IMG/VR virus record: IMGVR_UViG_3300037045_000044
Coordinates: 1 to 28,151 of that record
Direction: 5' to 3' (one strand)
DNA from: a virus
Taxonomy: Duplodnaviria > Caudoviricetes
Length of the DNA stretch: 28,151 nt
Shown here: positions 1 to 28,151 of the stretch, one piece after another
Layout: every line of letters starts with the position of its first letter
Position numbering within the stretch: position 1 is the first letter of the stretch
The notes under the pieces: model-generated
The model's input: the letters and a program-made list of their open reading frames with translations, nothing else
Databases searched by the model: none
What the model was told of the DNA's origin: nothing
Program-made: the position numbers and the translations under genes

Positions 1-244
1 GGCCCCGCCCGAGTTATGAACGGCTCGACAGCCTTATGACTGCCCGGTTGAGTGGCTCGTCAGCGGTGTACTTGCGTAACTGTCTCAGTCACAGCGGTTT
101 CAGGCAGTGGTCCAGCGGGTGGCGGGGCTGGCATGTGGACCGGTCATCAGAAGTGTCGGTGGCACCCATATAGTCTGTTCCCATGACACCGACCCGGGAT
201 GCCACGAGGGCCCTGAGTATGGGGTGTCAGAGAAGGAGAACCTC

Positions 245-439
245 ATGGATCCGACAGCATTGGGTGAGCTGCCCACCACACCACGTGAACTTCAGGCCCA
301 GAACGAGGTGATGAAGCGGCTGGTGGCGGAGAACCCCGAGCCGGTGACCCCCGAGCTGATGAGCGACGAGGACTTCCGGAAGGCCATGAACGACCTGATG
401 GACTTCCTGTCCGGTGCGGGCGCCGAGGTGGTCGAGTGA
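245..439 (+). CDS. hypothetical protein (64 aa)
   Basis: ATG at 245 after SD-like GAAGGAG; GC3-rich codons; TGA overlaps the next GTG (GTGA 436-439). Confidence 0.75.
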   Translation: MDPTALGELPTTPRELQAQNEVMKRLVAENPEPVTPELMSDEDFRKAMNDLMDFLSGAGAEVVE

Positions 440-594
440 ACCCCGGGGACGGCATCGACATCAGCCAGGAGACCGTCGACAACGTCCGTGAGCTGGTCCT
501 CGCCCTTGGCGCCGCCCTGGCGGGTTTCACCGAGGAGGACGACTTCGAGGACGACTTCGAGGACGACTTCGACGGACAGGACGGCCCCCTGTGA
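436..594 (+). CDS. small acidic hypothetical protein (52 aa, MNPGDGIDISQETVDNVRELVLALGAALAGFTEEDDFEDDFEDDFDGQDGPL)
   Basis: Translated by hand (too short for the ORF track); 4-nt GTGA overlaps with both neighbours. Confidence 0.7.
   Translation: MNPGDGIDISQETVDNVRELVLALGAALAGFTEEDDFEDDFEDDFDGQDGPL
535..570 (+). repeat. 12-bp tandem repeat GAGGACGACTTC x3 (EDDF x3)
   Basis: Perfect copies at 535, 547 and 559. Confidence 0.95.
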
Positions 595-917
595 GCCAGC
601 CTGCGCTGTTCGACGAGGACACCCTGGTCCGGGCACGGGCCCGCATCGACGGGGAGGCCACCAGTGCCGAGGGGGCCGTCAACGTCTCCAACCGGGCACC
701 GTCCCAGCGGATGGCGCTGCTGGAGGCCTTCCTGGCGCACCCGGAGGGGCTGACCGACGAGGAGGCCGCGACGGAGGCCGGTCTGCTCAAGGCCTGCTAC
801 TGGAAGCGCTGCGGTGAGCTGCGGCGTCTGGGCTACATCACACACACCGACCGGCACCGCCGGGGCGCCGCGGGCGTCTCCCGCCGCGTCAGCACGATCA
901 ACGAGGAGAACAAGTGA
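591..917 (+). CDS. winged helix-turn-helix DNA-binding protein
   Basis: GLTDEEAA...YWKRCGELRRLGYI...R.G..G..R.V pattern typical of small phage wHTH proteins. Confidence 0.7.
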   Translation: MSQPALFDEDTLVRARARIDGEATSAEGAVNVSNRAPSQRMALLEAFLAHPEGLTDEEAATEAGLLKACYWKRCGELRRLGYITHTDRHRRGAAGVSRRVSTINEENK

Positions 918-1300
918 GCAAGAGCATCACGCAGCTGGCCGAGGAGATGGCCGCGGTCAACAAGGCCAACGGGTGGTGGGACCGCTACGACGCCACCGAG
1001 ACCGACCCCGATGGGCGTGTGGACCACATGGTCGCCAAGCTGGGCCTCATCACCACCGAGGTGGCTGAGGCCATCGAGGAGGTCCGCGACTACGGTGTCA
1101 ACGCCGTCGAGTCGTTCGCCAACTCGGTGGCGGGGGTCGGCCACAAGCCGGTGGGCCTGACCAGTGAGATCGCAGACGTGATCATCCGGGCCATCGACTT
1201 CTGCTCGATGGTGGGCATCACGGACCTGGCCGAGGTCATCGAGGCGAAGGTCGCCTACAACGCCACGCGCGGTGTACTGCACGGAGGCAAGCATGTCTGA
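914..1300 (+). CDS. MazG-like NTP pyrophosphohydrolase
   Basis: LITTEVAEAIEEVR and SEIADVIIRAID give the ExxE...ExxD metal-binding motifs of the MazG fold; C-terminal K..YN..R...HGGK. Confidence 0.88.
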   Translation: MSKSITQLAEEMAAVNKANGWWDRYDATETDPDGRVDHMVAKLGLITTEVAEAIEEVRDYGVNAVESFANSVAGVGHKPVGLTSEIADVIIRAIDFCSMVGITDLAEVIEAKVAYNATRGVLHGGKHV

Positions 1301-1571
1301 GCCCGCAGTCCTCTACTTCTCGGCGCCCTGGTGCCAGCCCTGCAAGATCTACCTGCCCCTCGTCTCCAAGGAGGCGGAGACCGCTGGTGTGGAGCTGGAG
1401 GTGCTCAACGTCGACTCGGAGGAGGGCGGCGCCCTGGCCGCACTGCACATGGTGCAGCAGGTCCCCACGCTGACCTTCATCGACGCCGACGGGAACGGGA
1501 CGAGCTACGCGGGCCCACGCCCACGCTCCGCGGTCCGGCAGCTCTTCGCTGACTGGAAGGAGGGGCTCTGA
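1293..1571 (+). CDS. thioredoxin
   Basis: FSAPWCQPC active site and cis-Pro VPT motif; ATG at 1293 after GGAGG. Confidence 0.9.
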   Translation: MSEPAVLYFSAPWCQPCKIYLPLVSKEAETAGVELEVLNVDSEEGGALAALHMVQQVPTLTFIDADGNGTSYAGPRPRSAVRQLFADWKEGL

Positions 1572-2038
1572 TGGCCGCGGATGTCGGTTGGTTCCGGACG
1601 GGGTCCTTTTCTAGGGCGCACTACCGCGAAAGCACCGGGTACTCACTCTGCGGCAGGTACCTGGGCTACGGCGCCAGCACGCGCCTGATCCTGGCGGAGT
1701 CCCAGTGCGGCAACTGCACCCGAATCCTTGCGACGAAGAAGGACCTCGCGGAGATCGCCGCGGAGGCCCTGATTCCGGAGAACCCCCTGGTCGAGGTTGC
1801 TGAGAGCACCCAGTCGGTGGACATGGTCAACCACCCGCCGCACTACAACCAGCACCCGAAGGGGATCGAGTGCATCGACGTGATCGAGGACAACCCCTTC
1901 CTGAACCTGGGCAACGCGATGCGCTACCTGTGGCGGGTCTCGTGGGGCGGCAAGTGGGACTCGAAGGAGGACCTCAAGAAGGCCGTCTGGTTCATCGAGC
2001 GGGAGATCTCGCGGCGTGAGAAGCGGGGGATCGAGTGA
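1571..2038 (+). CDS. DUF3310 family protein (T7 gp1.7-like nucleotide kinase domain) with N-terminal Zn-finger-like segment
   Basis: DMVNHPPHY...IECIDVIE...GNAMRYLWR...EDLKKAVWFIERE; N-terminal H..SLCG...CGNC. Confidence 0.85.
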   Translation: MAADVGWFRTGSFSRAHYRESTGYSLCGRYLGYGASTRLILAESQCGNCTRILATKKDLAEIAAEALIPENPLVEVAESTQSVDMVNHPPHYNQHPKGIECIDVIEDNPFLNLGNAMRYLWRVSWGGKWDSKEDLKKAVWFIEREISRREKRGIE

Positions 2039-2655
2039 CCGCCGTCATGGAGTCCCCTGGGGCACCCGTCATCGAACGCGTCAGGCGCACCTCCTCGCGG
2101 AAGTCGGTGGTCGACCCCGCCGAACGCATCGCTCAGATCGAGGACCTGCTGGAGTCGGCCATCTACCGCGAGGACGTCGCGGACGGCGTCGGGCTCACCT
2201 GGTCCGGTCTCAAGACCTGGCTCTACCGGCAGCACCAGGGGGCGCTCGGTATGCGGGTGGGCACCCTGCCCCTGCGTGAGCGGACGCCCACGACGGAGAA
2301 GCCGTGCAAGAACTGCGGCCAGACGATGTCCAGGCGTGAGGGGGAGAGCACCAACAACTGGAGCCTGCGGAGCACCTGCGGAAGGTCATGCCATGTGGCG
2401 CTCGTGGCCCGGCGCAGGGCACCCGAGAACCTGGCCCGGCGCAGGGCACCCGAGAACCTGGCCGTCCGTGCCACCAACCGGGTCCAGCTGACGGGTGACG
2501 TCAGCCCCGGGGTCCACATCCTGCACCACGCCTCGGGCGGGGCGACCGTCACATGCTCCCGCTGCCGGTACGGCTTCCCGAAGCCGAGCGCCAAGGCTGC
2601 CAGGAAGGCCAAGGCACTCCACGAGCGCGTCGACTGCCTGAGGTGGATCTCATGA
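2035..2655 (+). CDS. hypothetical protein with Cys-rich Zn-binding motifs
   Basis: CKNCG, TCGRSC and CSRC...H...C; coupled overlaps at both ends. Confidence 0.7.
   Translation: MTAVMESPGAPVIERVRRTSSRKSVVDPAERIAQIEDLLESAIYREDVADGVGLTWSGLKTWLYRQHQGALGMRVGTLPLRERTPTTEKPCKNCGQTMSRREGESTNNWSLRSTCGRSCHVALVARRRAPENLARRRAPENLAVRATNRVQLTGDVSPGVHILHHASGGATVTCSRCRYGFPKPSAKAARKAKALHERVDCLRWIS
2405..2463 (+). repeat. 27-bp perfect tandem duplication (ARRRAPENL x2)
   Basis: TGGCCCGGCGCAGGGCACCCGAGAACC at 2405 and 2432, then a partial TGGCC. Confidence 0.95.
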
Positions 2656-2891
2656 GCACCTTTCCCCAAGGACCCTGGGTAGAGGCGAACGACTACGTCT
2701 TCGAGATCACCTACGTGGCCGCCCGCATCGGGGAGGACCCTTCGTCCGAGAAGAAGCCCCTCACCGTCATAGCGTCGACGCGCTGGGAGGCCATAGAGAA
2801 AGCCCGCCTGGTGCTGGGCTCTCCGGCCAGCGGTTTCCAGTGGTGCCTTGAGATCACCAAGATCCAAGACATTCGATCCCTGATCCGTTGA
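2652..2891 (+). CDS. hypothetical protein (79 aa)
   Basis: ATGA overlap at 2652; MSTFPQGPW... Confidence 0.7.
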   Translation: MSTFPQGPWVEANDYVFEITYVAARIGEDPSSEKKPLTVIASTRWEAIEKARLVLGSPASGFQWCLEITKIQDIRSLIR

Positions 2892-2935
2892 CCAAGGCCC
2901 GTCACCGACCCCATCACATTCTGAAAGGACAAACC

Positions 2936-3472
2936 ATGATCGAAACGATCACCTACGACACCGACAACCTCGGCTGCGTCATGTTGGGCTGTGAGCCGCT
3001 GACCAAGGTCGACGAGGTCATCCCGAAGTCCCTGTGGTTCAGCAACGACAAGGTGAACGGGCGGGAGACTGAACCGCACATCACCCTCCTCTACGGGCTT
3101 CTCACCCCGGCGTACCTCCAAGAGGAGAAAGTGAACAACGCCCTCAAGGAGTGGCGCGAGCCGGAAGAGGTGACGCTCCGTGGGTTCGACTTCTTCCCCG
3201 GATCCGAGTACGACGTGCTCATCGCCAGGGTCTACGGGTACACCGTCACGTCGGTGGAGAAGGCGCACGGGCTGCTCTCTGCTCTCCCGCACATCAACAC
3301 GTTCCACCCGTACCGACCGCACCTGACCCTCGGGTACGTTCCGTCCGGCGCGGGGCCTCTGCTCTGCCGCGAGTTGGACAGGGAACTCGGCGGGGGCACC
3401 TTCCGCCGCACTGTGACCGGCCTCAACCTGGGCCGGGATCTCCGTCTCGACACCGCCCCGACCAACTCCTGA
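2936..3472 (+). CDS. 2H phosphoesterase (2'-5' RNA ligase-like / Acb1-gp57B-like)
   Basis: Two HxT motifs, EPHITLLYG and YRPHLTLGY; ATG at 2936 after GAAAGGA. Confidence 0.85.
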   Translation: MIETITYDTDNLGCVMLGCEPLTKVDEVIPKSLWFSNDKVNGRETEPHITLLYGLLTPAYLQEEKVNNALKEWREPEEVTLRGFDFFPGSEYDVLIARVYGYTVTSVEKAHGLLSALPHINTFHPYRPHLTLGYVPSGAGPLLCRELDRELGGGTFRRTVTGLNLGRDLRLDTAPTNS

Positions 3473-3482
3473 AAGGAAGCTC

Positions 3483-3872
3483 ATGCCCAACAACACCGTC
3501 CTCCCCGACGAGACGTTCAACCTGGCCGACTGGTGGGAGGTGCTCCCCGGGGACGAGATGCCCGCTGGCCACTTCGCACGCGTGAGCCGGGCCACCGGCG
3601 AGTGGGTGGTCGTCCGCAGCGCCGCGCCGTTCATGGTCCCTTCCGCAACGTTTGGTGAGCAGTACTTCGCCAAGAACCCCATCCTCCCCACCGAGCTGGG
3701 CTCCAAGATCTACAACATCAAGGTGAACTCGAACGACTACGACTACGTCTACGAGGAGGGGTACCTCTACACGGAGGGCAGCAGGTGGTTGCTGATGCGT
3801 CGCGGCGGGTACGACAACGTCCTCGCCAGTGCGTTGGTCTCCTGGTCCCTCACCCCTGTGGTGCCCCAGTGA
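3483..3872 (+). CDS. hypothetical protein (probable paralog of 5034-5450)
   Basis: SD GAAAGGA; W.EV..G...PAG motif shared with 5034-5450. Confidence 0.75.
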   Translation: MPNNTVLPDETFNLADWWEVLPGDEMPAGHFARVSRATGEWVVVRSAAPFMVPSATFGEQYFAKNPILPTELGSKIYNIKVNSNDYDYVYEEGYLYTEGSRWLLMRRGGYDNVLASALVSWSLTPVVPQ

Positions 3873-4171
3873 GTCGCCTGACCCAGGAGGTCCGCGACGA
3901 GCTGCGGGAGCTGGCTGACCCAGGATGGATCAGCGACGCTGAGATGATCGCCCTCCTGGACGACTCCGACGAGGTCGACCAGCTGCGGGAACAGGTCCGG
4001 GAGACCGCGGCCACCAACAGGTGGTTCGACCTCATGACCGCCATGGTCGAGATGGTCGACGCTGAGCTGGAAAAGCGGGGCCTCGGGATCGACATCATGT
4101 GGGGGGTCTCCAACGGCAAGCCGTCAGCCACCTGCGAGATCTCAGAGCGTCTGGAGGACCCCCATGGATAA
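3869..4171 (+). CDS. hypothetical protein (100 aa)
   Basis: GTGA overlap at 3869; GC3-rich codons. Confidence 0.7.
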   Translation: MSRLTQEVRDELRELADPGWISDAEMIALLDDSDEVDQLREQVRETAATNRWFDLMTAMVEMVDAELEKRGLGIDIMWGVSNGKPSATCEISERLEDPHG

Positions 4172-4544
4172 CGACCTCCTCAAGCTCGCTGAGGGGGAGA
4201 AGTCGCACTGGCACTCCCTCATACGCCTCTCCCGGGAGCGTCTACTCGCCCTCCCGGCCGACAAGAGACAAGGCACCCCAGAGATGGAGATGTTCTGTCT
4301 CCTGTCGGAGGTTCTGGACCAGGTGAAGAAGGTGGGCACCGAGCGCACCTACGTCAGGGCCACCCTCTTCAAGCCATCGGGGAAGTACTACACCGAGGAG
4401 GACTGGAAGATCCCGGAGGATGCCATCGGGCCCTACGACATGGAGCGCAGTCCTGACTTCCGGAGGATCGGCGGGGGAGCGGTGCTCATCGAGTCGCAGG
4501 AGCCCTGGGGCTTCCCGCATCTCTTCCCCGGGGTGCCGGAATGA
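4164..4544 (+). CDS. hypothetical protein (126 aa)
   Basis: SD GGAGG; C-terminal FKPSGKYYTEE...PWGFPHL segment typical of small actinophage proteins. Confidence 0.75.
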   Translation: MDNDLLKLAEGEKSHWHSLIRLSRERLLALPADKRQGTPEMEMFCLLSEVLDQVKKVGTERTYVRATLFKPSGKYYTEEDWKIPEDAIGPYDMERSPDFRRIGGGAVLIESQEPWGFPHLFPGVPE

Positions 4545-4786
4545 CGTGCCCGGATTGTGGGTACCTCCCGGACACTCCCAACCACGAGATCGGCTGTGCG
4601 AGGGGCCGGGACGAGTACCTCTTGTCCCGTGACCCCGTCAAGCAGAAGGCCTACTACGACTACGCAATGCAAGTGGCCGCGGAGATGCTGCGGCAAGGAA
4701 AAGAAGATCGGAGAAAGTCAATGTTCAAGCACTCTCGCAGGGCGTTTTTCGCGGCCCTGTTCACCAAGAAGGGACCCCGCCGATGA
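4541..4786 (+). CDS. hypothetical protein with CPDC...H..C motif
   Basis: ATGA overlaps on both sides. Confidence 0.7.
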   Translation: MTCPDCGYLPDTPNHEIGCARGRDEYLLSRDPVKQKAYYDYAMQVAAEMLRQGKEDRRKSMFKHSRRAFFAALFTKKGPRR

Positions 4787-5037
4787 GCCCGTCCGTTACC
4801 TACCGGGGCACCAACTTCCTGGGTCTGCTGACCATCATCTTCGTCCTCCTCCGGGCCTTCGAGATCATCACCTGGTCCTGGTGGTGGGTCTTCGCGCCCA
4901 TCTGGGGCCCTGTCCTCCTGGTGGGGCTCCTGCTCCTCGGCGCCCTGATCCTCGACTGGTTCGACAACCGGAAGAAGGAGAAGGAGAGGGAAGCCGCGCG
5001 AGAGCGTCGTGGCCTGAAGAAGGGGCCCCGCGGATGA
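4783..5037 (+). CDS. small membrane protein
   Basis: Two hydrophobic helices with the WSWWWVFAPIW motif common in phage membrane proteins; basic tail. Confidence 0.8.
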   Translation: MSPSVTYRGTNFLGLLTIIFVLLRAFEIITWSWWWVFAPIWGPVLLVGLLLLGALILDWFDNRKKEKEREAARERRGLKKGPRG

Positions 5038-5450
5038 GAGACGAGACCCCGGTCCTCCCCCTGTACCCCGAGTCCTTCCCCAACTTCAGGGAATGGCACG
5101 AGGTTCCCGACGGCGCCACGATCCCCGCGGGCACGCCCTTCGTGTACCTTCACCTTCTCTCAGACGGCACGTGGGCTTTCTTCGCTTCTGAGGGGGCCCG
5201 GCAGAACATCGAGCAGGACAAGGGCTCCTCGAAGCTCCGTCGGTTCACGGAGAAGGAGCTCTCCCACCCGTTGGACGAGAACGACAAGAGCCCGCGGATC
5301 CTCTCCTTCACCACCGGCTCCCGGGTGGAGGTGATGTGGCTTTCCAAGTACGACGTGTGGATGGTCGAGAACTCCAGCCACAACAAGTACGGGAACCTGG
5401 CGAAGCTCATGGCCAACAACATGCTCGGGAAGCTGGAGTTCAAGTCATGA
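5034..5450 (+). CDS. hypothetical protein (138 aa)
   Basis: ATGA overlap at 5034; MRDETPVLPLYPESF... Confidence 0.7.
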   Translation: MRDETPVLPLYPESFPNFREWHEVPDGATIPAGTPFVYLHLLSDGTWAFFASEGARQNIEQDKGSSKLRRFTEKELSHPLDENDKSPRILSFTTGSRVEVMWLSKYDVWMVENSSHNKYGNLAKLMANNMLGKLEFKS

Positions 5451-5800
5451 AGCGACCTGATCTGACGTACTGGCTGGTCGCGATGACCGGCGTCATCATC
5501 GCGAACGTGGCGATCCTGATGGTCGTCGGGCAGCTGAGCCTCTTCTGGGGTCTGCTGGCCTGTATTCTCTGGCTCCTGGTCGGCGCCATGGCCATCCGCA
5601 GTTGGCGCAGGTACGCCAAGCAGGCCGAGGAGAACTATCTCGTCGTCGACTGGACAGCCAGACTGCTCAAGGCGTTCGATGACCCCGAGGTCATGTACGT
5701 CGAGGCCGACTTCGAGCGGACGGCTGACGGCGAGGGGGTCGCTGCGAAGGTCCGCGCTTACCCGTCCCAGGCTGATGCTGAAGAGGCCGAGGTCCAGTAG
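5447..5800 (+). CDS. membrane protein (2 TM, 117 aa)
   Basis: ATGA overlap; two N-terminal hydrophobic segments and an acidic C-terminus. Confidence 0.75.
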   Translation: MKRPDLTYWLVAMTGVIIANVAILMVVGQLSLFWGLLACILWLLVGAMAIRSWRRYAKQAEENYLVVDWTARLLKAFDDPEVMYVEADFERTADGEGVAAKVRAYPSQADAEEAEVQ

Positions 5801-5811
5801 TCTGAGAACAC

Positions 5812-5857
5812 CCAGGCGGCACGTCCCTTTCCCATGGGGGCGTGCCGTTTGGCATTC
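5812..5857 (+). terminator. hairpin, probable terminator of the accessory operon
   Basis: 16-bp stem CCAGGCGGCACGTCCC/GGGGCGTGCCGTTTGG with G-U pairs; weak U tail. Confidence 0.6.
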
Positions 5858-5987
5858 CCGGGTGTGTGGTGTCAGTACTCAAGAAGGTCGTTTCGGAACG
5901 CCCTTCGGGCGTTTGGGGAGGGGTATGTCCTGACGTCGAGTGCCTTAGTGGGGGACTCTGTCAGTAGTCTCCTGAAAGGCGCTCTCA

Positions 5988-6743
5988 GTGGCATCTACCT
6001 ACCCGACTTCTGTTGACACCTGGCTGACCACGAAGCCGCAGGCTGCGACGCCGATGAACGACACGAGCGTTGCCCACGCCACGCTGCACCAGAACGTCAA
6101 CGACGCCATCAAGGCCGTGCAGGAGACCCTCGGCGTCGCCCCAGCAGGCGCGTACAGCTCTGTAGCGGCCCGTCTGGCGGCTGCCAGCTACCAGGGGCAC
6201 AGTCACGCCATCGTGGACGTCACGGGCCTCCAGGCGGCTCTGGACGGCAAGGCAGCGGCCAGCCACACGCACACCATCGCCAACGTGACGGGTCTTCAGA
6301 CCGCGTTGGACGGGAAGGCCACCTCCAGCCACACGCACGCCGTAGCTGAGGTCACCGGCCTCCAGGCAGCGTTGGACGGGAAGGCTGCACTCGCGACCAC
6401 TGCCCCGGCAGCGCTGGGTACGGCGGCGGTGGGTACGGCGGCAACAGCGGCCCGCGCCGATCACGTCCACACCCTCCCGACGCTCGCCACGCTGGGTGCT
6501 GCTGCCTCGGTTCGCACCATCACCGCAGGCAGCGGCCTGACCGGCGGTGGGGACCTCTCCGCCAACCGGACCCTGTCTGCCAACCTGACCGCCTCGGGCG
6601 GCAACAACGGCACCGCGACCACCGTCGCGCGAGGGGACCACAACCATGACGGGGTCTACGCGAAGGTGGTCATGCAGACGCTCGGATCGGCTCTACCAAG
6701 CGCCGCGAGCTACCCGGTCGGCACCATCGTCGCGCAGTACTGA
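5988..6743 (+). CDS. tail fibre / minor tail protein with phage-tail-repeat (HxH...VTGLQxALDGKA) units
   Basis: Three 22-aa HxHxxxxVTGLQxALDGKA repeats, ARADHVH and AGSGLTGGGDLSANRTL fibre motifs. Confidence 0.85.
   Translation: MASTYPTSVDTWLTTKPQAATPMNDTSVAHATLHQNVNDAIKAVQETLGVAPAGAYSSVAARLAAASYQGHSHAIVDVTGLQAALDGKAAASHTHTIANVTGLQTALDGKATSSHTHAVAEVTGLQAALDGKAALATTAPAALGTAAVGTAATAARADHVHTLPTLATLGAAASVRTITAGSGLTGGGDLSANRTLSANLTASGGNNGTATTVARGDHNHDGVYAKVVMQTLGSALPSAASYPVGTIVAQY
6198..6386 (+). repeat. three imperfect 66-bp coding repeats (phage tail repeat-like)
   Basis: HSHAIVDVTGLQAALDGKAAAS / HTHTIANVTGLQTALDGKATSS / HTHAVAEVTGLQAALDGKA. Confidence 0.9.
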
Positions 6744-6752
6744 GGTCCCCTC

Positions 6753-8360
6753 ATGACGATGTACACCAAGAACACCTCGGACCAATGGGCTGAGACCCGC
6801 GACCTCCGCGTCCTCGACGGAGGTTCCTTCCGCCGCGTTCAGAAGGCGTGGGTACAGAACGCCGGGGCATGGAGCCAGTTCTACACCTACGATCCCACCC
6901 GCGACACGGTGGTCACCGCCTCCGCGCCCGCGTCAGTCACCAACGGCCCGGTGGCCGTCACCGGCAGCGTCAAGGATGCTCTCACCGGGGATCTCGTCTC
7001 AGATGTCCTCTCAGTCGAGCTGTACAACGGCGCCACCAAGCTCCTCACCGCGTCGACCTCGGGGGGCAACTACTCGTTCTCGTGGTCCCCGACCGCACCG
7101 GGCTCCTACACGCTCACCGTCAAGGTCGTCACGGACGGCTACTGGCTGGCATCTCAGGCGAACACCTCCGCGATCACGGTCAACACCTCCACCTCGGTCT
7201 CAGTGACGTCGTGGCCGTCGTTCGCGGTGATCGGTGAGGCGTACGTCGTGGCCGGGACCGTCACGCCGACGCTGACCGGAACCGCCCCGGGGACCGCCGC
7301 GCTTCAGGTCGACGACAGCGGCACCTGGGTCACCCTCGCCTCAGCCACGCTCGCAAGCGGTGCCTACTCCATCTCCTGGACGCCGCCCGCGGCCAGGCTA
7401 GGCGCACGCACCCTCCGGGTCCGGTACCTCGGATCTGGCAACTACCTGGCGTCTGACTCAGCGAGCGTCGCCAGGACGGTGTACCAGCCGACCCCGGCGG
7501 TGCCCGCCCAGACCGTGACGGCACTGAGCCACACGTCGGTGACCCTCTCGATCACCGATCAGGCCAACATCAGCCACTTCGTGGTGAAATGCACAGAGAC
7601 CGGGAACACCCTCACCACGACCTCGACAGGTACGGCAGGGGCAGCGGTCACCCAGACGTGGGGTCTCAGCGCGAACAGCACGTACAACTTCACCGTCACC
7701 GCCCACTCGAACCACCCGACCACCCCGACGCGAACCGGCAACACCATCACGGTCACCACAGGCCGCCCGGCGCAGACCGACGTGGGTAGTGCTGCCTTCA
7801 CGTTCAACGCCTCTAGCACCGGCTCATGGCGCTCCGCCGACGGCTGGGACTACCTCGGCACTCGTCTGGCGCAGGGCTACTACACGGCCTCCTACGGTGC
7901 GTACACCGGGGTGGCGGGCTTCGACAAGGCCGCCATGCGGTCGGCGGTCGACGCCTACGGCACTGACCGCTCTGGCCGCTACGCGCACGCCACCTGCACC
8001 AAGTTCGAGGCCTACGCGGTACGCGAGTCGGGCGGTACCAGCGCCGCCCAGGCGATTGGTTGGTACGTCTCTCCGGTGGCCCCAGGCTCCGGCACCACCG
8101 CCCCGGAGAAGCTCAGCGGCACCACCAGCTCCCCATCCGGTCTCGCCGTCGGCTCCTCGGGGTGGATGACGCTGGCCGACGCGCGCTACGGGGATTGGCT
8201 ACTGAGCCCGACCAACACGTCGCGCTCGGTGGCCATGTACGACAGCGGATCCGCACGCTACTCGATCTACTCCGGCGGCACGAACTTCAAGATCCGCGCC
8301 ACGTACTCCTGGGACTGGACCCCGGTCACCTATGTGGCCCCGACATGGAAGAGCAGCTGA
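6753..8360 (+). CDS. minor tail / adhesion protein with Ig-like and FN3-like domains
   Basis: Thr/Ser-rich beta protein; two Big-3-like repeats ending Y.GSGNYLAS; FN3-like GLSANSTYNFTVTA; C-terminal siphovirus-tail-like domain with QGYY...YTG. Confidence 0.8.
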   Translation: MTMYTKNTSDQWAETRDLRVLDGGSFRRVQKAWVQNAGAWSQFYTYDPTRDTVVTASAPASVTNGPVAVTGSVKDALTGDLVSDVLSVELYNGATKLLTASTSGGNYSFSWSPTAPGSYTLTVKVVTDGYWLASQANTSAITVNTSTSVSVTSWPSFAVIGEAYVVAGTVTPTLTGTAPGTAALQVDDSGTWVTLASATLASGAYSISWTPPAARLGARTLRVRYLGSGNYLASDSASVARTVYQPTPAVPAQTVTALSHTSVTLSITDQANISHFVVKCTETGNTLTTTSTGTAGAAVTQTWGLSANSTYNFTVTAHSNHPTTPTRTGNTITVTTGRPAQTDVGSAAFTFNASSTGSWRSADGWDYLGTRLAQGYYTASYGAYTGVAGFDKAAMRSAVDAYGTDRSGRYAHATCTKFEAYAVRESGGTSAAQAIGWYVSPVAPGSGTTAPEKLSGTTSSPSGLAVGSSGWMTLADARYGDWLLSPTNTSRSVAMYDSGSARYSIYSGGTNFKIRATYSWDWTPVTYVAPTWKSS

Positions 8361-8524
8361 TGAACATCTCAGAACAGTTTCTCCGGTACCCCTTCGGCGC
8401 GCCCGAATCGAGGGAGCCGCAGCCTCTTCCCCAGACAGAGGAAGAAATCCACGAGACCCTTGACTACGGGGCCATCGAGAAGGACGTCTTCCTCCTCAAA
8501 GCATTCCTCCTCAACAACGACTGA
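8360..8524 (+). CDS. hypothetical protein (54 aa)
   Basis: TGATG overlap with the previous stop. Confidence 0.6.
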   Translation: MNISEQFLRYPFGAPESREPQPLPQTEEEIHETLDYGAIEKDVFLLKAFLLNND

Positions 8525-8536
8525 AAGACGAGTTCG

Positions 8537-9190
8537 ATGTCTGTTCCCGATTTCCTCAGCAACCCTTTCTCCGCGACCCTCGACAAGGTGAGCGGAGCGC
8601 GTAAGAGAGGGCAGAAAGAGGCGCACCAAGCCGCCCGAGATCAGTGGGCCGTCCAGTCACATGACTGGCTCGCCGGTCAGGAGCACGGTCGCAGTATGGA
8701 GTTCATGCAGGCGCAGCACACGAACACCTTCGACATGGAGAAGATGCGCGGATCTGAGACGCGTCTCAACATGCGTGCTGCCCAGAAGAACGGCCTGAAC
8801 GACTTCTCCCAGAGTATGGGCGCCGACGGCAGCCACTCGACGGCCTTCAGTCTCCGCGACGCCTCCAAGGCACTCGTCGAGGAGACCGCCACCCGTCCCC
8901 CGGCGGGCCAGGCCGTGATCCCCGTGGGAGCCCCTGAGAAGCCCGCTGCGGCTGCTCCGGCGGCTGCTGCTCCAGCTACCGCGGCAGGGGCGCCCGCAGC
9001 CCCCAAGGCCGCTCCTAGGGCCGCGCGGAAGGCTCCGGCGGGAAAGGCCCTCGGCGCCGGGATTGACCAGATCTCCGCCAGGCTCAACTCCGACACCGGG
9101 GTGCAGGCCTCTGACGAGAAGCCAGGCCTGGTGCCGCCCGCCCACTCGGGTAGTGCCACCAGGGGCGCCAGGCAGCACAAGCTGATCTGA
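8537..9190 (+). CDS. hypothetical protein with Ala/Pro-rich C-terminal half
   Basis: 217-aa ORF collinear with neighbours. Confidence 0.7.
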   Translation: MSVPDFLSNPFSATLDKVSGARKRGQKEAHQAARDQWAVQSHDWLAGQEHGRSMEFMQAQHTNTFDMEKMRGSETRLNMRAAQKNGLNDFSQSMGADGSHSTAFSLRDASKALVEETATRPPAGQAVIPVGAPEKPAAAAPAAAAPATAAGAPAAPKAAPRAARKAPAGKALGAGIDQISARLNSDTGVQASDEKPGLVPPAHSGSATRGARQHKLI

Positions 9191-9378
9191 TGACGCGCAG
9201 CAGCGAGTTTCGGGCGGGGAACCCTCGTCCCAAGCAGCAGAAGTCTGAGAAGTGGACCGCCCGCAAGAGGCTCCTGAGATCCGACCGGTACGGTGACTGG
9301 ACCCCGCAGGTTCCCTTCGTCGGGTACCCGTCCACGGGGCGCGGCGCAGCGGGAGAATCCTCCACCGGAACGCGGTAG
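9190..9378 (+). CDS. small basic hypothetical protein (62 aa)
   Basis: TGATG overlap. Confidence 0.6.
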   Translation: MTRSSEFRAGNPRPKQQKSEKWTARKRLLRSDRYGDWTPQVPFVGYPSTGRGAAGESSTGTR

Positions 9379-9593
9379 TTGACCGAGTCAAGGACGGTGT
9401 CCGAGGAATACCGTTCTGTTATCGCCACAGAGTGCCATAGAGCACGTTAATCCAGGGAAGCGTTGCCCCGGCTCCCGCGAACACGGGGCCTTTTCCATGC
9501 CCTGAGATCTCAGACGCAGATGTTTGATGAGACGCCGCGCGCCAAGCACACCACACTTATCTGAGAGGTAACTTCGGCCCGAGGAGTGGCAGG

Positions 9594-10070
9594 TTGTTGG
9601 ACACACAAAACGGCACCGCACCACCGGTCCGCTCACTCACGGACTGGGTGAGTTCGGTGAGTCGCCATGAGAAGCTGTTGCTCGCGATGACGGCACTTCT
9701 CGCGCTGGCTCACATCGCCGTCGCTATCCTCGTCATGGCGGGCCGGGTGACCCCCGTGGTCCCTTATCCGTCGGAACCCCAGCTGGTGGGTCTCTACGGG
9801 CACGTAGACGACCGCTACTGGGTCATCGTCAATCTCGTCTGCGCCGTCGGTTTGGCCATCGGCGCGGCAATCCAGCGGACGACACCGCTGGTGGCCATGT
9901 GGCTCGCAGTTCTTTCGTTTGCCTCTTGGCTAGTCTGGGGCGGGCTTCTCATGGCATGGTCGTTGGAAACCAAACCCCCAGTGTCCCTGGTGGGTCCATC
10001 GCTGATCCTGGCGGTGGTCCTTCCCCTGTCACTGGCGACAGCATGGGCGTGGTCTGACCGCGAGAACTAG
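9594..10070 (+). CDS. 4-TM membrane protein (start uncertain)
   Basis: Four hydrophobic segments; GAGGAG upstream. Confidence 0.7.
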   Translation: MLDTQNGTAPPVRSLTDWVSSVSRHEKLLLAMTALLALAHIAVAILVMAGRVTPVVPYPSEPQLVGLYGHVDDRYWVIVNLVCAVGLAIGAAIQRTTPLVAMWLAVLSFASWLVWGGLLMAWSLETKPPVSLVGPSLILAVVLPLSLATAWAWSDREN

Positions 10071-10084
10071 GGAGGGGTACGTCG

Positions 10085-10342
10085 ATGGACTGGCCCACCC
10101 TAGCCACCTCATTTGCGACCACCGTGTCCACCATCATCGTTGGTGGCGGTCTATCGAGCCGTAGGACCCGCAAGATGGTCCGTGCCCTCAACGCCCAGCG
10201 TGACGCGCTGGAGGAGGCCGTCTGGTCTCAGCGCTCCGTGATCCGGCGCCACAACGCCGTCATCCACCTAGACGACCCGGAGCGGTCCCTTCTGCTCCAG
10301 GGTCTGCCGGACTGGTTGACGGACACCGACGAAGGCGCCTGA
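10085..10342 (+). CDS. single-TM membrane protein with coiled-coil-like tail
   Basis: SD GGAGG; N-terminal hydrophobic helix followed by basic residues. Confidence 0.7.
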   Translation: MDWPTLATSFATTVSTIIVGGGLSSRRTRKMVRALNAQRDALEEAVWSQRSVIRRHNAVIHLDDPERSLLLQGLPDWLTDTDEGA

Positions 10343-10347
10343 CAGCA

Positions 10348-10397
10348 AAGAAGACCCGCTAGAGAGGGCTGACTGGAACTCTCTAGCGGGTCTTCTT
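10348..10397. terminator. bidirectional intrinsic terminator
   Basis: Perfect 19-bp inverted repeat AAGAAGACCCGCTAGAGAG/CTCTCTAGCGGGTCTTCTT between convergent genes. Confidence 0.85.
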
Positions 10398-10452
10398 CGT
10401 CACCGTACCCGTCAGGAACGACTCAGGACGGGGCCGGTTGGCCTTGGATGGA

Positions 10453-10737
10453 CTACCAGTTGAGGGTGCCCCACTCTTCGCTGTCAGCGTCGCGGTCCCA
10501 GAGGAAGCTGGCGCAGCTGCGCCAGTCCTGCCTCTCGTAGCACTCGGGGTGGGCCCAGACCTCCATGGGGTCCTCGAAGGCCGCGGCCTCGATGGCGGCG
10601 TCGATGTGGTCGAAGACCTGGTACTCGCCGCTCAGGGCGACCTCGTCGTCCGGACCCTCAACAGGATCCACCTCGACGTACACGAACCCCTCGCCGGGGT
10701 ACCTGCGGACCATCAGAATCTTGTCACCATTGCTCAC
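10453..10737 (-). CDS. hypothetical acidic protein (94 aa), isolated leftward gene
   Basis: SD GGAGG before GTG; upstream extended -10 TGC-TAGGGT on the minus strand (about 10771-10779). Confidence 0.75.
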   Translation of the reverse strand: MSNGDKILMVRRYPGEGFVYVEVDPVEGPDDEVALSGEYQVFDHIDAAIEAAAFEDPMEVWAHPECYERQDWRSCASFLWDRDADSEEWGTLNW

Positions 10738-10932
10738 GTCGTTGTCCTCCAGGGAGTAGCGGAATGAGGTAACCCTAGCACGCCAATCAGGGTGTCATCA
10801 TAACGAATCTCGCCCGTGTAGTTCCCTTCCACACCTAGTCACCGGACACCCCATCGGGGTGCCATCGGCTTCACGCTGACACACGCCAGGGTCTGAGGCA
10901 TTGTCGGTGTGTAGACCGAAAGGAACCACTAG

Positions 10933-11148
10933 ATGCAGTGCATTAACTGTGGCGGCGAGGCCAGCCTCGTCTTCAAGACCACCGGAGTCGACGACCAGCC
11001 CTACTGCGCGCGGCACCTCCCCAGCGCCTACCGGGGCACCGAGTACGTCACCCCAGCACCCGTCGAAGAGGCGGCTGACGCCGCCGAGTTCGAGGTGAAG
11101 GACACGCCGCGCCGGACGCGCCGCCGGAAGGCTGACGAGGGCGAGTGA
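10933..11148 (+). CDS. small Zn-binding protein (CINC...YCARHLP)
   Basis: SD GAAAGGA; CxxC...CxxH motif. Confidence 0.75.
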   Translation: MQCINCGGEASLVFKTTGVDDQPYCARHLPSAYRGTEYVTPAPVEEAADAAEFEVKDTPRRTRRRKADEGE

Positions 11149-11402
11149 GGATCCGTCGGTACGCGGCTGAGCAGGCTCACGCCATCCCGGCGCGGGCCTA
11201 CGATGCGCGTTCGATCTTCGCCCCCAGCGTCACCGCCCGCGGGGCACTCGTCCAGGACCCGGAGGGGATCGACGACGGCGGTGGCCTGACCCCGCCTGGA
11301 AGCACCGCGCAGAACGGGTTCCGGGAGGTCAAATGGTTCCGCTGCAACACGTGTGACGTGATCATCCGGGAGACCCACCTCGACAGCCACGAATGCGAGT
11401 AG
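11145..11402 (+). CDS. hypothetical protein with C-terminal CxxC...H.C motif
   Basis: GTGA overlap; FRCNTC...HLDSHEC. Confidence 0.75.
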   Translation: MRIRRYAAEQAHAIPARAYDARSIFAPSVTARGALVQDPEGIDDGGGLTPPGSTAQNGFREVKWFRCNTCDVIIRETHLDSHECE

Positions 11403-11405
11403 TCG

Positions 11406-12269
11406 ATGCCCTACCAGCCCCCTGACCCGAGTGTGGTCCGAGCCAACCTCCAGGACCCGTCAGCCAACCGCTCGTTCACTGCCGCGGACTTCCAGCATTA
11501 CAACTCCGAGGCCCGACGGGTCGCGGACTACAACGTCGACAACGCCGCCTACCTCGGTGCCCGCAAGATCGTCGAGCCCAGCTCGACCAACCCCACCTAC
11601 AGCCCCCACAACCCGTTCGGCACACCCTTCTCGGCGATCCCTCCCGTGGGCAGCCGGAAGGAGCACTACGAGGCGATTGCGGTCTTCGGGGACGACCCGT
11701 CGGCGCCGATGTCGGCGGGCCAGTACCTGGTCGAGGACGACGCCAGTCTCCCGGGCCGGGGCCCCGCTCAGGGCTGGACGTACACCAACTACGCGAACCA
11801 GCCGAGCCCCTACGGCGGACCCAACGGTCAGTCCGGAGAGCCCACCGCGGTCACCCAGATCCCGACATCAACCACGGACCCGACGCGCCCCCGCACGGTG
11901 GCCGCGGGCTATGACCACACCAGCCAGACTCTGACCATCGTCTTCCGCGATGGCACGTACTACAACTACTACAACGTCAACCAGGCGATGTGGAACAACT
12001 TCCGGGCGTCCTACTCGCCCGGTCGTTTCATCCTCCAGCACCTCGACAAGCTTCCCCGCGGCGTCGCTGACGTCTCAGATCTCACCGAGGACGCGCGCGA
12101 GGCGCTCTACCGAGCCACCCGCACGGGCCAGATCCTCAACGACGGCCTCACCGGATCCCAGAGCGCGACCGCTCGTCGGCGCAAGGTGCAGAACTACCGC
12201 CCCGGGAACCTCGGTGGCACCGGCCGAAAGCGGGCCAAGCTCACGTCTCAGAAGCTCACCGGCACATAA
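11406..12269 (+). CDS. KTSC domain-containing protein
   Basis: AAGYD...TLTIVFRDGTYYNYYNV....W..F..S.SPGRFI matches the KTSC signature. Confidence 0.85.
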   Translation: MPYQPPDPSVVRANLQDPSANRSFTAADFQHYNSEARRVADYNVDNAAYLGARKIVEPSSTNPTYSPHNPFGTPFSAIPPVGSRKEHYEAIAVFGDDPSAPMSAGQYLVEDDASLPGRGPAQGWTYTNYANQPSPYGGPNGQSGEPTAVTQIPTSTTDPTRPRTVAAGYDHTSQTLTIVFRDGTYYNYYNVNQAMWNNFRASYSPGRFILQHLDKLPRGVADVSDLTEDAREALYRATRTGQILNDGLTGSQSATARRRKVQNYRPGNLGGTGRKRAKLTSQKLTGT

Positions 12270-12282
12270 GAAGGAATCTCAG

Positions 12283-12558
12283 ATGGCACACATCACGGAA
12301 CTCGGGCCGTTCTACGCCCAGAAGCTCTACTGGCACCTGGACAAGCCGCCGCTGTTTCACGTCGACAAGACGGTGGAGACCGACCGACCCTACCGACTGG
12401 GGAAGTGTGTGGTGATCCGGGCGCCGTTCAGCCAGGCCGCTCTGGCCGTCGGGGCATGGGTCGGGAAGTCGAGGCACGAGGAGGACGCCCTCCTCACCTC
12501 GATGGGTGCTCGCGTCACCAAGGACAACGGCGTCACGCTCACCGAGGAGATCTGGTGA
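12283..12558 (+). CDS. hypothetical protein (91 aa)
   Basis: SD AAGGA before ATG 12283. Confidence 0.75.
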   Translation: MAHITELGPFYAQKLYWHLDKPPLFHVDKTVETDRPYRLGKCVVIRAPFSQAALAVGAWVGKSRHEEDALLTSMGARVTKDNGVTLTEEIW

Positions 12559-12857
12559 TCTACATCTTCGCGTCCGTCATCGCCGCCCTCGTGGTCAGCA
12601 ACCTGGTGGTGCTCTGGTTCTACTTCAACCTCAGGGGAGAGCGGGAGATGCCCACCCCTGCGGCGATCAAGCTGAAGCGCCGTCTCTCGAAGCTCCCCGC
12701 GGAGGCCCGGCCCATGTGGGCCGAGCAGGTGCTGGGGGAGACGGGTCGTGCGTTCTCCATGTGGAGGGGGAGTGGAGAGCGTGCCTACCTCGACGAGGCG
12801 CGTACGGGTGCCTACGCTCTCCACTCCCTGTTTACGGCTATGCAGCCCCGTGACTGA
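12555..12857 (+). CDS. hypothetical protein with N-terminal TM (100 aa)
   Basis: GTGA overlap; hydrophobic N-terminus. Confidence 0.7.
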   Translation: MIYIFASVIAALVVSNLVVLWFYFNLRGEREMPTPAAIKLKRRLSKLPAEARPMWAEQVLGETGRAFSMWRGSGERAYLDEARTGAYALHSLFTAMQPRD

Positions 12858-13068
12858 GCCACGCGTCCTGTAGCAGAGCGAGGTACGTCGTGTGCGCGAC
12901 GCCCCAGGCCATGCCCACCACGACGCCGCACGTACACGCGACCTTCCCCACATGCTGCGCGGTATCAACCGCGTATCGGACGGCGGTGTGCCCCCCAACT
13001 CTCGACGCCTGAATCTTGGCCAGATTCTCCGGCGACGAGAGCCACATATCGTCACTACTCACGTTCAC
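12838..13068 (-). CDS. small hypothetical protein (CTCG...H), start uncertain
   Basis: Fills the gap; GAAGGGG upstream on the minus strand; CxC...W..H motif like other small genes here. Confidence 0.5.
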   Translation of the reverse strand: MNVSSDDMWLSSPENLAKIQASRVGGHTAVRYAVDTAQHVGKVACTCGVVVGMAWGVAHTTYLALLQDAWLSHGAA

Positions 13069-13211
13069 ATCCCCTTCATCGGTGTACCAACCCGAGTGAT
13101 CATGCCAGATCCCACTGCGAGCGCTTACAGGGGGGTACCCATCCCGGGTATCACCCCCACGTGGGACACTCCGCCCCGACAGCCGAGATGTGAGATATTT
13201 CTGTCAGTACC

Positions 13212-13240
13212 TTGTGCAAGTGGGCGAAGTGTGACACCCT
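13212..13240 (+). promoter_or_regulatory. candidate sigmaA-type promoter for 13372
   Basis: TTGTGC-17 nt-(TGA)CACCCT. Confidence 0.4.
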
Positions 13241-13371
13241 GAAGCTAACGTCCTGGGTGCAGCCGGGGCATCGTACACAACACCTCCGACAAGAGCGAAC
13301 CTGGAACCCGGAGGTCTGTACGAAAGTGAACCCGCAACAGAGGGCGCACACCTAGAGAAGGAGGACCACCC

Positions 13372-13596
13372 ATGACCACTGAACTCAATGAGAACCTGCT
13401 CGCCTCGGTTCGGAAGGCGAGCGACCTTGAGGCCCGCATCCGCTTCGTCGAGGTCGACGGAGTCAAGGTCGTCGAGATCCGCGACTTCATCCCATCGCTC
13501 GGGGAGTACGGTCGCGGCTACTGGATCCCCGCGGACCGGGCAACCGTGAGCGCCGTCGCTCAGGCGCTGCTCGTCGCAGCATCGGAGGCGAACTGA
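13372..13596 (+). CDS. PC4/YdbC-like ssDNA-binding protein
   Basis: RIRFVEVDGVKVVEIRDF......GRGYWIP followed by a helix resembles the PC4 fold; strong SD AAGGAGG. Confidence 0.65.
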   Translation: MTTELNENLLASVRKASDLEARIRFVEVDGVKVVEIRDFIPSLGEYGRGYWIPADRATVSAVAQALLVAASEAN

Positions 13597-13597
13597 G

Positions 13598-13861
13598 ATG
13601 GCCAACTGGGATGAAGGGCTCGCCGTGCGCTGTGCGGGCTGCCGTCGGGCGGTCGCCTGGTCGGCCAAGCCTGCGGTGATCCGCAACGAGGTCTTCTGCT
13701 CCGAGTGGTGCAAGAACGAGCCTCCCGCGACGCCGATGTCCGCCCGCAACGACTTGTGGACCGTCCTCAACAAGATTGGCGGTCGGACCCCCGTGTCCAT
13801 CGCCCGCGACTTCGGGGTGGCCCACAGCCTCGTCTACCGGACGCTGAAGAGGCTCGGTTAG
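13598..13861 (+). CDS. Zn-ribbon plus helix-turn-helix DNA-binding protein
   Basis: CAGC...FCSEWC; C-terminal TPVSIARDFGVAHSLVYRTLKR HTH. Confidence 0.75.
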   Translation: MANWDEGLAVRCAGCRRAVAWSAKPAVIRNEVFCSEWCKNEPPATPMSARNDLWTVLNKIGGRTPVSIARDFGVAHSLVYRTLKRLG

Positions 13862-13905
13862 GCCCGGTGATTTCGGCCCCGGCCTCCTAGACTTGACCCA
13901 TCACG

Positions 13906-13949
13906 ACTGACCGTTTTCCTCGATAAGGGGAGGCGGTCAGTTTTCTTTT
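13906..13949 (+). terminator. intrinsic terminator
   Basis: ACTGACCG.../...CGGTCAGT stem followed by TTTCTTTT. Confidence 0.8.
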
Positions 13950-14028
13950 GCCCGGCTCAGGGACCGAGCAGCGGGGATCGGGGTTCACCCAGACAGTCAG
14001 CACCGGGTCAGGTGACCATTAAGTCACT

Positions 14029-16422
14029 ATGGGATTTGACACGGACAACGACCTGGAGTCTCAATACGAAGAGATTGATCCGGATGACCTTGAGGCCTGG
14101 GGCGATGAGTCCACCGTCAGCGACGAAGACTTCGGAGACAACGAAGACGAGCTGAGCCAGGAGTTCGTCGACAAGCTCATCGACAAGATCATGGCCTTCG
14201 GAGAAACCTTCACAGGACGAACCCTCCACTCCTACCAACTCCCATTCGCGCGGCGCGTCATCGAGTCGATCCTCGTCAACGACGGCTCCGAGATCACCGC
14301 CCTGGCCGCACGCCAGTCGGGCAAGAGCGAGATCATCGGGTTCGTCATGTCCACCCTCATGGTCCTCCTGCCCCGTCTCGCCGCGATGTACCCCGACCTC
14401 CTCGGCAAGTTCAAGGACGGCGTCTGGATCGGCATGTTCGCCCCCGTCGAAACCATGGCCGAGACGCTCTACGGACGTACCGTCAACTTCCTGACTTCAG
14501 AACGCGCGAATGAAGTCCTCGGGGATCCTGAGATCGACGACATCACCGCGCGTACCCCCGGCGTGACCAAGGGAATGAAGCTCACCAAGTCCGGCTCGAC
14601 GCTACTCATGATGACCGCCAACCCGCGGGCGAAGATCGAGTCGAAGTCGTTCCACATCATCATCATCGACGAGGCCCAGGACTCGGATGACTTCGTGGTC
14701 TCGAAGTCGATCAGCCCGATGGGCGCCTACTACAACGCCACCATCGTCAAGACCGGCACCCCCACCACCACGAAGAACAACTTCTATCGCGCCATTCAGC
14801 TGAACAAACGTCTTCAGACCGGGCGCCGCGCCCGCCAGAACCACTTCCAGTGGGACTGGAAGGACGTCGCCAAGGTGAACCCAAACTACGAGAAGTTCAT
14901 CAAGAAGGAGATGCTCCGAATCGGTGAGGACTCCGACGAGTTCCTCTTGAGTTACTGCCCAACACCTGAGACCCGCATCCTCACTGCCGACCTCCGGCAT
15001 GTCCCTGCGGGAGAGGTCAAGGTCGGGGACAAACTCGTCGGGTTCGACGAAGAGCGGCCCGGAAAGGGGCTACATCGTAAGTTCCGTGAGGCCGTTGTGG
15101 AAGACGTGGGGAGGCTTATCCTGCCGTGCTACACGATGACGCTGTCGGACGACACCGTAGTGACCTGCTCCGGCGACCACCAGTGGTTGGTGTCCACAGC
15201 TGGGAGACGCACCGTCTGGAAGCGCACGGCTGATCTTGTGGCCACAGACCGCATCTTCAAGGCGACAGACGTCTGGGAGACCGCAGACAGCTACGACGCG
15301 GGGTATCTCGCGGCGGCGTTCGATGGGGAAGGCTCCTTGGCCCGGCGTACCGACGGTCAGGTCGTCGGCCTGACGATGGCGCAGAAGCCGAATGCGATGC
15401 TGGCTCACGTCGAGGGGGTACTCACGCGTGAGGGGGTGCAGTACGGGAAGTACGACAACAACGTCGAGCGCAGCGGTGTCCATCACGTCAGCGTCAAGGG
15501 CGGAGGCGCAGCCATCGCCCAGTTCCTCGGGAAGTACCGCCCGAAGCGCCTTCTGGACAAGTTCCGCGTGGACGATATGGGGTCCATCGGTAGGCACGAC
15601 CACAAGGCCACTGACTTCCGCCACCCGTCAGTCGTCTCAGTGGAGTTCGTCGGGGACCGAGAGGTGGTGGCCATCAAGACTTCGACCAAGACGTACGTGG
15701 CGGAAGGGCTCGCGTCCCACAACTGCTGCCGGTGGCTGCTTGAGCGAGGCATGTTCGTCTCCTCCTCAGTGCTCGACCACACCAGCCCCAGCACCTTGGG
15801 CGATCTCACAATGGAGACGGTGAAGATCTGGCAGTCGAGCCCCTGTGTCGTGGGGATTGACCCGGCGCGAAAGTCCGACTCCACGGTGGTCACCGTGATG
15901 TGGGTGGACTGGGACCGGCCAGACGAGTTCGGGTACTACGAGCACCGGATCCTCAACTGGCTGGAGATCCAGGGCGACGACTGGGAGGAGCAGTACTACC
16001 AGATCGTCAACTTCCTCTCGAACTACGACGTCCTGGCAGTGGCCGTCGACGCCAACGGCGTCGGTGACGCGGTCGCTCAGCGTCTCAAGCTGCTACTCCC
16101 GCGGGCTGATGTCATCCCAGTGACGTCGAGCGCGAGCGAGCAGTCGGCCCGGTACAAGCACCTCCAGGCGCTGATCCAGCGGAAGATGCTCAGCTGGCCA
16201 GCGCACGCCAAGTCGAGGCGCCTGCGCACCTACCGCCGCTTCGTCCAGCAGATGGGCGACGCCGAGGTGACGTTCAAGGGCCCGAACTTCTCCGTCGAGG
16301 CCCCCGACGAGGCCCACGCCCACGACGACTACGTCGACAGCCTGTCCCTCGCGGCCTCTCTGACGAAGGATCTCATCGCCCCTCAGGTTGAAACCAGCAA
16401 CAACTTCTTCTACGCACGCTGA
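14029..16422 (+). CDS. terL: terminase large subunit, intein-containing
   Basis: Walker A AARQSGKS, Walker B IIIIDEAQ, nuclease GIDPA and HDDYVDS; no SD (possibly leaderless). Confidence 0.95.
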   Translation: MGFDTDNDLESQYEEIDPDDLEAWGDESTVSDEDFGDNEDELSQEFVDKLIDKIMAFGETFTGRTLHSYQLPFARRVIESILVNDGSEITALAARQSGKSEIIGFVMSTLMVLLPRLAAMYPDLLGKFKDGVWIGMFAPVETMAETLYGRTVNFLTSERANEVLGDPEIDDITARTPGVTKGMKLTKSGSTLLMMTANPRAKIESKSFHIIIIDEAQDSDDFVVSKSISPMGAYYNATIVKTGTPTTTKNNFYRAIQLNKRLQTGRRARQNHFQWDWKDVAKVNPNYEKFIKKEMLRIGEDSDEFLLSYCPTPETRILTADLRHVPAGEVKVGDKLVGFDEERPGKGLHRKFREAVVEDVGRLILPCYTMTLSDDTVVTCSGDHQWLVSTAGRRTVWKRTADLVATDRIFKATDVWETADSYDAGYLAAAFDGEGSLARRTDGQVVGLTMAQKPNAMLAHVEGVLTREGVQYGKYDNNVERSGVHHVSVKGGGAAIAQFLGKYRPKRLLDKFRVDDMGSIGRHDHKATDFRHPSVVSVEFVGDREVVAIKTSTKTYVAEGLASHNCCRWLLERGMFVSSSVLDHTSPSTLGDLTMETVKIWQSSPCVVGIDPARKSDSTVVTVMWVDWDRPDEFGYYEHRILNWLEIQGDDWEEQYYQIVNFLSNYDVLAVAVDANGVGDAVAQRLKLLLPRADVIPVTSSASEQSARYKHLQALIQRKMLSWPAHAKSRRLRTYRRFVQQMGDAEVTFKGPNFSVEAPDEAHAHDDYVDSLSLAASLTKDLIAPQVETSNNFFYAR
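14956..15723 (+). mobile_element. intein (256 aa) with LAGLIDADG-type motif in TerL
   Basis: Starts CPTPETRILT (block A), has CSGDHQW (block B) and YLAAAFDGEGSL (block C), ends YVAEGLASHN followed by Cys +1. Confidence 0.93.
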
Positions 16423-16573
16423 CATCTCACCTGCTAGGGTAGGTGCCATTAAGACCCAGCAAGGCCTCTCGTAGATAAGACGCACACTCTGGAGTGGGGG
16501 AGGGGGACTGATCACCCCCAGGACCACGAGACCGATGTACGGCGGTCTGTTCTTTTACGACACGTACGCCCGC

Positions 16574-16614
16574 CCCGGGGGTCGCTCGAATTGAGCGGCT
16601 CCCGGGTGCTGTTT
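16574..16614 (+). terminator. hairpin / probable terminator after terL
   Basis: CCCGGGGGTCGCTC/GAGCGGCTCCCGGG stem followed by TGCTGTTT. Confidence 0.6.
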
Positions 16615-16706
16615 GTGCTCCCAGAAGGGTTTAGGCAGACGTTTCGCTCGGTGTGAGACACCCTCGTCTATAGGGAATCCCTACCCATTCTTGAAGGAGC
16701 CAATCA

Positions 16707-17120
16707 ATGGCAGACATGACTTCGCCCATCGCGCCCGCTCTTCAGTACCCGGAGAAGGTCGGCACGGTCTACGAGCGGAAGATGGCACCCTCGCTGCCGA
16801 TGAACCGCGGACCCCTCCGCTTCCAGGAGGGCGTGGCGACCGACACCGACATCCCGCAGGACTTCCAGACCGGCGTGTTCCAGGGCGTGATGACCCCTCC
16901 CGGTCGCCCGAACCACAACGCCAACGTCTACGAGAAGTGGCCCGAGGAGACCATGAAGCAGCGCGCCCACGTCGGCTCCGCTGCCTGGGTCGAGTCGCCG
17001 CAGTACCTCGGGGAGTTCGCGCACGGATCGTTCTCGGACTACGCCGAGGTGCGCTACGAGCAGGTCGGCCGCGATGGCGGCAACCAGCGCCGGATGAACC
17101 CGGCCTCGGTCCACGACTGA
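16707..17120 (+). CDS. conserved hypothetical protein of Bxz1/E3-like head module
   Basis: SD GAAGGAG; RGPLRFQEGVATDTDIP and ETMKQRAHVGSAAWVE recalled from this phage group. Confidence 0.85.
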   Translation: MADMTSPIAPALQYPEKVGTVYERKMAPSLPMNRGPLRFQEGVATDTDIPQDFQTGVFQGVMTPPGRPNHNANVYEKWPEETMKQRAHVGSAAWVESPQYLGEFAHGSFSDYAEVRYEQVGRDGGNQRRMNPASVHD

Positions 17121-17133
17121 TCGTTCTGAGACC

Positions 17134-17176
17134 CCACACTCCTGCCCTGTGCCCCTTCTCCGGGGCAGGGGTGTGG
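17134..17176. other. 16-bp intergenic stem-loop
   Basis: CCACACTCCTGCCCTG/CGGGGCAGGGGTGTGG; no U tract. Confidence 0.6.
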
Positions 17177-17216
17177 CGATAACTCCACCTCCCCTCTGAA
17201 AGGCGCGCACAAACTC

Positions 17217-17444
17217 GTGGCACAGATTCCGGCTAACACCAAGATGTGGGACATGCTCATCGCCCAGGCGAAGACCAAGTTCGACAAGTGGCCGTCACCC
17301 ACCGCCTCCAACTGGGTTCACAGCAAGTACGTGCAGCTCGGGGGCAAGTTCGTCGAGTCGACCAAAGAGCTGAACCGCAAAGAGCGCAAGGACCGCGCTG
17401 AATCTGAGAAGAAGAACGAAGAGCGTCGGAAGGCTGGCCTGTGA
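17217..17444 (+). CDS. small basic conserved hypothetical protein (75 aa)
   Basis: SD GAAAGG; AK.KF..WPS..AS.WV...Y...GG.F motif. Confidence 0.8.
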   Translation: MAQIPANTKMWDMLIAQAKTKFDKWPSPTASNWVHSKYVQLGGKFVESTKELNRKERKDRAESEKKNEERRKAGL

Positions 17445-17455
17445 CCCACAGGCCG

Positions 17456-17477
17456 TGTCACCGGGGCACCGTAGACT
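17456..17477 (+). promoter_or_regulatory. RecA-NDp/PafBC-like promoter for a leaderless HNH mRNA
   Basis: TGTCAC-N10-TAGACT, then 7 nt and ATG at 17485. Confidence 0.5.
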
Positions 17478-17484
17478 AAGTGTC

Positions 17485-18177
17485 ATGCGCGCAACTCCCT
17501 TCGACGGACCCTTGTTCACCGCCTGCACCTACCAGAAGCCTCCCGGTCGAGGTCACCGCCTCCCCAAGCTGATCGCCCCCGGAACCAAGGTCGCGCGGCT
17601 CACCGCCACCGACACCTTCGGATTCAAGACGCGGCGCGACGGGCGTCAGCGGTGCTTCCAGCTGTTCCTTTGCGACTGCGGCGGCGAGCTTCTCTGCATC
17701 CCTGGGACAGTAGTCACCGGCAACACCTCCTCGTGTGGCTGCGCGCACACGGAGACAGCCAAGGCCTTGATGACCACGCACGGGGCCACGGTTGACCGCT
17801 CCAGCGAGGAGTACCGCCGCTACCGCGCGAATCTCACGCACGTGCGTCGAGCGAAGATTATTGAGACCGCGTTTGAGCAGATTTCCCCTGAACAGTACGC
17901 GAAGCTTCTTGAAGAGCATTCACACAAATGCTGGATCTGTGAACAACCTGCCCGCTTGGTCTGGGACCACGTGCAGCCACTAGCGAAAGGCGGAACCCAC
18001 ACAGTGGACAACCTCCGCCCCGCTTGTGGCCCGTGCAACTCCCGCAAGTCAGACCTCTGGCCGTTCACTGACGCTCGTAGAGAGCAGATTGCTGAAGAGG
18101 TGCGGGCACTACGCGCCTCCCTGAGTGCTATCTCAGACACGGACGGGTTGGAGGTGAGCGCGCATGTCATCCATTGA
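17485..18177 (+). CDS. free-standing HNH homing endonuclease
   Basis: CWIC...WDHVQPLAKGGTHTVDNLRPACGPCNSRK HNH; N-terminal CDCG...GNTSSCGC module; more A/T-ending codons than neighbours; overlaps the portal start by 14 nt. Confidence 0.9.
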   Translation: MRATPFDGPLFTACTYQKPPGRGHRLPKLIAPGTKVARLTATDTFGFKTRRDGRQRCFQLFLCDCGGELLCIPGTVVTGNTSSCGCAHTETAKALMTTHGATVDRSSEEYRRYRANLTHVRRAKIIETAFEQISPEQYAKLLEEHSHKCWICEQPARLVWDHVQPLAKGGTHTVDNLRPACGPCNSRKSDLWPFTDARREQIAEEVRALRASLSAISDTDGLEVSAHVIH

Positions 18178-19853
18178 TTTCTCTCCCGCATCGTACCGAG
18201 CTAGCTCCTCCGATCTGACAGTCTCCATCAGCCCCCTCGGCCTCGTCGAGTTGGCCGATGAGGAGTTTGAAGTTCATGGCCCGCGCCTAAATCGCTACAG
18301 TCTCAACTGGGCGATGTACTTACCTGGGTCATCATTATTCCTACCGGCGACCCACTGGTGAATCGCAGCTCGCGTTCAACTACGTGCGCGCATTCACCGA
18401 CTACCTGATCAACTTCACGTTCGGTCAGGGCGTCCAATTCGCCTCACCCAAGCCCACTGAGGCCATCATCCCTGACCTTCTCAAGAGGGTCTGGGAGGTG
18501 GACAACAACAAGGCCAATCTCATGTGGGAGATCGGGCAGCAAGGTGCCGTTTCAGGTGACTGCTTCATCAAGGTCGCCTACGAAGAGGCGCACGAGGACA
18601 CCATCGGCCGATTCCACCCTGGCCGTGTCCGGGTTCTTCCGCTGAACTCCAGCTTCTGCTTCCCCGAGTTCCACCCCCATGACCGCGACCGGCTGATTCG
18701 ATTCAAGCTGAAGTACCGCTTCTGGGGCACCTCTCTTGAGGGAACCCGCCAGGTGTTCACCTACACCGAGATCATCACGGATGACCGGATCGAGGAGTAC
18801 GTCAACGACGAACTGATCGACTCGCGCGAGAACCCGATGGGCACCATCCCAGTCGTCCACATCCCCAACACGCGGATCGCTGGGTCCCCCTGGGGCCTCT
18901 CCGACTGCAACGACATCCTGTCGCTCAACAGGCACTACAACGAAGTGTCGACCGACATCGCGGACATCATCAACTACCACTCCGCACCGGTCACCATCGT
19001 CTCCGGCGCCAAGGCCTCCACCCTGGAGAAGGGCGCCAACAAGGTCTGGGGCATCCCCAACAAGGACGCCAAGGTCTACAACCTCGAAGGCGGCGGCACC
19101 GGCCTGGCCGGGGCGATGACGTACATCGAGGGCATCAAGCGCTCCATGCACGAGATGGTCGGCGTCCCCGAAAGCGCACTGGGCCAGATGCAGCCGATCT
19201 CGAACACCTCGGGTGTCGCGCTGTCGATCATGTACCAGCCGCTGATGAACAAGTGGCGCCAGAAGACGGCTCTCTACGCCAAGGGCCTTGAGCGCGTCAA
19301 CGAGTTGATCATCCTCCTCATCGCCATCAAAGAGCCTGAGATGCTCGTGTGGCAGGAGACCGACCCGGTTGCACTGCGCCCCGGGCAGTTCCCCGCGCTC
19401 GACCCGAATGACCCGCAGACCTACCGCTCGGAGGCGCACTTCCCGCCGCCGCTGCCGTTCGACAAGCTGGTCGTCCTCAACGAGATCCAGGCCAAGATGG
19501 CCATGGGCCTTGAGTCGAAGGAAGGCGCACTCCGCGCACTGGGCGAAGAGTTCCCCGACGAGAAGATGACCGAGATCCGCGAGGAGCTGGTCGAAGAGGC
19601 CAAGGCCGACGGCGCTCTCGAACTCATCAAGTCTCAGATTCAGCTTGCCACCATGTTCATGACCGGCATGGATCCGATGGGCGGAGAAATGGGCGGCGGC
19701 GCTGGTGGCGAAGAGGGAATGGCCCCGGCTGGTCCGGTAATCCCGCCCGAGGGAATGCAGGCCATCATGCAGCTTCAAGCAGAGCTGGTCACCCGCGCCT
19801 ACGGCACCAAGGCCGCTCAGTCGAGTTTCGCGCTCCCTCAGAAGGACGAGTAA
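18164..19853 (+). CDS. portal protein encoded in two frames (18164-18319 joined to 18324-19853 by skipping 4 nt; about 561 aa)
   Basis: ORF1 MSSIDFSP...RYSLNWAMY (SD GGAGGTG) continues in the +1 frame as LGHHYSYRRPTGESQLAFNYVRAFTDY; the rest has SPP1-like portal motifs (IPVVHIPN, WGLSD, SNTSGVAL). Confidence 0.9.
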
Positions 19854-20006
19854 GAGATTGGCACAAGTCTCAGTGACTTTTACTGGGACAAAGTGCCCCT
19901 CTCAATAGCAATCTGGACTCGTCAACATTTCTGTTGGTCACATTTGGGCTACGCGGTTCTTCGGAACGGCACTTCGGACAACGACCTATCTACACGAAGG
20001 TAAAAC

Positions 20007-20828
20007 ATGTCGCAACTCGATCAGAGCGCATTCAACTCCGAGGTCACCGCAGCCGGGATCACCCCGGGCACGATCATCTCAGACACGAGCGCAGGGATCC
20101 TGGTGGGAACCGACGCCCCGACGCCGAAGTTCACCACGTCGACCACGACCACGGCCGACACCGGCAAGATCGCCGGGAAGTACACCGAGGAGGACCTCGC
20201 CAGGGTCCGTCAGCAGGAGAAGGACAAGCTGTACCCCCAGTTGGAGACGCTCAAGGAGATGGTCTCTCGTCTGGAGAAGGAGCGCGAGGAGCGGGAAGCC
20301 GCTGAGCAGGCCGCTATTCGCGCAGCCGAGGAGAGCGTTCGACTGAAGACCGAATCCGAGACCGACCTCCGAACCCTTCTCTCGCAGAAGGATCAGGAGT
20401 GGCAGGCGCGAATCGATGCCGAGCGGGCCGAGCGTGAGAGCGCCTTCGCCCTGCTGGACCGAGAGCGCGAGTACCAGGCCTTGGAGGAGTTCCGCCACAA
20501 CCAGATCGTCGCAGCCCAGGATGACATCCTGCCGGAACTGCTGGACCTGGTGAAGGGCAATTCCCAGGAGGAGATCGCCACCTCCATCAACTCTCTCAAG
20601 GAGCGCTCGGCGCGGATCCTTGAGTCAGCGCAGACTGCGATGCAGTCGGCCCGCCGAGACATGGTGGGATCGCGGGTCACCGCCCCCTCCATCGGACCCA
20701 TGGACACACAGACGGACCACCAGCAGTTCACGCCCGATTCGATTCGGGCAATGTCGATCAACGAGTACGCCAAGAACCGCTCTCGCCTGTTGGGGACCAA
20801 CCCCAGCAACCGGGGCATGTTCGGGTAA
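20007..20828 (+). CDS. capsid scaffolding protein
   Basis: Coiled-coil-rich; YTEEDLARVRQQEKDKLYP and MS.NEYAKNR..LLG; lies between portal and capsid. Confidence 0.85.
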   Translation: MSQLDQSAFNSEVTAAGITPGTIISDTSAGILVGTDAPTPKFTTSTTTTADTGKIAGKYTEEDLARVRQQEKDKLYPQLETLKEMVSRLEKEREEREAAEQAAIRAAEESVRLKTESETDLRTLLSQKDQEWQARIDAERAERESAFALLDREREYQALEEFRHNQIVAAQDDILPELLDLVKGNSQEEIATSINSLKERSARILESAQTAMQSARRDMVGSRVTAPSIGPMDTQTDHQQFTPDSIRAMSINEYAKNRSRLLGTNPSNRGMFG

Positions 20829-20882
20829 ATCCGGAAAGCACCAAACCCCCACCCACGTACTCGTTCCTAGGAGAACACAACC

Positions 20883-21896
20883 ATGGCTTCTGGTATCACC
20901 GGAACCGGCGGTCTTGCCGCTTCGCCCACCGCCTACTCGGGCACCAACTCTCAGCTGACGCAGGCCATCCAGACCATCTGGTCCAAGGAGATCCTGTTCC
21001 AGGCGATGCCGATCCTGCGCTTCGAGCAGTTCGCCGTCAAGAAGACCGAACTGGGCGTTGCCCCCGGTCTCACGATCAAGTTCATGCGGTACGACAACCT
21101 GGAGGTGCCCGCCGGGCCCCTCACCGAGGGTGTCCGCATGGAGACCGCGGCCCTGACCTCGTCTCAGTTCGACATCACCGTCGCTGAGCACGGCAAGGCC
21201 ATCGCCGTCTCCGAGCTGCTGCTCAACGCGTCCTTCGACGACGTCATGGCTTCGGCCTCGCGCCTCCTGGGCCGCAACATGGCCCTCTACCTGGACGGCC
21301 AGGCCCGCGACACGCTGCTCCTGGGCACCTCGGTGAACTTCGGCTACCTGCCCGCGACCGACTCGACCGCCAAGTACGGCGCCTACGCCGCCGGTACCAA
21401 GGCCGCGAACCGCGCCGCGCTGACCGGTGGGCACTACCTGTCCCCCCACGCGATCAAGGACACCGTCGAGACCCTGGCGACGAAGAACGTCCCGCGCCTG
21501 GGCGAGACCTACGTCTCGTTCGTCCACCCGCACCAGTCCCGCACCCTGCGCGACCACCCGGAGTTCATCGAGGTCACGAAGTACGCGGCCCCCGGCAACT
21601 TCATGCTCGGTGAGATCGGTCGTCTCTACGACACCGTGTTCATCGAGACCACGCAGGTCAAGAAGCTGGTCGCGGCCGGTGGCGACCCCGACGGCGCAGG
21701 CGCCCTGCCCGCCGGAGACGTGTACCAGGCGATCACCATCGGTGACAACGCGTTCGGCCACGCGATCTCCCTGCCCGTGGAACTCCGCGACGGCGGCATC
21801 CTCGACTTCGGTCGTGAGCACGCCCTCTCGTGGTACTCCATCTGGGGCATGGGCAAGATCACCGACAATGCGATCGTGATCACAGAGACCAACTGA
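20883..21896 (+). CDS. major capsid protein (N4-gp56-like family)
   Basis: WSKEILFQAMPILRFEQFA, FVHPHQ...L, GEIG...DFGREH..LSWY; strongly biased codons; SD AGGAG. Confidence 0.93.
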   Translation: MASGITGTGGLAASPTAYSGTNSQLTQAIQTIWSKEILFQAMPILRFEQFAVKKTELGVAPGLTIKFMRYDNLEVPAGPLTEGVRMETAALTSSQFDITVAEHGKAIAVSELLLNASFDDVMASASRLLGRNMALYLDGQARDTLLLGTSVNFGYLPATDSTAKYGAYAAGTKAANRAALTGGHYLSPHAIKDTVETLATKNVPRLGETYVSFVHPHQSRTLRDHPEFIEVTKYAAPGNFMLGEIGRLYDTVFIETTQVKKLVAAGGDPDGAGALPAGDVYQAITIGDNAFGHAISLPVELRDGGILDFGREHALSWYSIWGMGKITDNAIVITETN

Positions 21897-21932
21897 GCGC
21901 CTAGTCAGGGACGTTTGAACGACGTTCAAGTC

Positions 21933-21960
21933 GAGCCGGGTCCTTCGGGGCCCGGCTCTT
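21933..21960 (+). terminator. terminator after major capsid gene
   Basis: GAGCCGGGTCC-TTCG-GGGCCCGGCTC with a cUUCGg tetraloop, then TT. Confidence 0.8.
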
Positions 21961-22105
21961 CCCGTTCCCCCACAAGTCGTACCATCACAGACGGTCAATT
22001 CCGGGCAGTGGTCACTAGTAGTGACCGCGGGGTTTATGCGGACACACACCCGTCGACTGAGACAAGCTAGATCCTGAGCTACTCACCAACTTAGGAGAAT
22101 GAATC

Positions 22106-22474
22106 GTGGCAGGAACTCCCAGAAGCCGTGCGTCGGACCTGACCGGTCGTCAGATCGAAGCGGCCAACGACAAGCGCGACGCCGAGATCGAATCGCGCGC
22201 CCAGGAACTCAGCATGGTGACCGCGGCGGCGAAGGAGGCGATCTCGAACGAGATCATCGACCTCTCGAACCCGTCGGCTCCCGTCGCCATCGCGGTCGAG
22301 GAGATCGAGGAGATCGAGGTCCAGGTCGCTGAGAAGGAAGTCACCATCCGGGTCAACGAGAACATCGACATGACCTACGGCGGCGTCTCCTACAAGATGG
22401 ACGTCGGCCCGAAGTACAAGGTCGCGAAGCACATCGCGGACTGGCTTGAGGAAAAGGGCATCGTCTGGCACTGA
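22106..22474 (+). CDS. conserved hypothetical protein (head module)
   Basis: SD AGGAG; DLTGR...IRVNENIDMTYG...KYKV...IADWLEEKG. Confidence 0.8.
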   Translation: MAGTPRSRASDLTGRQIEAANDKRDAEIESRAQELSMVTAAAKEAISNEIIDLSNPSAPVAIAVEEIEEIEVQVAEKEVTIRVNENIDMTYGGVSYKMDVGPKYKVAKHIADWLEEKGIVWH

Positions 22475-22486
22475 TCCAGTCTCACT

Positions 22487-22532
22487 GAAACCCCCGCCTC
22501 GGGCTTCGCTACCCCCTAGAGGCGGGGGTTTC
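22487..22532. terminator. hairpin / terminator
   Basis: 14-bp perfect stem GAAACCCCCGCCTC/GAGGCGGGGGTTTC. Confidence 0.75.
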
Positions 22533-22605
22533 GCCGTCCCCAGGACTTAGTCCGGACACCGCCAGAATCTTCCTGGAACATGGTGTGTGAGCCCCCGGAG
22601 GTAAT

Positions 22606-23649
22606 GTGCCGCCCACTGTCCAAAGCATCGCTGACCGAGTTCGTATTGAACTCGGAGACACCCCCACCACTTTCGACATTGTGGTGACGGGGAACGGTGT
22701 TGCCGTGCGCTTTGAGACCGGGCATTACCCGCTCGACGGGATGGCCCTCCAGATCGAAGTCGGCGGTGTCGCGGTTATCGAGGCGGAGGTGGAGGAGAGG
22801 ACCGGAGTGGTCACCTTCGACACGCCTCCGGCTGATGGCGCCGTGGTTCGATTCCGCGGGGTGAAGTACCGGTACTTCGGAGGCAGTGACATCACCGCTT
22901 TCGTTGAGACCGCGATGGCCGAGCAATTCCACCGTCGCACTGACGACTTCGGTCGCCAGATCACCTTGCAGAACATGCCGCTGGTGGAGGAGTACCCACT
23001 GGCGGTTCTGGCCACCACCAAGGCCCTCTGGGCCCTCCTGACGGACGCCAGCTTCGACATCGACATCCACGCCCCTGACGGCGTTTCCATCCCGCGGTCG
23101 CAGCGACACCGGCAGCTCATGGACATGCTGGCCTCCCGCCAGCAGCAGTACCGCGAGTACTCAGCCGCCCTCAACATCGGCATCGACCGTATCGAGGTCT
23201 TCAAACTCCGGAGGGTGTCTCACTCGACCGGGCGACTGGTGCCGGTCTGGATTGAGCGTGAGATCGATAACAACTCCTCGCCGCAGCGGGCGTGGCTGCC
23301 GACCAACACCTACGGCGCGGATCCGATGGCGAGTACTAAGACGACCTACGACATCTCCCTCATCCGCGGTGACCTTCTGGAGTTCCAGATCGACCTCGGA
23401 TTCGACGTCACGGGATTCTCGTACATGGCGCAGATCAAGCAATACGAGAACTCTCAGACCACGCTCTTCCCGCTTGAGATCACGCAGCTGGCCCCGACGA
23501 TCCTGGGCTTCCGCATGAGCCCGAAGGTGACCTCGAACATGCCCCTCCAGTCTGTCTGGGATCTCCAGCTGACGTCCCTCACGGACCCCGAAGACGTCCG
23601 CACACCTGTCGGTGGGCGCGTCTTCTGCGAGCGCGACGTCACCCGATGA
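22606..23649 (+). CDS. putative head-tail adaptor / neck protein with C-terminal Ig-like domain
   Basis: IADRVRIELGD N-terminus and LLTDASFDIDI...DGVSIPRSQR; position after the capsid; SD GGAGG. Confidence 0.65.
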   Translation: MPPTVQSIADRVRIELGDTPTTFDIVVTGNGVAVRFETGHYPLDGMALQIEVGGVAVIEAEVEERTGVVTFDTPPADGAVVRFRGVKYRYFGGSDITAFVETAMAEQFHRRTDDFGRQITLQNMPLVEEYPLAVLATTKALWALLTDASFDIDIHAPDGVSIPRSQRHRQLMDMLASRQQQYREYSAALNIGIDRIEVFKLRRVSHSTGRLVPVWIEREIDNNSSPQRAWLPTNTYGADPMASTKTTYDISLIRGDLLEFQIDLGFDVTGFSYMAQIKQYENSQTTLFPLEITQLAPTILGFRMSPKVTSNMPLQSVWDLQLTSLTDPEDVRTPVGGRVFCERDVTR

Positions 23650-23679
23650 AAGTAACCCACCCCGAAGAAGGAAACCCTT

Positions 23680-24951
23680 ATGCCTGAACTCACCCCGTAC
23701 ACGGGGGACCTGTCCGGTTTGTCGGACGAGGAACTGCTGTCACTCCTGCCCGACGACGAGGCGATGCCGAAGCCGGGCGCGGACAACGCGCTGGGGATGG
23801 CCTCGTTCGTCGACACCACCCCCGAGCCCGTGGATCCGGTCAACCCGGAGATCGTCGTGCCCGCCTTCGTCGCGTCCCTCATCCGGACGATCACCCCCAT
23901 GGTCGTCGGCTGGGTCATCGCGGGCCTGACCGGAGTAGGCCTCCTCGTGGGCGGCTGGCTGGGTGTCAGCCTCGGCCTTCCCGCCGATCTCGCCGCCTGG
24001 CTGGAGACGAGCGTCCCGCTGATCCTCGGCTCCTGCTACTACTTCCTCGCCCGGAAGCTGGAGCAGCGATGGCCGTCGATCCCGTGGCTCGGGTCGCGTC
24101 GTCAGCCGGTGTACACGGATCCCGCCGTGCCGGTCGACGGTGTCTCACTCGCCGGTCCTGCTGCCTTCTTGTCTCTCGTCTCCACCGGACAGGTCCTTAT
24201 TCACTCGCGCCGCGGATGCACCTGCCAGCGTGACACTCTGCCCAAGATCGAGGCTGAGCTACGCGCCTTGGGGGTCATCATCCAGGACCTGGCGGGTCTA
24301 ATCACCCAACAGGCGTACAACAGCACCGTCTCCGCGTCGAAGAGCACGCACGGCGGTGGTGGAGTGTGGGATGTCCCCGCCCGGCTGGTCGACACGGATG
24401 AGAAGCGGGCCGTGTGGCTGAAGTGGGGCTGGGTCCCGTTCTACCGTGTGACCGCCGACGCGCCGGTCTCGAAGTGGGCTCCCCACGGCCACCTCGTCGT
24501 GATCGGCTGCACGCACCGCGCGCTGTCCGCTGTCGCGCAGGAGGAGTCGTTCCGGCGAGGCCGCAACGGTCTGGCCAACAACGGCCCGTTCCGCGGGAAG
24601 CTCCCGGCGGTCATCCGCACCTGGGCCCAGGCACTTGTCGCCAACGCCCCCAAGCCGGTGACCCCCAAGCCGGTGGTCAAGCCTGCCGCCCCGAAGCCGG
24701 TGGTTTCTCCGCTCAGGGACCTGAAGCGTGGGGTGTCGGGCAACGACGTCAAGAAGCTCCAGTCTGAGCTGCTGCGTGTGTTCCCGTCATACGCCAAGCG
24801 GATCCGCTGGAGTGGGGGCCCGAACACGAAGTTCGGACCCGCGACCGAGGCAGTGGTCAAGGAGTTCCAGCGCAGAGCCCGCCTGAAGGTCGACGGGATC
24901 GTCGGCTCGGTCACCCGCGCAGCCCTCAAGCGCAACGGCGTCCGCCTCTAG
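23680..24951 (+). CDS. endolysin (Zn-peptidase-like domain plus PG-binding domain) with an N-terminal holin-like membrane domain
   Basis: SASKSTHGGGGVWD and PHGH metal-binding motifs; PKPV linker; LKRGVSGNDVKKLQ...FGPATEAVVKEFQ...VDGIVG PG_binding_1; hydrophobic SLIRTITP...YYFLARKLEQRWP...LGS..QP.Y segment. Confidence 0.85.
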   Translation: MPELTPYTGDLSGLSDEELLSLLPDDEAMPKPGADNALGMASFVDTTPEPVDPVNPEIVVPAFVASLIRTITPMVVGWVIAGLTGVGLLVGGWLGVSLGLPADLAAWLETSVPLILGSCYYFLARKLEQRWPSIPWLGSRRQPVYTDPAVPVDGVSLAGPAAFLSLVSTGQVLIHSRRGCTCQRDTLPKIEAELRALGVIIQDLAGLITQQAYNSTVSASKSTHGGGGVWDVPARLVDTDEKRAVWLKWGWVPFYRVTADAPVSKWAPHGHLVVIGCTHRALSAVAQEESFRRGRNGLANNGPFRGKLPAVIRTWAQALVANAPKPVTPKPVVKPAAPKPVVSPLRDLKRGVSGNDVKKLQSELLRVFPSYAKRIRWSGGPNTKFGPATEAVVKEFQRRARLKVDGIVGSVTRAALKRNGVRL

Positions 24952-24964
24952 GCGACACAACGAG

Positions 24965-24998
24965 AAGAGCCCCCACCGGTTTGGCGGGGGCTCTTTTT
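24965..24998. terminator. bidirectional intrinsic terminator
   Basis: AAGAGCCCCC/GGGGGCTCTT plus T tract, between convergent genes. Confidence 0.85.
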
Positions 24999-25009
24999 GT
25001 GCTCCAATC

Positions 25010-25438
25010 TCATGTCGGACAGGCGCCCGGCATCCCTGGGTAACAGATGGCGATCTTGTGGAGGTCAAGCTTCTCGCGGCAATCCGGGCAGGGCTGACAC
25101 GTGATGTGGACGACTACCTGGTGGAGCGGGAGGTTCGTGTGTTCCATAAGCCACTCGACACCGTTCGTCTCAGCGTGGTTGGCGATGCAGTTCCCATAGC
25201 CCGTGAAGGCGGGCTGTTCGTCGTAGCTGAGCTGGCCCCGGGGACAGGCGCCGGTCAGACAACCAGGGATCCCTGGCAGCTTGGTGCCGTTGTACCCGGT
25301 GGCCACGATGCGGTTCTTGTAGGTAAACACCGCGCCCACCTTCCGCCTGACGCAATCTGCGCGCACCGCGGTGGCCTCCGCCATACCACTGAAGTACGCG
25401 CACCAACTGGGGCGTTCATCGGTCAATACGTCAGCCAT
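25010..25438 (-). CDS. dCMP deaminase
   Basis: RPSW..YF, C.RRKVGAV, ATGYNG, HAE and PCPDC zinc motifs; ATG at 25438. Confidence 0.92.
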   Translation of the reverse strand: MADVLTDERPSWCAYFSGMAEATAVRADCVRRKVGAVFTYKNRIVATGYNGTKLPGIPGCLTGACPRGQLSYDEQPAFTGYGNCIANHAETNGVEWLMEHTNLPLHQVVVHITCQPCPDCREKLDLHKIAICYPGMPGACPT

Positions 25439-25608
25439 GACGGCCACCTTTCGAGATGTCGGCGCACCCAGGACAGAGCGGTGGCCCACCCGCAGCGGGA
25501 ACTCTCCGCACACCAGGGGGAGGCCTCCGCAGACCAGCGGATGTCCCGGAGGATGCTGGCAAGCTCATCGCGTTGGGCGGTGAGCGCCGCGATTTCCTGC
25601 TCACTCAA
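25423..25608 (-). CDS. hypothetical protein (61 aa)
   Basis: TTG start overlapping the previous TGA (TTGA); GGGGAG upstream. Confidence 0.55.
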   Translation of the reverse strand: MSEQEIAALTAQRDELASILRDIRWSAEASPWCAESSRCGWATALSWVRRHLERWPSWLTY

Positions 25609-25781
25609 CCTTTGCTCCCCTCAGCTTCCAGCGCCTGGATCGTCTCGCAGGGGTAGGCCCGGCGGCAGTGGTCACAGAGATCTGGGAACTCGGTCTGCCC
25701 GAAGTGCGTGAAGTCTCCCCAGGCCTGCCAGGGACGCTGGAAATGCAGGGTCCTCACCCGGGCGACCGCTGCTTCACTCAT
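25605..25781 (-). CDS. small Zn-binding protein (58 aa, MSEAAVARVRTLH...CDHCRRAYPCETIQAL)
   Basis: Hand-translated; RVR.LH...CxxC...YPC.T..AL motif common in actinophages; TGATG overlap. Confidence 0.75.
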   Translation of the reverse strand: MSEAAVARVRTLHFQRPWQAWGDFTHFGQTEFPDLCDHCRRAYPCETIQALEAEGSKG

Positions 25782-26087
25782 CAGCGGGTCCCGTTGATGG
25801 CGGCGCGAACCTTGCGCGCACTCTCGACGAACTCAGCCCCGGCGCACAGGAGCGAGTCCGCGATCTCCTCGGGGATCCCCGGCGTCTTGCTGTAGGCCAT
25901 CAGGTGCTCGCCACGTGAGTGCCATCCGTCCGCCAGCTCCTGTACGCGCCTGAGCGCCTCGGAGAGCTTGTCGCGCTCCTTCGCCGCGGCCAGCAGTGCC
26001 AGCACCTCGCCGTCAGGCATGACGACCGCCGCCATCTTGACGCGCGCGTACTACGTCGAGACGCTCTGGGGTGAGTTCCACGCTCAT
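25781..26087 (-). pseudogene. hypothetical protein apparently broken by a +1 frameshift near 26050-26055 (or a 24-aa ORF plus an 84-aa ORF from 26035)
   Basis: Coupled ATG at 26087 reads MSVELTPERLD; the body (YARVKMAAVVMPDGEVLALL...) is in the +1 frame behind a TAG. Confidence 0.5.
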
Positions 26088-26209
26088 GAGAGTGACCCTT
26101 CGGGGTAGTCGGTTGCGGGGTTGTTGGTCACGACGGGCCCGAGCATGAGCGCCCAGATCCCGGCGGCTGTGGCGAGGCAGACGAACATGACCAACGCGGG
26201 GCGGATCAT
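26084..26209 (-). CDS. small membrane protein (41 aa)
   Basis: ATGA overlaps at both ends; hydrophobic helix. Confidence 0.65.
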   Translation of the reverse strand: MIRPALVMFVCLATAAGIWALMLGPVVTNNPATDYPEGSLS

Positions 26210-26331
26210 GCGAGATCCATCTCTCCACAGAGGGAGCAGCGGGCGATGATCCAGCCGGTGCCGTGGGGGCCGCTGTAGACCCACTGGTGGTCGCACTTGG
26301 TGCGGCGGAGCCACGTCAGGAAGCGCCTCAC
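26206..26331 (-). CDS. small Zn-finger protein (41 aa, CDHQW...CSLCG)
   Basis: GTGA overlap; C.H.W...CxxCG motif. Confidence 0.7.
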   Translation of the reverse strand: MRRFLTWLRRTKCDHQWVYSGPHGTGWIIARCSLCGEMDLA

Positions 26332-26519
26332 GACTCGCGCTCTGCGATCAAGAGCTGTGGCTTCAGGGGCTCGGGTATCGGGCGCCCCATGACGTGGGCG
26401 GCGTGTGCGTGCTTGGCGGCGCTTCGATCCGGGTAGACCCCGCCAGCCCAGCCGCACGAGCAGTCGGAGAAGTAGGCCCCACCGTTGGTGCGCTCAGGTA
26501 TGAATCTGTGGTCCGTCAC
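26328..26519 (-). CDS. small protein (63 aa) with CSCGW...H..H motif
   Basis: GTGA overlap. Confidence 0.7.
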   Translation of the reverse strand: MTDHRFIPERTNGGAYFSDCSCGWAGGVYPDRSAAKHAHAAHVMGRPIPEPLKPQLLIAERES

Positions 26520-26824
26520 GGCTGGCCTTCGATCTGGTCGGCGCGGCGCTCCAGCCACACATCGACGCTGTAGAACGTCTCCGGATCTTCGGGGTCAGGG
26601 AGGTTCCATGACCCCCGTCGTGCGCGCCGCATCTCCTCCACCGCGTCCTTCAGCGCCTTGGCGGCGATCAGCGGGGCGACGGCGTTGAGGGCCTCGCGGG
26701 CTCCCTGGAGTTCCAGGGCGCGGTTGGCGCCGTCCGTCTCGGCCCAGTCAGTGGGGCCGACGACGGTGTTCCATGTGGCTTCAGCGGCCTTCTCCACCAT
26801 CTCGTCGGTGAATAATAGGCTCAT
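26516..26824 (-). CDS. hypothetical protein (102 aa)
   Basis: TDEMVEKAA...AREALNAVAPLIAAKAL..A...WL..RADQIE pattern typical of actinophage small proteins; codon 4 is TTA. Confidence 0.8.
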   Translation of the reverse strand: MSLLFTDEMVEKAAEATWNTVVGPTDWAETDGANRALELQGAREALNAVAPLIAAKALKDAVEEMRRARRGSWNLPDPEDPETFYSVDVWLERRADQIEGQP

Positions 26825-27075
26825 AGGGATGCCTCCAGTGAGAGTGAGATGGCCGCGAGTTCCCTGGCCAGCTCCGCGTCATGGGTGTCGGGCAGCCAGT
26901 AGACGATGTCGCTGGCGGGCACCTCGTTGGTCGACGGGTGCGGGTCCCCGCTGATGAGGTACCAGACAAGGTCACCGCGCCCGAGGGCGCATCCCAAGAT
27001 CCCGACGGCCCACTTCTTCCCGTCGTAGGTGACGACGTCGCGGATGACAGACGCGAGCCTGGTGGGAAGACGCAT
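26821..27075 (-). CDS. hypothetical protein (84 aa)
   Basis: TGATG overlap at 27075. Confidence 0.65.
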   Translation of the reverse strand: MRLPTRLASVIRDVVTYDGKKWAVGILGCALGRGDLVWYLISGDPHPSTNEVPASDIVYWLPDTHDAELARELAAISLSLEASL

Positions 27076-27359
27076 CAGACCCCCCAACCTGGGTTGAGAG
27101 CGATGTTGACGGCCAGGAGTGCCACCGCGGCGACCAGGACGACCAACACGGTGAGGACGGCCCGCCAGACGTCGCTGGGAGGCGGGTCGTCATCGAGGTG
27201 GGCGGTCGCATGGACCTCCGCGGCCTGGATGGCCAGCTCTGCGCGGGGTGCGTGTCCGCGCCCGGAGACGCAGCGGCGGCACTGCCAGCGGTAGACGACG
27301 CGCCCGGACTCGAAGTCGGCGGCGAGGTGGTAGGGGGGTAGCTCGTCAGGGTCAACCAT
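27075..27359 (-). CDS. CxxC...H domain protein with C-terminal TM
   Basis: SD GGAGG; WQCRRC...HATAH; hydrophobic C-terminus; upstream TGC-TAGTGT extended -10 on the minus strand. Confidence 0.75.
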   Translation of the reverse strand: MVDPDELPPYHLAADFESGRVVYRWQCRRCVSGRGHAPRAELAIQAAEVHATAHLDDDPPPSDVWRAVLTVLVVLVAAVALLAVNIALNPGWGV

Positions 27360-27488
27360 GTCGGTGCCTCCGAAAGGGGTGTGGGGTAGGCGGCTAGTTG
27401 TACCTCACACACTAGCACTCGTACTGACGACGCTGTGTGTCACGTTTGTCCGGACGCTGAGGATTTCCGTCCCTACTGTTGGAGCAGC

Positions 27489-28151
27489 ATGGACTTCAAC
27501 AGCACGTACCGAGCGCTCGTCGTCAACAACGTTGACCCCGAGGGATTGGCGCGCATCCAGGTTCAACTCCCGCAGCTGATGGGCAGCTCTGTCTCAGGTT
27601 GGGCGCTGCCGATTCCGGCGGGCAGTAAGGCAGTCCCGGAGATCGGCTCTCAGGTCATCGTCGCCTTTGAGGGTGGCGACCTCGGGCACCCCCTCTACTA
27701 CACGGACGCCCCCACGGTGGCCGCTCAGGAGACAGCGGACGCGGCTCAGGATGCAGCCGACTTGGCGCAAGGCGCAGCGGACTTGGCTCAGGATGCAGCC
27801 GACTTGGCGGCGGGAAAGACCACCGTGGCGGCGGCCAACCCGACTCCTTCGGACGCGACGGGAAAGCCGCTCAACGCTGTCTGGGACGTCTACTCCGGCA
27901 GCGCGTGGCAGCGGCGATTCGTCCTGACCTCGCTCAGCCCAGCCACCTGGACAGAGGTGAAGGCCGGGCAAGAGGTGCTTGGCGCCAACTCGGTGGGCAG
28001 CGCCCAGATCATCGACTTGTCGGTCGGCACCCCTGAGTTGGCCAACCTCGCCGTGACGGACGCCAAGGTCGCGGATATGTCGATAGCTAAGCTCACCGCG
28101 CCCGCCGGGAACCTGTTCCCCGACACTGTGGTCAACACCCTCACGGACCAA
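27489..28151 (+). CDS. baseplate central spike (gp5/VgrG-type OB fold) fused to a fibre-like extension; truncated by the window end
   Basis: Hand-translated, open to the end: YRALVVNNVDPEGLARIQVQLP...SGWALP...VPEIGSQVIVAFEGGDLGHPLY, then AQxAADL heptads and 10-residue repeats (ANSVGSAQII/DLSVGTPELA/NLAVTDAKVA). Confidence 0.88.
   Translation, partial: MDFNSTYRALVVNNVDPEGLARIQVQLPQLMGSSVSGWALPIPAGSKAVPEIGSQVIVAFEGGDLGHPLYYTDAPTVAAQETADAAQDAADLAQGAADLAQDAADLAAGKTTVAAANPTPSDATGKPLNAVWDVYSGSAWQRRFVLTSLSPATWTEVKAGQEVLGANSVGSAQIIDLSVGTPELANLAVTDAKVADMSIAKLTAPAGNLFPDTVVNTLTDQ

What the first reader, a model, noticed from the sequence alone, without database searches (positions are those of the whole stretch)
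17445..18400. HNH endonuclease plus adjacent recoding insert as a possible mobile cassette (mobA/gene 60 analogue)
Seen: a free-standing HNH gene overlaps the portal start (18164-18177) and contains its SD (GGAGGTG). The insert lies about 140 nt downstream. The first roughly 65 portal codons use many A/T-ending codons (att gat, gct, aca, ttt gaa gtt cat, cta aat, ggt cat cat tat), like the HNH gene and unlike the GC3-rich rest of the portal, which suggests a co-inherited tract. Established: in T4 the HNH gene mobA and the 50-nt bypass insert in neighbouring gene 60 move together, and the insert disrupts the cleavage site. Inference: the HNH cuts insert-free portal alleles near NWAMYLGHH, and the 4-nt insert gives self-immunity that is tolerated through a ribosomal hop.
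Basis: partly seen in the sequence, partly recalled or inferred. Interest (0 to 1): 0.8.

Follow-up and report, generated by a model that had tools for sequence, protein, structure and literature searches.

The report
Homing nuclease with ribosome-hop insert
A selfish HNH nuclease gene sits directly in front of this phage's essential portal gene, which carries a real 4-base insert that ribosomes likely hop over and that likely shields the gene from the nuclease; in related phages the nuclease gene is always accompanied by such an insert, which would make this a second natural family of the phage T4 gene 60 trick.

Summary
An intact HNH gene (17485-18177) overlaps the portal start (ATG 18164) and contains its Shine-Dalgarno sequence. 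The portal reads ATG TAC T TAC CTG GGT where 77 relatives read ATG TAY YTN GGN, so it has 4 extra bases.

- **The insert is real.** Contigs from two other metagenome studies span it without a gap. All 12 of their portal differences fall on third codon positions of the correct frame on each side.
- **Co-occurrence.** All 30 evaluable IMG/VR contigs with this HNH upstream of the portal carry short inserts of 4-10 nt. None of 144 distinct HNH-less, insert-less alleles has either feature. A few alleles keep the insert without the HNH, or with a deleted HNH.
- **Site specificity.** Two HNH N-domain types each go with their own insert site.
- **Cassette.** Near-identical phages differ only in HNH plus about the first 170 nt of the portal.
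- **Hop signature.** 18 of 19 insert types have a stop codon right after a take-off codon, mostly followed by a matching landing codon. The window has the very rare TTA instead.

Cleavage and hopping are inferred, not shown. The closest known system is T4 mobA/gene 60. I found no published report. This scan noted similar portal gaps on other DNA (e1-6138443).

The parts
17217..17444 (+). Conserved upstream gene (75 aa), the left flank of the cassette
   Evidence: tblastn finds homologues in 76 of 82 loci. In HNH-less relatives it lies about 90-110 nt before the portal start.
17485..18177 (+). Free-standing HNH endonuclease gene (230 aa from the ATG; alternative GTG start at 17455)
   Evidence: PF01844 E 2.3e-9 and phrog_1035/8660/338 E about 1e-15. 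Present in only 1 of 82 portal relatives first fetched. 12 of 17 strain differences fall on third codon positions, and X3 has an in-frame AAC insertion.
17485..17814 (+). Type A N-terminal domain of the HNH protein (RLTAT...GNTSSCGC), the likely DNA-recognition part
   Evidence: Alignment A4. No Pfam family. Found in 14 distinct carriers, all with a site-2 insert.
17929..18054 (+). HNH catalytic core (CWIC...WDH...N...CGPCN)
   Evidence: Pfam stretch at aa 159-200 of the 240-aa reading. Invariant columns in A4.
18150..18156 (+). Shine-Dalgarno sequence GGAGGTG of the portal gene, inside the HNH gene
   Evidence: Read directly from the sequence.
18164..18319 (+). Portal codons 1-52, ending in the proposed take-off codon TAC (18317-18319)
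   Evidence: The translation matches the conserved N-terminus of 77 relatives.
18320..18323 (+). The 4 extra bases (T + TAC). TTA at 18320-18322 would be the slow A-site codon and TAC at 18321-18323 the landing codon.
   Evidence: Alignment A1. TTA makes up 4 of 7961 codons in a crude ORF set of the contig, 2 of them in an antisense ORF. The same T-NAC form with TAA or TGA occurs in L161, L215, L223, L208 and L247.
18324..19853 (+). Portal codons 53 to the end, in the +1 frame (resumes at CTG GGT CAT CAT = LGHH)
   Evidence: PF05133 and phrog_64. 11 of 11 strain differences downstream of the insert fall on third positions of this frame, 6 of them upstream of the first canonical start codon at 18384.
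18320..18361 (+). Frame-0 tail (LPGSSLFLPATHW, then stop) made by ribosomes that do not hop
   Evidence: The strain differences would be first-position changes in this frame.
17845..18400 (+). Tract of lowered GC3 (0.53-0.73, against 0.82-0.91 in neighbouring genes), the likely co-inherited cassette core
   Evidence: Cassette limits in relatives run from the start of the HNH to about +172/+177 of the portal.

Best explanation
The HNH gene and the 4-nt insert in the adjacent portal gene are likely one mobile cassette, in which the nuclease would cut insert-free portal alleles, the insert would protect its carrier, and ribosomes would hop over the insert.

**Shown**
- The HNH gene is intact and overlaps the portal start.
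- The insert is real and persists in diverged strains.
- Both portal halves and the HNH are under purifying selection.
- In relatives the HNH never occurs without an insert.
- Each HNH N-domain type goes with one insert site.
- HNH plus the first ~170 nt of the portal are exchanged as a block between otherwise near-identical phages.

**Inferred**
- The enzyme cuts or nicks insert-free alleles close to codons 52-54 (type A) or 34-38 (type B). Repair from a carrier genome then copies the HNH and the tagged portal 5' end.
- With peptidyl-tRNA-Tyr on TAC (18317-18319) and the very rare TTA in the A site, the tRNA unpairs, re-pairs with TAC four bases on (18321-18323), and decoding resumes at CTG. 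This yields exactly the conserved ...NWAMY-LGHH... portal.
- A portal is needed in only 12 copies per head (general knowledge of tailed phages, not a call), so a modest hop efficiency could be enough.
For: 1. **The insert is real and maintained.** X2 and X3 contigs span it with 0 gaps. The differences at 18223, 18332, 18335, 18338, 18347, 18368, 18374, 18389, 18539, 18542, 18545 and 18551 all fall on third positions of the frame expected on each side.
2. **Co-occurrence.** See: 30 of 30 HNH contigs have inserts, 23 of 26 site-2 insert contigs have the HNH or a remnant, and 0 of 144 plain alleles have the HNH.
3. **Site specificity**.
4. **Block exchange**.
   - L220 and L230 are 98-100% identical outside -600..+172 but carry type A and type B cassettes.
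   - L223 and the insert-less L024 are 97-100% identical from +177 on and 70-79% identical before that.
5. **Scattered distribution.** Carriers are spread over the portal tree: 15 state changes for 24 carriers. Several have an insert-less nearest relative at 96-100% aa identity.
6. **Hop signature**.
   - There are 19 distinct events, with skipped lengths of 4, 6, 7, 8, 9 and 10 nt, so all three frame offsets occur.
   - 18 events have TAA, TAG or TGA directly after the take-off codon.
   - The landing triplet is identical or synonymous in 13.
   - Decoding always resumes at the next conserved codon.
   - Only a hop explains all lengths together.
7. **Selection.** pN/pS is 0.00-0.41 on both sides of the inserts among diverged carriers.
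8. **No in-frame start.** There is no canonical start codon between the last +1-frame stop and 18384, yet 18327-18383 varies only at synonymous sites.
9. **Literature.** A stop or rare 'hungry' codon after take-off and matched take-off and landing codons are the conserved features of gene 60 cassettes (preprint abstract; section 12, which covers the element's evolution and immunity; review passages).
Against: - No experiment or expression data. No RNA run was listed and no peptide data exist.
- The window is the one event without a stop after the take-off codon.
- Its parse is ambiguous. My script's 3'-most parse gives take-off TTA and landing CTG, which use different Leu tRNAs.
- A +1 shift at GGG-T would also restore the frame, adding one extra Pro.
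- Six of the 19 events land on triplets that are not synonymous with the take-off codon: CTC for TTC, TAA for GAA, TAG for GAG, AAC and GAC for TAT, and GTA for GAA.
- Carriers are related and the same cassette can spread, so the Fisher p of 1e-10 overstates independence.
- The tree is a FastTree of only 130 aa.
- L083 and L085 were found through the HNH.
- The GC3 change is gradual, and the 5' half of the HNH has the contig's normal GC3.
- The cut site is unknown.
- One relative (L085) has a further unexplained frame break.
Confidence: 0.72

Rival explanations
1. The cassette reading is right, but in the window the frame is restored by a +1 frameshift rather than a 4-nt hop. This could be a slip at GGG-T or out-of-frame decoding after TAC. 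The portal would then carry one extra residue (YLPGHH or YYLGHH).
For: A 4-nt insert needs only a net +1. The GGG T and TAC TTA contexts are visible. The window has no stop at the site.
Against: Relatives carry inserts of 6, 8, 9 and 10 nt at the same sites, which a +1 shift cannot bridge. The T-NAC form of the window's insert matches the TAAC and TGAC inserts, where frame 0 ends at once. No relative among 77 has an extra residue at this position. TAC...TAC allows perfect re-pairing.
Confidence: 0.13
2. The portal is made as two polypeptides: an N-terminal peptide of 52-65 aa, plus a C-terminal part started by re-initiation. No recoding is involved.
For: HEG-split genes whose products reassemble are known (gp39/gp60 and split NrdA; section 12 of the preprint). 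The ORFs as called are separate.
Against: There is no ATG, GTG or TTG in the +1 frame between its last stop and 18384. Yet 18327-18383 shows only synonymous variation. In site-1 carriers, the 14 codons between the insert and the next ATG have pN/pS 0.00-0.30. The break positions differ (codons 34-38 and 52-54) and the inserts duplicate the preceding codon, which splitting does not require.
Confidence: 0.07
3. The portal gene is simply broken, in a decaying or defective phage, or the 4 bases are an assembly error. In that case the HNH nearby is coincidence.
For: A frameshifted essential gene is the default sign of a pseudogene or an error. The relative L085 does have an extra unexplained break.
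Against: Independent contigs from two other studies carry the same insert. There is third-position-only variation on both sides of it. 30 of 30 HNH carriers have inserts with a stop and a matched-codon design. Selection acts on both halves.
Confidence: 0.03
4. The HNH is a packaging cofactor of the terminase (HK97 gp74 type, recalled from the literature, no call) rather than a homing enzyme, and is unrelated to the insert.
For: It lies in the terminase-portal module.
Against: It is absent from 144 distinct related alleles and from the cultured relative pSt2308; Alone3 has only an unrelated gene annotated endonuclease VII. It occurs as two N-domain types, as deletion remnants and with another C-terminal domain. 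A needed cofactor would be conserved.
Confidence: 0.03

Closest known systems
Phage T4 mobA / gene 60 cassette (HNH homing endonuclease plus 50-nt translational bypass). Seen: abstract and section 12 of preprint 10.1101/2022.08.31.505936, and passages of PMC5009743 that cite Bonocora et al. 2011.
   Same: A free-standing HNH gene lies directly upstream of the interrupted gene. The insert sits a few dozen codons into that gene (codon 46 in T4; 34-38 or 52-54 here). Take-off and landing codons match, with a stop or rare codon right after take-off. Both systems include carriers with a degenerate or lost endonuclease that keep the insert, and the block is inherited together.
   Different: The skipped stretch is 4-10 nt, not 50, so there is no room for the take-off stem-loop or an internal SD. 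The target is the portal gene of actinophage-like siphoviruses, not topoisomerase of T4-like myoviruses. The HEG sits in an intergenic position and does not split the host gene. There are two nuclease types with two sites, and doubly tagged alleles exist. Homology to MobA was not tested, because T4's own copy is a 37-aa defective remnant.
Synthetic 'stop-hops' in E. coli (Weiss et al. 1987 and later work, as summarised in PMC5009743; passages read)
   Same: Matched codons flank a stop codon, the hop is short, and it depends on a slow-to-decode A-site codon, including hops over a hungry sense codon.
   Different: Those are laboratory constructs. The passages state that no natural in-frame stop hops are known. 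Here the pattern occurs in natural essential genes in at least 19 variants.
Mitochondrial bypass elements ('byps') of Magnusiomyces (mentioned in PMC5009743; passage read)
   Same: Many short non-coding inserts in essential genes are tolerated by translational bypassing.
   Different: The PMC5009743 passage mentions 81 instances of translational 'correction' of short nucleotide blocks in a yeast mitochondrion. That those inserts are longer than 4-10 nt and have no linked homing endonuclease is recalled, not seen in a call.
prfB-type +1 programmed frameshift at a stop codon (recalled)
   Same: A stop codon in the A site provokes a P-site tRNA shift.
   Different: There the shift is by one base onto an overlapping codon, and it is regulatory. 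It cannot account for skips of 6-10 nt.
Other free-standing phage HEGs with an adjacent target (T4 mobE, seg genes; section 12 of the preprint and the search listing of PMC2988022)
   Same: Sporadic distribution, an intergenic location next to the target gene, and co-conversion of flanking markers.
   Different: As far as I recall, immunity there comes from sequence polymorphism, not from an insert that interrupts the frame.

Membership tests
HNH endonuclease (Pfam PF01844) | Profile match above the curated cut-off | tested here: met
   37.7 bits against a cut-off of 21.4, E 2.3e-9
HNH endonuclease (Pfam PF01844) | Conserved CxxC...DH...N...CxxC(N/H) core | tested here: met
   CWIC, WDH, N176 and CGPCN are invariant in alignment A4
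Free-standing homing endonuclease gene | Sporadic presence among close relatives at one genomic position | tested here: met
   0 of 144 plain alleles have it. Carriers have insert-less neighbours at 96-100% aa identity.
Free-standing homing endonuclease gene | Moves together with flanking target sequence (co-conversion) | tested here: met
   The L220/L230 and L223/L024 boundaries lie at the HNH start and at +172/+177 of the portal. For the window itself there is only the GC3 tract.
Free-standing homing endonuclease gene | Cleaves the HEG-less allele; the carrier allele is resistant | not testable with these tools
   Needs enzyme assays. Indirect support only: the HNH type predicts the insert site.
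T4 gene 60-type bypass cassette | Frame interrupted by a non-coding insert near the 5' end of the gene downstream of the HEG | tested here: met
   4 nt after codon 52
T4 gene 60-type bypass cassette | Matched take-off and landing codons | tested here: met
   TAC at 18317-18319 and at 18321-18323. 13 of 19 events in the family are identical or synonymous.
T4 gene 60-type bypass cassette | Stop or hungry codon immediately after take-off | tested here: met
   The window has TTA, 4 of 7961 codons. 18 of 19 events have a stop.
T4 gene 60-type bypass cassette | 50-nt gap with take-off stem-loop and internal SD-like element | tested here: not met
   The gap is 4 nt. The fold of 18290-18380 is only mildly stable, z -2.13.
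T4 gene 60-type bypass cassette | Nascent-peptide signal and measured bypass | not testable with these tools
   No assay or peptide data
T4 gene 60-type bypass cassette | Endonuclease homologous to MobA | not tested
   The T4 record holds only a 37-aa defective mobA
SPP1-type portal protein (PF05133) | Profile match above the cut-off | tested here: met
   74.5 bits against 25.5; phrog_64 E 1.2e-35
Terminase-associated packaging HNH | Conserved in the related phages that share the packaging module | tested here: not met
   Absent from most relatives

The most novel reading that the evidence does not exclude
Short-range ribosome hopping is a natural, repeatedly evolved device. Phages of this group carry 4-10-nt 'stop-hop' tags inside their essential portal gene as resistance marks against two site-specific HNH homing nucleases, with doubly tagged alleles as the trace of an arms race. 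In this high-GC phage the pause codon is TTA instead of a stop. Portal supply would then depend on the host's scarce tRNA-Leu(UAA), which in Streptomyces is the developmentally regulated bldA tRNA (recalled).
Probability: 0.5. Interest if true: 0.95.

Novelty: new variant of a known kind. Interest (0 to 1): 0.88.

Why it matters
The T4 gene 60 bypass has stood for decades as a near-unique case. The 2022 preprint still calls the cassette unique, and the 2016 review passages say natural stop-hops are unknown although long expected.

This family offers at least 19 natural variants of very short hops, with different lengths, take-off codons and pause codons, in one conserved protein context. That makes it a ready-made mutational series for testing what a ribosome needs in order to hop.

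It also suggests a general rule: a homing nuclease can invade next to an essential, highly conserved gene if the resistance mark is a translationally invisible insert.

For genome annotation, 'frameshifted' portal genes next to HNH genes should not be called pseudogenes.

Tried and rejected
- **Sequencing or assembly error:** rejected.
- **Altered genetic code:** rejected. All three stop codons occur and most inserts shift the frame.
- **Single-protein scan for HNH relatives in IMG/VR:** found nothing. Alignments were needed.
- ** coverage:** it reached only 7 of 64 parts of the collection. 9 of its 13 longer-gap matches were unrelated sequence.
- 54 of 80 matches were unrelated sequence.
- **Metagenome scan for the +4 form:** gave 3 contigs. 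Two have the lengths of IMG/VR contigs already held and only L247 is new. No close high-GC relative of the window turned up.
- **Cultured phages:** only distant Streptomyces phages (~65% nt identity, insert-free) match.
- **RNA evidence:** no RNA holder listed.
- **RNA structure around the site:** weak, z -2.13, and not tested for conservation.
- **Comparison with T4 MobA:** dropped, because the record holds a defective remnant.
- **First parser of the inserts:** it placed them one codon too early and was replaced (then 58). Four loci ended 'unresolved' at later lineage-specific substitutions after their site-1 event had been recorded.
- **Rows left out of the tree:** L085 and L233 (stops), loci with fewer than 390 nt downstream, and duplicate sequences.
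- **Own-scan look-ups by place and by sequence:** nothing.
- **Literature searches:** searches found no report of this system. Subscription journals are not covered.
Full report
**What the window is**

The window is a lone 28,151-bp contig with about 64% GC. It carries a phage packaging and head module:

| Coordinates | Feature |
|---|---|
| 14029-16422 | Large terminase |
| 16707-17120 and 17217-17444 | Two small conserved genes |
| 17485-18177 | HNH gene |
| 18164-19853 | Portal |
| 20007-20828 | 273-aa gene in the position of the scaffold gene annotated in pSt2308 and Alone3; no family hit |
| 20883-21896 | Major capsid protein |

The nearest cultured relatives are Streptomyces phages such as pSt2308, Alone3 and BRock, at about 65% nt identity in the portal.

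**The observation**

- The HNH ORF ends at TGA 18175-18177.
- The portal ATG is at 18164.
- GGAGGTG lies at 18150-18156.
- The portal is in two frames.
- Relatives read LNRYSLNWAMYLGHH in one frame. This holds for 77 of the 80 IMG/VR loci fetched with the portal, and the two cultured phages read YWAWYLGHH.
- Two of those 80 loci lacked the N-terminus, and one (L010) was broken elsewhere.
- The window reads ATG TAC T TAC CTG GGT CAT CAT. It has 7 nt where relatives have one Leu codon, so there are 4 extra bases.

GC3 results:

| Region | GC3 |
|---|---|
| Portal codons 1-65 | 0.60 |
| Rest of portal | 0.86 (p 4.6e-6) |
| HNH 3' half | 0.64 |
| HNH 5' half | 0.84 |
| Other genes | 0.82-0.91 |

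The rise in the portal is gradual rather than a step.

**The insert is real and maintained**

Contigs of two other studies cross the site without a gap: X2 over 18159-18472 and X3 over 18148-18372.

- The 8 differences of the X2 contig are all listed, and none lies in 18317-18326.
- The one difference upstream of the insert falls on a third position of frame 0.
- The eleven differences downstream fall on third positions of the +1 frame.
- Six of those eleven lie before 18384, the first canonical start codon of that frame. Ribosomes must therefore enter that frame from upstream.
- In the HNH gene, 12 of 17 differences are at third positions, and X3 has an in-frame 3-nt insertion. The nuclease gene is also under selection.

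**Co-occurrence**

1. Among the first 82 loci, the HNH was found only in L010. L010 was also the only locus with a broken portal, carrying a 7-nt insert at another place.
2. An HNH alignment then retrieved 39 loci.
   - 33 have the HNH directly before a portal of this family.
   - 3 of these are cut before the site.
   - All 30 others carry one or two inserts.
3. A scan of the whole IMG/VR collection for any 1-12-nt insert at the YLGHH site gave 26 portal contigs.
   - 23 have an HNH hit upstream.
   - 4 of these lack an N-domain match. L258 and L308 were printed and show a 63-aa internal-deletion remnant. L279 and L291 have the same hit pattern but were not printed.
   - 3 contigs (L148, L267, L303, one shared allele) have no HNH.
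4. In the sample not chosen for either feature there are 157 distinct N-terminal sequences: 144 have neither feature, 7 have both, 2 have the insert only, and none has the HNH only. The remaining 4 are also insert-less with no HNH hit, but had fewer than 150 nt of upstream sequence to judge.

**Two nucleases, two sites**

The HNH proteins share the catalytic half but have two unrelated N-terminal domains.

- Type A is the window's type. All 14 distinct type A carriers have an insert at codons 52-54, and 3 of them have a second insert at site 1.
- All 8 distinct type B carriers have an insert at codons 34-36 and none at site 2.
- L247 joins the type A N-domain to a different C-terminal domain. 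It has a site-2 insert plus a further one at codon 38.

**A block that moves**

- L220 (type A) and L230 (type B) are 98-100% identical upstream of -600 and downstream of +172. They differ only in between.
- L223 and the insert-less, HNH-less L024 are 97-100% identical from +177 on and 70-79% identical before that.
- L010 and L083 are identical up to the insert and diverge right after it.
- On a FastTree of 130 downstream residues (144 rows), 24 carriers need 15 state changes. Shuffled labels give a mean of 22.2 and a minimum of 18 in 300 shuffles. Carriers are therefore widely scattered, with some clustering.

**The hop signature**

Parsing all carriers gives 19 distinct events, and L247 adds CAT TAG CAC.

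- Skipped lengths are 4, 6, 7, 8, 9 and 10 nt.
- In 18 events a stop codon follows the last in-frame conserved codon.
- The triplet just before the resume codon is identical to that codon in 7 events and identical or synonymous in 13.
- In the rest it shares two positions (CTC, TAA, TAG, and AAC or GAC with wobble). GTA shares positions 1 and 3.
- Examples: GAA TAG T GAA, GAA T GAA, GAA TAG CCCC GAA, TTC TGA CGA TTT, TAT TAG G TAC, TAT TAG TT TAC, GGT TGA ATA GGT.
- The window's T-TAC belongs with T-AAC and T-GAC of relatives. It has TTA where they have TAA or TGA.
- TTA accounts for 4 of 7961 codons in a crude ORF set of the contig.
- My script's parse for the window chose TTA to CTG. The TAC to TAC parse gives the same protein and is the only one with full re-pairing.
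- Among carriers with near-saturated synonymous divergence, pN/pS is 0.00-0.41 on both sides of the inserts.

**Mechanism**

- The nuclease would cut or nick untagged alleles near its site.
- Repair from a carrier would copy the HNH and the tagged portal 5' end.
- The tag would prevent re-cutting.
- The tag would be tolerated because peptidyl-tRNA leaves the take-off codon while the A site holds a stop, or here a very rare codon, and then re-pairs a few bases on.
- Cutting, protection and hopping are all inferred.

**Comparison with what is known**

The architecture matches T4 mobA/gene 60 as described in the passages and sections I read. That includes carriers with decayed or lost nucleases. 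The gap, however, is 4-10 nt instead of 50, the target gene is different, and the host gene is not split.

The review passages state that short natural stop-hops had been expected but were not known. Four literature searches found no report of this system.

A look-up by sequence found no link to this family.

**Verdict**

This is a new variant of a known kind and of high interest. Protein and enzyme tests are still needed.

Noticed in passing
window 14029-16422 (insertion at about 14926-15738): The large terminase is 797 aa, against 525 aa in Alone3 and pSt2308. The extra ~270 aa give sub-threshold Pfam hits to Intein_splicing (E 0.0012) and LAGLIDADG_3 (E 0.0028). This is likely an intein with its own homing endonuclease, a second selfish element in the packaging module.
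   Followed up: partly
L085 (= L233), about 27 codons after GHH: Besides the in-frame GAA TAA TAA insert, this portal has a 5-nt stretch in place of 6 nt, which breaks the frame with no hop-like pattern. It could be an error in an old metagenome, or decay.
   Followed up: partly
L247 2588-3388 (- strand): The endonuclease has the type A N-domain fused to a different C-terminal domain, with no match to the window's HNH core. The portal there carries CAT TAG CAC at codon 38 and TAT TGAC CTG at codon 52.
   Followed up: partly
L258, L308 (also L279, L291 by hit pattern): The HNH is reduced to a 63-aa remnant by an internal deletion, while the insert TAT TAG T TAC is kept. This parallels the defective mobA of T4.
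   Followed up: partly
L148, L267, L303; L206, L208, L210: These alleles carry inserts at both sites. The first three have no HNH at all, and the last three have a type A HNH. This looks like resistance to both nuclease types.
   Followed up: partly
window 18291-18315 and 18320-18361: Two predicted RNA hairpins flank the take-off codon (MFE -27.1 kcal/mol, z -2.13). Conservation was not tested.
   Followed up: no
L002 (Alone3) 1956-2471: A gene annotated endonuclease VII lies between terminase and portal in a cultured relative whose portal is uninterrupted. It gave no tblastn match to the window's HNH.
   Followed up: no

Follow-up and report, generated by a model that had tools for sequence, protein, structure and literature searches.

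A 4-nt insert in the portal gene of a tailed phage, most likely skipped by a short ribosomal hop, and its relatives at fixed portal sites

The stretch of DNA analysed here (the window) comprises the 28,151 nt of the IMG/VR virus record IMGVR_UViG_3300037045_000044 (Caudoviricetes). Its portal gene carries a real, inherited insert of 4 nt which, judging from comparison with relatives, is probably skipped during translation by a ribosomal hop of the same length. The features concerned are listed in Table 1.

Table 1. Positions of the portal gene parts, the insert and neighbouring features in the window
Feature	Position	Strand	Details
HNH endonuclease gene	17455..18177	+	240 aa; overlaps portal start by 14 nt
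Portal part 1	18164..18319	+	52 codons, frame 0; ATG to predicted take-off codon; SD GGAGG at 18151-55
5' hairpin (predicted)	18291..18315	+	ATCGCT-A-CAGT / loop CTCA / ACTG-GGCGAT; 10 bp, dG -10.7
Predicted take-off codon UAC (Tyr)	18317..18319	+	last frame-0 codon common to homologs
Insert TTAC	18320..18323	+	UUA 18320-22, rare A-site codon; UAC 18321-23, matched predicted landing triplet
Frame-0 tail	18320..18361	+	normal UUA decoding would give 65-aa product; TGA 18359-61
Portal part 2	18324..19853	+	509 codons + stop, +1 frame; resumes at CTG 18324
3' stem TGGGTC/GACCCA	18325..18354 (18325-30/18349-54)	+	in MFE fold

The whole portal gene occupies 18164-19853, with the stop codon of the body at 19851-53. 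The layout described in the first-pass annotation was borne out: frame 0 reads ...NWA ATG (18314) TAC (18317-19) TTA (18320-22) and stops at TGA 18359-61, the body lies in the +1 frame from TAC 18321-23 (YLGHHYSYRR...), a TAA stands at 18288-90 in that frame, and GTG 18384, its first canonical start, is without an SD. Part 1 has 67-69% amino acid identity to the N-terminus of BRock-like portals and its peptide is nearly identical in 80 IMG/VR relatives; part 2 was assigned to SPP1_portal (Pfam PF05133, E 1.6e-22) and has 66-72% amino acid identity to IMG/VR relatives. When the two portal halves are matched to BRock by tblastn, their matches overlap by one Tyr codon, and DNA alignment with BRock and GiJojo opens a gap of 4 columns at the insert. 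NWAMYLGHH is contiguous and the insert missing in 80/80 IMG/VR relatives. Alignment of portal homologs, which had been proposed as a check, confirmed that the indel is exactly 4 nt and that inserts recur among relatives. Two features of a bypass are found here, namely a block unreadable in frame that is missing from homologs (the 80 relatives, BRock and GiJojo), and matched, non-overlapping codons on either side of the gap (UAC 18317-19 and UAC 18321-23, 1 nt apart). The suggested likeness to Bxz1/E3-like portals was not upheld, the cultured relatives found being Borockvirus-like Streptomyces phages with about 57% identity. A megablast search with 17900-20000 against cultured phages returned no match, and a pattern of the exact flanks gave 0 matches in viral contigs, so that no near-identical IMG/VR record is visible.

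The insert is neither an assembly error nor the mark of a dead gene. It was found again in contigs of at least three other wastewater studies, wastewater metagenomes being the closest matches to the stretch, with no RNA run among those listed, and Logan contigs of 225 nt (run X1), 314 nt (X2) and 151 nt (X5/X6) span 18317-18323 with 0 indels, at a depth of 2-3.8 and with X5 and X6 looking like one data set filed twice. These bridging contigs differ from the window at 8 positions, and in 8/8 cases the change is synonymous when read in the frame proper to that side of the insert: the upstream SNP at 18223 in frame 0, and the 7/7 SNPs in 18332-18389, all at third positions and 6 of them upstream of GTG 18384, in the body frame. 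Of the SNPs within the frame-0 tail (18332, 18335, 18338 and 18347), three alter a residue when read in frame 0 and one is Leu>Leu, which shows that frame 0 is not the selected frame there. The N-terminal part has a pN of 0.07-0.14 and a pS of 0.76-1.18 against insert-bearing relatives, and the body is open across 509 codons. Both portal halves are under purifying selection, and the insert persists in diverging strains.

These observations make it very improbable that the insert reflects an assembly or sequencing error or the inactivated portal of a defective element, two of the outcomes that the first-pass annotation had set against its own reading. Frameshifts in essential genes usually signal one or the other, and the window is a metagenome-assembled fragment (CheckV 29%). 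However, the recurrence in other studies, the wholly synonymous strain differences, a pN well under pS on both sides of the insert and the presence of this insert design in 22 viral contigs and 9 prophages all speak against both. A split portal, in which a 52-65-aa peptide would be made beside a body starting independently at GTG 18384 or at a non-canonical start, is hardly credible. The ORF 18384-19853 is indeed open from its GTG, but no SD precedes it, the body frame contains no ATG, GTG or TTG in 18291-18383, and YLGHH, right after the junction, is invariant in relatives; moreover, none of the 6 SNPs in 18332-18374 changes a residue in the body frame, indicating that this stretch is translated. 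A tiny intron, RNA editing and transcriptional slippage were dropped on account of the heteropolymeric inserts of 4-9 nt, and an alternative genetic code was dropped because the frame changes and stop codons serve as stops elsewhere.

Sequence comparison shows the window insert to be one of a family, 4-9 nt in length, whose members sit at a small number of fixed positions in the 5' end of portal genes. At the site of the window insert, 22 other viral contigs have inserts of 4, 7 or 8 nt, among them TAT[TAAC], TAT[TGAC], TAT[TAGGTAC], TAT[TAGTTAC] and TAT[TAGTTTAC] (insert in square brackets, preceded by the adjoining codon), and at a second portal site inserts of 6-9 nt occur as GAA[TAGTGAA], GAG[TAAGTAG], TTC[TGACTC] and GAA[TAGCCCGAA]. 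GC-rich prophages of Streptomyces, Kitasatospora, Saccharothrix and Actinomadura bear TAT[TTAC], CAC[TTACCAC], CAC[TTAGCAC], GAG[TTACCGAG] and GAG[TTATGAG], together with CTT[TTACCTC], CGA[TTACGY] and CGA[AGACCCGC]. The identical TTAC, one of 256 possible 4-mers, thus recurs after TAT and at the same site in the Saccharothrix prophage L239, whose portal is 55% identical to that of the window. Nearly all inserts combine a leading stop or rare codon, the codon after take-off in relatives being TAA, TGA, TAG, TTA or AGA, with a final triplet that matches the codon preceding the insert, and this match holds in nearly all of about 20 insert designs among relatives. The exceptions are AAC, GAC, TAG and CTC, which match at positions 2-3 only, and GGG in L242. 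The pairs TAT/TAC, CTT/CTC and CGA/CGY are synonymous and non-identical, which fits matching at the level of the tRNA rather than simple duplication. A metagenome scan yielded 11 portal loci among the 120 stretches listed, all of AT-rich types already seen; 109/120 of the matches listed were chance matches, and no GC-rich close relative of the window was among them.

In the proposed mechanism, peptidyl-tRNA-Tyr would detach from UAC 18317-19, the A site being occupied by the very rare, still undecoded UUA 18320-22, and would re-pair with the identical UAC 18321-23, reading being resumed at CTG 18324. The product would be ...NWAMYLGHH..., as in all uninterrupted homologs, with ...YSLNWAMYLGHHYSYR as the expected junction peptide; where UUA was read normally, the 65-aa fragment would be made instead. 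A Ty3-like +1 frameshift without re-pairing, in which U18320 would be skipped and Tyr-tRNA would bind UAC 18321-23 to give ...NWAMYYLGHH..., is considered unlikely. It has in its favour a +1 frame that is open from 18321 at the cost of one extra Tyr, a slow A-site codon as the classic stimulus (UUA accounts for 0/446 Leu codons), and relatives in which it would do equally well, since TAT TAA C and TAT TGA C of the AT-rich phages would simply have AAC or GAC read and the 7-nt TAG types have open +1 frames too. Against it, the two elements of a prfB-like shift, P-site re-pairing and an SD 3 nt upstream, are both absent: tRNA-Tyr would have no re-pairing on ACU in place of UAC, and no SD-like element stands at prfB spacing, with no GGAGG-like sequence between 18300 and 18316. 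The junction is highly conserved, 0/80 homologs having an additional residue there, and the match of the final insert triplet to the take-off codon is left unexplained by a +1 shift.

Further evidence comes from other members of the family. Inserts of 8 nt (L108, L235/236/238/242 and L232) are incompatible with +1 frameshifting, the second site of L085 has a stop in both frames (TAA in frame 0, TAG in frame +1), and in-frame stops in the inserts of L087 and L104/L110 exclude +1 frameshifting there as well, whereas a hop would decode all of these alike. Since frameshifting fails to account for several inserts of the family, translation most likely proceeds by a short hop. The UUA-gated hop between matched UAC codons that had been put forward for the window is the best-supported reading after comparison with relatives, although a +1 shift might also account for this 4-nt case.

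Three observations on the relatives and on synthetic hops run the other way. The AT-rich 4-nt versions would land on AAC or GAC, which are non-cognate to tRNA-Tyr and match at positions 2-3, and for them a hop is no simpler than a +1 shift that inserts Asn or Asp. Certain relatives would need two or three hops per gene. The efficiency of synthetic stop-hops is about 1%. They are reported as inefficient in the available text of a 2016 review (PMC5009743).

The scarcity of UUA on which a hop of this kind would depend was confirmed by counting. TTA makes up 0/446 Leu codons in the 26 rightward ORFs (5682 codons) and 2/545 in the 37 ORFs with a GC3 of at least 0.8. The earlier count by eye was right for the rightward genes and for codon 4 of 26516-26824(-), and had overlooked a second leftward TTA, codon 19 of 27890-28144(-). 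The window thus has both a slow A-site codon at take-off, as in bypassing, and a UUA-led insert in a UUA-avoiding genome, as in the phiHau3-type cases. No tRNA genes were found in the 28-kb window.

It had also been suggested that UUA serves as a throttle on portal synthesis or as a sensor of the host. A mainly regulatory insert, by which portal synthesis would be tied to the charging of tRNA-Leu(UAA) and sense host physiology, appears quite doubtful. UUA is the rarest sense codon in the window, prophages of Streptomyces and its kin repeatedly have UUA-led inserts with no HNH gene beside them, and the same proposal has been published for the phiHau3 terminase (available text of PMC10732093). 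However, the lake-phage relatives hold TAA, TGA or TAG in the position of TTA, codons that sense no tRNA, and in them the gain and loss of inserts follow those of a mobile HNH gene; in addition, the 28 kb offer no tRNA gene. The regulatory purpose was accordingly not sustained for the insert, and stop codons in AT-rich relatives together with inserts travelling with HNH genes point to a selfish-element origin rather than regulation. UUA-sensing regulation is not needed to explain the insert, and dependence on UUA may possibly be a side effect. The regulatory explanation concerns purpose, not decoding, and is compatible with a hop.

The gene upstream of the portal, whose product was matched to the HNH family (Pfam PF01844, E 2.3e-9), is likely the homing endonuclease of a cassette. 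It has a GC3 of 0.73, whereas the neighbouring genes average 0.88. Homologs with 43-53% identity lie directly upstream of the portal in 19/23 insert-bearing IMG/VR contigs, the remaining 4/23 keep a 63-aa HNH remnant, and no HNH homolog was found upstream of the portal in the 79 insert-less IMG/VR contigs (0/79); in the lake-phage relatives, inserts occur only with an upstream HNH gene or its remnant. Such a sporadic endonuclease gene between conserved genes, as in homing cassettes, is present in 19/102 IMG/VR loci and requires 7 changes on the portal tree, on which the state of the insert changes at least 7 times. The association of HNH gene and insert agrees in 5/5 independent tree pairs (sign test, p = 0.06). 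A boundary of the kind left by co-conversion is seen in the relatives L088 and L025, which have 98-100% DNA identity over 1750 nt from 15 nt past the insert and about 70% identity in the 135 nt before it, L025 being without the HNH gene; L091 and L065 are separated by a clean indel of about 650 nt at the HNH gene. The window itself has only a low-GC3 tract, which extends about 50 codons past the insert, so that the boundary of the cassette is not sharp there.

The 5' end of the window portal is no closer to insert-bearing than to insert-less relatives (identities of 0.79 vs 0.80 and 0.67 vs 0.64), giving no sign of recent transfer from lake-phage cassettes. No homolog of the window HNH protein was found within 3 kb of 12 insert-carrying GC-rich prophage loci, and no Pfam families were found in 6 upstream ORFs of such loci. 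The insert would destroy the sequence targeted by the mobile HNH endonuclease encoded next to it, and a cassette of HNH gene, portal 5' end and insert could then home into insert-less phages without cutting itself. By analogy with T4 mobA/gene 60, target-site immunity of a selfish HNH cassette is the likely origin of the insert.

As for stimulatory signals, genes with and without the insert share the same nascent peptide, and a take-off stem-loop is impossible within 4 nt. The 3' stem noted at first pass does exist and is part of the MFE fold, but a role as a signal was not supported (z-score -1.4, no counterpart in relatives). The 5' hairpin at 18291-18315, ending 1 nt ahead of the take-off codon, is from its sequence the better candidate for a stimulator of the hop, and would act by refolding behind the ribosome. 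A hairpin at this place is found in 8/13 distinct insert-bearing upstream 30-mers vs 0/54 insert-less ones (lake-phage types), and its pairs in the window depend on the rare codons AAT (7/195 Asn) and AGT (13/390 Ser). No covariation was found in the stems across relatives. At the GAG/GAA site of GC-rich prophages, hairpins before take-off occur also in insert-less sequences, hence are not insert-specific, and no general claim for hairpins is made. The 5' hairpin is lacking in 5/13 of the types with an insert, and its presence in the others may just reflect inheritance along with the cassette.

Taken together, we lean towards a class of natural 'mini-bypasses' of 4-9 nt, hopped between matched codons, which would have spread in actinophage portals as the self-immunity arm of HNH cassettes and persisted after loss of the nuclease, stop-led in AT-rich and UUA/AGA-led in GC-rich hosts; UAC-U-UAC of the window would be the shortest programmed bypass known, driven by the 5' hairpin. 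An insert that ruins the nuclease target would be tolerated because the ribosome can ignore it, and recoding would thereby be linked to the spread of selfish nucleases. To our knowledge, the only programmed bypassing in print beyond T4 gene 60, its homologs and yeast mitochondria is that of candidate Streptomyces phage terminases. The 2016 review states, in its available text, that shorter natural counterparts of bypassing 'have long been presumed' (PMC5009743). Dozens of naturally occurring versions, all at fixed positions within a single essential gene, are available in the locus and its relatives. Their length is 4, 6, 7, 8 or 9 nt, they are led by a stop or by a rare sense codon, and their landing triplets match perfectly or imperfectly; they amount to an existing set of mutants from which the least that a ribosome hop requires could be worked out. 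For annotation, the consequence is that such genes get called frameshifted or split, or their contigs are scored defective.

Among known systems, +1 frameshifting (prfB, Ty3, antizyme) resembles the window in its slow A-site codon (stop or rare) and its net +1 change of frame; it differs in that UAC/ACU of the window is without re-pairing, no SD stands at prfB spacing, and the 6-, 8- and 9-nt inserts of the family do not fit. Synthetic stop-hops and hungry-codon hops in E. coli (Weiss 1987, Kane 1992, Gallant and Lindsley; available text of PMC5009743 and the Manning and Atkins preprint) likewise have matched codons around a slow codon and frame-independent re-pairing a few nucleotides downstream, but are engineered or accidental and low-level, whereas that of the window would be natural and conserved in an essential gene.

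Searches in print found comparable cases only in the phiHau3 terminase and gene 60. Candidate bypassing mediated by UUA has been described in large terminase genes, namely those of the Streptomyces phage phiHau3 and of two prophages (Smith 2013, cited in Antonov et al. 2023, PMC10732093), where, in the available text, the UUA-led gaps are 10 nt and 7 nt long, a junction peptide was seen in E. coli, and bypassing was favoured over frameshifting because extra residues are not tolerated (PMC10732093). Common to both are the setting in a high-GC actinophage, a very rare UUA leading the insert, the absence of the insert from homologs at a highly conserved junction, and a proposed landing codon. The differences are the gap of 10 nt (7 nt in a prophage) in terL, as given in that text, vs 4 nt in the portal, the spacing of only 1 nt between take-off and landing triplets in the window, the adjacent HNH gene, and the AT-rich relatives with stop codons in place of UUA.

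T4 gene 60 shares with the window, where these are predicted, an untranslated insert in an essential phage gene and matched take-off and landing codons, and also a stop or rare 'hungry' codon immediately after take-off. Work by Bonocora in 2011 reportedly connected the interruption of T4 gene 60 with a MobA homing-endonuclease cassette. An upstream HNH gene overlapping the 5' end of the interrupted gene is found here too, a likeness to MobA in type and position, as is sporadic and repeated gain, with the L092 group corresponding to 'hit and run' remnants. Gene 60 cassettes are described in the available text as combining MobA with a leading stop or hungry codon (bioRxiv 10.1101/2022.08.31.505936). 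The gap is 50 nt in gene 60 (20 nt in the shortest clade in the published text consulted) vs 4 nt in the window and 4-9 nt in its family, the window gap is without an SD and without room for a stem-loop, and the interrupted gene is a topoisomerase there and a portal here, in hosts that are likely actinobacteria. If the reading is correct, the window portal would be a miniature natural relative of the rare T4 gene 60 bypass.

The window, an uncultured viral contig of 28,151 nt from IMG/VR with a G+C content of 64.5% and a CheckV completeness of 29%, shares its gene order around the portal with Streptomyces phage BRock and related phages (see the table for features and insert designs). Translation from the portal start, ATG 18164 with an SD sequence GGAGG at 18151-55, reads ...NWA-M-Y(TAC 18317-19)-L(TTA 18320-22) and ends at TGA 18359-61, and the SPP1-type portal body (Pfam PF05133) lies in the +1 frame, spanning TAC 18321-23 through 19853; the coordinates in the first-pass annotation were all correct. 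The HNH stop codon (18175-77) falls 14 nt inside the portal ORF (18164-18177), and a motif ACGGACGG..GGAGGTG ahead of the portal start is conserved, common to the window and the lake-phage cassettes despite a 20-point gap in G+C.

Features of the window and designs of the inserts, written as preceding codon, insert in brackets and next codon
Feature or design	Location	Details
Large terminase gene (terL)	14029-16422	
Insertion in terL	14956-15723	256 aa
Two small ORFs	between terL and the HNH gene	
HNH endonuclease gene	17455-18177	Pfam PF01844
Portal gene	directly after the HNH gene	followed by a scaffold-like ORF, then a capsid-like ORF
10-bp hairpin	18291-18315	dG -10.7; ends one base before take-off TAC 18317
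TAT[TAGGTAC]CTA	site 1	11 contigs
TAT[TAGTTAC]CTA	site 1	5 contigs
TAT[TAGTTTAC]CTA	site 1	1 contig, 8 nt
GAA[TAGTGAA]GTT	second site	L011
GAG[TAAGTAG]GTT	second site	L085
TTC[TGACTC]GAG	second site	L087
GAA[TAGCCCGAA]GTT	second site	L104/L110
TAT[TTAC]CTC	prophage, Saccharothrix L239	design identical to the window's
CAC[TTACCAC]TGG and CAC[TTAGCAC]TGG	prophage	
GAG[TTACCGAG]GAA	prophage	
GAG[TTACCGGG]GAA	prophage	
GAG[TTATGAG]GAG	prophage	
CTT[TTACCTC]GCT	prophage	
CGA[TTACGY]CTG	prophage	
CGA[AGACCCGC]TTG	prophage	

The tblastn matches of the two portal halves to BRock overlap by a single codon, Tyr, the DNA alignment of the window with BRock and GiJojo (both cultured Borockvirus-like phages) contains a gap of 4 columns, and NWAMYLGHH is uninterrupted in 80/80 IMG/VR relatives (the best 80 of ~594; 66-72% amino acid identity). 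Therefore, the window reads ATG TAC [TTAC] CTG GGT. Positions 18317-18323 were bridged without an indel by Logan contigs of four wastewater metagenome runs (X1, X2, X5 and X6), representing at least three studies as X5 and X6 seem to be a single data set. The bridging contigs are of low depth (2-3.8) and stem from slightly divergent strains that differ from the window at 8 positions within 18148-18472. The single difference upstream of the insert is at a third position and synonymous in frame 0, and all seven downstream, six of them before GTG 18384, are at third positions and synonymous in the body frame, indicating that the body frame is the one translated over 18324-18383, that the insert has been retained by the lineage and that both halves are under purifying selection. 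Comparison of the window with insert-bearing relatives gave pN far below pS on both sides of the insert, these comparisons being ungapped and the values for the portal body rough. A sequencing or assembly error, or a dead gene, was ruled out by the indel-free contigs and the synonymous strain differences, confirming the earlier observation that the portal is split by an insert of exactly 4 nt.

Using a degenerate pattern that allowed 7 nt instead of 3 between the ATG and the Leu codon, five further IMG/VR contigs (~44% G+C) were found with a 4-nt insert at the window's site, as ATG TAT [TAAC] TTA or ATG TAT [TGAC] TTA. A variable-gap pattern raised the total to 22 contigs, 17 of them new. A second insertion site, between DEEF and EVHG and ~60 nt upstream of site 1 (the NWAMY-LGHH junction), holds inserts of 6, 7 and 9 nt that all start with a stop codon; its equivalent in the window (about 18266-18271) is uninterrupted. 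In two viral contigs, L085 and L087, both sites are interrupted, and their portal would need two recoding events. A scan of a genome collection returned 14 loci, with three loci uninterrupted and nine prophages of Streptomyces, Kitasatospora, Saccharothrix and Actinomadura carrying one to three inserts each. These inserts, located at about 3001 minus 200 to plus 30 in loci L232-L243, are 4-8 nt long, UUA-led (once AGA-led), placed at five different spots and flanked by matched codons. The prophages are cultured carriers and potentially inducible.

Every insert in the family, whether of 4, 6, 7, 8 or 9 nt, follows an ordinary codon and opens with a stop codon in AT-rich phages or with UUA or AGA in GC-rich genomes; UUA accounts for 0/446 Leu codons in the rightward genes of the window. 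Among ORFs whose GC3 is at least 0.8, TTA occurs in frame at just two other places, codon 4 of 26516-26824 (-) and codon 19 of 27890-28144 (-). The last triplet of nearly every insert is readable by the tRNA of the preceding codon, the pairs being TAT/TAC, GAA/GAA, GAG/GAG, CAC/CAC, CTT/CTC and CGA/CGY, with TAC/TAC in the window; the exceptions are AAC, GAC, TAG and CTC, which agree at positions 2-3 only, and GGG in prophage locus L242. That some pairs are synonymous without being identical speaks for matching at the tRNA level and against scars of duplication. A hop in which peptidyl-tRNA leaves the take-off codon and lands on the insert's final triplet would decode all of the family designs and restore the invariant junction NWAMYLGHH. 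A +1 frameshift at the window's 4-nt insert, with MYYLGHH as its product, is a less likely alternative: an extra residue at the junction was seen in 0/80 homologs, and neither the 8-nt inserts, nor the in-frame stops, nor the insert of L085, where TAA blocks frame 0 and TAG blocks +1, can be decoded by such a shift. The hop put forward in the first-pass annotation is the best-supported reading after comparison of the family, and we favour it, with some reserve, for the window's own 4-nt insert.

The hairpin ahead of the take-off codon (loop CUCA or UUAA), a candidate signal, is present in 8/13 distinct insert-bearing upstream sequences, including all 4-nt types, and absent from the other five; it was found in 0/54 distinct insert-less sequences, though these encode the same peptide (MWU p = 2.6e-4, relatedness ignored). 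Its pairs in the window depend on two avoided codons, AAT (7/195 Asn) and AGT (13/390 Ser), and no covariation was detected in the stems. The 5' stem-loop in gene 60 offers an analogy: on re-forming behind the ribosome, the hairpin could draw the mRNA forward. The 3' stem noted in the first-pass annotation was not supported as a signal. Over the 30 nt before the take-off codon, the lake phage L089 (47% G+C) and the window are identical at 29/30 bases, with synonymous sites elsewhere between them saturated, a pattern that fits constraint, acting either on the hairpin or on the DNA itself as the site of a nuclease or of recombination.

An HNH homolog lies directly upstream of the portal in 19/23 insert-bearing IMG/VR contigs (the 22 site-1 carriers and L011) and in 0/79 insert-less contigs, seven of which have <900 nt of upstream flank and are not fully judgeable. 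The remaining four carriers (L092, L100, L101 and L105) have a 63-aa remnant ORF with recognisable N- and C-terminal HNH ends (2169-2360 in L092) and keep the 7-nt portal insert; the nuclease appears to have been lost once homing was over ('hit and run'). On a tree built from 82 distinct portal bodies (those <400 aa, including L084, L093 and L098, were left out), at least 7 changes are needed for the insert and 7 for the HNH gene, and both change together in 5/5 phylogenetically independent pairs (sign test p = 0.06, the best possible with five). Contigs L088 (insert and HNH) and L025 (neither) are 98-100% identical over 1750 nt from 15 nt past the insert and only ~70% identical over the 135 nt ahead of it, placing a recombination boundary at the insert. 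Together with the HNH association, this is the pattern expected if a putative nuclease cassette were homing: the nuclease would cut the insert-less allele near the highly conserved coding stretch at the insert site, the cassette (HNH, portal 5' end and insert) would be copied into the cut allele, and the insert would shield its carrier, as a preprint describes for mobA/gene 60 (Manning and Atkins, bioRxiv 10.1101/2022.08.31.505936). In the window, GC3 falls to its regional minimum across the 3' half of the HNH gene and the portal 5' end (0.67, lower than in any of 450 52-codon windows from other genes), and as this tract continues ~50 codons past the insert the cassette boundary is not sharp. 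Self-immunity of a putative homing HNH cassette is the better-supported origin of the insert, and UUA gating, the purpose first proposed, is optional. No homolog of the window's HNH protein was found within 3 kb in prophage loci L232-L243; inserts without this HNH in GC-rich prophages fit either loss after homing or regulatory use as proposed for the Streptomyces phage phiHau3.

The insertion in terL, situated between SY and C(G/C)(K/R)WLLERG and missing from the relative L092, has the ends C...SHN, then Cys, and weak Pfam matches to Intein_splicing (E 0.0019) and LAGLIDADG_3 (E 0.0035), neither of which reaches its curated cut-off. An intein containing a homing endonuclease domain is its probable identity, which would make it a second mobile element of the packaging module.

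Prior literature retrieved by full-text search, with few subscription journals in its scope, comprised gene 60 with its MobA cassette, the phiHau3 proposal together with a follow-up from 2023, and reviews; within that scope no bypass or hop sites in portal genes, no natural gaps of 4-9 nt and, gene 60 apart, no gaps of this kind accompanied by an HNH gene were reported. The UUA-led 10-nt gaps proposed for the phiHau3 terminase share the same hop logic, and a junction peptide for them was detected in E. coli (PMC10732093). T4 gene 60 and synthetic 'stop-hops' likewise follow the logic proposed here (PMC5009743). If the hop is true, no version of programmed bypassing would be shorter, and the gene that carries it, the portal, would be a new one, set in a clear mobile-element context.
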